A stretch of DNA of 64,000 bases, taken from positions 397,539 to 461,538 of the forward strand of contig CAVQXP010000002.1 in the NCBI GenBank assembly GCA_963717935.1. The letters are read 5' to 3'. Source of the stretch: Candidatus Eiseniibacteriota bacterium. GTDB taxonomy: Bacteria > Eisenbacteria > RBG-16-71-46. The notes beneath the pieces were generated by a model. It searched no databases, was not told the DNA's origin, and was given only the letters and a program-made list of their open reading frames with translations. Shown one piece after another: positions 1 through 64,000 of the stretch. Each line of letters starts with the position of its first letter. The stretch's first letter is position 1. Made by a program: the position numbers and the translations under genes.

Positions 1-1612
1 CACGTCGTCGCGCACGGCGAAGTCGCGCCGGGCGTGGGCGCCGCGTGATTCCTGCCGCTTCAAAGCCCCGGCCACCGTCACCTCGGCCAGGTCCACGAGG
101 TTCTCCAGCTCGAGCGCGTGGATGAGGTTCGAGTTGTAGACCCGCGACTGGTCCGCCACGGGCGCCTGCTCGGAGCGGGCGCGGATCTCCTGGATCTGCT
201 TCAGCGCCTTCGCCAGGTCGTCGCCGTTGCGGAACACGCCGACGCACGAGTCCATCGTCGCGCGCAGCTGCCGCCGCAGCTCGTACATGTTCTCGCTGCC
301 GCGCCGCGCCAGCACCGACAGGACGTGTTCCTCGGCGCCGCGCGCCTTCTCCGCCGGCAGCGGCGCGGCCTGGCCCAGCCCGGGCAGTGCCGCCGCGATC
401 TCCCGGCCGGTGATGCCGCCCCACACCAGGCACTCCCCGGTCGAGTTCGAGCCCAGCCGGTTGGCGCCGTGCAGCGACACGCAGGCCGCCTCGCCCGCCG
501 CCCAGATGCCGGCGACGCGCGTGAGCCCGTTGATGTCGGTCTCGATGCCGCCCATCGAGTAGTGGGCCACCGGGCGGATCGGGATCGGCTTGATGATCGG
601 GTCGAGGCCGAGGAACTTGATGGTCACCTCGCGGATCAGCGGCAGCCGCGTGTTGATGCGGTCCGCGCCGAGGTGGGTGAGGTCGAGCTCGAGGTAGTCC
701 TGGCCGTCGGGGGTCTTGAAGCCGCGCCCGGCGAGGATCTCCTCGGTCTCGGCGCGCGAGACCATGTCGCGCGGGGCGAGCTCGATCAGCTTGGGCGCGT
801 ACTTCTCCATGAAGCGCTCGCCCTTGTTGTTGCGCAGGTAGCCGCCCTCGCCGCGGCAGGCCTCGGTCATCAGGATGCCGTTGGGCACCAGGCCCGGTGG
901 GGTGGAACTGCAGGAACTCCATGTCCTCGAGCGGCAGGCCGGCCCGGTAGGCCATGGCCATGCCGTCGCCGGTGACGGTCTGCGAGTAGGTCGTGAAGCC
1001 GTAGAGCGTGCCGCCGCCGCCCGAGGCGATGAGCAGCGCCTTGCCGCGGATCGCCACGGTCTCGCCGGTGCCGGTGTCCAGGCCGACCAGGCCCGCGAAG
1101 CGGCCGTCGTGGACCAGGATGTCGGTGACGAAGAACTCGTCGTAGCGCGTGAAGTTGCGGTAGCGCTGGAGCTGGTCGTAGAGCGTCTGCATCTCGAAGA
1201 AGCCGGTCTTGTCGGCCGCCAGGGTCGCCCGCGGGTAGCTGTGCCCGCCGAACGGGCGCTGGGCGATGTGGCCCTCGGCGTCGCGCGTCCAGGGGATGCC
1301 CCAGTGGTCGAGCTGGCGGATCTCCTTCGGGATGGTGTCGACGAAGGTCCGCACCACGTCCTGGTCGGCCAGGAAGTCGGAGCCCTTCACCGTGTCCCAG
1401 GCGTGCAGCTCGATCGAGTCGCCCAGGTCGGTGCGCAGCACGGCGGCGGTGCCGCCCTCGGCGCAGACCGAGTGGGCGCGCATGAGCTGCACCTTGGAGA
1501 CGATGCCGATGTCGACCTGGCCCTCGAGACGTCTGGAGATCTCCACGGCGGCGCGCAGGCCGGCCAGCCCGGCTCCCAGGATGACCACATCGTGCTTCAG
1601 TTCACGATCCAT
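1..1612 (-). CDS. sdhA: Succinate dehydrogenase/fumarate reductase flavoprotein subunit (3' partial, apparent frameshift ~895)
   Basis: Hand translation gives MDRELKHDVVILGAGLAGLRAA (FAD GxGxxG), RAHSVCAEGG (FAD-His motif), HAWDTVKGSDFLADQD and MEFLQFHPTG; the gene runs off the left edge. Confidence 0.9.
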   Translation of the reverse strand, partial: MDRELKHDVVILGAGLAGLRAAVEISRRLEGQVDIGIVSKVQLMRAHSVCAEGGTAAVLRTDLGDSIELHAWDTVKGSDFLADQDVVRTFVDTIPKEIRQLDHWGIPWTRDAEGHIAQRPFGGHSYPRATLAADKTGFFEMQTLYDQLQRYRNFTRYDEFFVTDILVHDGRFAGLVGLDTGTGETVAIRGKALLIASGGGGTLYGFTTYSQTVTGDGMAMAYRAGLPLEDMEFLQFHPTGPGAQRHPDDRGLPRRGRLPAQQQGRALHGEVRAQADRARPARHGLARRDRGDPRRARLQDPRRPGLPRARPHPPRRGPHQHAAAADPRGDHQVPRPRPDHQADPDPPGGPLLDGRHRDRHQRAHARRRHLGGGRGGLRVAARRQPAGLELDRGVPGVGRHHRPGDRGGTARAGPGRAAAGGEGARRRGTRPVGAGAARQREHVRAAAAAARDDGLVRRRVPQRRRPGEGAEADPGDPRPLRAGARGGPVAGLQLEPHPRARAGEPRGPGRGDGGRGFEAAGITRRPRPARLRRARRR

Positions 1613-1761
1613 GAAGGAACCTCGTTCGCGACTACGGTGGGCAGGGATTCCCGGTGGGTGTGGCGCCGCAGTCTGCCACAAAACCCCGCGCATCATACAA
1701 CCCGACTCGCATCGGACGAAATCGGAGTCCGCGCCCGCGGAGCGCGCGGACGTCCGGCGGG

Positions 1762-2681
1762 TCAACCGGCTGGCGGTCTGGCGCTTCCGCCAGCGGACCG
1801 GGGAGCGGCCGCTCGCGCGCCACCGTGGCCGCCTCGAGCGGCCCGAGCACGCCGTCCTCGACCACCACGCCGCGCAGCAGCTCCAGCGGCACCATCTCGG
1901 CGTGCACGTTGCGCGGCCGCACGCCCGGCGGGCGGCGCGTCCCATACCTCCGCGGTCGGCCGCTCCTCGATCCGCAGCGCCGCGGTCGTCACCGGCAGGA
2001 ACTTGCGGCGCGGCGCGAGCACGTAGACCGGCACCGAGTGCTCGCGTGCCGCGAGCGCCGCGGCGTAGCCGCCCACCGCCACGATGGCGCCGCGGTCGGT
2101 GACCGCATCGGCCCCGAGCCAGAGCGCCGCGGTCTGCGAGAGCAGCATCGGGAGCGCCGCGTCCACCACGAGCCAGGTCGGCACGCCGGCCAGGCCCAGC
2201 GCGGCCGCCAGCGCGCGGCCGTGCAGGAGCGGCCGCCCTTCGCCCACCAGCGCGCGCGGGCCGCGGCCACGGTCGTGAAGCTCGAGCAGGGCCGCGCGCA
2301 CGGTCGTGCCGCAGGAGAGCGTGGAGACCCACGCGCCGCGCTCGGTCAGGAGCGCGCTCGCGGTGCGCGCCACCGCCGCCCGCGCGCCCTCGAGGTCGGC
2401 GCGCTCCGCGGCGCACGACCGTGCGATCTGGACCCGCAGCTCGGGCGGCGGCTCACCGCGATGCAGGCCCGCGTCGGCCACGTCGAGCGCGCGCGCGGCG
2501 AGCTGGTGGACCAGCCCGTTGACCGCGTAGGCGGCCTGTTCGCCGCGCAGCCGGACGAGCAGGGCGGCACGCAGCGCCGCCGCATCGACCGACGCGTCGA
2601 CGGCCGCCCAGCGCTCGAGGCGAGCCAGGAAGCCAAGGGCCTCCCGCTCGCGCCCGGCTCATGCACCGGCGCGTCCGCCAT
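1762..2681 (-). CDS. eIF-2B alpha/beta/delta-family protein (ribose-1,5-bisphosphate / MTR-1-P isomerase-like), frameshifted; ends approximate
   Basis: Motifs TLSCGTTV, VGEGRPLLHG, LVVDAA, LGADAVTDRGAIV..GGY..AL.AREHSVPVYV; C-terminus NVHAEMVPLELLRGVVVEDG lies in another frame. Confidence 0.75.
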
Positions 2682-2861
2682 GGACTCTTCGGAACGCAAC
2701 CGGGCGAGCCGGGATCCGCATGCGGTGTGCCTCCGAGGATGAAGGACCAGAACGCAGGGACCATATCATGGCCTTCATCGGCGTCCCACCGCGTCCAGTC
2801 CCGCGGTCCGGCCCGCTCCGGCGCCGGGCGGGCCGGAGTTGACGCCGGTCCCGCCCGCGCA

Positions 2862-3703
2862 TCAGGCCGTGGAGGGCTCCAGCCGATCCCGTCCGGCAGG
2901 AACCGGGAGGGGCGCGCGCAGCGACCACTCCCGGTCCAGCCACTCCAGGAACCAGATCACGTCGCCGGGCGTCGGCAGGACGTACTCGGCGCGGGAGACG
3001 ACGCGGTCCACCGCCACGGCGAGGCCGCCGCGCCGCCGGACCGCCGCGTGCACCGGCTCGTCGCGCGTGTCGTCGCCGAAGTAGAAGAGTCAGCGTCTCC
3101 GGCAGAGCCGGCTCCAGCCAGCGCTCGAGTGCCGCGACCTTGTCCCGAGCCGTCGGCGGGCATCACCTCGAATCCGGTCCGGCCGTGGACCAGGGTCACC
3201 TGGGACTGGCAGGAGCGCACGCGGCGTCTCACGCCGGCCCCGAAGGCCGGATGCAGGCTGGGAGCGACCCCCGCGAAGTGCAGCACGCAGGAACCGACCC
3301 GGGGCTCGAGGTGCGCGCCCGGGAAACGCTGGCACCATCCTTCGAGCTCACGCAGCAGCGGCATCGGCAGGGAGAAGGTGGCTCCGGCGTGGGTTTCGAG
3401 CCGGCCCCGCTCGTCCCGGGTCTCGAGTCCCGAGGATCCGGCATAGAAGACATGCTCGATGCCGATCCTGCGCCACAGGTCGTCGAGCGTGCGGCTCGAG
3501 AGGATCGCGAGCCGTGCCCCGGCCTGCCGCGACAGCCGCTCGAGCACCTCGCGGGCGCGCACCGGCAGCGTGGCCTCCCGCGGATCGACCGAGATCGGGA
3601 TGAGGGTCCCGTCGAAATCGAGGCCCACGTGCAACGAGTCGGCGCGGCGCAATCGCTCGCTCAGCGAACCGACCGACAGCCAGAGGGGCTTCAGGCTGGC
3701 CAT
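2862..3703 (-). CDS. otsB: Trehalose-6-phosphate phosphatase (HAD IIB), frameshift near 3120
   Basis: LDFDGTL HAD motif I, AILSSR motif II, YAGSSGLE, HGRTGFEV; the motif IV region (GDDTRDE) lies in a shifted frame. Confidence 0.75.
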
Positions 3704-3967
3704 GACGGCATCCTCGCATGGGTGGCCGCGCAGACGCGCCCCGGTGGCAACCGTCACCGGCTCCGCCCGCCGCCGGCAGCGCCGGCGAGCAACGGTCCGC
3801 ATGCCACGCAGAGCAAACGTACTCCTCCCGGACCGGGCGAAGTCAATCCCGAAACGCGGGCCGGAGCCCGGCCGCTGTCCCGTTCAGGAGACGGGGGCGC
3901 TCGCGGGGACGCGTCCATGGCCCCCGGCACGGCCCCGGCAGGGGACCGCCCGGCGGTCGGGCGGCGG

Positions 3968-3996
3968 TTGGCAGCCCCCGGAGGCTGTGCTAGCTT
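3968..3996 (+). promoter_or_regulatory. Putative sigma70 promoter (TTGGCA-N17-TAGCTT, extended -10) of the radical SAM-rne unit
   Basis: Hexamer spacing counted by eye; TGn directly precedes the -10. Confidence 0.5.
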
Positions 3997-4163
3997 GGCC
4001 TTGCCCGGGCCGAGCCCTGCGCCCCGCGGCGCAGGGCTCGGCCGCGTGACAGGGCCCGCTCTGCGGGCGCCCCCGCCTCGCGCTCGCGCCTGCCGGGCAC
4101 CGGTCCCCGGGCGGTGCCGTCTGCGGCCGGCGCACCCTTCCGTATCGGAGAAGTCCAGAGCCC

Positions 4164-6863
4164 ATGACGACCCCCGTCGCGGACCGCATCCAGCATGAGC
4201 TGTTGCCGCGCATCTCCAAGCCCAATCGTTACTTGGGCAGTGCGTCTCATGCTCCGCGAAAGCCCCTGGACCCGGCCGCGGTGCGCGTGCTCCTGGCGTT
4301 CCCGGACGCCTACGAGATCGGGATGTCGAACCTCGGCATCCGTATCATCCATCATGTGCTGAACCAGCGCCCCGACGCGGCCGCCGAGCTCACGTTCGCC
4401 CCCTGGCCGGACGCCGAGGCCGAGATGCGGCGGCTGGCGATCCCGCTCTTCTCGCTCGATTCCCACAGTCCCGCCCGGTCGTTCGACGTCCTGGGCTTCT
4501 CCCTCCAGTACGAGCTGCAGTACACGAACGTGCTCATGATGCTCGACCTGGCGGGGCTGCCGCTGCGCTCGCTCGATCGCGACGCGCGCCACCCGCTCGT
4601 CATCGCGGGCGGGGCGCAGGCCTTCAGCCCGGAGCCGATGGCCGAGTTCGTGGACGCCTTCGTCATCGGGGACGGGGAGGACGTCATCCACGCGATCGTG
4701 GACCAGGTGAAGCAGGCGAAGCGGGAGCGGCTCGGCCGGCCGGCGCTGCTGCGGCGTCTCGCCCGCGTGCGCGGCGTCTACGTGCCCAGGGGCTACGTCG
4801 CCGACGTGACGCCCGAGGGCTGGCTCGTGCCCCGGGCGCGGCCCGGCTACCCGGCGCGCGTGGAGTCGGTGTGGACGCCCCGGCTGCGCGGCGACTCGTA
4901 CCCGGCCGCGCCGCTCCTGCCGCTCGGCGAGATCACGCATGACCGGTTCTCGGTCGAGATCATGCGTGGCTGCACCCGCGGCTGCCGCTTCTGTCAGGCG
5001 GGCATGATCGAACCGCCCGGTGCGCGAGAAGCCGGCCCAGCAGATCGTGGAGGAGGTGCTGCGCGGATTGCAGGCGACGGGGCTCGAGGAGGTCTCGCTG
5101 GTCTCGCTCTCCTCCACCGACCACACGCAGATCACGGAACTGGTGAACGCGCTGGCCGGCGAACTGTGCCCGACGCGGGTGCAGATCGCCCTGCCCTCGA
5201 CCCGGCCCGACAACCTGCCGCCCGAGCTGGCGCGACGGCTGGCCGGGCAGAAGAAGAGCTCCATCACCCTCGCGCCCGAGGCCGGCAGCCAGCGCCTGCG
5301 CGACGTGATCAACAAGAACCACTCCGAGGAGGAGCTGCTGGCTTCGGTCGCCACGGCGGCGCGCGAGGGCTACAACGGCGTGAAGCTCTACTTCATGTGC
5401 GGGCTGCCCGGCGAGACCGACGAGGACCTCCACGCGATCGTCGCTCTGTCGGTCAAGGCCTGGCAGCGCGCCCGGGCCGAGGGGCGGAAGAACTTCCACG
5501 TCACCGTGAGCGTCTCGCCGCACGTGCCCAAGCCGCATACGCCCTTCGCCTGGGCCGGGCAGCTCTCGACGGCCGAGCTCGTGCGCCGGCTGGGCGTGCT
5601 GCGCGCCGCGGCGCGTGGCACGCCCGTCACGCTCAAGTACCGCGACGCGGAGACCTCGCTGCTCGAGGGTGTGTTCACCCGCGGGGACCGCCGCATGGGC
5701 CGGATGGTGGAGGAGGCCTGGCGGCGGGGCTGCCGCTTCGACGCCTGGAGCGAGCACCTGCGCTTCGGTACCTGGCTCGAGGTGTTCCGCGACCACGGCC
5801 TGGACCCCGAGCACGCCCTCGAGGAGCGCTCTCCAGGGTTCGAGCAGCCCTGGGAGGTGGTGCAGCCGCCCGTGACGAAGCGCTTCCTGGTGCGCGAGAA
5901 GCAGCGCGCCGAGCGTGCCGCCGTCACCGGCGACTGCCGGCTCGAGGACCGCTGCTTCTCCTGCGGCGTGACCGACTGCGCGCAGCGCCCGTGGGTCAGA
6001 CAGCCGCACCCGCCGCTCGACCTGGAGCAGGCGCGGGCCGCGGTCGCCCCGCCCGCCTACGGCCGCAGCGCCCGTCGGCGCCCGGCCGGCTCGAGCGCGC
6101 CGGTGTCGCGCGCCGCCGGAGCGCCGTCTCCAGCGTCGCCTCGAGCACGCGATTCCGCATCCTCTTCGAGAAGGGGATCGAGCTGCGCTTCACCTCGCAT
6201 CTCGATCTCATGCGCACATGGGAGCGGGCCCTGCGTCGCTCGGGGCTCCCGCTCGCTTTCAGCCAGGGGCATCACCCGCACATCAAGATGTCGTTCGGGC
6301 CGCCGCTGCCCCTGGGGTACCGTTCCCGGGCCGAGGTCTTCGACCTGGAGTTCGCCCGTCCGCCCGCCGTGGATCTGGCCGAGAGGCTCAACGCGGTGCT
6401 GCCGGGCTCGCTCCGGGTGCTGGCCTTCCGTCCCATCCTCTTCAAGACGCCTTCGCTCATGAGTCAGCTCGAAGGCGCGTCGTACCGGGTCCGCTTCCCG
6501 GGCGGGTTCCTCGCGGAGGCCGGCGTAGCGCCGGAGCACCTCCAGGCGGAGCTCGAGGCGCGCGTCGGCCGGCTGCTTGCGCAGGAGCACCTCATCGTGC
6601 GCCGGCAGAGCGAGGGGCAGATCCGCGAATTCGACGCCCGTTCTTCCCTCGTCGCCCTCGAGCCCTCGAACGCCGAGACGCCGGCGGTACTGGACGTGCA
6701 CGCGCTCTTCATCCCGCGCGGGCAGGTCCGCCCCGACGATCTCGTCGCCCTGCTCTTTCCCGGCGCGGATGTCCGCACCGTGGATGTCGAGCGCACGGTC
6801 CTGTGGGCGGCCGCGAGCGGCCGGCGGCTCGACGCGCTCGAGCTGCTCGGGGCACGCACGTGA
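4164..6863 (+). CDS. TIGR03960-type radical SAM protein fused to a TIGR03936 (DUF2344) domain; two compensating frameshifts (~5010, ~6100)
   Basis: AFPDAYEIGMSNLG, GFSLQYEL, RGCTRGCRFCQAG (CxxxCxxC), TLAPEAGSQRLRDVINK, PKPHTPF; C-terminal FTSHLDLMRTWERALRRSGLPLAFSQG.HPH. Confidence 0.85.
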   Translation: MTTPVADRIQHELLPRISKPNRYLGSASHAPRKPLDPAAVRVLLAFPDAYEIGMSNLGIRIIHHVLNQRPDAAAELTFAPWPDAEAEMRRLAIPLFSLDSHSPARSFDVLGFSLQYELQYTNVLMMLDLAGLPLRSLDRDARHPLVIAGGAQAFSPEPMAEFVDAFVIGDGEDVIHAIVDQVKQAKRERLGRPALLRRLARVRGVYVPRGYVADVTPEGWLVPRARPGYPARVESVWTPRLRGDSYPAAPLLPLGEITHDRFSVEIMRGCTRGCRFCQAGMIEPPGAREAGPADRGGGAARIAGDGARGGLAGLALLHRPHADHGTGERAGRRTVPDAGADRPALDPARQPAARAGATAGRAEEELHHPRARGRQPAPARRDQQEPLRGGAAGFGRHGGARGLQRREALLHVRAARRDRRGPPRDRRSVGQGLAARPGRGAEELPRHRERLAARAQAAYALRLGRAALDGRARAPAGRAARRGAWHARHAQVPRRGDLAARGCVHPRGPPHGPDGGGGLAAGLPLRRLERAPALRYLARGVPRPRPGPRARPRGALSRVRAALGGGAAARDEALPGAREAARRACRRHRRLPARGPLLLLRRDRLRAAPVGQTAAPAARPGAGAGRGRPARLRPQRPSAPGRLERAGVARRRSAVSSVASSTRFRILFEKGIELRFTSHLDLMRTWERALRRSGLPLAFSQGHHPHIKMSFGPPLPLGYRSRAEVFDLEFARPPAVDLAERLNAVLPGSLRVLAFRPILFKTPSLMSQLEGASYRVRFPGGFLAEAGVAPEHLQAELEARVGRLLAQEHLIVRRQSEGQIREFDARSSLVALEPSNAETPAVLDVHALFIPRGQVRPDDLVALLFPGADVRTVDVERTVLWAAASGRRLDALELLGART

Positions 6864-6930
6864 TGCGGGCGGAGCACGGATCTGAGAACGGAGGTCGGCC
6901 GGTCCGTCCGTCCGCCTCGCGAAGGACCCC

Positions 6931-8484
6931 GTGAGACAGCAGATCATCATCAACGCCGATCCGTACGAGACCCGCATCGCCATCCTCGAGGAGGGCGAGC
7001 TGGCCGAACTGAGGGTCGAGCGCTCCGAGCAGCGACGCAGCGTGGGCGACATCTACAAGGGCCGGGTCAACGCCGTGCTGCCGGGCATGCAGTCCGCGTT
7101 CGTGGACCTGGGGCTCGCCAAGACCGGCTTCCTCCATGCCTCGGACCTGGCCGAGAACCTCGCTGCGCTCGAAGACCTCTCCGACGTCGAGGAGAGCGGG
7201 GAGCGCGGCGGCCACCGCCGCCGGGCCGCGGCCCCCAAGATCGAGGAGCACCTCAAGAAGGGCCAGGAGGTGCTGGTGCAGATCACCAAGGAATCGATGG
7301 GCACCAAGGGCCCGCGCATCACCCAGCAGGTGAGCCTGCCCGGGCGCTTCTGCGTGCTCATGCCGGGCGTGGATCACGTCGGCGTGTCGCGCCGTATCGA
7401 GGACCGGGCCGAGCGCCAGCGCATCAAGGCCATCATCACGGACCTCAGGCCCAAGGGTGTCGGCCTGATCGCGCGCACCGCCGGCGAGGGCAAGGGCGAT
7501 CCGGAGTTCGCCGCCGACGTCAAGCACCTGCACAAGCTCTGGCAGAAGGTGGACAAGAAGGCCGGCACCACGCGTGCGCCCGCGCTCGTGCACCGTGAGC
7601 TGGAGATGACCGCGGGCCTCATCCGCGACCTGTTCACCGACGAGGTGGACGAGGTCATCATCGACGACAAGGAGTCCTTCGCCGAGACCCAGGCCTACCT
7701 GAAGGCGGTCTCGCCCGAGCTGCGCGAGCGCGTGAAGCTCTACAAGGGCACGGAGCCCATCTTCGACCACTACGGCATCGAAACGCAGATCGAGAAGACC
7801 TTCGAGCGCAAGGTGTGGCTCAAGAAGGGTGGCTACATCTGCGTGGACCACGCCGAGGCGCTGGTCGCCATCGACGTGAACACCGGGCGCTTCACCGGCA
7901 AGAAGAACCAGGAAGAGACCATCTTCCGCACCAACCTCGAGGCGGCGCGGGAGATCCCCCGGCAGCTGCGCCTGCGCGACATCGGCGGCATCATCGTGAT
8001 CGACTTCATCGACATGGAGATCGAGGCGAACAAGCGCGCCGTGCTGGACGAGCTACGCACCGAGCTCCGCGCGGACCGCGCCCGCACCCGGGCGTTCGCG
8101 GTCTCGGACCTGGGGCTCGTCGAGATGACCCGCCAGCGCGAGCGCTCGAGCCTGCTCCACTACTACACCGAGGACTGCCCGCACTGCGGCGGCCTCGGCA
8201 AGGTGGCCTCGCCCGAGACCATGCTCGTCAAGCTCGAGCGTGCCGTGCGGCGGGTGGCCGCCATGGGCGGCGAGAAGCGCATCACGGTCAAGGTGGCGCC
8301 CGAGATCGCACTGTTCTTCGTCGAACAGGAGGCGCGGCGCTTCGCCGAGCTGGAGAAGCGCTTCAGGATCCAGGTGGATCTGAAGGACGATCCGCAGTTG
8401 AAGCGCGGCGAGATGAAGGTCTTCGGCGCCGGCGGCAAGCGCGACCTGACCAAGCAGGTGGTCGGGAGCGTGCCCGGCACGTAG
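6931..8484 (+). CDS. rng: Ribonuclease E/G family
   Basis: S1 domain GDIYKGRV..VLPGMQSAFVD; AIDVNTG; RQLRLRDIGGIIVIDFIDM; Zn-link CPHCGG. Confidence 0.93.
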   Translation: MRQQIIINADPYETRIAILEEGELAELRVERSEQRRSVGDIYKGRVNAVLPGMQSAFVDLGLAKTGFLHASDLAENLAALEDLSDVEESGERGGHRRRAAAPKIEEHLKKGQEVLVQITKESMGTKGPRITQQVSLPGRFCVLMPGVDHVGVSRRIEDRAERQRIKAIITDLRPKGVGLIARTAGEGKGDPEFAADVKHLHKLWQKVDKKAGTTRAPALVHRELEMTAGLIRDLFTDEVDEVIIDDKESFAETQAYLKAVSPELRERVKLYKGTEPIFDHYGIETQIEKTFERKVWLKKGGYICVDHAEALVAIDVNTGRFTGKKNQEETIFRTNLEAAREIPRQLRLRDIGGIIVIDFIDMEIEANKRAVLDELRTELRADRARTRAFAVSDLGLVEMTRQRERSSLLHYYTEDCPHCGGLGKVASPETMLVKLERAVRRVAAMGGEKRITVKVAPEIALFFVEQEARRFAELEKRFRIQVDLKDDPQLKRGEMKVFGAGGKRDLTKQVVGSVPGT

Positions 8485-8546
8485 ACCGGGCGGCAGACCA
8501 CGGTCATCTCGCACCCTCGCGTTCCGGGTCGAGAATCGTCCGGGTC

Positions 8547-8578
8547 AGGGGCCGGGCGGAGGGCTCCGCCCGGCCCCT
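8547..8578. terminator. GC-rich hairpin between convergent genes
   Basis: AGGGGCCGGGCGGA-gggc-TCCGCCCGGCCCCT perfect inverted repeat. Confidence 0.65.
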
Positions 8579-8585
8579 CGCGTCC

Positions 8586-9176
8586 CTACTCCACCAGCTT
8601 GAGGAAGCTCAGGGGCCGCTGGAGGCGCTCGAAGCCGGCACGCGAGGGCGGGTCCACCTCGGCGATCACCCGTTCGAGCGCGCGCATCGTGTTGAGATCC
8701 TGCACCACGGTGGGGGAGGGTGGCGCGTCGGGCACGAGCAGCACGAGCCGCAGCCGCGCGTGGACCAGGTTCCAGGCCTCCGCCGCCTCGCGGCTCGGTG
8801 GGTAGCCCCGGAGCAGCACGATGACGTCGCATTCCTGAGGCAGCAGGTCGAGCGCGGTGAGCGCCTCGTAGCTCTCGGGCCAGGCGTCCAGCGCGAGGAC
8901 CACGTGCGCGAGCCCGGCGGTCTGGCCCAGGTCGACGATCTCGTCCGGCGCGGGGATGCGCGCGAACTGCACGGTCACGCCGATGCGCAGGTCGCTGCGG
9001 TCCAGGATGAGCGGCAGAAGGGCAGGCCGGGCGGTCGGCCCTTCGGACGGCCGGTCGGAGGAGGCCCGCGGTGGGGTGACGGGTCGGGGCGGCTGGGCGG
9101 TGGTGGCCGGGCCGTTGGCCATGCAGCCGACGACCATGCCGGCCGCGATCAGGGCGGTGACGGTCCAGGATCTCAT
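8586..9176 (-). CDS. Hypothetical lipoprotein
   Basis: MRSWTVTALIAAGMVVGC lipobox-like signal, Pro-rich linker, then a globular domain; GGAG upstream. Confidence 0.65.
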   Translation of the reverse strand: MRSWTVTALIAAGMVVGCMANGPATTAQPPRPVTPPRASSDRPSEGPTARPALLPLILDRSDLRIGVTVQFARIPAPDEIVDLGQTAGLAHVVLALDAWPESYEALTALDLLPQECDVIVLLRGYPPSREAAEAWNLVHARLRLVLLVPDAPPSPTVVQDLNTMRALERVIAEVDPPSRAGFERLQRPLSFLKLVE

Positions 9177-9255
9177 GGGATCTCCGCGGTTGGGTGCTCG
9201 ACGGGTGACGACACCGGGCCAGTATGCCACGGGCGGGATCCCACGGGTGGCGTGC

Positions 9256-9285
9256 TTGACCCGGTCGGGGGGGGCATGGTAGAAA
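9256..9285 (+). promoter_or_regulatory. Putative sigma70 promoter of rplU-rpmA
   Basis: TTGACC-N18-TAGAAA with TGn extension; the spacer has a G homopolymer that may be miscalled. Confidence 0.45.
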
Positions 9286-9386
9286 GTATCGCTCCGCGCG
9301 CCCTGGTGGGCGCTTCTCGAGTGTCCGCGGGCCCGTGGCGGGGCTTCGCCTCTCGCATGCCTGCGTCTTCAGGAGACAGTCCAACG

Positions 9387-9698
9387 ATGTACGCGATCGT
9401 GAACATCAACGGTGTCCAGACCCGCGTCGAGCCCGAGGCCGTGATCCAGGTGGCACGCCTGACGGGCGAGCCGGGCGCCAGGCTCACCTTCGGTCAGGTG
9501 CTGCTCGTGGCCGACGGCGACTCGATCGCGGTCGGACAGCCCTACGTGGAGGGCGCGAGCCTGACGGCCGAGGTCGTCGAGCATTTCCGCGGCCCCAAGA
9601 TCCACATCTTCAGGTACAAGCGCCGGCAGGACTACCGGAAGCGGCGCGGTTACCGCGACGACCTCACGCGTCTGCGCGTGACCGGCATCCAGCGCTAG
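9387..9698 (+). CDS. rplU: 50S ribosomal protein L21
   Basis: MYAIVNINGVQTRV...GPKIHIFRYKRRQDYRKRRGYR; SD AGGAG. Confidence 0.95.
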   Translation: MYAIVNINGVQTRVEPEAVIQVARLTGEPGARLTFGQVLLVADGDSIAVGQPYVEGASLTAEVVEHFRGPKIHIFRYKRRQDYRKRRGYRDDLTRLRVTGIQR

Positions 9699-9707
9699 GG
9701 AGACGTC

Positions 9708-9965
9708 ATGGCACACAAGAAAGGCCAGTCCTCGTCCCGGAACAACCGCGAGTCGAACGCGCAGCGCCTCGGCGTGAAGCGCTTCGGCGGCGAGCGCGTG
9801 CGGTCCGGGGGCATCATCGTGCGGCAGCGCGGCACCAAGTTCTTCCCTGGCCTGAACGTGGGCATCGGCAAGGACCACACCCTGTTCGCCATGATCGACG
9901 GCCACGTCAAGTTCGTCCGTCGCAAGGTCCACGTCCTGCCGCCGGCGGCCGCCGAGACCGCCTAG
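9708..9965 (+). CDS. rpmA: 50S ribosomal protein L27
   Basis: [39 protein letters not shown]. Confidence 0.97.
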
Positions 9966-9980
9966 CCGCAGCCGTTCCTC

Positions 9981-10023
9981 ACGCCGCCCGGCCCCGGGTC
10001 CGAGACCCGCGGCCGGGCGGCGT
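9981..10023 (+). terminator. Hairpin terminator after rpmA
   Basis: ACGCCGCCCGGCC...GGCCGGGCGGCGT stem. Confidence 0.6.
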
Positions 10024-10243
10024 TCGTCCTGGGTGGGCGTGACCGGGCCAGGCCCGCCTCGGGAGCGCGCGGTCGGCGCCCCGCCTCCGCGCTTCGGCCC
10101 CCTTCGGCGGGTGTGCTAGTCTGCCGCTCCGTGCGCAAGCATGGCCCGATCAGCACCCGCGCCGTCCCGGGGGAGAAGACGCCCGGCGACGGCGTGCCGC
10201 GTTTCCAACGGGTGCCGCCGCCGGATCATCCCGGAGCCCGTCC

Positions 10244-10972
10244 GTGACCGACACCGTTCTCGCCGTCATCCCCGCCCGTTTCGCGGCCACGCGCTTCCCG
10301 GGCAAGCCGCTCGCGGTGCTGTGGGGCAAGCCCATGCTCCAGCACGTCTGGGAGCGGGCGCGTGCGGCGCGCGGCCTCGACGAGCTGCTGATCGCGACCG
10401 ACGACGAGCGCATCGCCGCGGCGGCGCGCGGCTTCGGCGCCAGGGTCGAGCTGACCTCCTCCGGTTGCGCGAGTGGCACCGACCGCGTGGCCGAGGTGGC
10501 GCGGCGCCGGCCCCGCGCCGGCCTGGTGCTCAACCTGCAGGGCGACGAGCCCGAGCTCGAGACCGAAGCGGTCTCGCGGCTGGTCGAGGTGATGCGTGGC
10601 GATGCGTCCCTGCGCATGGGGACCGTCGCGCACCACGAGCCCGATGCCGCGCTGCTGGCCCGGCCGGACGTGGTCAAGGTGGTGGTGGACGCCGCCGGCT
10701 TCGCGCTCTACTTTAGCCGCGCGGACGTCGCGGAGGGCTCGCGGGGCGGACCGGCGCTGCGCCACGCGGGCGTCTACGCCTTCCGCCGCGACCTGCTCCT
10801 CGAGTTCGCCTCGTGGCCGCCGGGCCGGCTGGAACAGGCCGAGCGGCTCGAGCAGTTGCGCGCGCTCGAGCGCGGCGTGCGCATCAAGGTCGTGCCGGGC
10901 GAGCGCCCGTTCGCGGGCGTGGACACGCCCGAGCAGTTGCAGACGTTGGAGAGACGCGGGCCGCGTCCCTGA
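10244..10972 (+). CDS. kdsB: 3-deoxy-manno-octulosonate cytidylyltransferase
   Basis: VIPARFAATRFPGKPL, SGTDRVAE, NLQGDEP, LEQLRALE, GVDTPE. Confidence 0.95.
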   Translation: MTDTVLAVIPARFAATRFPGKPLAVLWGKPMLQHVWERARAARGLDELLIATDDERIAAAARGFGARVELTSSGCASGTDRVAEVARRRPRAGLVLNLQGDEPELETEAVSRLVEVMRGDASLRMGTVAHHEPDAALLARPDVVKVVVDAAGFALYFSRADVAEGSRGGPALRHAGVYAFRRDLLLEFASWPPGRLEQAERLEQLRALERGVRIKVVPGERPFAGVDTPEQLQTLERRGPRP

Positions 10973-11017
10973 GGCGCAGCCCTGAGCGGAGACCCTCCGG
11001 GAAGGGGAGGCACGGAG

Positions 11018-12737
11018 ATGCCGAAGTACGTCGTGGTCACGGGGGGCGTGGTGTCGTCCCTCGGCAAGGGGATCGCCGCGGCCTCGCTGGGGTTGCTGCT
11101 CAAGGCGCGCGGCCTGCGTGTCACGCTGCAGAAGCTCGACCCCTACCTCAACGTGGACCCCGGGCACCATGAGCCCGTTCCAGCACGGCGAGGTCTTCGT
11201 CACCGACGACGGCGCCGAGACCGACCTGGACCTGGGCCACTACGAGCGCTTCACCAACACCTCGGTGACCCGCAGCCACAACGTCACGGCCGGCCAGGTC
11301 TACGACACCATCCTCTCGAAGGAGCGGCGCGGCGACTACCTGGGCCGCACCGTGCAGGTCATCCCCCACGTCACCGACGAGATCAAGCGCCGCATCACGA
11401 GCCTGGCGCTCACCTCCCAGGCCGACGTGGCCATCATCGAGATCGGCGGCACGGTGGGCGACATCGAGTCGCTGCCGTTCCTCGAGGCGGTGCGCCAGCT
11501 GCGGCTCGAGTTGCGCCGCGACACGCTGTTCGTGCACGTCACGCTGGTGCCCTTCCTGAAGGTCGCGGGCGAGGTGAAGACCAAGCCCACCCAGCACTCG
11601 GTGCGCGAGTTGCGGGAGATCGGCATCCAGCCCGACATCCTGCTGTGCCGCAGCGAGGTGTCGCTCGACAGCGAGGTGCGCGAGAAGATCGCGCTGTTCT
11701 GCAACGTCCCGACCGAGGCGGTCATCGGCGCCACCGACCGGGCGTCGATCTACGAGGTCCCGCTCATGTTCCACGAGGGCGGACTCGACTCGCTGGTGGT
11801 GCAGGGGCTGGGCCTCGACACCGACGCGCCCGACCTCCGGGTCTGGACCGATTTCGTCTCCCGCGTGCGCGACCCCGAGAAGGAGTGCGAGATCGCGGTG
11901 GTCGGCAAGTACACGCACGTGCGCGACGCCTACAAGAGCATCGTGGAGGCCTTCGTCCACGCCGGGGCCGCCAATCGCGCGCGGGTCCGGGTGCGCTGGG
12001 TCGAGGCCGGCGACCTCGAGACGCGCGGGGCCGCGGAGTCGCTCGCCGACGTGGACGGCGTGCTCGTGCCGGGCGGCTTCGGCGAGCGCGGCATCGAGGG
12101 CAAGATCGAGGCGGCGCGCTACGCGCGCGAGCGCGGCATGCCCGTACTTCGGCCTGTGCCTGGGCATGCAGGTCGCGACCATCGAGTTCGCGCGCCACGT
12201 GGTGGGCTGGCAGGAGGCGCACTCCAGCGAGTTCGACCCGCACGCCGCGCAGAAGGTGATCGACCTGATGGCCGACCAGGAGGGCATCAGCGAGAAGGGC
12301 GGCACGATGCGGCTGGGCTCGTATCGCTGCGCGCTGCAGCCGGGCAGCCTGGCTGCGCGCGCCTACGGCCGGACCGAGGTCGAGGAACGCCATCGGCACC
12401 GCTACGAGTTCAACAACAAGTACGCGGCGCAGCTGCAGTCGCGCGGGCTGGTGCTGTCGGGCCGCTGCGTGGGGCGCGACCTGGTCGAGATCGTCGAGCT
12501 GCCCGACCACCCGTGGTTCCTGGCGGTGCAGTTCCACCCCGAGCTCAAGTCGCGACCCTACGATCCACACCCGCTGTTCGTGGACTTCGTGCGCGCCGCC
12601 CTGGAGCGCCGGCGCGCGCGGCTGGGCAGCGACGCGCGCGCGCGCGCCGGTGCGCCGGCCGTGGACGGGATGCAGCGGGGAGAGGCGCCCTCCACGGGCC
12701 CGGCGGTGGGCGCGCCGGCGCCGCGCGTGAGGGACGC

Positions 12738-12741
<4 letters not shown>
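11018..12741 (+). CDS. pyrG: CTP synthase (frameshifts ~11165, ~12142)
   Basis: [79 protein letters not shown]. Confidence 0.96.
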
Positions 12742-14086
<1,345 letters not shown>

Positions 14087-14087
<1 letters not shown>

Positions 14088-15063
14088 TGGCGCGCGACCT
14101 GATCGAGCTGGCGCGAGAGGTGGTGCGCGGCGAGACCGCGGCGGTCGCCGGGCTCGAGAGCCGGCTCGGCCCGGAGTTCCTCGCGGCGGTCGAGTGCCTG
14201 CACGGCTGCCGCGGCAAGGTGGTGGTCTCGGGTGTGGGCAAGTCCGGGCTGCTCGCCCACAAGCTCGCGGCCACGCTCACCAGCACCGGCACGCCGGCGG
14301 TGTTCCTGCACCCGGCCGACGCCCTGCACGGCGACGCCGGCCTGTTCGCCTCCGGCGATGTCGCCCTGTTCCTCTCGAAGAGCGGCGCCAGCGACGAGTT
14401 GCTGGCGCTGCTGCCCTACCTCGAGCGGCACGGCATCCCGCTCGTGAGCATCGTCGCGACCCCGGGCTCCGCCCTCGGGCGCAAGAGCGGCGTCTGCCTG
14501 GTGACCGGCCCGGTGCGCGAGGTCTGCCCCATGGACCTCACGCCCGACGACCAGCATCACGGTGGCCCAGGTGATGGGCGATTGTCTCGCCGTGGCGCTG
14601 CTCGAGCGGCGCGGTTTCAAGGCCGAGGACTTCCGCTTCCTGCACCCGGGCGGGGTCATCGGGCGCTCCGCGGCGCGCCGCGTCGAGGAGCTGATGCACG
14701 AGGGCGCCGCGCTGCCGCGGGTGGCGGAGAGCGCCCCGCTGCGCGAGGTGATGCTCGAGATCATGGACAAGCGGCTCGGCATCACGACCGTGCTGGACGG
14801 CGCCGGACGGCTCGCCGGCGTGATCACCGACGGTGATTTCAAGCGCATCCTGCTCAAGCACCCGGACCCCTGGGACGCTCAGCGCGCGGGAGGTCATGGC
14901 CCGCGCGCCGAGCACGACCGGCCGGGACACGCTGGTGGCGGCCGCGGTGCGCCAGATGGAGGAGCGGCCTGCCGGCCCGATCACCGCGCTGGTCGTGGTG
15001 GACGGGGAGGGCATGCCCGTCGGTGTGCTGCACCTGCACGACTGCCTCCGCGCAGGACGTTAG
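14087..15063 (+). CDS. kdsD: Arabinose-5-phosphate isomerase, KpsF/GutQ (SIS + CBS), frameshifts ~14545, ~14880
   Basis: [56 protein letters not shown]. Confidence 0.92.
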
Positions 15064-15203
15064 CCCGGACGTCGTCGCGGCGGCCGGGGCGCGGTCCGGC
15101 CCGGCCTCGCCAGTCTCCATCCGTCGACGGCGCCGTCACCCCGGCGTCAAGTCCGGGCCCGTTCGGACCGATAACCCCTCAGGATTTCAACGCGCAGACG
15201 CGC

Positions 15204-15219
15204 TGGCACTTGTCGTGCT
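15204..15219 (+). promoter_or_regulatory. Sigma54 -24/-12 site upstream of lptC-lptB-rpoN
   Basis: TGGCACTTGTCGTGCT: GG-N10-GC with a TGGCAC -24 box. Confidence 0.55.
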
Positions 15220-15247
15220 TGCGACCCGTCCCCCCCTTTGTTAGCGT
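15219..15247 (+). promoter_or_regulatory. Sigma70 promoter TTGCGA-N17-TAGCGT (extended -10), abutting the sigma54 site
   Basis: Spacing counted by eye; the -10 ends 13 nt before the lptC ATG. Confidence 0.5.
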
Positions 15248-15260
15248 GGGCTTCGACGTG

Positions 15261-15896
15261 ATGAACCGGGCACCTTTGATCCCCAGGGGGCGTTGGTCCC
15301 CCCGCTTCCGTGGTCTCCCTCCGGGGGCCCGAAGCCTCGTGGCGTTGGCGCTGCTGCTGCTCGTCGTCGCGGGCTGCGGCACCGAGCGCTCCAGCGTGCC
15401 CTCGCGGGCCGCCGGCGAGCTGCCGGACCAGGAGGTGAGCGATTTCGCCCTCACCGAGACCGACCAGGGTGCCCCGCAGTGGAAGCTCTATGCCCGCTAC
15501 GCGGCCACCTACAACGCCCGCAACGTCATCGTCGCCCGCGCCGTCCGCGTGGACTTCTTCGACGAGCAGGGCGCCCAGTCCTCCGAGCTCACCGCGCGCG
15601 AGGGCGAGATCCAGCTGCAGACGCGCGACATGACGGCGCGCGGCAACGTGGTCCTGCAGACGCGCGAGGGCACGCGCATGTCCACGCAGGAGATTCGTTT
15701 CCTGAACCGCGAGCAGAGGATCGTCTCTCCGCTCGAGCAGATGGTGCGGGTGGAGCGCGCGGGTGACGTGCTCACCGGCTACGGCTTCGAGAGCGATCCC
15801 GGGCTCAAGCACTTCGAGTTCAAGCGCAAGGTGGAGGCGACGGTGCAGACGCGCTCGGGCGGCGGAGTCTCCGAGCGCAAGAGCGGTGCCCGGTGA
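15261..15896 (+). CDS. lptC: LPS export periplasmic protein LptC
   Basis: Hydrophobic anchor LALLLLVVAGC, W.L.A..A..Y, LTAREG, ARGNVV, TGYGFESD; position between kdsD and lptB. Confidence 0.82.
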   Translation: MNRAPLIPRGRWSPRFRGLPPGARSLVALALLLLVVAGCGTERSSVPSRAAGELPDQEVSDFALTETDQGAPQWKLYARYAATYNARNVIVARAVRVDFFDEQGAQSSELTAREGEIQLQTRDMTARGNVVLQTREGTRMSTQEIRFLNREQRIVSPLEQMVRVERAGDVLTGYGFESDPGLKHFEFKRKVEATVQTRSGGGVSERKSGAR

Positions 15897-16705
15897 GCGG
15901 TGACGGCGACCGCCGGCCCGCCCTGGACCCGCCGAACGAGGGTGCCCGTGCCCCGGACGTCCCGGTGGCGCCGCCGGGCCCGGCCGAGGGCCTGGTAGCC
16001 AGCGGGCTCGAGCGCTACTACGGGCGCTGGCGCGTCGTGGACGACGTGACCTTCCACGTGCGCCGCGGCGAGGTCGTGGGGCTGCTCGGACCGAACGGGG
16101 CCGGCAAGACCACGTCCTTCTACATGATCGTGGGCTTGCTCCGGCCGAGCCGGGGGCGCATCCTGCTCGAGGGCCGCGACGTCACCGACGAACCCGTCTA
16201 CCGGAGGGCGCGGCTCGGGCTCGGCTACCTCGCGCAGGAATCGAGCATCTTCCGCCGCCTGACGGTCAGCGACAACGTGATGGCCGTGCTGGAGACCATG
16301 CCCCTCACCAAGGCCGAGCGCGAGGCGCGGCTGAAGCTGCTGCTGGAGGAGTTGAACCTCACGCACCTGGCGGGCCGCATGGCCACGAAGCTCTCGGGCG
16401 GCGAGCGCCGCCGCGTGGAGATCACGCGGGCGCTGGCGCGGCAGCCGTCCTACATGCTGCTCGACGAGCCCTTCGTCGGCATCGACCCCATCGCGGTCGC
16501 GGAGATCCAGGACATCGTGGGTCGCCTGCGCCAGCGAGGGCTCGGAGTGCTCATCACCGACCACAACGTGCGCGAGACGCTGCGGATCACCGACCGCGCG
16601 TACATCATGTACGAGGGCCGTATCCTCCTGCAGGGAACCTCGCAGGAGCTGGCCAGCGACTCGAGAGCGCGTGAGATCTACCTGGGCGACCGATTCAGTC
16701 TCTGA
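15893..16705 (+). CDS. lptB: LPS export ABC ATPase
   Basis: GPNGAGKTTSFYMIVG, LSGGERRRVEI, LDEPFVGIDP, ITDHNVRETL, YLGDRF. Confidence 0.96.
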   Translation: MSGDGDRRPALDPPNEGARAPDVPVAPPGPAEGLVASGLERYYGRWRVVDDVTFHVRRGEVVGLLGPNGAGKTTSFYMIVGLLRPSRGRILLEGRDVTDEPVYRRARLGLGYLAQESSIFRRLTVSDNVMAVLETMPLTKAEREARLKLLLEELNLTHLAGRMATKLSGGERRRVEITRALARQPSYMLLDEPFVGIDPIAVAEIQDIVGRLRQRGLGVLITDHNVRETLRITDRAYIMYEGRILLQGTSQELASDSRAREIYLGDRFSL

Positions 16706-16735
16706 CGCCAGCCGCCGCACGGAGCCAATCCCATC

Positions 16736-18169
16736 ATGGAAATGAAACCTTCGCTGAACCTGAGCCTGCGGCCGGCCCTCATCATGACGCCGCGCCTGCA
16801 GCAGGCGCTCAAGCTGCTGCAGGTGCCGACGCTCGAGCTTCAGCAGATCCTCAAGCAGGAGATGATCCAGAACCCGCTGCTCGAGGAGGTGGACGAGGTC
16901 ACGGAGAGCGAGGACCTCGCCAAGGAGGACTCTCCCGAGGAGAAGGCCAACGAAGAGGCGGAGGACCCGACCGAGGAAGATCCCATCGACTGGTCGGATT
17001 ACATGCAGGACGGGGCGCTCGACCGGGTCTACGTGCCCCAGCAGGAGACCTCGGTGGAGTTCCTCGAGAAGGTGCCGGTCACGCGCACCTCGCTGGCCGA
17101 GAGCCTGCTCGAGCAGCTCCACTTCCTGGCGCTCTCGCCGCGCGACCTGATGCTCGCGGAGTTCCTGGTCGGCTCGCTGGACGAGCGCGGCTGGCTGGCG
17201 ACCCCGCTCGATGAGGTGGCGCAGTCCACGGGCCAGCCGCTCGAGCTCTGCGAGCGGATCCTGAAGGTCATCCAGGCGCTCGAGCCGGTCGGGGTGGGAG
17301 CGCGCGACCTGCGGGAGTGCCTGCTCATCCAGCTCGAGGCGCGCAACGAGCGCGATACGCTGCCGTGGAAGCTCATCCACGACCAGTTCGACAACCTGGT
17401 GAACCGGCGCTTCCCCGAGATCGCGCGCCAGCTCAAGTGCACGTCCGAGGAGGTGCAGGCGGGGGCCGACGCCATCGCCACGCTGAACCCCAAGCCGGGG
17501 CTCCAGGTCTCGAGCGAGGATCCCAGGTACGTGGTGCCCGACCTGGTCGTCGAGCGCGTGAACGACGAGTACCTCGTCATGCTCAACGACCGGCACCTGC
17601 CCCGGTTGCGCATCTCCGCGGCCTACGAAGGCGTGATGCGCGGCAAGAAGAAGTCGGAGTGCACCGTCGGCGAGGTCAAGACCCGCGAGTACATCCAGGG
17701 CAAGCTGAACTCGGCGCGCTGGCTCATCCAGACCATCGAGCAGCGGCGCCGCACCATGATCAAGGTGATGAACTGCATCATCCGCGAGCAGCGGGAGTTC
17801 TTCGACAAGGGGATCGCGTTCCTGCGGCCGCTCACGCTCCAGCAGGTCGCCCGGCAGATCGACATGCACGAGTCCACGGTGAGCCGCGTCTGCAGCGCGA
17901 AGTACGTGCAGACGCCGCGCGGCGTGTTCGAGCTCAAGTTCTTCTTCTCGAGCGGGCTCGAGACCGAGGACGGCGAGGACGTGTCGGCCCGGACGGCCCG
18001 TGACATCATCAAGACCCTCATCGACGAGGAGGTCAAGACCGAGCCGCTGTCCGACCAGCGCATCGCCGAGCTCCTGCACGAGACGGGGCTCAAGATCGCC
18101 CGGCGGACGGTGGCCAAGTACCGGGAACAGCTCAGCATCCTGCCGGCGCGGTTCCGCCGGCGCGTGTGA
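16736..18169 (+). CDS. rpoN: RNA polymerase sigma-54 factor
   Basis: MTPRLQQALKLLQ, EPVGVGARDLRECL, MHESTVSR, RpoN box ARRTVAKYRE. Confidence 0.97.
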   Translation: MEMKPSLNLSLRPALIMTPRLQQALKLLQVPTLELQQILKQEMIQNPLLEEVDEVTESEDLAKEDSPEEKANEEAEDPTEEDPIDWSDYMQDGALDRVYVPQQETSVEFLEKVPVTRTSLAESLLEQLHFLALSPRDLMLAEFLVGSLDERGWLATPLDEVAQSTGQPLELCERILKVIQALEPVGVGARDLRECLLIQLEARNERDTLPWKLIHDQFDNLVNRRFPEIARQLKCTSEEVQAGADAIATLNPKPGLQVSSEDPRYVVPDLVVERVNDEYLVMLNDRHLPRLRISAAYEGVMRGKKKSECTVGEVKTREYIQGKLNSARWLIQTIEQRRRTMIKVMNCIIREQREFFDKGIAFLRPLTLQQVARQIDMHESTVSRVCSAKYVQTPRGVFELKFFFSSGLETEDGEDVSARTARDIIKTLIDEEVKTEPLSDQRIAELLHETGLKIARRTVAKYREQLSILPARFRRRV

Positions 18170-18199
18170 CATTCGTCCTGGAAGGGGAAGGATCCCGCC

Positions 18200-18586
18200 A
18201 TGCAGATCAGCACGACCGCTCGCCACTGCGAGCTCGATGCCCAGGTCCGCGAATTCGCGCTGCAGCGTCTGACGAAGCTCGAACGCTTCGCCCGTGACAT
18301 CCAGGAGGCGCACCTCGTCGTCACCGTCGAGAAATTCCGCCACTCGGCCGAGATCACCCTGCGGATCAAACACCACGAGATGGTGAGCCGCGAGGAGGCG
18401 GACTCCAGCAAGGTGGCCATCGACCAGGCCGCCCACCGGCTGGAGCAGCAGCTCCGCCGGCTCAAGGACAAGCGCACCGCGCACAAGGGGGCCGTCCACG
18501 AGCTGCCCGGGACCGCCGGCGGCAGCGACGAGGCGGAGCCCGAGTTCGACCAGGAGCCGGACCTCCGGTCTGGCACGGAGGACTAG
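18200..18586 (+). CDS. hpf: Ribosome hibernation promoting factor (RaiA/HPF)
   Basis: MQISTTARH, AID.A..RLEQQLRRLKDK; lies directly after rpoN. Confidence 0.9.
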   Translation: MQISTTARHCELDAQVREFALQRLTKLERFARDIQEAHLVVTVEKFRHSAEITLRIKHHEMVSREEADSSKVAIDQAAHRLEQQLRRLKDKRTAHKGAVHELPGTAGGSDEAEPEFDQEPDLRSGTED

Positions 18587-18593
18587 GATCGCC

Positions 18594-19565
18594 GTGGAAT
18601 CCATCAGCCCGACCCGTCTCTACGAGGACCAGAAGGAGGAGCTCCACCTGGAGATCCTCACCGAGTCGCTGGCCTCGCGCCGCGAGATCACCGTGAGCGA
18701 CACGAATCGCCCGGGCATGGCGCTCATGGGATTCGTCGAGAACTTCCTGTCCGAGCGGATCCAGATCCTGGCGCAGACCGAGTTCGCGTACCTCGCGACG
18801 CTGCCCGAGGCGAAGATGCGCGAGGCGGTGGACCGGCTGTTCCAGTTCTCGATCCCGCTCATCGTGGTCTGCAAGGCCCTCAACGTGCCGCCCTACCTGG
18901 TCCGGCGGGCGAACGAGTGCCAGGTGCCGGTGATGCGCACGCCGGAGAGCACGACGCCGTTCATCCACAGCCTGACGCTCTACCTGGACCACATGTTCGC
19001 GCCGGTGACGTCGGTCCATGCCTCGCTCGTGGACGTCTACGGCTGCGGACTGCTGTTCACCGGGCAGAGCGGGATCGGCAAGTCGGAGACCGCGCTCGAC
19101 CTGGTCGAGCGCGGCCACCGGCTGGTGGCCGACGACATCGTGACCATCACCCGGCGCCACGGAGGCGTGCTGGTCGGCGGCGGGAACCAGCTGCTGCGCC
19201 ACCACATGGAGATCCGGGGGCTGGGCATCATCGACGTGCAGTCGATCTTCGGCATCCGCTCGATCCGCTTGCAGAAGCGGGTCGAGGTGGAGGTGCAGCT
19301 CAGGGAGTGGTCGAACGAGGAGAGCTACGAGCGCGTCGGGATCGACGAGCGCAAGACCGAGATCCTGGGCGTGCCCATCCCGCACGTCGTGGTCCCGATC
19401 GTCCCGGGGAAGAACATCACGGTGATCGCCGAGGCCCTGGCGCTCAACTACCTGGTCAAGGTCTACGGCGGCTACTCGCCGGCCGACCGGCTCAACCAGC
19501 ACCTGATCGAACACATGAAGCGCAAGAGCGCCGCGCGCGCCTGGGTGCGCGAGGACACGGAGTGA
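18594..19565 (+). CDS. hprK: HPr kinase/phosphorylase
   Basis: NRPG, GQSGIGKSETALDLVERGHRLVADD, MEIRGLGIIDV, PGKN. Confidence 0.96.
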   Translation: MESISPTRLYEDQKEELHLEILTESLASRREITVSDTNRPGMALMGFVENFLSERIQILAQTEFAYLATLPEAKMREAVDRLFQFSIPLIVVCKALNVPPYLVRRANECQVPVMRTPESTTPFIHSLTLYLDHMFAPVTSVHASLVDVYGCGLLFTGQSGIGKSETALDLVERGHRLVADDIVTITRRHGGVLVGGGNQLLRHHMEIRGLGIIDVQSIFGIRSIRLQKRVEVEVQLREWSNEESYERVGIDERKTEILGVPIPHVVVPIVPGKNITVIAEALALNYLVKVYGGYSPADRLNQHLIEHMKRKSAARAWVREDTE

Positions 19566-19957
19566 GCCGCATCCCGGCGCTGCTCGTGACGCACGCGGAC
19601 CTGGGGGCGGCGCTGCTGCGCGCCGCCCAGCAGATCTACGGGCCGGTCACGGACGTCGATTTCCTCTCGAACTCCGAGCTCTCGCGGACCGATCTCGAGA
19701 ACGCCATCCGGGAGCGCGTCTCGGGCTGGGCCCACGGCGGGCTCGTGCTCACCGACTTCCCGGGCGGCTCGTGCCAGCAGTGCGGCCTGCTGGCCGCGCG
19801 GGACAACGCCGAGATCGTGGTGGTCACCGGGGTGAACCTGCCGGGCCTGCTCGACTACCTGCACAACCGCGAGCACTACCCCGCCGCCGAACTGGCCGAG
19901 CGCCTCATGACCCGGGCGCGGAACAGCGTGTGCGTGCAGCACGCCCGGCCCGAATGA
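19562..19957 (+). CDS. PTS mannose/fructose-family EIIA
   Basis: LLVTHADLG (phospho-His), LTDFPGGS, TGVNLP. Confidence 0.88.
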   Translation: MSRIPALLVTHADLGAALLRAAQQIYGPVTDVDFLSNSELSRTDLENAIRERVSGWAHGGLVLTDFPGGSCQQCGLLAARDNAEIVVVTGVNLPGLLDYLHNREHYPAAELAERLMTRARNSVCVQHARPE

Positions 19958-20439
19958 GCTGGCTGAACCAGCGGGTGGACGACCGGCTCATCCACGGCCA
20001 GGTCGTGGTCGCCTGGGGTTCGGCGCTGCGCCCCGCGCGGCTCTACGTGGTGGACGACCAGGCGGCGGCGAGCCCCTGGGAGCGCGACCTGCTCGTCTCG
20101 GCCGCGCCGGGCACCGAGGTGCGCGTGCTCACCGTGGTCGAGGCCGCGGCCGCCTGGGAGGCCGAGCGGAGCGCGCCGGGCGGGGCGATGCTCGTGCTGC
20201 GGGACCTGCGCACCGCGCGCGTCCTGGTCGAGTCGGGGGCCGCGGTGCCCGCCTTCACCCTGGGGGGGCTGCACTACGCCCCGGGCAAGGACAAGATCGC
20301 CGAGTACGTCTACCTGGACGATGCCGACCGCGAGGACGCGCGCGCGCTGCTGCGGCGCGGGGTGAAGCTCGAGGTCCAGGACGTGCCGGCCACGCGACCG
20401 CAGGCCCTGATGGCTCTGGACCCGACCATCGCGCCGTGA
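19954..20439 (+). CDS. PTS mannose/sorbose-family EIIB
   Basis: RVDDRLIHGQVVVAW. Confidence 0.92.
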   Translation: MSWLNQRVDDRLIHGQVVVAWGSALRPARLYVVDDQAAASPWERDLLVSAAPGTEVRVLTVVEAAAAWEAERSAPGGAMLVLRDLRTARVLVESGAAVPAFTLGGLHYAPGKDKIAEYVYLDDADREDARALLRRGVKLEVQDVPATRPQALMALDPTIAP

Positions 20440-21143
20440 GCCTCCGGGTCTTCGCCACCCTGCTGCTGGGGGGCGTGGCCGTGCTGGACGCCACGCCCGT
20501 CGCCCAGACGCTGCTCTCGCAGCCGCTCGTGACCGCCACGCTGCTGGGCGCGCTCTGGGGCGAGTGGCGCGTGGCGCTCGAGGTGGGCGTGGTGCTGCAG
20601 ATCCTGGCGGCGAGCACGCTGCCGATCGGCGCGCGCACCCCCGAGGACTACGCCTCGGGCGGGGTGGTGGGCGCGGGCGTGGCGCTGGCCATCGTCTCGC
20701 GGCAGCACTTCCTCATGCTGGACGACGCCGCGGCGCTGGTGGGCGTGCTCGCCGGGCTCGTCACCGCGACCCTGGGCGTGCCGCTCATCAAGTGGCAGCG
20801 GCGGCGCAACGAGGGCCTGAGCCGCTGGTGCGAGGCCGAGGTGCGGCGCGGTGATGCGGGCGCCATCGGCGCCGCGCAGCGCGCGGGCGCTGTCCTGGCG
20901 TTCGCGGTCGGTGTAGGGTACTGCGCCGTCTGCCTGGCGCTCGGGGTGTGGCTCCTGGGTCCCCTGGCGGGACGCCATTCGCTGCGGCTTGCCCGCGCCT
21001 GGTCGCTGGCGCAGCCGCTGTGGATCGGGCTCGGCCTCGCCCAGCTGCTCCAGGCGTTCGTGCAGCGGCGGCTCACTCGGACGGCGCTGTTCGCGATGGC
21101 GATGCTGGGGGCCTGGCTGCTCCTCATGGTGACGGGGCGCTGA
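20436..21143 (+). CDS. PTS mannose-family EIIC
   Basis: SQPLV..TLLG...G, LPIGARTP; multiple TM segments. Confidence 0.85.
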   Translation: MSLRVFATLLLGGVAVLDATPVAQTLLSQPLVTATLLGALWGEWRVALEVGVVLQILAASTLPIGARTPEDYASGGVVGAGVALAIVSRQHFLMLDDAAALVGVLAGLVTATLGVPLIKWQRRRNEGLSRWCEAEVRRGDAGAIGAAQRAGAVLAFAVGVGYCAVCLALGVWLLGPLAGRHSLRLARAWSLAQPLWIGLGLAQLLQAFVQRRLTRTALFAMAMLGAWLLLMVTGR

Positions 21144-21892
21144 TGGGTAGACTGAAGAATCGGGATCTCTGGCGCATGGCGGCGCGCAGCCTGTTCCTGC
21201 AGGCCACGTTCAATTACGAACGCCAGCAGGGCCTGGGCTGGGCGTGGGCGCTGCAGCCGGCGCTGGAGCGCCTCTACCCCGACCCGGCCGAGTACCGGGA
21301 GCGCCTGGCCGAGCACACCGCCTACTTCAACACCCAGCCCACGCTGGCCTCGCTCGCGCTCGGCGCGGTGGCCGGGCTGGAGGAGAGCCGCGCGGCGGGC
21401 GAGGGGCCCGACGCCGCGGCCGTGGCGCGCATCAAGAGCGTGCTCGGCTCCTCGCTCGCCGCCCTCGGGGACCGGCTCTTCTGGCTCACGCTGCGGCCCT
21501 TCGCCGCCTGCCTCGGGGTGCTCGTGGCGCTCGGTGGCTCGTGGGGGGGGGCGGTCGCGCTCTGGGTGTGCTACAACCTGTTCCACCTCGGGGTCCGCTT
21601 CCTCGGGGTGGGCTGGGGATACAGGGCGGGGACCGCGGTGCTGGACCTGGCGCAGCGGCGGCGCTTCGAGCGCCTGACCGGGTACATCGCCCTGCTGGGC
21701 ACGATGCTCACGGGCGTGACGACGGCCTGGCTGCTGGTGCCCGCCGGCGAGCCCCGCCCGCTCGTGTTCCAGGCCGTGTTCGCGGCGGGGCTGGGACTGG
21801 GGCTGGTGGCCGCCGCGCGGCCGCGGCCCTCGCCGACCGAGTGGGCGCTGGGCGTGGGCGCGCTGTGCGTGGCCGCCACGTGGTTCCGGTAG
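21143..21892 (+). CDS. PTS mannose-family EIID
   Basis: LQATFNYERQQGLG, YFNTQP, LAALGDRLFWLTLRP. Confidence 0.92.
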   Translation: MGRLKNRDLWRMAARSLFLQATFNYERQQGLGWAWALQPALERLYPDPAEYRERLAEHTAYFNTQPTLASLALGAVAGLEESRAAGEGPDAAAVARIKSVLGSSLAALGDRLFWLTLRPFAACLGVLVALGGSWGGAVALWVCYNLFHLGVRFLGVGWGYRAGTAVLDLAQRRRFERLTGYIALLGTMLTGVTTAWLLVPAGEPRPLVFQAVFAAGLGLGLVAAARPRPSPTEWALGVGALCVAATWFR

Positions 21893-21936
21893 GCCGTGAT
21901 GAACGTACCGGGGTGGATCCGCCAGGGGAGCCGAGC

Positions 21937-22206
21937 GTGACCGAGGCCGAACTTCTGATCCGCAACCAGCTCGGGCTGCACGCCCGGGCCTGCGCGTTGT
22001 TCGTGAAGACCGCGGCCCGGTTCGCCTCGGAGGTCTACGTGAGCCGGGACGACCTCGAAGTCAACGGCAAGAGCATCATGGGCGTCATGATGCTCGCGGC
22101 CGAGGAGGGCAGTACCATCCGGGTGCGGGCCGAGGGCGCCGACGAGCGCGAGGCCGTGGCGGCCCTGCGTGGGCTCGTGGACGGCAAGTTCGGGGGAGAG
22201 CCATGA
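21937..22206 (+). CDS. ptsH: Phosphocarrier protein HPr
   Basis: NQLGLHARA (His15), NGKSIMGVMML (Ser46). Confidence 0.94.
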   Translation: MTEAELLIRNQLGLHARACALFVKTAARFASEVYVSRDDLEVNGKSIMGVMMLAAEEGSTIRVRAEGADEREAVAALRGLVDGKFGGEP

Positions 22207-23960
22207 AGTTCACCGGCATGGCGGCATCGCCCGGGGTGGGTGTGGCCCCCATCTGCCTGCTGGAGCGCGAGGAGCTGGCGGTGCGCGACACCGCGGTCCC
22301 CGCGCAATCGGTGGAGCAGGAGGTGGCGCGCTTCCATGCCGCCCTCGAGGCCTCGCGCGCCGACCTCGCCAGCATCCGCGACCGCATCTCCCGCGAACTG
22401 AGCGAAGCCGAGGCCGAGATCTACAACGCCCACCTGATGATCCTCGGCGATCCCGACCTGGTGGGCGCGGTCGAGCAGGGCATCCGCGAGCAGCGCCGCA
22501 ACGCGGCCTGGGTGTTCCGCGGCCACATGGCGAGCGTGGCGGCGCACCTGGCGAACGTGCAGTCGGAGCACCTGCGCGAGCGCCAGGCCGACGTGCTCGA
22601 CGTGGAGCGGCGCGTGCTGCGCTACCTGCTCGGTGACGGCCACCGGGCGCCCTTCCTGCCCGAGCGGCCCTCCGTGCTGGTCGCGCACGACGTCGCGCCC
22701 AGCGAGATCGCCCTGCTCGACCGCGAACGCATCGTCGGCATGGTGACCGAGGTGGGCTCGCGCTCCTCCCACTGCGCCATCGTGGCCCGCGGCCGGGGCA
22801 TCCCGGCGGTGGTCTCCTGCCGGGGCATCCTGCAGCGGGCCGCGAACGGCATGGTGGGCGCGGTGGATGGCTTCCTGGGCACGGTGGAGCTCGACCCCGA
22901 TGCCGAGACCACGGAGTTCTTCGTCGCCCGGCGCAAGCGCATCGAGGAAGAGGACCGCTCGCTGCTCCTGATCCAGGACCAGCCGACCGTCACCCTCGAC
23001 GGGCACGCCATCGACCTGGGCGCGAACCTCGAGCTGCCGGGCGACGTCGAGCGGGCGCTCAGCGTGGGGGCCGCCAGCGTCGGGCTGTTCCGCACCGAGT
23101 TCTTCTACCTGGACCGGCTCGAACTGCCGTCGGAGGAGGAGCAGTACCAGGCCTACCGTGGCGTGGTGGAACGCATGAGCCCGCGCCCGGTGCTGTTCCG
23201 CACCATGGACGTCGGGGGCGACAAGGTGGCCTCGTACCTCGGCACCATCCACGAGAACAACCCCTTCCTCGGCCGGCGCGGCATCCGCCTGTCGCTCGAG
23301 TTCCCGGAGGTGTTCCGCGCCCAGGTGCGCGCCATCTACCGGGCCAGCGCCCACGGCCGGGTGCGCATCATGTTCCCGATGGTCTCGAACCTGGACGAAC
23401 TGCTGAGCGCCCGGGCGATGTGCCACGGAGTGCGCGACGAGCTGACGCGCGCGGGGGTGCCGCACGATCCCGGGCTGGAGATCGGGCTCATGATCGAGAC
23501 CCCGAGCGCGGTCTGGATGGCGGACGTGCTGGCGCGCGAGGCGGACTTCTTCTCGATCGGCACCAACGACCTGACCCAGTACACGCTGGCCATGGACCGC
23601 GGCAACGAACGGCTTGCGCACCTGTACGAACCGCTCGATCCCTCGGTCCTGCGCAGCGTCCGCCACACCGTGCAGGTCGGGCACGCGGCCGGCCGCTGGG
23701 TGGGCGTGTGCGGGGAGATGGCCGGGGACCCGCAGGTCGCGGTGCTGCTCGTCGGGCTCGACGTGGACGAGTTGTCCGTGGCCTGCTTCGACCTGCCGCG
23801 CGTCAAGGCGGCGATCCGCGGGGTGACGCGCGAGGGCGCCCGCCGGCTGGCCGACGAGGCCCTGGCGCAGTCCACGGCCGACGCCGTGAAGGAGGTGCTG
23901 CAGCGCCACTGCGACATGCTGCTGCCCCGCGGTCAGGGCCGCCGCGGAGGTTCGTCATGA
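22203..23960 (+). CDS. ptsI: PTS enzyme I
   Basis: SSHCAIVAR (phospho-His), GLFRTEF, RTMDVGGDK, NPFLGRRGIR, FSIGTNDLTQY, CGEMAGD. Confidence 0.96.
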   Translation: MKFTGMAASPGVGVAPICLLEREELAVRDTAVPAQSVEQEVARFHAALEASRADLASIRDRISRELSEAEAEIYNAHLMILGDPDLVGAVEQGIREQRRNAAWVFRGHMASVAAHLANVQSEHLRERQADVLDVERRVLRYLLGDGHRAPFLPERPSVLVAHDVAPSEIALLDRERIVGMVTEVGSRSSHCAIVARGRGIPAVVSCRGILQRAANGMVGAVDGFLGTVELDPDAETTEFFVARRKRIEEEDRSLLLIQDQPTVTLDGHAIDLGANLELPGDVERALSVGAASVGLFRTEFFYLDRLELPSEEEQYQAYRGVVERMSPRPVLFRTMDVGGDKVASYLGTIHENNPFLGRRGIRLSLEFPEVFRAQVRAIYRASAHGRVRIMFPMVSNLDELLSARAMCHGVRDELTRAGVPHDPGLEIGLMIETPSAVWMADVLAREADFFSIGTNDLTQYTLAMDRGNERLAHLYEPLDPSVLRSVRHTVQVGHAAGRWVGVCGEMAGDPQVAVLLVGLDVDELSVACFDLPRVKAAIRGVTREGARRLADEALAQSTADAVKEVLQRHCDMLLPRGQGRRGGSS

Positions 23961-25031
23961 GCGGGCTCGAACCGCCCTACGGCGAGCGGGACCGCGGCGG
24001 CATGGCCGCGCGCATCGCGGGCATCCCGGAGCAGATCGAACAGGCGCTCGAGCGGCTCGCGGCGCGTCCCTGGCCCGCGCCGCGAGCGCGAGCCCGCGCG
24101 GCTGGTCGTGGGCGGCATGGGCGGGTCGGCCATCGCCGCCGACCTGACGCGCGGGCTCTACGAGGACCACCTGCCCCGGCCGCTCGAGGTGGTGCGCACC
24201 TACCGCTGGCCGGGCTGGGTGGCGGGCGACGCCCTGGCGCTGCTCTCCTCGTACTCGGGCGACACCGAGGAGACGCTCGCGCTCTACCGCGACGCCACGA
24301 GCCGCGGGGTGCCGCGGCTCGCGCTCACCACGGGCGGGGCGCTCGGCGCGCTGTGCGCGCGCGACGGCGTGTTCGCGCAGCCGCTGCCGCCCGGCTCGCC
24401 GCCCCGCGCGGCGCTGTTCGCCTCGTGGGTGGCGCTCACCGGGCTGCTGCACGCGCTGGGCTGGGTCGAGGACCCGGCGCCCGGGTGGCGCGAGGCGGCG
24501 CAGCTGCTGCGCGACCGCGACGGCCAGCTGGGGCCGGCCGCGCCCGAGTCGGGGAACCCGGCGAAGCAGCTGGCGCGCGCCCTGGAGGGGCGGCTGGTGT
24601 ACGTCTACGCCGGCGCGGGCCCGCTCGAGGCCGTGGCCCTGCGCTGGCGGCAGCAGCTCCACGAAAATGCTAAGGTGCTCGCTCATTCGGCGGTGGTGCC
24701 GGAGCTCGACCACAACGAGATCGTGGGTTGGGAGCGCCCCGGGGCCCTGCACCGCGGCATCGCGGTGGTCGCGCTGAACGACCCCGAGGACGCGCCGGAG
24801 ATCCGCGCCCGGCTCGCGCTCACGGCCGAGTACGCGCGCCGCCAGGGCGCCGCGGTGCACGAGTGGGAGGCGGCGCCGGGCCCGCGGCTGGCGCGGCTCG
24901 CCTCGCTGGTGCAGTTCGGTGACTACCTGAGTCTCTACCTCGCGCTGCTGGGCGGGGTCGATCCGACCTCGATCCCCAGCATCGACGAATTCAAGCGGCG
25001 GTTGTCGAGCCGCGGGAGTCCTTCAGCGTGA
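23957..25031 (+). CDS. Bifunctional phosphoglucose/phosphomannose isomerase (SIS), frameshift ~24085
   Basis: GMGGSAIA, SSYSGDTEET, TTGG, NPAKQLA, ENAK, PELDHNEI, GDYLS, GVDP. Confidence 0.9.
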
Positions 25032-26021
25032 CGCCCGAGATCTTCGCCGTCATCCCGGTGGCCGGCGTGGGCACGCGCCTGCGGCCGCACACGCACACCC
25101 TGCCCAAGGTGCTGCTGCACGTGGCCGGCAAGCCCATCCTCGCGCACATCCTCGACGACCTGCCCGGGCTCGGCATCCGGCGTGTCGTCCTGATCGTGGG
25201 CCACATGGGCGACCTGGTGCGCGAGTACGTGGACGCGCACTACCAGAACCTCGAGGTGGACTACGTCGAGCAGCCCGAACCGATGGGCCTGGGTCACGCG
25301 GTCTCGCTGGCCGCGCCCTTCGTCGGCGACGGGCGCGTGCTCATCATCCTCGGCGACACGATCTTCGCGGCCGACCTCAAGCCGGTGCTGGCCGGGGGCG
25401 TGAACAGCATCGGCGTGAAGGAGGTCCAGGACCCGCGGCGCTTCGGCATCGTGGAGCGGGGGCCCGACGGCCGGGTCACGCGCACTGGTCGAGAAGCCCG
25501 AGCATCCGACCTCGAACCTGGCGATCACCGGCATCTACTACTTCGACCGCGGCCGGCCGCTGTTCGACGCGCTGGCCGATCTGCAGCGGCGCGACCTGCG
25601 CACCAAGGGCGAGTTCCAGCTCACCGACGCCATGCAGCTGCTGGTCTCGCGCGGCGAGCTCATCACCACCTTCCTGGTGGACGGCTGGTACGACTGCGGG
25701 AAGACCGAGACCCTGCTCGAGACCAACCGCGTGCTGCTCGGCAAGTGCAACGGCGCCAAGGCCATCGCCGGCTCGGTCGTGCATCCGCCGATCTGCATCG
25801 CGGGCGATGCCGTCATCGAGAACTGCATCCTCGGGCCGCACGTCTCGGTCGCGGCCGGGGCCCAGCTCAGGAACGCCGTGGTGCGCGATGCCATCATCAA
25901 CGAGAACGCCACGGTCGAGGACATCATGCTCGAGAGCTCCGTGGTGGGCGTGAACGCCGTGGTCCGCGGCGGCTACCGCCGCGTCAACGTCGGCGACTCG
26001 AGCGAAGTGAACTTCACCTAG
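25028..26021 (+). CDS. Sugar-phosphate nucleotidyltransferase (Glc-1-P thymidylyltransferase-like, LbH C-terminus), frameshift ~25485
   Basis: PVAGVGTRLRPHTHTLPK, GLGHAV, LGDTIF, VEKP, GEFQLTDA, WYDCG. Confidence 0.9.
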
Positions 26022-26102
26022 ACAGCCCTGCGCCGGGCGCCCGGCGGCCCCGGCCATCGCGATCCACCCCTGACCCGATCCGTACTTCCGGAGAACGTTC
26101 CC

Positions 26103-27248
26103 ATGGGCGCTCGTCACCTCTTCACCTCCGAGTCCGTCACCGAAGGCCACCCCGACAAGATCGCCGACCAGATCTCCGATTCGGTGCTCGACGCGCTGAT
26201 CGCGCAGGACAAGACGAGCCGCGTGGCCTGCGAGGTGCTGGTCACCACCGGGCTCGCCTTCGTGGCGGGGGAGATCACCAGCCGTGGCTACGTCGAGATC
26301 CCCTCGCTGGTGCGCCGGGTGATCGGCGAGATCGGCTACGACAGCGCCGAGTTCGGCTTCGACAGCCACACCTGCGCGGTGATCACGGCGATCGACGACC
26401 AGTCGCCCGACATCGCCCTGGGCGTGGACAAGGGCGGCGCCGGCGACCAGGGCCTGATGTTCGGCTTCGCCTGCCGCGAGACCCCCCAGTTGATGCCCCT
26501 GCCCATCATGCTCGCGCACGCCATCACCCGGCGGCTCGCGCAGGTGCGGCGCAGCGGCACCATCCCCTACCTGCGCCCCGACGGGAAGTCGCAGGTCACC
26601 ATCGAGTACGAGGACGGCAAGCCGCTGCGGGTGGACACCGTGGTGGTCTCGAGCCAGCACGCGGACGGCGTCAAGCACGCGGTGATCGAGCGCGACGTCA
26701 TCGAGAAGGTGGTGATGCCGGTGCTGCCCAAGCGGCTGCTCAAGCGCGACCGCAAGCCGAAGTTCTACATCAACCCGACCGGCTCGTTCGTCAAGGGCGG
26801 CCCGATGGCCGACACCGGGCTCACCGGGCGCAAGATCATCGTGGACACCTACGGCGGCGTGGGCAGCCACGGCGGTGGCGCGCTCTCGGGCAAGGACCCC
26901 AGCAAGGTGGACCGCTCGGCCGCCTACGGCGCGCGCTACGTCGCCAAGAACCTGGTGGCGAGCGGCCTGTGCGACCGCGCCGAGGTGCAGATCGCGTACG
27001 CCATCGGCGTGCCCGAGCCGGTGAGCATCATGGTGGACACCAAGGGCACCGGGAAGGTGAGCGACCACAAGCTCACGGACCTGGTGCGCAGGCACTTCGA
27101 CCTGTCGCCGCTCGGGCTCATCCGGGACCTCAAGCTGCGCCGTCCCATCTACCGTCTGACCGCGGCCTATGGCCACTTCGGCCGCAGCGAGCCCTCGTTC
27201 ACCTGGGAGAAGACGGACAAGGCACGGCTGCTGGCGAAGAGCGTCTAG
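26103..27248 (+). CDS. metK: S-adenosylmethionine synthetase
   Basis: [57 protein letters not shown]. Confidence 0.98.
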
Positions 27249-27256
27249 CCGTTCCG

Positions 27257-27383
27257 CCGCGAGATCGGGGACGGCGCGGGGATCCGCTGCGAATCCCCGC
27301 GGTCCATCCCGCACTGCGGCGGCCTGCGGGCTGCGCAGCATCTTGACCGCGGGGGATTCGTGCTCTCTGCGTCTCCATCGCGG
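27257..27383. repeat. Long nested inverted-repeat element after metK
   Basis: CGAATCCCCGCGGTC (27290-27304) pairs with GACCGCGGGGGATTCG (27345-27360); inner CCCGCA/TGCGGG stem; outer CCGCGA/TCGCGG. Confidence 0.55.
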
Positions 27384-27501
27384 CGCTCGCGATCCTGGCA
27401 GCCGGCGTGGTCGGTTCCGTGATTGCCGGGCGGCGAGACCCGGGTCGGTGGGCGGCCGGGCGCTGGACGGCCCAGCGCGTCGGCGGAGGCCAAGGACGCA
27501 C

Positions 27502-28068
27502 ATGACGGCGAAGACCCTCGGGACCCTGGACGTCCGCACCCGGCAGGCATGGCGGAAGTGGCTGCGGGAGCACCACGACGCGGTGGCCGGGATCTGGCTC
27601 GTCTTCCACAAGCGCCACACGGGGGTCGGGTGCCTGGCCTACGACGACGCGGTCGAGGAGGCGCTCTGCTACGGCTGGATCGACAGCATCCTCAAACGCC
27701 TCGACGACGAGCGGTACGTGCGGAAGTTCACGCCGCGCAAGGCCGGCAGCCGTTGGTCCACCGCGAATCGCCGGCGCCACGCCGACCTCGAGGTGCGCGG
27801 GCGGCTGGCGGCGCCGGGACGGGAGCGCGCGCCGACGGAGCGCAGCGGGGACTCCCCGCGCCGCGCCGGGCCGGGGCTTCCCGCGTACCTCGAGCGGGCG
27901 TTGAAGGCGAATCCCCGCGCCTGGGCACACTTCCGACAACTGGCCCCGTCGCGCCAGCGGAACTACGTCGGCTGGATCGACTCGGCGAAGCGCGAGGAGA
28001 CGAGAGAGCGTCGCCTGCGCGAGGCGCTGGAGGTCCTGGCGGCTGGCGGGAAGCTGGGGATGAAGTGA
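27502..28068 (+). CDS. YdeI/OmpD-associated (OmdA) family protein
   Basis: WRKWLREHH, AVEEALCYGWIDS, FTPRK..SRWS, WIDSAKREETRERR. Confidence 0.9.
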   Translation: MTAKTLGTLDVRTRQAWRKWLREHHDAVAGIWLVFHKRHTGVGCLAYDDAVEEALCYGWIDSILKRLDDERYVRKFTPRKAGSRWSTANRRRHADLEVRGRLAAPGRERAPTERSGDSPRRAGPGLPAYLERALKANPRAWAHFRQLAPSRQRNYVGWIDSAKREETRERRLREALEVLAAGGKLGMK

Positions 28069-28191
28069 GGCGGTGCGGGGCCGGACGGCCGCACGGGGCG
28101 TGGTCGTGCCGGCCGGGCGCCCCCAGGGGGGCCGCGGAGCGGCTCCCCGCCGGCGTGCTGGATTGACGCACCGACACCACAAGGGAGTGAC

Positions 28192-28731
28192 ATGCTCAAG
28201 CCGATCCTCGACCGTCGCAGCATCCGCAAGTACACGTCGGAGCCCGTCTCGGACGCCGCCGTTCGGCAGATCCTCCAGGCGGCGCGCCTGGCGCCCTCGA
28301 GCAACAACTCGCAGCCCTGGCACTTCATCGTCGTTCGCTCGGAGGAGCGGCGGCGGGCCATCGCGGAGGTCTCACACCGCCAGGCGTGGATGGTCGAGGC
28401 GCCGGTGCACGTGGTCTGCGTCGGCGACATCGGCTGCCGCATCCCGGACTACCAGGGACCGCCCCTGGACGAGGACAGTCCGTTGCCCGAGTTGAAGAAG
28501 GTGATCCTCGACGTGGCCATCGCCGTCGAGCACCTCGCGCTCGAGGCCACGAGCCTGGGCCTCGGCACCTGCTGGGTCGCCTGGTTCACGCAACGGGAGA
28601 TCCGCCCCGTGCTCGGGATCCCGGAGGACAAGTACGTGGTCGCGGTCGTCACCGTCGGCCACCCGGCCGAAGGCCCCGCGCCGCGCGCCCGCCGGCCCCT
28701 GGACGAAGTGGTACGCGAGGAGCGCTGGTAG
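28192..28731 (+). CDS. Nitroreductase family protein
   Basis: RRSIRKY, APSSNNSQPW, LGLGTCWV, GHP, RRPLDE. Confidence 0.92.
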   Translation: MLKPILDRRSIRKYTSEPVSDAAVRQILQAARLAPSSNNSQPWHFIVVRSEERRRAIAEVSHRQAWMVEAPVHVVCVGDIGCRIPDYQGPPLDEDSPLPELKKVILDVAIAVEHLALEATSLGLGTCWVAWFTQREIRPVLGIPEDKYVVAVVTVGHPAEGPAPRARRPLDEVVREERW

Positions 28732-28872
28732 CACGGGCCCGGGCGGGCGGCAGTGCGCGCCCCTTCCTGTGGCACCTTCCTCGTCCTTTCGGCCGCTGCG
28801 CCGCCTGTGCCATAGTGCCACCTTCTTCCCCTGGACCCCCGCTTCACGACCCGCAATGGAGGGACCCACCCC

Positions 28873-30465
28873 ATGCCCGCCCCGACTCCGCCGCGTCGCG
28901 CATCACGCCGGACGCTCTCGTGGCTCCTCACGCTCGCGCTGGCCGCCGCGCTGGCCGGCCCCGCGGCCGCCGCGCCGAAGGTTGCGACGAAGGCCGCGCC
29001 CGTACGTACCGGCCTCGAGAACCTCGAGAAGCAGGTCAAGGAGTTCACGCTCCCCAACGGCCTCAAGTTCATCGTGGTCGAGCGGCACAATGCGCCGGTC
29101 TTCTCGTTCGAGACCATGGTGAACGCCGGCGGTGTGGATGAGCAGGTGGGGACCACCGGCATCGCCCACATGATGGAGCACATGGCCTTCAAGGGCACCG
29201 CGGTGGTGGGTACGAAGGACTGGGCGAAGGAGCAACCCCTGCTCGCCGCCGAGGAGAGCGCCTGGCAGGCGCTGCGCGACGAGCGCCGCCGGGGCCTGCG
29301 CGCCGACACCACGCGGCTGGCCGCGCTGCAGCAGGCGTTCGGCGAGGCGCAGGAGGCGGCCCGCGAGCAGGTCGAGCCGAACGAGTTCTCGCGCATCATC
29401 GAGGCGGCCGGCGCCCCGGACATGAACGCCGAGACCAGCGACGACGTCACCCGCTACTACTACTCGCTGCCCTCGAACCGGCTCGAGCTGTGGGCGCTGA
29501 TGGAAGGCGGCCGCATGGCGAGCCCGGTGCTCCGCGAGTTCTACAAGGAGCGCGACGTCGTCTACGAAGAGCGCCGCATGGCGGTGGAGTCCTCGCCGTT
29601 CGGGCGGCTCTTCATGGGCTTCCTCAACATCGCCTACGTGGCGCATCCCTACAAGACCGGCGTGATCGGCTTCCCGTCCGACCTGAAGAGCTTCAGCCGC
29701 ACGCAGGGCGAGCAGTTCTTCCGCGAGCACTACGTGGCCAAGAACATGGCCGTCGCGGTGGTGGGCGACGTCACCGTGCCGGAGCTGCAGGCGCTCGGCA
29801 CCCGCTACTTCAACGCGATCTCCGACGCCCCCGCGCCGCCCCCGCTGGACACCCAGGAGCCCGAGCAGCAGGCCGAGCGCCGCGTCATCTTCGAGGACCC
29901 GGCGCAGCCCATGATCCTGGTCGGCTGGCACATCCCGGCCGGGAACGACCCGCGCTTCACCGCCTACGAGGCGCTCGCCAGTCTGCTGGGCGGCGGCGAC
30001 TGGGCGCGGCTCAACAAGGCGCTGGTGAAGGAGCGCAAGATCGCCGTGCAGTTGCAGGCCTTCGCCGGCCTGCCCGGCGAGAAGTACGCGAGCATGCTGG
30101 GCATGCTGGTCGTGCCCGCGAGCGGGCAGGACCCGCTCCAGGTCGAGCAGGCCGTCTACGACGTCATCGACAGCGTGCTGACCGTGAACCCGTTCACCGC
30201 CGCCGAGCTCGACGGCTACAAGGTGCGCGTGCGGGCGCGGAACATCGCCCGGGCCGAGGGCAACTCGAGCCTGACCGACGCGCTCTCGCGGGCGCAGATC
30301 CTGCAGGGCGACTGGCGGGAGTTCTTCCGCGAACAGGAGCGCGTGCAGGCGCTCCGGGTGGACGACCTGCGGGCCGCGATGGAACGCTCGCTGATCAAGA
30401 GCAACCGCACCGTGGGACTCATCGTGAACCCGCCGAAACAGGCCTCGAACGAGGGAGGGCGCTGA
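28873..30465 (+). CDS. Secreted M16 (insulinase/pitrilysin) Zn peptidase, catalytic subunit
   Basis: Signal peptide; LPNGL; GIAHMMEHMAFKG (HxxEH); NAET; ERDVVYEERR. Confidence 0.92.
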   Translation: MPAPTPPRRASRRTLSWLLTLALAAALAGPAAAAPKVATKAAPVRTGLENLEKQVKEFTLPNGLKFIVVERHNAPVFSFETMVNAGGVDEQVGTTGIAHMMEHMAFKGTAVVGTKDWAKEQPLLAAEESAWQALRDERRRGLRADTTRLAALQQAFGEAQEAAREQVEPNEFSRIIEAAGAPDMNAETSDDVTRYYYSLPSNRLELWALMEGGRMASPVLREFYKERDVVYEERRMAVESSPFGRLFMGFLNIAYVAHPYKTGVIGFPSDLKSFSRTQGEQFFREHYVAKNMAVAVVGDVTVPELQALGTRYFNAISDAPAPPPLDTQEPEQQAERRVIFEDPAQPMILVGWHIPAGNDPRFTAYEALASLLGGGDWARLNKALVKERKIAVQLQAFAGLPGEKYASMLGMLVVPASGQDPLQVEQAVYDVIDSVLTVNPFTAAELDGYKVRVRARNIARAEGNSSLTDALSRAQILQGDWREFFREQERVQALRVDDLRAAMERSLIKSNRTVGLIVNPPKQASNEGGR

Positions 30466-30467
30466 CC

Positions 30468-32629
30468 ATGACGACCGCACGCACGATGTTCCGCGTGGCC
30501 CTCCTGGGCCTGCTCGCGCTGGTCGCGGCGAGCCCCGCCGCGGGCGCAGGACGATGCGAAGTTCGATCCGAAGCAGCTCACGACCCCGCCGCTGCGGCGC
30601 GTGCAGGTGCCCAAGCCGGAGCGCTACGTGATGCCCAACGGCATCGTGGTCTTCCTGCTCGAGAACCACGACCTGCCGGTGGTGCGGGCGCGGGCGCTCT
30701 TCAAGTCCAGCCCGCTGTGGGTGCCCGGCCGAGAAGGCCGGGCTGGCCGACCTGACCGGCGAGGTCATCCGCAGCGGCGGCAGCGCCGCGCACGGCGGCG
30801 ACTGGCTCGACGACCGGCTGGCCGCCATCGGGGCCTCGATCAGCACCGGCGTCTCGACCGACCAGGCGAGCGGCGGCTTCCGCTGCCTGGCCGAGAACAC
30901 CGCCGAGGTCCTGGCGCTGTTCGCCGAGGTGCTGCGCGCGCCCGCGTTCCCCGCGGACAAGATCGAGCTGTCCAAGGTCGGCCTGCGGCAGGGCATCGCC
31001 AGCCGCAACGACGAGATGATCCCGATGCTGATCCGCGTCTCGACCGAGGCGGTCTACGGCAAGGACAACCCGTACGCGCGCAAGCCGGAGTACGCCACCG
31101 TCGAGGCCATCGCGCGGGAGGACTGCCAGACAGCTGCACGCGCGCGTCTTCCAGCCCAACCGCATGGTGCTGGCCGTCTACGGCGACTTCAAGGACGTCC
31201 GAGATGAAGAAGCTGCTGGCCGCGAAGTTCGGCGACTGGAAGCGGGGCGACGCCGCGGCGGTGCCGCCGCCGCCCGTGCGCCGGCGTGGCGAAGCCGCGG
31301 CTGGTGTTCGCCCCGAAGGAGGACGTCACCCAGGCCGGCGTCATCATCTGCGCACCTGGGCTTCCGCGCCGACGACCCCGACTACGCCTCGATGACCGTG
31401 TACGAGATGGCGCTGGGCGGCGGCTTCCAGTCGCGGCTGGTCAACAAGATCCGCACCGAGCGCGGGCTGGCCTACGCCGCCGGCGCCATGGCCGGCGCCG
31501 ACTTCGTCGCGCCCCGGCGTGTTCCTGGCCTACTCGCTCACCCGCACCGACTCGGCCCTCACCGCGCTCGACCTGCTGCGGGAGCGAGACGCGCAAGACC
31601 ACCGAGGCGCCCTTCACCGACGCCGAACTCAAGGCCGCCAAGGAGTCGGTGGTCAACGGGCTGGTGTTCAGCTTCGCCGAGCCTTCGGCGATCCTGTTCC
31701 GCTCGTCGTACTACGAGCTGACCGGCTACCCGCTCGACTTCCTGGAGCGCTACCAGAAGGCGCTCGAGGGCGTGAACGCGGCCACCGTGCTGAGGCCGCG
31801 AAGCGCAAGATCCACCCCGACCGGTTCGTGGCCGTCGTGGTGGGCAAGGAGAAGGAGTTCGAGAAGCCGCTCGAGAGCATGGGCCTGGCCGTCGAGCGCG
31901 CGGACATCAGCATCCCGCCGCCGGCCTCGAAGGTGGCGGCCGGCGAGGCCAGCCCCGCAGGCGCTGGCCCGGGGACAGGCGCTGCTCGCCAGGGCCGCCG
32001 GCCTGGCCGGCGGGAGCGCCGCCTGGGGCGCGATCAAGAGCGTGAGCATGAAGCGCGACGAGGTCATCACCATGCAGGGTCAGTCCATGGCGATGACCAG
32101 CGTCATGCACTGGCGGATGCCCGACCGCTACGTCGCCACGCGCAAGCTCGCCATGGGGGAGATCGCGCAGGGCTTCGACGGCACCAGCGGCTGGATGGCC
32201 GGCATGGGCCAGGTGCGGGACGAGCCCAAGGTGGGCGAGGAACTGAGGAAGCAGTACGAGCGCTCGTTCTTCCGGCTGTTCGCCGAGCCCGGCGCGTACC
32301 AGGTGCAGGCGCTGGACGAGCCCAGGACCGTGGACGGCGTGACCTGCAGCGTGGCGCTCGTCAAGAGCGAGACCACGCGGGACTGGCTGCTCTACTTCGC
32401 CCCCGACGGCGCGCTCGCCCGCATGGAGTACCTGGGCGAGGGCATGGGCGGCGGGCCGGCGAGGATCGCCGAGATCTACGGCGACTGGAAGCCGGTCGGC
32501 GACGTCCGCTACCCGCACAGCGAGAAGACGCTCATGGACGACAAGCCCGTGATGGAGGCCAAGGTCACGAGCCTGGAGCTGAACCCCACGCTGGCGGACG
32601 AGCTGTTCCAGAAGCCGGCGGCGAAGTAG
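30468..32629 (+). CDS. M16 non-catalytic partner subunit with an extra C-terminal domain; many frameshifts
   Basis: MPNG..FLLENHDLP, LGGGFQSRLVNKIRTERGLAY (R/Y motif), no HxxEH seen; ~230 aa beta-rich C-terminal extension. Confidence 0.8.
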
Positions 32630-32659
32630 GGGAGCGGCACGGGGCCCGGGAGGCCCGGA

Positions 32660-32696
32660 TCGAGGAGGCCAGCCCCGCATGGGCTGGCCTCTTCGA
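32660..32696 (+). terminator. Hairpin terminator after the M16 operon
   Basis: GAGGCCAGCCC-cgcat-GGGCTGGCCTC followed by ttcg. Confidence 0.65.
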
Positions 32697-32789
32697 TAGT
32701 TGCGCCCTGGGCGCGGTTAACATTCCGGGCCACCCTGGGCCAGGTGCCCCAGCGGCCGCGCGCGGCACGGGATGGGAGACGAAATGAGC

Positions 32790-32831
32790 TTGACCGCTCC
32801 GACCCGGAATCCTAACGTTAAAGCCGTTAGG
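32790..32831 (+). promoter_or_regulatory. Sigma70 promoter TTGACC-N17-TAACGT with an overlapping palindromic operator CCTAACG-N7-CGTTAGG
   Basis: Near-consensus hexamers; a perfect 7-bp inverted repeat covers the -10 and the predicted start site. Confidence 0.6.
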
Positions 32832-33104
32832 TGAACCGGCAGTCTGGATCGGAAGCGTCATGGCCCCACCGCCCTTGTTCCGAACCGAGACTTCCCCCCG
32901 GCCCTGCGCGGATGGCCCCTTGCCATCGGCGCGGGGCCGTTGTGTTTGTCCCCGGGCCGCGCCGACCTCGCCAGCGCGGCCGATGTGCACGGAGGCGAGA
33001 CTCCGAAGGAGGCTGGGAGTTGACTTGGCCTTTTGGGTCGTGGCCTTGAAGGGTTCCATGGCTACTCGGCTTGTGCGCGGCACACGTTGCCCTGCAGCGA
33101 AACC

Positions 33105-35591
33105 ATGACTACTGTCCTTGCGCGCGCTGCGTCTCTGATGACGCTTCTTCAGGAGAAGACCTCGGAGGAGTCGCTCCAACCCCTTGTCGAAGCTGCCACC
33201 CGACTCTGCGACGACTTGCTTTCGGCGGGCGAGCCTCTTGTCGCCCTATCTCTGCTGATGGAACTTGAGCCTCTCAGTGAATCCCTTTCACCTGAGACCG
33301 CAGTCAAGGCAAGGACGGCAAAGGTCGGGGTGTTGAGTTCGTTGGAGCGCTACGCGGAGGCCCTTGAATTGGCGGAAACAACCGAATCGAGCTATGCCGC
33401 GCTCTTGCACAGACTTCCCGATACGGCCTACCACCTTCAGATACTGGCAGGAACGAGCCTCTGGTTGCTGAACAGACCTGAAGAAGCGGCTCGACGATTG
33501 TCCAAATTGAGAGAACGCCTTCTCCTGCAGCCAGACTCTGATCTACTCGCCGATTGCTCTGTACAGCTCTCCGCGGCGCACTCAATCCGTGGCGACTATG
33601 GGGCAGCGCGATACTTCGCGCTCGATGGTCTGGTTTCTGCAAGACGGTCTGGCAATAGGGCAAGCGAAGGCATGGCGTTGGCGAACTACGCCATGCTGGC
33701 ACGCCTGTTCTGTAGATGGGCGGAAGCGGCCGATGCAATCGAAGAGTCGCTAAGGATCCATGAGTCCTTGGGGAACAGGAAGCAATTGAATTACTCACGC
33801 CGTGGGCTCGCGCTCCTTCATTGGAGGCGAGGGCGCCTCGAGAGCGCGAGGCAGCTGAGCGACACATGTATCGCCAACGAAGCGGAATCAGGGAACTCCG
33901 CGACGCTATTGTTTGCAAAACTGCTGAAGGCGGCAATTCTGATTCATCAGGGAGACGTCGTTGCGGCGTCAGAGTTGTGCGAAGCAGCTACCACATGGGG
34001 CGTGCTGACAAAAGAGTCACGAGCCGCGTTGCTCGCTAAGGAGTTCCAAGGTGACGCGAAGTTGGAGCGGGGTGATGCAGCGGGCGCCATGAGCCATTAT
34101 GAAGATGTCTACCCAAAGGCGTTGGCGCTATCCCCAAAAGATGACATTGTTGGCGATCTCCATCGTCGTCTCGCGGAGTGCCACTATCTCCTTGGCCGCC
34201 ACGACGAGGCGTACGCCGAGGCGAAGGCTGGGCTTGAGCACTGTCGTGCGCTTAGCGACCGCTACGAGGAAGCGGCCAGTTACCGCATCCTAGCCCTGAG
34301 CGCGGCTGCAGTGGGCAAGACGGACGAGGCGAAGAAGCGGTTTGATGAGGGCTTCGCCTATTACGAGGAGATTGATACGCCGTACGAGTGGGGCAAGCTG
34401 TGGATGGCGTATGGGGACTGGCTGCTGGGACCACATGCGGGAGCGTACGCTGACCGCAAGGGCGCGCTGGAGGCGTACTACGCAGCGCGCGATCATTTCG
34501 AACGGATGGGTGCGGAGGCGAAGGTTCGTGAGGTGATTGCGAAGCTCGAGAAACTGGTCGAGCCGGGAGCCGGTGCCTCGTACGGCCATGGTGCCCACGT
34601 GGGCTCGGCTGGGATGCGCCACACGCCGCGCCGCCCACGTCGCTCGACGCGGCTGGAGCGGCGTTCGGTCTGGGCGTTTGAAACATTCAAGCTCGTCACG
34701 CGCAACAAGGCTGTGCTGGCCCTGCTTGGCGACGTAGGCAAGCTCGCCGTCAGCCAGACGCCGATGCTCGTCCTGGGCGAGTCGGGGACCGGGAAGGAGT
34801 TGATTGCGCGGGGCATCCACGCCCTCTCCCTGCGCAAGGGGCCGTTCATGGCGATCAACGCAGGGTCGCTCCCGCGGGAAATCATTGAGAGTGAACTGTT
34901 TGGCCACACGGCCGGCGCTTTCACGGGGGCGATGCGTGACAAGGCAGGCATGTTCGAGGTCTGCGACAAGGGCACGGTGTTCCTCGACGAGATTGCTGAG
35001 ATGTCGGTTGACCTCCAGTCACGGCTGCTGCGCTTTCTTGAGACCGGCGAGTCGCGGCGCGTGGGGTCGAACGTGAACATCGCTGTGGATACGCGGATTA
35101 TCACGGCTACAAATCGCGAGCGCGGTGCGCTCGAGCGGGGCGAAGGGTTCCGCCTTGACCTCTACTACCGGTTGGCCCATGCGGTAATCGCCCTGCCGCC
35201 GCTGCGCCACCGAGGGGACGATATCGAAATGCTCCTCGAGTATTTTCTCGAAGAGGCCTGTGCGGCGGCGCAACGGCAGGTCCGCCTGTCACCCGCGGCG
35301 GTCGCCCGCTTGGTTGGCTACTCATGGCCGGGCAACATCCGGCAGTTGCGGTCGGTCATCAAGCGCGTGGTTCTGCTGGGTAACGAGGGCCACGAGGTGA
35401 CACCGGAGGAGCTCCAACTCGAGAACGCCGAGGTCCCGACCACGCTCATTGAGGAGTTAGAGCAGGCCGAGCGTCGCCGTGTGGGGGAGGCGCTCTCACA
35501 ATCCCGCGGCTCGCGCACCGAGGCGGCCAAGGCTCTCGGGATGCCGCGCACGACGCTCATCAACCGGATGAAGCGCTACGGGCTGACGTAG
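33105..35591 (+). CDS. TPR-domain sigma54 enhancer-binding protein (TPR + AAA+ + Fis HTH); start uncertain
   Basis: GESGTGKE, ESELFGH, GAFTGA, FLDEI, Q.RLLRFL, DLYYRL, WPGNIRQL, AAKALGMPRTTL; long helical-repeat N-terminus. Confidence 0.92.
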   Translation: MTTVLARAASLMTLLQEKTSEESLQPLVEAATRLCDDLLSAGEPLVALSLLMELEPLSESLSPETAVKARTAKVGVLSSLERYAEALELAETTESSYAALLHRLPDTAYHLQILAGTSLWLLNRPEEAARRLSKLRERLLLQPDSDLLADCSVQLSAAHSIRGDYGAARYFALDGLVSARRSGNRASEGMALANYAMLARLFCRWAEAADAIEESLRIHESLGNRKQLNYSRRGLALLHWRRGRLESARQLSDTCIANEAESGNSATLLFAKLLKAAILIHQGDVVAASELCEAATTWGVLTKESRAALLAKEFQGDAKLERGDAAGAMSHYEDVYPKALALSPKDDIVGDLHRRLAECHYLLGRHDEAYAEAKAGLEHCRALSDRYEEAASYRILALSAAAVGKTDEAKKRFDEGFAYYEEIDTPYEWGKLWMAYGDWLLGPHAGAYADRKGALEAYYAARDHFERMGAEAKVREVIAKLEKLVEPGAGASYGHGAHVGSAGMRHTPRRPRRSTRLERRSVWAFETFKLVTRNKAVLALLGDVGKLAVSQTPMLVLGESGTGKELIARGIHALSLRKGPFMAINAGSLPREIIESELFGHTAGAFTGAMRDKAGMFEVCDKGTVFLDEIAEMSVDLQSRLLRFLETGESRRVGSNVNIAVDTRIITATNRERGALERGEGFRLDLYYRLAHAVIALPPLRHRGDDIEMLLEYFLEEACAAAQRQVRLSPAAVARLVGYSWPGNIRQLRSVIKRVVLLGNEGHEVTPEELQLENAEVPTTLIEELEQAERRRVGEALSQSRGSRTEAAKALGMPRTTLINRMKRYGLT

Positions 35592-35764
35592 CCCCCGCGG
35601 CCGCGATTCAGGGCTCAGCGCCCTTCGCCGGCCCTCGGACCCGGGGCAACTCCATTCGAGTCCGGACGGCCCGCGCGAGCATCCTAGGGAAGGCAGCCTC
35701 AGCCCCCGGCCGGCACCGCGCCCACCGCGGGTTGCGAATCCCGCCCCTCACAAGGAGTGCAGAC

Positions 35765-36850
35765 GTGCCCGCTCTCTCGCTGTTCGCGCCCACCACGCTC
35801 GGCCCCCTGGCCCTGCGCAACCGCCTGGTCATGGCCCCCATGACGCGCAGCCGCGCGCTCGAGGCCAGCACCCCCAACGCGCTCATGGCCGAGTACTACG
35901 GCCAGCGCGCGGGGGCGGGGCTCATCCTCACCGAGGGCACCTCGCCCGCGCCCAACGGCACGGGCTACCCGCGCATCCCGGGCCTCTGGTCGGCCGCGCA
36001 GGTCGAAGGCTGGAAGCCGGTCACGCAGGCCGTCCACTCCCGGGGGGGCCGCATCTTCGTGCAGCTCATGCACACCGGCCGCGTGGGTCATCCGCTCAAC
36101 CTGCCGGCGGGCGCCGAGCTGGTCGCGCCCAGCGCGGTGGCGCTCGAAGGCGAGATCTACACCGACGCCAAGGGCCTGCAGCCGCACCCCGTGCCGCGGG
36201 CGATGAACGAGGCCGACGTGCGCCAGGCCATCGCCGAGTTCGTCCTGGCTTCGCGCAATGCCATCGCCGCCGGCTTCGACGGGGTCGAGCTGCACGGCGC
36301 CAACGGCTACCTGATCGAGCAGTTCCTCAGCCCGCAGACCAACCAGCGCAGCGACGCCTGGGGCGGCTCGGTCGAGAAGCGGCTGGGTTTCGCGCTGCAG
36401 GTGGCGCAGGCCGTGTCCGCGGCCATCGGCGGCGCGCGGGTCGGCATCCGGCTCTCGCCGTACGGGGCGAACGCCGGCATGAAGCCCTATCCCGGGATCG
36501 AGGAGACCTACACCACGCTCGTGGCGCGCCTGGCGGCCACCGGGATCCAGTACGTCCACGTCGTGGACCACTCGGCGATGGGGGCGCCCGCGGTCCCCGA
36601 GACCCTCAAGCGCGCGCTGCGCCAGGCCTGGCCGCGCACCTTCATCCTGGCCGGCGGCTTCGACCGGGCGAGCGCCGAGGCGGCGCTGAACGCGGGCGGC
36701 TGCGACCTGGTGGCCTTCGGCCGGCCGTTCCTCGCCAACCCCGATCTGGTCACCCGGCTCGAGCGCGGGCTGGCGCTCAACGCCCCCGACTTCGCGACCT
36801 TCTACACGCCGGGGCCCAAGGGGTACACGGACTACCCGGTAGTGGCCTGA
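35765..36850 (+). CDS. Old yellow enzyme family alkene reductase (NemA-like)
   Basis: VMAPMTRSRA, YYGQRA, QLMHTGR, GFDGVELHGANGYL, FGRPFLANPDL, GYTDYP; SD AAGGAG. Confidence 0.93.
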   Translation: MPALSLFAPTTLGPLALRNRLVMAPMTRSRALEASTPNALMAEYYGQRAGAGLILTEGTSPAPNGTGYPRIPGLWSAAQVEGWKPVTQAVHSRGGRIFVQLMHTGRVGHPLNLPAGAELVAPSAVALEGEIYTDAKGLQPHPVPRAMNEADVRQAIAEFVLASRNAIAAGFDGVELHGANGYLIEQFLSPQTNQRSDAWGGSVEKRLGFALQVAQAVSAAIGGARVGIRLSPYGANAGMKPYPGIEETYTTLVARLAATGIQYVHVVDHSAMGAPAVPETLKRALRQAWPRTFILAGGFDRASAEAALNAGGCDLVAFGRPFLANPDLVTRLERGLALNAPDFATFYTPGPKGYTDYPVVA

Positions 36851-37114
36851 GCCCAAGGCGGCAGGGACGGCCCTCCGGCGGTTCCGGACGGGGAGTCGCC
36901 TGCCGACCCTTCCTCACATCCATCCCCCGAGTGGCTTCACGGAATGGCACCGCCGGCGTGCCCGGGGATTCCCCCGTTGCGCACCCCCTGCTTATTGATA
37001 GACCGCCCGTAAGCCGCGGCGTATGCTCCTGACCGCCGGGAGCCCCCAGGTGTCGAACATCAAGTCGGTCCCGCGTCGATCCCGCCCGGACGGGGCCAAC
37101 CCTCGGAGCCCGCC

Positions 37115-37573
37115 ATGAGAGGTGTCTTCGCCTGCATCTCACTCCTCGCCGTCGTCGCTGGCGTCGGTTGTGCCGCGCGTCAGCCCGTCGTGGTGGTACC
37201 CCCGGCGCCGGCGCCAGAGGCCGAGCTTGAACGGCGTGAGCGGATCGTGGTCGCACCCTTCTCCTTGACGGATGAGGAACTCCCGAAGTTCGGGGAGTAC
37301 GTCTACGTCGAGGTGCTGCCTGAGGCCATCCGGAACGTGACCCCGCAGTATCCCGATGTCGCCCGCGAGTCGAGGGTGGAAGGCACCGTGATGGTGCAGG
37401 CGTTGGTGGGCAAGGACGGAACGGTGAAGGACACCCGCATCGTCAAGTCGATCCCGATGCTGGACGCCGCGGCAACAGCGGCCGTCAGGCAGTGGCTCTT
37501 CAAGCCAGCGCAGGTCCGCGGCGAGCCGGTGGCGGTCTGGGTTGCCGTGCCGGTGACGTTCAGGCTGCACTGA
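37115..37573 (+). CDS. Lipoprotein with a TonB C-terminal domain
   Basis: LLAVVAGVGC lipobox; PQYPDVAR..VEGTV.V...V..DG.V..LD.AA..AVRQW.FKPA...G.PV. Confidence 0.85.
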   Translation: MRGVFACISLLAVVAGVGCAARQPVVVVPPAPAPEAELERRERIVVAPFSLTDEELPKFGEYVYVEVLPEAIRNVTPQYPDVARESRVEGTVMVQALVGKDGTVKDTRIVKSIPMLDAAATAAVRQWLFKPAQVRGEPVAVWVAVPVTFRLH

Positions 37574-37597
37574 CAAGGTCCACCCGCGGAGGCCGTC

Positions 37598-39292
37598 GTG
37601 CACAGGGCTGGAGCATTCTTCCTCGTCTGCGCGGGGTTGCTCGGTCTCGCGCTGCCGTTGCCGCGCGCCGCCACGGCGGCCTGGCCGACCGACCCGCTCG
37701 TGAACGTACCGCTGTGCATCGCCACCGGAGACCAGGAACGGCCCGAGATCGTATTGGACGGTGTGGGTGGGACGATCGTCACCTGGCAGGACGCCCGTGA
37801 CGGTTGCTGCGACATCTACGCCCAGCGCATCTCGGGCGATGGCACGGCGCAGTGGTCGGCCAACGGGGTGGCCCTCTGCACCGCCACCGGCGAGCAGGGC
37901 TGCCCCGTGATCGTCTCGGACGGCGCGGGCGGGGCCATCGCCACCTGGATCGACACGCGTGGAGGCAGCCCCAACGGCGACCTCTACGCGCAGCGGATCT
38001 CGTCCACTGGCACGACTCAGTGGATGGCCGACGGCGCGGTCCTCTGCACCGCCCCCGCGTATCAGTACACTCCCAAGCTCATGTCGGACGGTGCAGGCGG
38101 GGCCATCGTCACCTGGTGGGACGAGCGCAGTGGCAACTACGACATCTACGCCCAGCGCATCTCGGGCGATGGCACGGTGCAGTGGCCGGCCGACGGGGTG
38201 GCCCTCTGCACCGCCGCCGCCAGCCAGTACTTCCCCGCGCTCACGTCGGACGGTGCAGACGGGGCCATCGTCACCTGGTCGGACTACCGCAGCGGCAACG
38301 GGGACATCTACGCCCAGCGCGTCTCGGGCGATGGCACGGTGCAGTGGTCGGCCAACGGGGTGGCCCTCTGCACCGCCACCGGCGAGCAGTACTACCCCAC
38401 CCTCGTCGCGGACGGCGCGGGCGGGGCCATCGTTACCTGGGGCGACGAACGCAGCGGCAACTACGACATCTACGCACAACGAATCTCGGGCGATGGCGAT
38501 GTGCAGTGGTCGGCCAACGGCGTGGCCCTCTGCACCGCCCCTGGTGAGCAGCACTACCCCAGGATCGTCTCGGACGGCGCGGGCGGGGCCATCGTCACCT
38601 GGTCGGACTACCGCAGCGGCAATAGGGATATCTACGCCCAGCGCGTCTCGGGCGATGGCACGGTGCAGTGGTCGGCCAACGGGGTGGCCCTCTGCACTGC
38701 CATCGGCACTCAGCAGGGGCCCGCCATCGTCTCGGACGGCGCGGCCGGGGCCGTCGTCAGCTGGTGGGACTACCGCAGCGGCAACTGCGACGTCTACGCC
38801 CAGCGCGTCTCGGGCGATGGCACGGTGCAGTGGCCGACCGACGGCGCGGCCCTCTGCACCGCCACCGGCGAGCAGTACTACCCCACCCTCGTCGCGGACG
38901 GCGCGGGCGGGGCCATCGCGGTCTGGCAGGAGCCCCGCAGCGGCAACTGGGACATCTACGCGCAGAGCGTGAAGGCAAGCGGCGAACTCGGCAGTGACTT
39001 GAGCGTGCCGGCCGAGGCCGTGCTCTCGTTCGCGCTCGAACCGGTGTGTCCGAATCCCTCGCGGGGTGGCGCGCTGACGGTGCACTTCACGCTGCCGAGC
39101 GGGTCGGTGGCTTGGCTCGAGTTGCTCGATGTGGCCGGGCGCCGCATCGCCATGCGTGAGGTGGGCTCGCTGGGCGCGGGACGCCACACGCTCGATCTTG
39201 GCGAGGGCCGTCGGCTTGCCCCGGGGCTCTATCTGGTGTGGCTCACGCAGGGCACGAGCACGCGCACGACGAGGGCGGTGGTGCTGAGGTAG
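37598..39292 (+). CDS. Secreted 8-repeat (~54 aa) beta-propeller protein with a T9SS/FlgD-like CTD
   Basis: Signal peptide; 8x DGAGGAIVTWxDxR..DIYAQR (~162-nt period); CTD PNP..DVAGR..GLY..R.VVLR. Confidence 0.88.
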   Translation: MHRAGAFFLVCAGLLGLALPLPRAATAAWPTDPLVNVPLCIATGDQERPEIVLDGVGGTIVTWQDARDGCCDIYAQRISGDGTAQWSANGVALCTATGEQGCPVIVSDGAGGAIATWIDTRGGSPNGDLYAQRISSTGTTQWMADGAVLCTAPAYQYTPKLMSDGAGGAIVTWWDERSGNYDIYAQRISGDGTVQWPADGVALCTAAASQYFPALTSDGADGAIVTWSDYRSGNGDIYAQRVSGDGTVQWSANGVALCTATGEQYYPTLVADGAGGAIVTWGDERSGNYDIYAQRISGDGDVQWSANGVALCTAPGEQHYPRIVSDGAGGAIVTWSDYRSGNRDIYAQRVSGDGTVQWSANGVALCTAIGTQQGPAIVSDGAAGAVVSWWDYRSGNCDVYAQRVSGDGTVQWPTDGAALCTATGEQYYPTLVADGAGGAIAVWQEPRSGNWDIYAQSVKASGELGSDLSVPAEAVLSFALEPVCPNPSRGGALTVHFTLPSGSVAWLELLDVAGRRIAMREVGSLGAGRHTLDLGEGRRLAPGLYLVWLTQGTSTRTTRAVVLR

Positions 39293-39401
39293 CGCGAGCG
39301 AGGAAGATCAGGAATCCGCGGCCGAGTTCCGCCGCGAACGGCAGACGATTGCGGACACCGGGTGTCAGGGGCCAGAGCGCCGGGATGAAAGGAGTGATGG
39401 C

Positions 39402-40328
39402 ATGCGGTGGATGTTGCTTTGGACTGGATTGACCCTGGTGGGCTCTGGCTGGCTGTGTTCCGTGCCACCGGTCGAGGCCGACGAAGCTACTCCGGTCGAG
39501 TGCATTCGCGTGTGGTGGTCGTGCGGTCCGGCCAGTCTGGCGTTCGCGGCTGATGGTTCGGTGGTTGTGGCGAATGCCATGTGCGGCCAGGTGACCCACT
39601 ACGACTCGACGGGTGCGGAGCTGAATCACTGGACCAGCCCGACCGGGGACAGCGGGTTGCCGTACTTCCCGAGCGGGATCGACCTTGATGGGGCCGGGAA
39701 CGTCTTCGTTGCGAATCTGTATGAGAAGCGGGTCGAGAAGTTCACTGCAGGCGGAACGCTCGTGGTGGCATATGGGGTGGGGACTCTCATCCATCCCACA
39801 GGGATTGCCGTTGATCGGGGGACGGGCCACCTCCTTGTGTGCGATGGGGGTGGGGGCGTGATCCGTGAGTACGACGCGACGGGGACACTGCTGAGGAACG
39901 TCGTGGCGGGCTACGAGGTGACCGACGTCGCACTGGCCCCCGGTGGGAATCTCTACGTCTGTTTCTACAACGGAGTGGTATGGGCGTTGGATGCCGGCGG
40001 GAGTCTGCTCGCCTCGTGGACGGTCCCTGATCAAGGGCCGGAAACGACGTTCAGAGGGATTGCCGTGAGCCCCGACGGAAACGTCCATGTGGCCTACAGG
40101 AGCAGTGGGAGAGTCCTCACGCTCTCGTCGAGTCTCCAGTATCTCGGGGACTGGCCGATCACCTGTTTCGAACCAAGTCCCGCGTTCTCCGGACTTGACT
40201 TCGATGGCCGGGGTCAGGCTGTGCTCAGCCAGGATTACGGTCTGGGTCAGATTGGACTCTTTAGCCTCGAGACCTCTGTTCCCGTCGCGTCGACGACTTG
40301 GGGAAAGCTCAAATCGCTCTATCGCTGA
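39402..40328 (+). CDS. Secreted NHL-repeat beta-propeller ending in TTWGKLKSLYR; lower GC
   Basis: Signal-like N-terminus; PSGIDLDGAGNVFVA, PTGIAVD, RGIAVSPDGNVHV; SD AAGGAG. Confidence 0.85.
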   Translation: MRWMLLWTGLTLVGSGWLCSVPPVEADEATPVECIRVWWSCGPASLAFAADGSVVVANAMCGQVTHYDSTGAELNHWTSPTGDSGLPYFPSGIDLDGAGNVFVANLYEKRVEKFTAGGTLVVAYGVGTLIHPTGIAVDRGTGHLLVCDGGGGVIREYDATGTLLRNVVAGYEVTDVALAPGGNLYVCFYNGVVWALDAGGSLLASWTVPDQGPETTFRGIAVSPDGNVHVAYRSSGRVLTLSSSLQYLGDWPITCFEPSPAFSGLDFDGRGQAVLSQDYGLGQIGLFSLETSVPVASTTWGKLKSLYR

Positions 40329-40614
40329 CGTGCAGAGACGAACAACGCGGGTCGGTCCTCGCAGATCGGCCCGTACCGGTGGCCGGCGGGCGCGGAGTGA
40401 CGATGCCAGGGTCCGGCTAGAGTCTGGCGCGCCCTTCGGGTCGCCCCGGGAGGCGTGGGGCGGCCAGTGCCGGGGACTCCCGGGCCGCTCCCTCTCGCGT
40501 CGGAGGCGGGCCGGAGCGGATTGTTGTGGCAAAGGGGTCGGGTCGGGCTGTAAGCTTTTGTCAGCTTTGTGGTTGCTGACAGCCCTGCGCGCGTTTCCTC
40601 CCTCGGAGGTCGCC

Positions 40615-43600
40615 ATGCTCCCCACCGGTCCCTTCCGGCTGGCGTTCTGCCCTGCCCTGGTGGTCCTTCTTCTCGTCCTTACCTCCCTGTCTCCGCCCCA
40701 CGCCCACGCCATCTCGATCCACACGCTCTTCACGCCGACCGGTGCCGCCGCGTACGACCAGTTCGGCCTCTCGGTCGCCGGGGCGGGCGACGTCAACGGG
40801 GATGGCTACGACGATGTCATCGTCGGGGCCCTCTACAACGACGCGGGCGGGACGTATGCCGGCCGTGCCTACGTCTATTTCGGCGGACCGGGCGCGGACG
40901 CCGTCGCCGACCTCACCCTGGCCGGCGCCGCCGGGGACGACTACTTCGGCCACTCGGTCGCCGGGGCGGGGGACGTGAACGGGGATGGCTACGGCGATGT
41001 CATCGTCGGGGCCCACGGGAACGACGCGGGCGGGACGAACGCCGGCCGTGCGTACGTCTATTTCGGGGGTCCGGGCGCGGACGCCAGCGCCGACCTCATC
41101 CTGACCGGCGCCGCCGCGGGCGACAACTTCGGCTACTCGGTCGCCGGGGCGGGGGACGTCAACGGGGATGGCTACGGCGATGTCATCGTCGGGGCCCTCT
41201 ACAACGACGCGGGCGAGTCGGACGCCGGCCGCGCGTACGTGTACTACGGGGGCCCGGGTGCGGACGCCGTCGCCGACCTCACCCTGACCGGCGCCGCCGC
41301 GTCCGACTACCTCGGCACCTCGGTTGCCGGGGCGGGGGACGTCAACGGGGATGGCTACGGCGATGTCATCGTCGGGGCCAGCAGCGACGACGCGGGCGGG
41401 GCGGACGCCGGCCGCGCGTACGTGTACTACGGGGGCCCGGGCGCGGACGCCGTCGCCGACCTCACCCTGACCGGCGCCGCCGTTGGCGACTACTTCGGCT
41501 ACTCGGTCGCCGGGGCGGGGGACGTGAACGGGGATGGCTACGGCGATGTCATCGCCGGGGCCCTCTACAACGACGCGGGTGGGGCGAACGCCGGCCGTGC
41601 GTACGTGTACTACGGGGGCCCGGGCGCGGACGCCGTCGCCGACCTCACCCTGACCGGCGCCACGGGCGACTACCTCGGCCACTCGGTCGCCGGGGCGGGC
41701 GACGTGAACGGGGATGGCTACGGCGATGTCATCGTCGGGGCCCCCTTCAACGACGCGGGCGGGGGGGACGCCGGCCGTGCGTACGTCCATTTCGGGGGCC
41801 CGGGCGCGGACGCCGTCGCCGACCTCACCCTGACCGGCGCCGCCGCGTCCGACTACTTCGGCCGCTCGGTCGCCGGGGCGGGGGACGTCAACGGGGATGG
41901 CTACGGCGACGTCATCGTCGGGGCGAACGGCAACGACGCGGGCGGGACGGACGCCGGCCGGGCGTACGTGGCGACGGCCTATCCGTACAATGTGCTGTCT
42001 CCCAACGGTGGTGAGCAGTGGGTGGCGGGCACGACGGCGACGGTGCGCTGGCTGGGACCCGACGTGGCGGACATCGCCGTCTCGATGGACGGTGGGGCGA
42101 GCTACAGCACGCTGGCGAGCGGCGTGGGCGGGGCAACGGAGAACGAATTCCCGATCACGGTGCCGGGGATCGCGACCGAGTTCGGCAAGGTCCGACTGAG
42201 CCAGACGGGGCTGACGGTGGAACGTTTGACCTCGGACGCGAGCGACGGGGTGTTCCGAATCGTGCTGCCGCACGCTCCACCGGCGGCGGCGAGTGCGCTG
42301 GCCTGCACGCCGACCGGTGCCGCCGCGTCCGACAACTTCGGCAACTCGGTCGCCGGGGCGGGGGACGTCAACGGGGATGGCTACGGCGATGTCATCATCG
42401 GGGCCAACAACAACGACGCGGGCGGGACGAACGCGGGCCGGGCGTACGTGTACTTCGGGGGCCCGGGCGCGGACGCCGCCGCCGACCTCACTCTGACGGG
42501 TGTTGCCGCGTATGACTACTTCGGGTACTCGGTCGCGGGGGCGGGGGACGTGGACGGGGATGGCTTTGGTGATGTCCTCGTCGGGGCCTACTCCAACGAC
42601 GCGGGCGCGATGGACGCCGGCCAGGCGTACGTCTACCTCGGGGGACCGGGCGCGGACGCGGTCGCCGACCTCACCCTGACCGGCGCTGCCACGGGCGACC
42701 AGTTCGGCCGCTCGGTCGCCGGGGCGGGGGACGTCAACGGGGATGGCTATGGCGATGTCATCGTCGGGGCCGAGCGCGACGCCGCGGGCGGGATGTACGC
42801 GGGTCGTGCCTACGTGTACTACGGTGGTCCTGGCGCGGACGCCAGCGCCGACCTCACCCTGACCGGCGCCGCCACGGGCGACAACTTCGGCACCTCGGTC
42901 GCCGGGGCGGGGGACGTCAACGGGGATGGCTACGACGATGTCATCGTCGGGGCCTGCTACAACGACGCGGGCGGGACGGACGCCGGCCGTGCGTACGTGT
43001 ACTTCGGGGGACCAGGTGCCGACGCGGTCGCCGACCTCACCCTGACCGGCGCCGCCGCGCTCGACTACTTCGGCAACTCGGTGGCCGGGGCGGGGGACGT
43101 CAACGGGGACGGCTACGACGATGTCATCGTCGGGGCCTACCACAACGGCGCAAGCGGGACGGAAGCCGGCCGGGCCTACGTCTACTTCGGGGGACCTGGC
43201 GCCGACGCCGTCGCCGACCTCACCCTGACGGGCGCGGCCGTTGGCGACATGTTCGGCCGCTCGGTCGCGGGGGCGGGGGACGTCAACGGGGACGGCTACG
43301 GCGATGTCATCGTCGGGGCCTACCACAACAGCGCAAGCGGGATGTACGCCGGCCGGGCGTACGTGTACTTCGGCGGTCCCGGAGCCGACGCCGTCGCCGA
43401 CCTCATCGTGACCGGCGCCGCCGCGCTCGACTACTTCGGCTGCTCGGTGGCCGGGGCGGGCGACATCACCGGGGATGGCTTCGGCGATGTCATCGTCGGG
43501 GCGTACGGCAACGACGCGGGCGGGTCGAGCGCCGGCCGGGCGTACGTGTACGACTGCAACCGCTACTTCGTGACCACGCCCAACGGTGGCGAGACCTGGA

Positions 43601-44418
43601 ACGTGGGTGCGACGCAGACCGTCTCGTGGCTGGGCGCGGAGCCGGCCGACCTGTGGCTGTCGACCGACAACGGCGGCACGTACGGGCTGCTGCGCAGTGA
43701 GGTGGGCGGCTCGGAGAGCAACGCCCTGGCGCTGCTGGTCCCGCACCAGCCGACCCGCTTCGCCCGCATCCGTCTGACGCCGCACGACGGCGGCGTGAAG
43801 GGGGTGGGTGAGTCGGATTCGTCGTTCACCATCCAGTCGAGCGTCGAACTGCTGTCGCTGGTGGCGACGCTGGAGCCCGCGGGCGGGGCCACGCTGGCCT
43901 GGTCGAGCGAGCCCGCGGTGGGGCCCGGGGGGCTGGCCGGCTACCGGGTCTATCGGCTGGCGGACGGCGAGACGGGCAGTGGCACACGCGTCGGCGAGGA
44001 GCTGATCGTGACGACGACCTATCACGACGCGGGCGGCGCCGCGGGCAGTACGTACCGGCTGATCGCGGTGAACGGGCTGGCGGAGGAGCTGGAGCTGGGC
44101 CGGGTCACGGTGGCCGGCATGGTGACAGGGCTGCAGGCGTGGCCGTCGCCACTGCCGGCAGGCGGCGAGCTGCAGGTCCGCTTCGGGGTGCCGCTGGCGG
44201 CTCCGGGCTATCCGGCGACGGATCTGGATGTGGGGCTGTTCGACCTGGCGGGCCGTCGTGTGGCGACGCTGGCGCGCGGCCTGCAGGTGACGAGCACGGG
44301 GGTGGCGAGCCTGCGCTGGAACCCGCGGGGCTCGGCGGGCCCGGGCATCTACTTCCTGCGGGTGACGGCGCCGAGCGTGAACTTCAAACTCGAGAGGAAA
44401 GTGGTGGTGATCCCATGA
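40615..44418 (+). CDS. FG-GAP (integrin-alpha-like) double beta-propeller protein with CTD, copy 1
   Basis: 14 repeats FG.SVAGAGDVNGDGYGDVIVGA..ND..AGRAYVY in two blocks of 7, each followed by a PNGGExW Ig-like module; CTD FDLAGR..GIYFLRV; SD GGAGG. Confidence 0.93.
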   Translation: MLPTGPFRLAFCPALVVLLLVLTSLSPPHAHAISIHTLFTPTGAAAYDQFGLSVAGAGDVNGDGYDDVIVGALYNDAGGTYAGRAYVYFGGPGADAVADLTLAGAAGDDYFGHSVAGAGDVNGDGYGDVIVGAHGNDAGGTNAGRAYVYFGGPGADASADLILTGAAAGDNFGYSVAGAGDVNGDGYGDVIVGALYNDAGESDAGRAYVYYGGPGADAVADLTLTGAAASDYLGTSVAGAGDVNGDGYGDVIVGASSDDAGGADAGRAYVYYGGPGADAVADLTLTGAAVGDYFGYSVAGAGDVNGDGYGDVIAGALYNDAGGANAGRAYVYYGGPGADAVADLTLTGATGDYLGHSVAGAGDVNGDGYGDVIVGAPFNDAGGGDAGRAYVHFGGPGADAVADLTLTGAAASDYFGRSVAGAGDVNGDGYGDVIVGANGNDAGGTDAGRAYVATAYPYNVLSPNGGEQWVAGTTATVRWLGPDVADIAVSMDGGASYSTLASGVGGATENEFPITVPGIATEFGKVRLSQTGLTVERLTSDASDGVFRIVLPHAPPAAASALACTPTGAAASDNFGNSVAGAGDVNGDGYGDVIIGANNNDAGGTNAGRAYVYFGGPGADAAADLTLTGVAAYDYFGYSVAGAGDVDGDGFGDVLVGAYSNDAGAMDAGQAYVYLGGPGADAVADLTLTGAATGDQFGRSVAGAGDVNGDGYGDVIVGAERDAAGGMYAGRAYVYYGGPGADASADLTLTGAATGDNFGTSVAGAGDVNGDGYDDVIVGACYNDAGGTDAGRAYVYFGGPGADAVADLTLTGAAALDYFGNSVAGAGDVNGDGYDDVIVGAYHNGASGTEAGRAYVYFGGPGADAVADLTLTGAAVGDMFGRSVAGAGDVNGDGYGDVIVGAYHNSASGMYAGRAYVYFGGPGADAVADLIVTGAAALDYFGCSVAGAGDITGDGFGDVIVGAYGNDAGGSSAGRAYVYDCNRYFVTTPNGGETWNVGATQTVSWLGAEPADLWLSTDNGGTYGLLRSEVGGSESNALALLVPHQPTRFARIRLTPHDGGVKGVGESDSSFTIQSSVELLSLVATLEPAGGATLAWSSEPAVGPGGLAGYRVYRLADGETGSGTRVGEELIVTTTYHDAGGAAGSTYRLIAVNGLAEELELGRVTVAGMVTGLQAWPSPLPAGGELQVRFGVPLAAPGYPATDLDVGLFDLAGRRVATLARGLQVTSTGVASLRWNPRGSAGPGIYFLRVTAPSVNFKLERKVVVIP

Positions 44419-47400
44419 AGACCAGCACGGGTGCATTCCGTACGACCGCATGGCTTGGCCTGATGGGTCTGTGTCTCGTGCTTGCCTCTCTGGCTCCGGG
44501 ATCCGCCCACGCCATCTCGAGCCGCACACTCTTTACGCCGACCGGCGCCGCCGCGCTCGACTACCTGGGCTACTCGGTCGCCGGGGCGGGGGACGTCAAC
44601 GGTGATGGCTACGGCGATGTCATCGTCGGGGCCTATGCCAACGACGCGGGCGGGGCGAGCGCCGGCCGTGCGTACGTGTACTACGGGGGCCCGGGCGTGG
44701 ACGCCAGCGCCGACCTCATCCTGACCGGCGCGGTCGCGGGCGACAACTTCGGCTTCTCGGTCGCTGGGGCGGGCGACGTCAACGGGGATGGCTACGGCGA
44801 TGTCATCGTCGGGGCCCTCTACAACGACGCGGGCGGGTCGAGCGCCGGCCGGGCCTACGTCTACTTCGGGGGCCCGGGCGTGGACGCCAGCGCCGACCTC
44901 ATCCTGACCGGCGCGGCCGCGGGCGACGGCTTCGGCATCTCGGTGGCCGGGGCGGGGGACGTCAACGGGGATGGCTACGGCGATGTCATCGTCGGGGCCT
45001 ATGCCAACGACGCGGGCGGGGTGGATGCCGGCCGTGCGTACGTGTACTTCGGGGGCCCGGGCGCGGACGCCGTCGCCGACCTCACCCTGACCGGTGCGAC
45101 CGCGTCCGACTACTTCGGCATCTCGGTGGCCGGGGCGGGGGACGTCAACGGGGACGGCTACGGCGATGTCATCGTCGGGGCTAGAGGCAACGACGCGGGC
45201 GGGACGGACGCCGGCCGCGCCTACGTGTACTTCGGGGGCCCGGGCGCGGACGCCGTCGCCGACCTCACCCTGACCGGCGCCGCCACGGGCGACTTCTTCG
45301 GCCACTCGGTTGCCGGGGCGGGGGACGTCAACGGGGATGGCTACGGCGATGTGATTGTCGGGGCCTACTACAACGATGCGGGTGGGACGAACGCCGGCCG
45401 TGCGTACGTGTACTACGGGGGACCGGGTGCGGACGCCGTCGCCGACCTCACCCTGACCGGCGCCGCCGCGGGCGACGAGTTCGGCACCTCGGTCGCCGGG
45501 GCGGGGGACGTCAACGGGGACGGCTACGGCGATGTCATCGTCGGGGCCAGAGGCAACGACGCGGGCGGGACGGACGCCGGCCGCGCCTACGTGTACTTCG
45601 GGGGCCCGGGCGCGGACGCCATCGCCGACCTCACCCTGACCGGCGCCGCCGCGTACGACGACTTCGGCCACTCGGTCGCGGGGGCGGGGGACGTCAACGG
45701 GGATGGCTACGGTGATGTCATCGTCGGTGCTAGCGGCAACAACGCGGGCGGGACGGACGCCGGCCGGGCGTACGTGACGGCGATCTATACGTACATGGTG
45801 CTGTCGCCGAACGGTGGTGAGCAGTGGGTGGCGGGCGCGACGGCGACGGTGCACTGGCTGGGACACGACGTAGCGGACATCGCCGTCTCGACCAACGGCG
45901 GGGCGAGCTACAGCACGCTGGTGAGCGGCGTGGGCGGTGACGAGCAGAACGAATTCCCGATCATCGTGCCGGGGCCGGCCACGGACCTGGCGCGGGTCCG
46001 ACTGAGCCGGACGGGGCTGACGGTGCAGCGCTCGACCTCCGACGCCAGCGACGGGGTGTTCCGGATCGTGCTGCCGCACGCTCCACCGGCGGTGGCGAGT
46101 GCGCTGGCCTGCACGCCGACCGGCACCGCCGCGGGCGACTACTTCGGCCGCTCGGTCGCCGGGGCGGGGGACGTCAACGGGGATGGCTACGGTGATGTCA
46201 TCGTCGGGGCCCACCACAACGACGCGGGCGGGACGGACGCCGGCCGTGCGTACGTGTACTACGGGGGCCCGGGCGCGGACGCCATCGCCGACCTGACCCT
46301 GACCGGCGCGGACGCGAGCGACTACTTCGGGTGGTCGGTCGCCGGAGCGGGCGATGTCAACGGGGATGGCTATGGCGACGTGATCGTCGGGGCCTACGGG
46401 AACGACAAGGACGGGGTGGACGCCGGCCGGGCGTACGTGTACTACGGGGGCCCGGGCGCGGACGCCGTCGCCGACCTCACCCTGACCGGCGCGGCCGCGG
46501 GCGACGGTTTCGGCTACTCGGTCGCCGGGGCGGGCGACGTCAACGGGGATGGCTACGGCGATGTCATCGTCGGGGCCTATGGCAACGACGCGGGCGGGGC
46601 GGAGGCCGGGCGGGCGTACGTGTACTACGGGGGCCCGGGCGCCGACGCCGTGGCCGACCTCACCCTGACCGGCGCCACCGCGGGCGACTTGTTCGGCAGT
46701 TCGGTCGCCGGGGCTGGCGATGTCAACGGGGATGGCTATGGCGATGTCATCGTCGGGGCCTACAGCAACGACGCGGGCGGGACGAACGTCGGCCGGGCCT
46801 ATGTGTACTTCGGGGGACCGGGTGCCGACGCCAGCGCCGACCTCACCCTGGCGGGTGCGGCCGCGGGCGACGACTTCGGCAACTCGGTCGCCGGGGCGGG
46901 CGACGTTAACGGGGATGGCTATGGCGATGTCATCGCCGGGGCCTACAGCAACGACGCGGGCGGGACGAACGCCGGCCGGGCCTATGTGTACTTCGGGGGC
47001 CCGGGTGCGGACGCCGTTGCCGACCTCACCCTGACCGGTGCGGCCGCGTACGACTACTTCGGCCGCTCGGTCGCCGGGGCGGGGGACGTCAACGGGGATG
47101 GCTACGGCGATGTCGTCGTCGGGGCGAACGGCAACGACGCGGGCGGGATGGGCGCCGGCCGGGCGTACGTCTATTTCGGGGGACCGGGCGCGGACGCCGT
47201 CGCCGACCTCACCCTGACCGGTGCCTTGGGCGACTCGTTCGGCTACTCGGTCACCGGGGCGGGGGACGTCAACGGGGATGGCTACGGCGATGTCATCGTC
47301 GGCGCCTATCTCAACGACGCGGCCGGGACGGACGCCGGCCGGGCGTACGTCTACGACTGCAACCGCTACTTCGTGACCACGCCCAACGGCGGCGAGACCT

Positions 47401-48218
47401 GGAACGTCGGTGCCACGCAGACCGTGTCGTGGCTGGGCGCGGAGCCAGCCGACCTGTGGCTGTCGGTGGACGGGGGGCGCACGTACGACCTGCTCGAGAG
47501 CACCGTGGGCGGCAAGGAGTCGAACGCATTCTCCATGCGTGTGCCGCATGCGCCGACGCGGTTCGCGCGGGTGAAGGTGACGCCGCACGACCAGGCGATC
47601 CCGGGCAGCGACAAGAGCGACTCGCTCTTCACGATCCAGTCGAGCGTCGAACTGCTGTCGCTGGTGGCGGCGCTGGCGCCCGAGGGCGGGACGACGCTGG
47701 CGTGGTCGAGCGAGCCCGCGGTGGGGCCCGACGGGCTGGCCGGCTACCGGCTCTACCGGCTGGCGGACGGCGAGACGGGCAGTGGCACGCGCGTCGGCGA
47801 GGAGCTGATCGTGACGACGACCTATCACGACGCGGGCGGCGCCGCGGGCAGCACCTACCGTCTGATCGCGGTGAACGGGCTGGCGGAGGAGCTGGAGCTG
47901 GGCCGGGTCACGGTGGCCGGCATGGTGACAGGGCTGCAGGCGTGGCCGTCGCCGCTGCCGGCGGGCGGCGAGCTGCAGGTCCGCTTCGCAGTGCCGGCGG
48001 CGGCGGGCTTCCCGGCGACGGACCTGGATGTGGGGCTGTTCGACCTGGCGGGTCGTCGTGTGGCGACGCTGGCGCACGGACCGCGGGCCTCGAGCAGCGG
48101 CGTGGTGAGTCTGCGCTGGAGCCCGCGGGGGTCGGTCGGGGCGGGCATCTACTTCCTGCGGGTCCTGGCGCCAAGTGCGAACGTCAGACTCCAGAAGAGG
48201 GTGGTGGTGATCCGATGA
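44415..48218 (+). CDS. FG-GAP double beta-propeller protein with CTD, copy 2 (tandem paralogue)
   Basis: Same 7+7 architecture and same length (3804 nt); ATGA overlap with copy 1. Confidence 0.93.
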   Translation: MKTSTGAFRTTAWLGLMGLCLVLASLAPGSAHAISSRTLFTPTGAAALDYLGYSVAGAGDVNGDGYGDVIVGAYANDAGGASAGRAYVYYGGPGVDASADLILTGAVAGDNFGFSVAGAGDVNGDGYGDVIVGALYNDAGGSSAGRAYVYFGGPGVDASADLILTGAAAGDGFGISVAGAGDVNGDGYGDVIVGAYANDAGGVDAGRAYVYFGGPGADAVADLTLTGATASDYFGISVAGAGDVNGDGYGDVIVGARGNDAGGTDAGRAYVYFGGPGADAVADLTLTGAATGDFFGHSVAGAGDVNGDGYGDVIVGAYYNDAGGTNAGRAYVYYGGPGADAVADLTLTGAAAGDEFGTSVAGAGDVNGDGYGDVIVGARGNDAGGTDAGRAYVYFGGPGADAIADLTLTGAAAYDDFGHSVAGAGDVNGDGYGDVIVGASGNNAGGTDAGRAYVTAIYTYMVLSPNGGEQWVAGATATVHWLGHDVADIAVSTNGGASYSTLVSGVGGDEQNEFPIIVPGPATDLARVRLSRTGLTVQRSTSDASDGVFRIVLPHAPPAVASALACTPTGTAAGDYFGRSVAGAGDVNGDGYGDVIVGAHHNDAGGTDAGRAYVYYGGPGADAIADLTLTGADASDYFGWSVAGAGDVNGDGYGDVIVGAYGNDKDGVDAGRAYVYYGGPGADAVADLTLTGAAAGDGFGYSVAGAGDVNGDGYGDVIVGAYGNDAGGAEAGRAYVYYGGPGADAVADLTLTGATAGDLFGSSVAGAGDVNGDGYGDVIVGAYSNDAGGTNVGRAYVYFGGPGADASADLTLAGAAAGDDFGNSVAGAGDVNGDGYGDVIAGAYSNDAGGTNAGRAYVYFGGPGADAVADLTLTGAAAYDYFGRSVAGAGDVNGDGYGDVVVGANGNDAGGMGAGRAYVYFGGPGADAVADLTLTGALGDSFGYSVTGAGDVNGDGYGDVIVGAYLNDAAGTDAGRAYVYDCNRYFVTTPNGGETWNVGATQTVSWLGAEPADLWLSVDGGRTYDLLESTVGGKESNAFSMRVPHAPTRFARVKVTPHDQAIPGSDKSDSLFTIQSSVELLSLVAALAPEGGTTLAWSSEPAVGPDGLAGYRLYRLADGETGSGTRVGEELIVTTTYHDAGGAAGSTYRLIAVNGLAEELELGRVTVAGMVTGLQAWPSPLPAGGELQVRFAVPAAAGFPATDLDVGLFDLAGRRVATLAHGPRASSSGVVSLRWSPRGSVGAGIYFLRVLAPSANVRLQKRVVVIR

Positions 48219-49316
48219 AGCGCCTGGCGGGGATCCTGTTCGGCTGCGCGCTGGCCGGCCTGCTGCTCGCCGGCCCCGCGCGAGCCGTGACGCTGTTCGG
48301 CCTGCTCGACACGGGTGAACTGTACGCGAGCGCCGACGGCGGGGTGACGTGGAGCATCCGCGCCACGCTGCCGGTGCGCGACGCGGTGGCTCTGGTCGCG
48401 CGCGAGTCCAGCACGGAGCTGCTGCTCGCCTCGGCAGAGCGGCTCGATCTATGCGTCGGGCGATGCGGGGGCGAGCTGGGTTGCGGTCGCGGCCGTGCCG
48501 GCCTCGGACGTGGCGGCGCTCGGTGGCGCGCCCGGCCTCTGCCTGCTGCTGACCGAAAGCGGGAGCGTGTATCGGTCCACCGACACCGGAGTGACCTGGG
48601 TGGGGGTGGGCGCGATCACGGCCTCCGACCTGACGAGCGTCGCGCGGCTGAACGGCGCGTGGTACGCGCTGGCGCGCACGGGTGGTGTCTACCGCTCGCA
48701 GGACGACGGGGCGACCTGGACGGCGGTGGCCGCCATCACCACGTCGGAGGCGGTCGAGCTGGTGGCGTACGTTGGGAGGCTGTACGCCATCAGTGCGAGC
48801 GGTGACGCGTACGAGAGCCAGGACGCCGGCGTGAGCTTCGCGGCGGTGGGCACGCTGTCGCACGTGGGGACGAGCGCGCTGGCGGCCAGCGAGGGGGAGT
48901 TGGTGGCGGGGCTGGAGACCGGGGAGACGGCGGCGAGCAGCGGCGCGACGAGCTGGACCTGGCGCGGGACGATCAACCAGCTGAGGCTGCGCGCGCTGGC
49001 GACGGACATCCCCACGACGACCGGCGTGGCGATGCCCGGGGAGGTGGTGCTGGCGTTGCGGACGCCGTACCCGAACCCGGCGACGAGCGCGGTGCGGCTG
49101 GCGCTGGACCTGGCGCGGGAGAGCGTCGTGACGCTGAGCGTGCACGACGTCGCGGGTCGCGAGGTGGCGCGGCCGATCGCGGGTGAGCTGCTGGCGGCCG
49201 GGAGGGTGACGCGGTTGTGGCGACCGGAGGGGCTGCGGCCGGGCGTGTACGTGGTGCGCGCGACCGCGGACGGCGCGGCTCTCACGCGCCGGCTGGTCTG
49301 GCTGGGCGGGCGGTAG
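48215..49316 (+). CDS. Secreted BNR/Asp-box-like repeat protein with CTD (frameshift ~48440)
   Basis: Signal peptide; repeated Y.S.D.G.TW; CTD PYPNP..HDVAGR..PGVY..RRLV. Confidence 0.82.
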
Positions 49317-49422
49317 TTCCACACGGGTGAAGTGATGGCCCGGTCCCGCGTGGGGCCGGGCCGAACACCTGGACGCGGGCGTTGCCGTGGCCCAATCGGC
49401 GGGCCCGCCCGTGTGCGCCTGC

Positions 49423-50379
49423 CTAACGAGCCGTCCCCGCCATGGGGTGGAAGTCGCCGGTCAGTCCGACGGCGTGCGAGGTCCGGATGCGATGCGCCAT
49501 CTCGATCGCCGGGCGCGCGTCGCGGATGCCGAAGCCCCGGCCCGCCAGCAGCTCGCGGTAGCAGGCGGTGTGCAGGTCGGCGAACCCCTCGGAGAACTCG
49601 ACCGCCTTACCGTCCAGGGTGAGGGCGCGGAAGGTGGTCTTGCCCGCGGCCGCGGCCGGCAGGTCGGCCCGGTCGAGAGACAGGAACCAGCGCACGCGCG
49701 CCCGCTCCAGTTCCAGGAAGCCCGCCATCTTGTCGGGCTTCGCCAGGTGGACCCGCTGATCGCGCAGTGGCCCGAAGATCCAGGCGAGCATGTCGAAGAA
49801 GTGGATGCCGATGTTGGTGCCGATGCCGCCGGAGCGGCTCTCGTCGCCCTTCCACGAGACGAAGTACCACGGGCCCCGCGACGTGATGTAGGTGAGGTCG
49901 AGGTCGTGGATGCGGTCGGCCGGCTCCGCCGCGATGCGCCGGCGCAGGTCCGCGATCGCGGGGTGCAGGCGAAGCTGCAGCAACGCATGGACGCGCCGCT
50001 CGTACTCCGTCTCCAGCTCCTCGAGCGCATCGAGGTTCCAGGGGTTGAGCACCAGGGGCTTCTCGCAGAGCACGTCGGCATGGATGCGCAGCGCGAAGCG
50101 GATGTGCGCGTCGTGCAGGTAGTTCGGGGAGCAGATCGAGACGACGTGGATGCGCTGCTCCGGCTCCATGCGACGCAGCTTCTCCGCGTGGCGGTCGAAG
50201 CGCTCGAAGTCGACGAAGAAGCGGGCCTGCGGGAAGTAGCGGTCGAGGATGCCCACGGAATCCGACGGGTCCAGGGCGGCGACCAGCCGCTGGCCGGTGT
50301 CGTGGATGGCCTGCAGGTGCCGCGGGGCGATGTAACCCGCCGCGCCGGTGAGCGCGAAGTTGCGAGGAGACGTGTCCAT
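49423..50379 (-). CDS. wbpB: Gfo/Idh/MocA oxidoreductase, WbpB/WlbA-like UDP-GlcNAcA 3-dehydrogenase
   Basis: FALTGAAGYIAPRHL, SICSPNYLH, CEKPLVLNP, LQLRLHP, TNIGIHFFDML, EFSEGFADLH. Confidence 0.85.
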   Translation of the reverse strand: MDTSPRNFALTGAAGYIAPRHLQAIHDTGQRLVAALDPSDSVGILDRYFPQARFFVDFERFDRHAEKLRRMEPEQRIHVVSICSPNYLHDAHIRFALRIHADVLCEKPLVLNPWNLDALEELETEYERRVHALLQLRLHPAIADLRRRIAAEPADRIHDLDLTYITSRGPWYFVSWKGDESRSGGIGTNIGIHFFDMLAWIFGPLRDQRVHLAKPDKMAGFLELERARVRWFLSLDRADLPAAAAGKTTFRALTLDGKAVEFSEGFADLHTACYRELLAGRGFGIRDARPAIEMAHRIRTSHAVGLTGDFHPMAGTAR

Positions 50380-50892
50380 GGATCCTCTCTGCGGCTGCAC
50401 GTGAGCCCGACCGGCGGCTCGGGGGCATCGGGACGAAACCGGGCCGCAATCCTACCTCATCGGGCGCCCGGCATCCCGCGCGCGGGCGCGGCCCCGTGCG
50501 GAGCGCCGCGACCTCTTCGACCTGCACGATGGCGGTGCCGCAGGAGGCGGCCGCCCCGCAGATCGGCTCGCGCCTGCGACGAGTCGCGAAGAGGGGGCGG
50601 TGGTGGCGTCCGCAGGTAGCCTAGGTCGGAACTCCTGACCCGCAGCGTGGATGGCCCAGTCCGCGGGATCGGTGCGGTGATCGGATCGCGCAGGTCCCAG
50701 GAAGAAGCTCAAAGAAACACTAGGCGAGGATACGAGCAGGTGCTAGCGTTCCGGGTACAAGGTATGCCCCGCTCGGCTTTCGGGCCTCGGGGACCCCGCT
50801 CCTTGACTTCGTTGGCCTCGTCGCATGCCCCTGCGTCGAGCCAGCCGCTCCCGTCGTGGGGCTTGCCCCTCCTGCGGCAGGAGTACGCGCAC

Positions 50893-53394
50893 ATGTTCCT
50901 CCTGGATTCCTCGCCACCCGTTCGGCGTGAGTCCGCCCGCCGTGTCGTGGTCCTCTTCTCCCTCATCCTCCTCGTGATGGGTGCCTCGGCTGCGATCGCT
51001 CGAATCGCCGCCGCCGACCCGCTCTTCGCCGTGCAGTTCCTCTCCTTTGACACGGGGAGCAATCCCTACTCCGTGGCGATCGGGGACCTGAACGGGGACG
51101 GGAACGCCGACCTGGCGACGGCGAACTCCAACTCCGGCACCGTCTCGGTGCTGCTCGGCAACGGCGACGGGAGCTTCGGGGCGAAGACCGACTTCGACGT
51201 GGGGAGCGGTCCCTACTTTGTGGCGATCGGGGACCTGAACGGGGACGGGAAGGCCGACCTGGCGACGGCGAACCACGGCTCCGCCACCGTCTCGGTGCTG
51301 CTCGGCAACGGCGACGGGACCTTCGGGGCGAAGACCGACTACGGGACGGGGAGCTCTCCCTCCTCCGTGGCGATTGGGGACCTGAACAGGGACGGGAAGG
51401 CCGACCTGGCGACGGCGAACTACAGCGACAGCACGGTGTCGGTGCTGCTCGGCAACGGCCATGGGACCTTCAGGGCGAAGGCCGACTTCGTGGCGGGCAA
51501 CGGTCCCTCCTCCGTGGCGATCGGGGACCTGAACGGGGACGGGAAGGCCGACCTGGCGACGGCGAACGCCGACTCCAGCACGGTCTCGGTGCTGCTCGGC
51601 AACGGCGACGGGACCTTCGGGACGATGACCGACTTCTGGGTGGGGAGCGGTCCCCGCTGCGTGGCAATCGGGGACCTGAACGGGGACGGGAAGGCCGACC
51701 TGGCGACGGCGAACTCGAACTCCGGCACGGTGTCGGTGCTGCTCGGCAACGGCGACGGGACCTTCGGGGTGAAGACCGACTTCGGGACGGGGAACTGGCC
51801 CCGCTCCGTGGCGATCGGGGACCTCAACGGGGACGGACGACCCGACCTGGCGGTGGCGAACTACTTCAGCACGGTGTCGGTGCTGCTCGGCAACGGTGAC
51901 GGGAGTTTCGGGGCGAAGACCGACTTCGGGGCGGGGATGTATCCCTCCTCCGTGGCAATCGGGGATCTGAACGGCGACGGGAACGCTGACCTGGCCACGG
52001 CGAATGACGAATCCAGCACGGTGTCGGTGCTGCTCGGCAACGGCGACGGGAGCTTCGGGGCGAAGACCGATTTCGGGACGGGGATCTATCCCTACTCCGT
52101 GGCGATCGGGGACCTGGACGGGGACGGAAACTCCGACCTGGCGGTGGCGAACCTCAATTCCAACACGGTGTCGGTGTTGCTCGGCGACGGCGACGGGAGC
52201 TTCGGGACGAAGACCGATTTTGCGACGGGGAGCGGTCCCATCTCCGTGGCGATCGGGGACCTGAACGGGGACGGCAGACCCGATCTGGCGACGGCGAACA
52301 ACTATTCCAGCAAGGTGTCGGTGCTGCTCGGCAACGGCGACGGGACCTTCGGGGCGAAGACGGACTACGGGACGGGGAGCGCTCCCTTCTCCGTGGCGAT
52401 CGGGGATCTGAACGGGGATGGGAAGGCCGACCTGGCGGTGGCGAACTTCAACTCCAGCACGGTGTCGGTGCTGCTCGGCAACGGCGACGGGACCTTTGGG
52501 GCGAAGACCGACTTCGGGGTGGGGAGCGATCCTGCCTCCGTGGCGATCGGGGACCTGAACGGGGACGGGAAGGCCGACCTGGCGGTGGCGAACTTCAACT
52601 CCAGCACGGTGTCGGTGCTGCTCGGCAACGGCGACGGGAGCTTCGGGGCGAAGACGGACTTCAACGTGGGGAGCTCTCCCTCCTCCGTGGCAATCGGGGA
52701 CCTGAACGGGGACGGGAAGGCCGACCTGGCGGTGGCGAACAGGGTCTCCTGGAGCGCCTCGGTGCTGCTCGGCAACGGCGACGGGAGCTTCGGGGCAAAG
52801 ACCGACTTCGCGACGGGGTACCTTCCCTGCTTGGTGGCGATCGGGGACCTGAACGGGGACGGGAAGGCCGACCTGGCGACGGCGAACTACTCCAACACGG
52901 TCTCGGTGCTGCTCGGCGACGGCGACGGGACCTTCGGGGCGAAGACCGACTTCGGGGTGGGGAGCAATCCCTCCTCCGTGGCGATCGGGGACCTGAACGG
53001 GGACGGGAGACCCGACCTGGCGACGGCGAACCTCAATTCCAACACGGTCTCGGTGCTGGTCAACATCGGTACCAGCACCGCCGGTGCCGGCCCGGCGACG
53101 TTGTCCCCTCCGCGGACCTTCCAACTCCTGGCGCCGAGGCCGAATCCCTCGCGTGGGACGAGCGAGATCCGATTCCTGCTGCCCTCGGCGTGCACGGCAG
53201 AGGTGGCCCTGTTCGACCTCGCCGGTCGCAAGGTGCGGTCGTTGGGGGGCGGTGAGCGCCTGACCCCGGGCGAGCACAGCATCCGCTGGGACGGGCGGGA
53301 TGGCTCCGGCGCTCCCGTGCGTGACGGCGTCTATCTCGTGCGAGTGCGCGCCGGGGGCAGCGTCGGGGTGGGGAGGTTGGTCGTCCTGCGATAA
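50893..53394 (+). CDS. VCBS/FG-GAP-like repeat protein (14 x ~49 aa) with an FlgD-Ig CTD
   Basis: P.SVAIGDLNGDGKADLATAN..TVSVLLGNGDGTFGAKTDF repeats; CTD PNP..FDLAGR..WDGRD.SG..GVY. Confidence 0.92.
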   Translation: MFLLDSSPPVRRESARRVVVLFSLILLVMGASAAIARIAAADPLFAVQFLSFDTGSNPYSVAIGDLNGDGNADLATANSNSGTVSVLLGNGDGSFGAKTDFDVGSGPYFVAIGDLNGDGKADLATANHGSATVSVLLGNGDGTFGAKTDYGTGSSPSSVAIGDLNRDGKADLATANYSDSTVSVLLGNGHGTFRAKADFVAGNGPSSVAIGDLNGDGKADLATANADSSTVSVLLGNGDGTFGTMTDFWVGSGPRCVAIGDLNGDGKADLATANSNSGTVSVLLGNGDGTFGVKTDFGTGNWPRSVAIGDLNGDGRPDLAVANYFSTVSVLLGNGDGSFGAKTDFGAGMYPSSVAIGDLNGDGNADLATANDESSTVSVLLGNGDGSFGAKTDFGTGIYPYSVAIGDLDGDGNSDLAVANLNSNTVSVLLGDGDGSFGTKTDFATGSGPISVAIGDLNGDGRPDLATANNYSSKVSVLLGNGDGTFGAKTDYGTGSAPFSVAIGDLNGDGKADLAVANFNSSTVSVLLGNGDGTFGAKTDFGVGSDPASVAIGDLNGDGKADLAVANFNSSTVSVLLGNGDGSFGAKTDFNVGSSPSSVAIGDLNGDGKADLAVANRVSWSASVLLGNGDGSFGAKTDFATGYLPCLVAIGDLNGDGKADLATANYSNTVSVLLGDGDGTFGAKTDFGVGSNPSSVAIGDLNGDGRPDLATANLNSNTVSVLVNIGTSTAGAGPATLSPPRTFQLLAPRPNPSRGTSEIRFLLPSACTAEVALFDLAGRKVRSLGGGERLTPGEHSIRWDGRDGSGAPVRDGVYLVRVRAGGSVGVGRLVVLR

Positions 53395-53412
53395 GGAAAC
53401 ACGCCTGGCGTC

Positions 53413-53916
53413 TTACCCCGTCACGGCCCGGGCCTTCAGCACGCGGTAGCGCCGCGCGGGCGGCTCGGCCGGTGACCAGGCCTCGCCGTGCACGGGGTCG
53501 CGCACGCTGAGGAACGCGAAGCGTCGCATCCCGCGGTCGGCCGAGAGCAGCTCGCGCACGCCGTGCTCGCGCAGCAGCACCGCGGTCTCGAACCCGGGCG
53601 GCACGCCGGATCCCGGCGGGAGGGAGGCGAGCACCTCGGCCAGCGTCGCGGCGTGCGCCTCGGTGGGGCCGAGCAGCCGCAGCGAGCGGCTGGCGAGCAG
53701 TGCCTCGACGAAGGCCCAGGCGTCGGCGGGGGCGAGCGCGCGCGCCACGGCGTGCGGGTGCGTGACCAGGCGCAGGAATTCGTGGACCACCGACCAGGGC
53801 AGGGCCCACGGAGTCTCGCCGTTGGCCAGCGTCTCGACCACGCGCGCGGCCCGCGCGTGCTCGGGGGCGTGGCGGTTGGCGGCGTAGGCCAGCAAGCTGG
53901 TGTCGAGCGCGCGCAT
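53413..53916 (-). CDS. vapC: VapC-type PIN-domain toxin
   Basis: LDTSLLAYA.N...PEH, W..PW.VVHEFLRLVTHP, REHGV...SADR..RRF. Confidence 0.85.
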   Translation of the reverse strand: MRALDTSLLAYAANRHAPEHARAARVVETLANGETPWALPWSVVHEFLRLVTHPHAVARALAPADAWAFVEALLASRSLRLLGPTEAHAATLAEVLASLPPGSGVPPGFETAVLLREHGVRELLSADRGMRRFAFLSVRDPVHGEAWSPAEPPARRYRVLKARAVTG

Positions 53917-54167
53917 CAGCGCTCTTCGGGCTCGCCGGGACGCGAGACCAGCGCGCCGAAGGTCTCGCGCCGGGCCGGGTCCACCAGGAACGGCCCCAGC
54001 TCGTAGGAGGGCAGTGCCACGCGGCCTCGCCGGCCCGAGGCCAGGGTCTCGAGGCCCAGGCGCAGGGCCCGCTCGACCACGTCGGAGAGTGTGCGGCCCT
54101 CGTCGGCCGCGCGCTTCTTGAGCCGGGCGTAGAGGTTCGGGTCGAGCACCAGCGTGGTCCGTTTCAT
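53916..54167 (-). CDS. vapB: VapB-type RHH antitoxin
   Basis: MKRTTLVLD..L...LK.RAA.EGRTLSDVVERALR; overlaps the vapC start. Confidence 0.85.
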   Translation of the reverse strand: MKRTTLVLDPNLYARLKKRAADEGRTLSDVVERALRLGLETLASGRRGRVALPSYELGPFLVDPARRETFGALVSRPGEPEER

Positions 54168-54297
54168 GTGCGAAAGCATACCTCATGAAGACCGCGGTCG
54201 TCACGGGCGCGTTTTCGCTTGAGCGCCGCGCGCGGCTCGGGCACAATCCCCCGCGTCCTTCCACCGTGCCGACCGACCTGCCTCCCGAGGAGAACCC

Positions 54298-55599
<1,302 letters not shown>

Positions 55600-55691
55600 G
55601 GCGCACGCCGCAGCTCGAGCGGTCGCACGCGGCCCCGGCCCCCCGGCCGGGGCCGTTTGCCTGCGGGCCGCGCGGCCCGTACCGTCCGCCC

Positions 55692-56862
55692 ATGCTCTCG
55701 CGCCGCGTGCCGCACGATCTCGAGCCCAACGCCTGGGCCCGGCTCCTCGAGGAGCGCCGCGCTGCGGGTGCGCGGCTGCTCGACCTGTCCGAGACGAACC
55801 CGACGCGCGTCGGGCTGGGCGGCGCGGGCCCCGACGAACTGGCGGCGCTGGCGCGGGCCGAGGGCGCCCGCTACGAGCCCGACCCGCGCGGCAGCCGGGC
55901 GGCGCGCGAGGCGGTGGCGGGCTACTACGCGGAGCGGGGCGCGGCCGTGTCGCCCGAGCACCTCGTGCTGACGGCGAGCACGAGCGAGTCCTACGCGCAC
56001 CTGTTCCGCCTGCTCGCCGACCCGGGCGGGGTGTTCCTGGTGCCCGCGCCGTCCTACCCGCTCTTCGAGCCGCTCGCCGCGCTCGAAGGCGTGAGCCTGC
56101 GGCCCTACCGGCTGGCCTACGACGGCGCCTGGCACCTCGATCGGCACTCGCTCGAGCAGGCCTTCGCCGACGACGTGCGCGGCGTGATCGTGGTGCAGCC
56201 CAACCACCCGACCGGCTCGTGCCTCGACGCGGACGAGCGCGCGCTGCTCGAGACGCTCTGCGAGCGCCACGGGGCGGCGCTGCTCGCGGACGAGGTCTTC
56301 GGCGACTTCCCGCGCCCGGGCCGCGTCGCGCCGCTGCCGAGCCTGGTGGGCGCGGCGCGCGTGCCGACCTTCGTGCTGAGCGGGCTCTCCAAGGTCTGCG
56401 GGATGCCGCAGATGAAGCTGGGCTGGATCGTGGCGGGCGGCCCGGGGCCGGCGCGCGCCGAGGCCCTGCGCGGGCTCGAGTGGATCGCGGACCTGTTCCT
56501 CTCGGTCTCGACTCCGGTGCAGGTGGCGCTGCCGACGCTGCTCGCGGCGCGCGGGCCGTTCCAGCGGCGCGTGCGCGCGCGGCTCGCGCAGAACCTCGCG
56601 CGGCTCGACGGCCTGGTCGCGCGCCGCCCGGAGCTGGGCGTGCTCGCGGCGCGAGGGCGGCTGGGGCGCGGTGCTGCGGGTGCCCCGCCTGCGCAGCGAG
56701 GAGGAGTGGGCGCTCGGGCTGCTGGCCCGCGACGTGGTGGTGCATCCCGGGCACTTCTACGACTTCGACGGCGAGGGCTACCTGGTGCTCAGCCTGATCC
56801 CCGAGCCCGACCTGTTCGCCGCGGGCCTGGCGCGCATCGAGGAGTTCGCGGGGGAGGCATGA
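55692..56862 (+). CDS. PLP-dependent aminotransferase class I/II (frameshift ~56650)
   Basis: DLSETNP, PSYPLFE, QPNHPTG, ADEVF, SGLSK..GMPQMKLGW, VVHPGHFYD. Confidence 0.88.
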
Positions 56863-57676
56863 GCCCGGGCCGTCTCCGGCCGCGCGCGTTCGGCTGCGGC
56901 GGGCGCCACGTCCGACCGGAGTACAAGCGGTCTGTATTGGCGCTCTTGGCATCCGCGAGATCTCATAGTTACCCGTCGCGCGTCGGCTGACACAGGAGCG
57001 CCAGACAGCGGGGGCCTGGAGCCGCGACTACGGCAACGGGGTGCGTGATCTGACGATGCGTGCGCACGCGCCCGACGCGGCTGTGGAGCCTCGCGAGGAG
57101 TCTGCGAGATTCCCATTGACACGACCGATGTCTTGAGCACCGTGCGAATCGGCCGCCCGGTTTGCGATTATCACACGGCCCTACGCCACGTGGTCGGCCG
57201 ACTCGCACCGATACTCTCTGCTTCATTCCAGCCCCTGGAGATGTCATGACGCTCGGCCGCGGTGTCGTGCTGATCGCCGACAAGTAGACATCGAAGCCAT
57301 CGTGTGGAGACATCCCAGACGCCGCGAGACGATGACACGCTTTCTGGCGCGACTACGAGCGGTGAGCCGCCGCGGTGTCGGCGGGGCGTTAGTGTTCCGC
57401 GGCGAGAACACGCGGGTGCCTGAAGTGCGGTGGATGACTGCGGATACCGTGAAGATGATGGGGTGCGTCCAGGTGATACAGAGGCTTGCATTGTACTATG
57501 AAGACGGCGCCTGTATTCGGGATGTGACGTCCTGCCCGGACATGCTCCGACCGTCTGGCGGCGAGGTGTATATCAACGTGTACTTGCGACCCGTCGGCTT
57601 TCAAGACGAGCGGCTCGTGCTTCCGGACAGCGCTGGTGATCAGATGTTCAACAGGAGGCGTGTGGTAGTGCGGTAG
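56859..57676 (+). pseudogene. Low-GC hypothetical gene broken into several frames (3' part 57302-57676 open)
   Basis: Successive coding-like segments in shifting frames; GC visibly below the flanks; no recognisable motif. Confidence 0.4.
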
Positions 57677-57809
57677 TCGCCCGCGGACGTGGAGTGTCCC
57701 CATTCTTGGGGCCACCGGCAGGGGCGGGGTCCGGCGGGCCGCGGCGCGGGAACGGAACGCCCGCGGGGCTCGGGGCCCCGCGGGCGTCGGTGCGACGGGC
57801 CGGCCGGCG

Positions 57810-60281
<2,472 letters not shown>

Positions 60282-60546
60282 GAACGCTCCTTCGGCTGGA
60301 CTTGAGCCACCCGGCATGCGCCGGAGGGGGTTTCACCGGCAGGGAGGCGCAAGGGTCAGCGCTCGAGCGTCGCCCGGTCGGTGGAGCGATTCGGCGCTCC
60401 CGCCCGGCTCGCCCGCGATGCACGGGTCAGCCAGGGACGGAAGGACGGCGCAATGTAACCGAGGCCCGGTGGGTGAGCAACCGCGGAAACGCCGGGGCGA
60501 CAAGCAGCGAACCGGCTGGCGCGGCGCGGTGTAGGAAGAGCTGCCA

Positions 60547-61212
60547 GTGACCGAGTGCCGATCCCACATCCCCGAGCCCGCCCGCCGGGTGCCCGCCACC
60601 CGCCGAGGTTCCATGCTCCCTGTGCGTCCCGTTTCGACCGAGTCCAGCGCGCTGGCCGACCTCTGGGCCGACCTGCGCCGCGTGGCCGACTCGCTCGGCG
60701 TGCCCGAACGGGGCGTGCAGCTGATCACGCGCCTGCGGACCCGGATCGAGGCCGTCGCGCTGCGCGCGGCGCAGCAACCCCGGCGCCCGCGCGTGGCCTG
60801 CCTCGTGGGGCTGGACCCGCCCGCCGCCGCCGGGGGCTGGATCTCGGAACTCGTCGCGCTGGCCGGGGGCGAGGACGTCCTGGGCGCGCCCGGGGCCGGG
60901 CCGCGCGCGCTGGCGGCGGAGGATCTCGAGCGCGCCGACCCGGACGTCATCGTCCTCGCGCCGGCCGGGATGGATCTGCCGGCCGCACTGGTCGCGGCTC
61001 GCTCGCTCGCGTCGCGGCCCGGCTGGCGGATGTCGCGCGCGGCGCGCGCGGGCCAGGCCCACGTGGCGGACGGGGCGGCGCTCTTCGGGCGCCCGGGGCC
61101 GCAGGTCGCCGAGGCCCTCGAGACCCTGGCCGAGATGCTGCACCCCGCCGCGTTCCGCTTCGGCCACGAGGGCAGGACCTGGACGCGCCTGGAGGGCGGC
61201 TCCGGCACCTGA
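60547..61212 (+). CDS. BtuF/TroA-like substrate-binding protein, N-terminally degenerate
   Basis: RPRVACL...DP...AGGWISELVALAGG, DPDVIVLAP.G, F.RPGP...ALE.LAE.LHP. Confidence 0.7.
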   Translation: MTECRSHIPEPARRVPATRRGSMLPVRPVSTESSALADLWADLRRVADSLGVPERGVQLITRLRTRIEAVALRAAQQPRRPRVACLVGLDPPAAAGGWISELVALAGGEDVLGAPGAGPRALAAEDLERADPDVIVLAPAGMDLPAALVAARSLASRPGWRMSRAARAGQAHVADGAALFGRPGPQVAEALETLAEMLHPAAFRFGHEGRTWTRLEGGSGT

Positions 61213-61287
61213 CGTCGCGCGGGGCGTGTGCTAGGGTGCCCGCGCTCTGCGCGCCGCGCCGCACCGGTCAGCCCGAGGCACCCCGTC

Positions 61288-61830
61288 ATGCCGACCTCCG
61301 AGCACTGGCAGATCCCCTGGATCGTGGACCTCATCGTCCGCGAGCAGCCGGCGAGCGTGCTCGATCTGGGCGCGGGCTACGGCAAGTACGGCGTGCTGAC
61401 GCGCGAATACGCGGCCCCCGCGCGCCTGGACGCGGTGGACGCCAACCCGCCGCGCTATCCGGTCTACGATCACGTCTACCTCGGTGACCTGCGCGAGCTC
61501 GAGCGGCTGCTCCCCGCGGACGCGCCGCGCTACGACCTGGCGCTCTTCGTCGACGCGATCGAGCACCTGGAGAAGGCCGAGGCGTGGGTGCTGCTCGAGG
61601 CGCTCACGCGCCGCGCACGTCGCGTGCTCGTCGCCACGCCCTGGGGCTTCCGCCCGCAGGAGGTCCCGGGCCAGCCCTACGAGACCCACCGCTCCGGCTG
61701 GTACCCGTGGGAGTTCGCGGCCCGCTTCCGCGTGCGCGCCTGGCGCGTGTTCCCCGGCCACCTCACGAAGCACCTGCGCCTGCCGCGCCTGTGGCAGCTC
61801 GTGGTGTTGCTGGAGGCAAGGGAAGGGTAG
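61288..61830 (+). CDS. Class I SAM-dependent methyltransferase
   Basis: VLDLGAGYGKYG, DAIEHLEK, ATP, E.HRSGW. Confidence 0.85.
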   Translation: MPTSEHWQIPWIVDLIVREQPASVLDLGAGYGKYGVLTREYAAPARLDAVDANPPRYPVYDHVYLGDLRELERLLPADAPRYDLALFVDAIEHLEKAEAWVLLEALTRRARRVLVATPWGFRPQEVPGQPYETHRSGWYPWEFAARFRVRAWRVFPGHLTKHLRLPRLWQLVVLLEAREG

Positions 61831-61864
61831 GGCAGGACGTGGTCGCGTCCCGGCGCCGCGCGGC

Positions 61865-63634
61865 TCAGCGTCTTGTCGCCAGCGCGCGCCTGGCGCTGTC
61901 GCGGAGCGCGGCGGAACGCCTCAGCCAGTGCGCGGCGCTGGCCGTGTCGCCGAGCCGGGCGTAGCACACGGCGGCGTTGTGCGCGTAGTCGTAGGCGCCG
62001 GGATCCACGCTCGCGAGCGCCAGGAACCCCTGCAGGGCGGCGTCCCACTCGCCCGACTCCGCGAAGATCGTCGCGAGCTCGTTCTCACCTGCCAGCCAGA
62101 CCGGGTTCCGGGCCAGATCCGCCGGCACCGCGCCCGCGTCGCGAGTGAACTCGATCAAGCCCAGACCGTCGTTGGCGGCGAAGAAGTAGTCCCGTCCTTC
62201 GGCCTCCGCGGACCGCGGCGCGTAGTCGGTGAAGTAGCCTCCTCGAACGGTCGTGTCCCCGTACCAGACCCTCAGGGTCGGCGAATCGCCTGGTCCCGAG
62301 ACCAGGCCCATGCTGCCGGGCAGGTTGGCGAGGTAGATTCGCGAGTGGCTCGGGATGCGCGGATGGAGCCGACGGAGCTCGGCGCGCAGCGTGCGCGCCA
62401 GGAGGGCGCTGCGGCGCTGATAGGCCTCGGTGCCCAGGTCCTCCGTAAGCGTGCGCGTGTGCGCTGGCCGCACCAGGGCGACGGCGGCGATGAGCGCGAC
62501 GGCGATGCGCGGCCGCGCCGTCAGCCCGACAGCCAGTGCCAGCCACGCGCCCAGCGCCCCGAGGAGCCCGTAGTAGGCGCGCCAGCCCAGCGACGGCATG
62601 ACCATGGGCAGCCAGCCGGCGACCAGCCAGATCGCCCCGAACAGCATGAGCCGCCCGGGATGCCGAGGCCGTGTCGGCTGTCCCGGGCCATCGGTGGGGT
62701 CGTGGGCTGCGAGGGCCCAGGTCGCGAAGCCGGCCAGGATCAGTGCGGTGACCACTCCGACGAGCAACGCCGGGCCCCAACCGCCCTGCGGTTCGAACCC
62801 GCGCTCGAGGTTGACGAGGGACAGAAGGTGGGCACCGTCCGCCCAGGAGAGCGGTGGATGCGGCCCCGGGGTGAAGGTCGTCGGGTTGGTCTGCCAGAGT
62901 CGCCCTCCGAGGGACGGGTGGAGCAGCGCCCAGGCCCCGCCGACGACGAAGGACGGCCAGATCCGGCTCCACGCCGCCGTCGGGGTCAGGCGCTCCCACA
63001 GGAGATGGAGCGACAACGCCACGAGGGGCAGCACGGCCGCGGTTTCCTTGCTGAGCAGCGCGAGCGCGAAGAGGGTGGCGGCCCACCACCGGCACCGGCC
63101 CGCGCAGGCATGCAGGTAGGCCAGGCCGAACAGCAACATCCATAGGTCCTGCGACCCGCTGCCCCACACCAGCAGCACACCCCATGCCGCCATCGCGGCC
63201 GCGCCGCTCGTGGCGACGGCCGCGACCCGCGTGCCCGCGAGCCGACGCACGAAGGTGAAGTAGAGAGCGGCGACGACGAGCCAGAGAGCCAGATTGGCGA
63301 CGTGGAAGAGCCCGCCCTCCAGGCCGAAGGCGCGCTCGAGGGTCCAGAAGTGGAGCTCGCGCGACCAGGGGCGGAAATAGCCGGAGACCGGGTTCGCCGG
63401 CCTCCAGAGATTCGCGAGCCACGCGCCCCGGAGTTCGTCGAGGTAGAAGTAGTCGTCGTTGGCGAACGGCAGCCCGAGGGTGTCCGCGTAGCCCAGGGCC
63501 CAGAGCGCCGCGAGCGCGACCAGCAGGGCGAGGACGCCCGGCGGGGCGGGCCGGCGCGACGAAGGCCAGGTCGGGCCCGCGCGGGGGGCGCGGGGGACGG
63601 CGGGCCGGGATCGAATCCTGTCGTGCTTGGCCAT
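61865..63634 (-). CDS. Polytopic membrane protein (GT-C/ArnT-PMT-like) with a C-terminal TPR
   Basis: F..DDY, YFRP, FHVANL, ALLSKETA, RAYY; C-terminal TPR-like helices. Confidence 0.75.
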   Translation of the reverse strand: MAKHDRIRSRPAVPRAPRAGPTWPSSRRPAPPGVLALLVALAALWALGYADTLGLPFANDDYFYLDELRGAWLANLWRPANPVSGYFRPWSRELHFWTLERAFGLEGGLFHVANLALWLVVAALYFTFVRRLAGTRVAAVATSGAAAMAAWGVLLVWGSGSQDLWMLLFGLAYLHACAGRCRWWAATLFALALLSKETAAVLPLVALSLHLLWERLTPTAAWSRIWPSFVVGGAWALLHPSLGGRLWQTNPTTFTPGPHPPLSWADGAHLLSLVNLERGFEPQGGWGPALLVGVVTALILAGFATWALAAHDPTDGPGQPTRPRHPGRLMLFGAIWLVAGWLPMVMPSLGWRAYYGLLGALGAWLALAVGLTARPRIAVALIAAVALVRPAHTRTLTEDLGTEAYQRRSALLARTLRAELRRLHPRIPSHSRIYLANLPGSMGLVSGPGDSPTLRVWYGDTTVRGGYFTDYAPRSAEAEGRDYFFAANDGLGLIEFTRDAGAVPADLARNPVWLAGENELATIFAESGEWDAALQGFLALASVDPGAYDYAHNAAVCYARLGDTASAAHWLRRSAALRDSARRALATRR

Positions 63635-63896
63635 GAGCACCGGATGTTAGCAGTGGCCCTGGCCGTCGTCACAGCCCGGGCTGCTGCCGAGAGGACGCGG
63701 GTCGCCCCGGCCTGATCATCCCGGCCGGGCATTGCCCGATTCCCCGACCTGATGCATCATAGCCCGCCGTGACCCGCCAGGGAGGCGGGCACGCAGGCGC
63801 GGCGTCCCTGTCGCCGGCCTGCTGCGGGGCGCAAGCCTTCGCCTGCGGTCAGTCCGCGAGGCGCCCTTTCCCAGGCAGGGAGGCTCTCTGACGCGC

Positions 63897-64000
63897 ATGG
63901 CTTCCAAGACCCTCTCCGCCCGGCTGCAGCTCAGGATCGTCGGCCTCCTGCTGGCGGCCTTCGCCGTGCTCTCGCTCATGAGCGTGGCCACCTGGCGGGA
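63897..64000 (+). CDS. 5' end of a probable membrane sensor (kinase/HAMP-type), partial
   Basis: MASKTLSARLQLRIVGLLLAAFAVLSLMSVATWR (basic segment then TM); GGGAGG upstream. Confidence 0.45.
   Translation, partial: MASKTLSARLQLRIVGLLLAAFAVLSLMSVATWR

Follow-up and report, generated by a model that had tools for sequence, protein, structure and literature searches.

The gene examined here lies in the window (the whole 64,000-nucleotide stretch of Candidatus Eiseniibacteriota DNA that was analysed) and encodes a small beta-propeller protein that begins with a likely signal peptide and ends in a distinctive C-terminal tail (Table 1). The last codons of its open reading frame, at positions 40278-40328 of the forward strand, read VPVASTTWGKLKSLYR-stop; a start at 40275 adds one Ser. 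According to the first-pass annotation, this NHL propeller lacks the C-terminal domain (CTD) shared by five secreted propellers around it, and this was borne out: a T9SS-A/FlgD-like CTD is present in all five neighbours, each of which is matched by TIGR04183 (E-values from 4e-6 to 0.09; two of the five pass the cut-off of this model), and a search with the Pfam and NCBIfam profiles produced no Por_Secre_tail, TIGR04183 or PF18962 match in the NHL protein. The tail is no feature of NHL proteins as such because 37 of 38 homologues lack it, the one exception being 96% identical; three of the 38 carry a CTD. The BNR-type neighbour is split over two frames, which may reflect either a sequencing indel or a pseudogene. 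Directly upstream of the cluster of CTD and tail genes (37115-37573 of the window), there is a small gene for a stand-alone TonB C-terminal-domain lipoprotein.

Table 1. Features of the window and of other regions of the source genome (G000, contig C4); positions without a contig name are those of the window.
Feature	Location	Strand	Basis
NHL/SGL beta-propeller protein gene, 308 aa, with signal peptide and C-terminal tail	39402..40328	+	ORF list; Pfam NHL, SGL, SBBP
Likely Sec signal peptide, about 26 aa	39402..39479	+	by eye from translation
Pro/Thr/Val-rich linker VPVAST preceding the tail	40278..40295	+	position counts, 150 tails
Tail core TWGKLKSLYR and stop; predicted docking helix	40296..40328	+	motif counts and complex prediction
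Repeat-propeller protein, T9SS-A-like CTD at end	37598..39292	+	TIGR04183 and own CTD profile
FG-GAP protein, CTD at end	40615..44418	+	Pfam, TIGR04183, own CTD profile
FG-GAP protein, CTD at end	44415..48218	+	Pfam, TIGR04183, own CTD profile
BNR-type protein, CTD at end, gene split over two frames (48215-48805, 48495-49316)	48215..49316	+	ORF list, Pfam, TIGR04183, CTD profile
FG-GAP protein, CTD at end	50890..53394	+	Pfam, TIGR04183, own CTD profile
Second PorU-like C25 peptidase	G000 C4:946024-950310		profile search
Lipoprotein of the lipB family with Lys-less tail	G000 C4:1143957-1144646		relaxed motif search
lipB, lipoprotein with Lys-less tail	G000 C4:1737382-1738128		relaxed motif search
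Barrel-lipA-lipB operon	G000 C4:1737382-1740948	minus	gene reading

In the source genome (3.0 Mb, 93% complete), a six-frame search yields 16 instances of [ST]WGx[LIVM]K, and 14 of them are followed by exactly four residues ending in YR and by a stop codon. These 14 ORFs comprise 13 intact genes, all of which start with a signal peptide as judged by eye, and the 3' fragment of a lamin-tail-domain gene disrupted by a frameshift; with the tails removed, they fall into 11 BLAST groups. A lamin-tail-domain gene with the tail in another frame (L006:6819-7702) directly precedes another tail gene and a gene for a CTD endonuclease. Across the phylum, the strict DNA pattern of the tail is present in 105 of the 121 genomes and the reversed pattern in none; the relaxed pattern was found in 37 of 40 genomes of a set chosen for low counts. 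A scan of GTDB detected at least 128 stretches with a match, with Eisenbacteria, Krumholzibacteriota, Latescibacterota, Poribacteria and Zixibacteria among the labels of the matches listed; the tails of Poribacteria and of the Zixibacteria-labelled phylum are variants. A tail profile was built after three chance-looking matches (L060, L101 and L128) had been dropped. The 93 complete carriers form 49 clusters, that is, the tail is portable among unrelated secreted proteins and is not limited to homologues of the NHL protein. Among 81 complete carriers (median length, 237 aa), 76 passed a lenient signal-peptide rule, compared with a background of 36% of the 150-450 aa genes of the source genome under a slightly stricter rule, so that cytoplasmic proteins are not the typical carriers of the tail.

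The sequence of the tail is tightly constrained. W and G are fixed, and the Lys is near-invariant, with 905 Lys matches against 3 non-Lys matches in 40 genomes (the non-Lys pattern covers Arg encoded by CGN and leaves out codons that start with A). In the 16 Poribacteria genomes, the core is TW[GA]x-hydrophobic-K followed by 2-3 residues only, so the YR end is lineage-specific; there are 8-133 matches per genome to the Poribacteria tail pattern against 1-10 to the control (the variable gap counts some tails twice). C-terminal extensions of up to about 30 residues after the tail occur, as does one triple tandem copy. None of the 75 tails searched matched NCBIfam, and Pfam produced four weak and unrelated matches only, so that no assigned family was found; there was no match to PDB by sequence. 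The literature search detected no description of the tail, with a mention in a supplement remaining possible. Taken as a whole, the tail is very probably a real, portable envelope-sorting or docking tag.

The relationship of the tail to the CTD was characterized using a CTD profile that was seeded on the five window neighbours and extended to 54 proteins of the source genome, 42 of which are found by TIGR04183. The two signals are mutually exclusive, as had been proposed: none of the 54 CTD proteins has the tail, none of the 14 tail ORFs matches the CTD profile, and at the 30 loci where the motif is extended or internal (34 instances), no protein combines a tail with a CTD. The tail proteins of the source genome are small (median of 239 aa, against 675 aa for the CTD proteins), and at 6 of 11 loci, the tail gene lies within 4 kb of a CTD gene, compared with 8% of other genes. 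Weak similarity (E about 3e-5) links one tail protein to CTD proteins encoded nearby, two of which contain cohesin domains. When one passenger of the source genome, with its tail removed, was used as the query, 618 representatives were recovered; a TWG-type end is present in 42 of the best 150 of these 618, and among the 112 of the best 150 that were scannable by length, there were 17 with PEP-CTERM, 8 with a T9SS-A CTD and 3 with IPTL-CTERM. The claim that the tail substitutes for the CTD holds at the level of the passenger family, where tail, PEP-CTERM and CTD replace one another. Clustering of the neighbours of 72 distinct tail loci yielded CTD proteins (19 of the 72) and one 9-locus family as recurring neighbours, and no dedicated recurring neighbour beyond these. 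A cluster of tail genes is preceded, in six loci, by a gene for a secreted protein of about 200 aa without a tail (L003:6254-6856), which we take, by eye, to be dockerin-like; cohesin domains occur in the CTD proteins of L001.

A relaxed version of the motif revealed, in the source genome, two lipoproteins from a single family that end in Lys-less tails. The gene for one of them, lipB, comes after a gene for another lipoprotein, lipA, and a gene for a 714-aa barrel protein, and this barrel-lipA-lipB operon is conserved: the gene order recurs across the phylum, with the lipoprotein genes directly behind the barrel gene in the loci read, and the lipoprotein profile produced matches in all 31 phylum genomes searched, representing 17 of 17 families. 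Among the lipB homologues, 102 of 120 end in [ST]W[GS], with the Lys present in 29% of those, and lipA usually ends in TWGxLR soon after the last strand. Zero, one, two or three tails occur per lipoprotein; 24 of 71 family members are tail-less as classed by regular expression. An NTF2-like lipoprotein with three tandem tails (L221, G006:C20) and one with two (L187:2825-3529) were observed, and such proteins are possible multivalent linkers. Neither Pfam nor NCBIfam contains anything matching the barrel, lipA or lipB, apart from the SnoaL model, which matches 1 of the 71 family members; a sequence search of PDB with the lipoproteins produced an N-terminal match to LpqN only and no solved relative. 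In ESM Atlas, the matches are to unnamed clusters only, which for the lipoproteins include Gemmatimonadota and Bacteroidota clusters, so that related NTF2-like lipoproteins may exist where no tail is known. Judging from these searches, the tail, the lipoproteins and the barrel appear to belong to no named family.

The AF2 model of lipB contains a predicted NTF2-like domain (compared with 3rob_A: Z 14.2, rmsd 1.9, 121 residues aligned), followed by a disordered linker (pLDDT 45-54) and by the protein's own tail, modelled as a helix (pLDDT 83-92). Because a confident helix follows a disordered linker, docking of the lipB tail in cis is suggested. The barrel is predicted to be plug-less, with 28 strands (pLDDT 88.5, pTM 0.71); in the model of 660 residues, the strands span residues 61 to 659 and are preceded by three low-confidence helices. 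The best match in the fold search was MtrB (6r2q_B; Foldseek E 3e-12, Z 17.7, rmsd 8.4, 475 residues aligned, 8% identity), which, like the modelled barrel, is very wide and lacks a plug; because the rmsd is poor, this match indicates general barrel likeness only. The conduits of the MtrB/PioB type have a multihaem cytochrome as their partner, whereas the partners here are NTF2-like lipoproteins without CxxCH in the sequences read. Slam, SprA and usher barrels are absent from the top fold matches, although a relationship to them may still exist. Slam, the type XI system, combines a 14-strand barrel with TPR repeats at the N-terminus and recognizes a C-terminal domain that is itself a folded barrel; it resembles the present arrangement in that an outer-membrane barrel is encoded beside lipoproteins and small cargo is targeted by its C-terminus, and differs from it in the number of strands and in the TPR domain, for which there is no counterpart in the barrel model.

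Prediction of the tail together with a candidate receptor, a check proposed when the tail was first noticed, was carried out with the lipB domain without its own tail and the last 36 aa of the window protein. The complex scored 0.84 (0.80, 0.84 and 0.89 in individual runs) against 0.06 for the best control. Of 157 solved complexes, 116 reach the 0.84 mark, as do 2 of 215 mismatched pairs; these counts are only a rough guide here, since our own alignments were supplied for the prediction. The runs share at least 84% of the contacts, with a pLDDT of at least 57 for the partner. In the predicted complex, the W, L, K and Y of the tail contact F75, F77, V92, I100, N103, L104, I151, Y159, I161 and D197, and the Lys packs against F75, V92 and I100. 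In the 24 family members classed as tail-less, F/Y75, D81, L/M104 and D/E197 are conserved in 88-96%; the extra conservation of the interface residues, which are also NTF2 core residues, gives p=0.24 when the close family is considered and p=0.01 for the wide one. The score speaks to fit and not to use in the cell, because natural sequences may have taught the model the arrangement in cis, in which case the trans complex might be scored in the same manner as a split gene. Since all three lipoproteins of the source genome bear their own tail-like end, the groove may be filled in cis in this genome, and elsewhere a tail-less lipB may serve the tail of lipA instead of those of the passengers. The tolerance of C-terminal extensions and the tandem tails fit binding in a groove better than recognition of a free C-terminus.

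Further evidence comes from co-occurrence across genomes. In the Zixibacteria-labelled phylum, to which G125 belongs, the lipoprotein pair was found in 10 of 25 genomes, and the same 10 genomes carry TWGKIKALF[KR] elsewhere; among the other 15, there are 11 with no tail match, two with chance-looking matches and two with one plausible tail. These ten genomes are not independent because they probably represent one clade. All five operon loci that were fetched have the order metG-tatD-(ksgA in four)-barrel-lipA-lipB, with lipA tailed and lipB tail-less (the housekeeping genes were named by eye), and all five fetched passengers are signal-peptide proteins of about 135-145 aa from one family. The barrel profile detected no match in the 16 tail-bearing Poribacteria genomes, and the lipoprotein profile matches 13 of these 16 only weakly (E from 1e-10 to 6e-6), mostly in tail-less, generic NTF2-like proteins. 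A single one among the Poribacteria matches has a tail-like end, WSTLKQTR (L257:1423-2064). In two Poribacteria loci, L262 and L272, the gene for the NTF2-like lipoprotein is convergent with a ksgA-like gene; in other phyla, ksgA precedes the barrel operon. No lipoprotein or barrel match was obtained in G123, in which a tail gene is present and for which completeness is not given, or in G125, G131 and G134, where the tails lie on short contigs. Conversely, the barrel-lipoprotein operon persists in the tail-poor genomes G022, G031 and G059.

The reading that we favour, and to which we would assign about an even chance, is that the tail is a portable ten-residue helix for which an NTF2-like lipoprotein, the product of a gene next to that of the 28-strand barrel, provides a docking groove, and that the lipoproteins and the barrel capture small, tailed signal-peptide proteins and, with no CTD involved, route them to the cell surface or tether them there. 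Sec would carry the passenger across the inner membrane, after which the passenger's tail would bind the lipoprotein groove, which in most families would be that of the tail-less lipB and, in the family of the source genome, a groove from which the lipoprotein's own Lys-less or degenerate tail is displaced. Next, the passenger would pass through the barrel or stay held at it. Cleavage of the linker and anchoring of the passenger may be the task of the second PorU-like C25 peptidase, which is frequently encoded immediately downstream of tail genes. Export and surface display of the tailed proteins is what we infer from this scheme. The earlier suggestion of an uncharacterised export or attachment system has gained named candidates, the barrel and the NTF2-like lipoproteins, from the conserved operon and the predicted docking; the route itself remains conjectural. 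More tentatively, and with a probability well short of even, the parts might form a system for export and display other than types I-XI, in which the plug-less barrel and NTF2-like catchers would take any small protein with a ten-residue donor helix, pass it to the surface and hold it there via chains of tail-bearing lipoproteins or via a dedicated PorU-like peptidase, in parallel to the T9SS-like pathway of Eisenbacteria and allied uncultured phyla.

The alternative that survives best, although we consider it rather unlikely, is that the tail is a miniature T9SS-like signal, read by SprA and a PorV paralogue and then removed by the second PorU-like peptidase, which would put a surface anchor in its place; the NTF2-like lipoproteins would be no more than passengers, or else the helix would have evolved from them. 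The source genome encodes a PorU (NF033707, 486.6 bits against a cut-off of 420) and two further C25 genes, five PorV_fam genes above the cut-off, and an SprA-like gene with matches in several split frames below the cut-off; SprA-like, PorV-like and C25 genes also exist in Poribacteria, where the barrel was not found. GldM and PorP-type shuttles had no match in the source genome, yet no control genome matched either. In the search for a co-occurring peptidase, matches to the second PorU-like gene, the weaker of which may be ordinary PorU, were detected in all 36 genomes searched; the His and Cys motifs are intact in the source genome. Tail genes lie upstream of it in 14 of 18 phylum stretches, and in 17 such stretches, there are 13 strict tail matches against 0.7 expected, on at least three unrelated passenger groups. 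The proximity of tail genes and CTD genes points in the same direction, as does the statement in PMC12618676 that different types of CTD use different shuttle barrels. Against this reading, known T9SS signals are folded domains rather than 10-mers, and neither of the two Poribacteria stretches has tails upstream of the C25 gene. The PorU cleavage site, given as X/(GSA)(VLI) in PMC4560394, is not clearly enriched in the tail linkers (50 of 150 against 42.7 in shuffled linkers, a number reached by 75 of 1000 shuffles), and the tail-linker profile does not single out CTD linkers, its score being reached by 109 of 1000 shuffles. A linker expression is enriched (31 of 54 against 19.6; 82 of 150 against 48.5) and carries little weight since it was devised post hoc. 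Furthermore, the tail tracks the lipoprotein operon in the Zixibacteria-labelled sample, and G125 has SprA and PorV, no lipoproteins and only one tail, at a contig edge. The miniature-signal explanation and the lipoprotein-reader explanation can both be partly true.

Several observations on this machinery are of a more general character. The SprA/Sov-like gene of the source genome (L148, G000:C4:1327229-1333287) is split into several separate open frames, which, together with other frameshifts, suggests assembly indel errors. Divergent from the second PorU-like gene is a gene for a Rotamase_2 PPIase (L147:1467-2927), with homologues in 14 of 18 other upstream stretches. At L142, L143, L144 and L145, PorV-like genes adjoin a gene for a large secreted or CTD-like protein; two are near a barrel of the TonB-receptor type, and one is beside a GWxTD gene.

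It is also conceivable, albeit improbable, that the tail in the lipoprotein groove is a periplasmic tether or subunit contact that chains lipoproteins and their partners, with no export through the barrel. The predicted docking, with the helix in cis and the same high-scoring complex in trans, would serve this explanation equally well; the occurrence of zero to three tails per lipoprotein suits chains or cross-links, and the absence of barrel matches from the 16 Poribacteria genomes agrees with it. However, homologous passengers elsewhere bear surface-sorting signals, the lipoprotein genes stand directly behind the barrel gene in the loci read, and between 14 and more than 100 different passengers would need to be tethered by the products of one to a few lipoprotein genes. 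Lower still ranks the explanation that the tail is a plain amphipathic membrane-binding helix without a protein reader, in the manner of MinD or PBP5, which we deem very improbable. The amphipathic character noticed at the outset is real, with a mean hydrophobic moment over the last 9 residues of 0.52 against 0.40 for shuffled sequences and a net charge of +2.3. Yet the Lys shows scarcely any tolerance to replacement, such as by Arg, within the codons covered by the pattern, W and G are fixed, and the Poribacteria version is too short for a lipid anchor. A covalent link, made by an L,D-transpeptidase as in Braun's lipoprotein, between peptidoglycan and the invariant Lys close to the C-terminus was rejected as barely credible, notwithstanding the YkuD genes of G000, G001 and G003, given that YkuD is not matched in the tail-rich genomes G121 and G124 (the latter possibly incomplete) and that the Lys packs against F75, V92 and I100 in the complex model.

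The tail, as the favoured lipoprotein-reader explanation would have it, works like a C-terminal sorting signal and differs from both T9SS CTDs and tripartite signals in the properties that define these. The CTDs of the T9SS (type A, TIGR04183/PF18962, carried by PorV and cut by PorU; type B, with PorP/SprF-like shuttles) share with the tail the C-terminal location, the Sec-exported and unrelated passengers, the many copies per genome and the interchangeability on one family, and the source genome has SprA-, PorV- and PorU-like genes. A CTD, however, is a beta-sandwich of about 90 aa, whereas the tail is a ten-residue helix on small passengers and would be read by an NTF2-like lipoprotein whose gene adjoins that of a 28-strand barrel. 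The tripartite signals (PEP-CTERM TIGR02595, IPTL-CTERM, MYXO-CTERM, LPXTG) likewise consist of a short motif near the C-terminus, in many copies, on unrelated passengers with signal peptides, but they include a transmembrane segment, which the tail lacks, with 9 residues after the Thr and charged ones among them; nor does anything here point to an intramembrane protease. Criteria for such signals are set out in bioRxiv 10.1101/2023.06.07.544157; in the part of the text of this preprint that was available, TWG, Poribacteria and Eisenbacteria do not occur. With regard to the principle of binding, a parallel is donor-strand complementation in type V and chaperone-usher pili, where, as proposed here, a short terminal element completes the groove of a partner; there, a strand enters an Ig or transthyretin-like fold, whereas here, a helix is predicted to enter an NTF2-like cone. 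In type V pili, the subunits are lipoproteins, and their processing is carried out by C25 peptidases.

In several widespread uncultured phyla, a tag that is unnamed in the libraries and literature searched is found on tens to more than 100 envelope proteins of each genome. If the proposed mechanism is correct, the barrel would provide a new route across the outer membrane and would be one of the widest known, and the tail and its groove would constitute a very short peptide-catcher pair with a possible use as a tag. Because the proposed reader is specific, the mechanism can be tested without culturing, with a ten-residue peptide, a 170-residue domain and a three-gene operon. Among the carriers, there is also a protein of about 150 aa (L082:724-1203) that, by eye, appears to be a small outer-membrane barrel itself.
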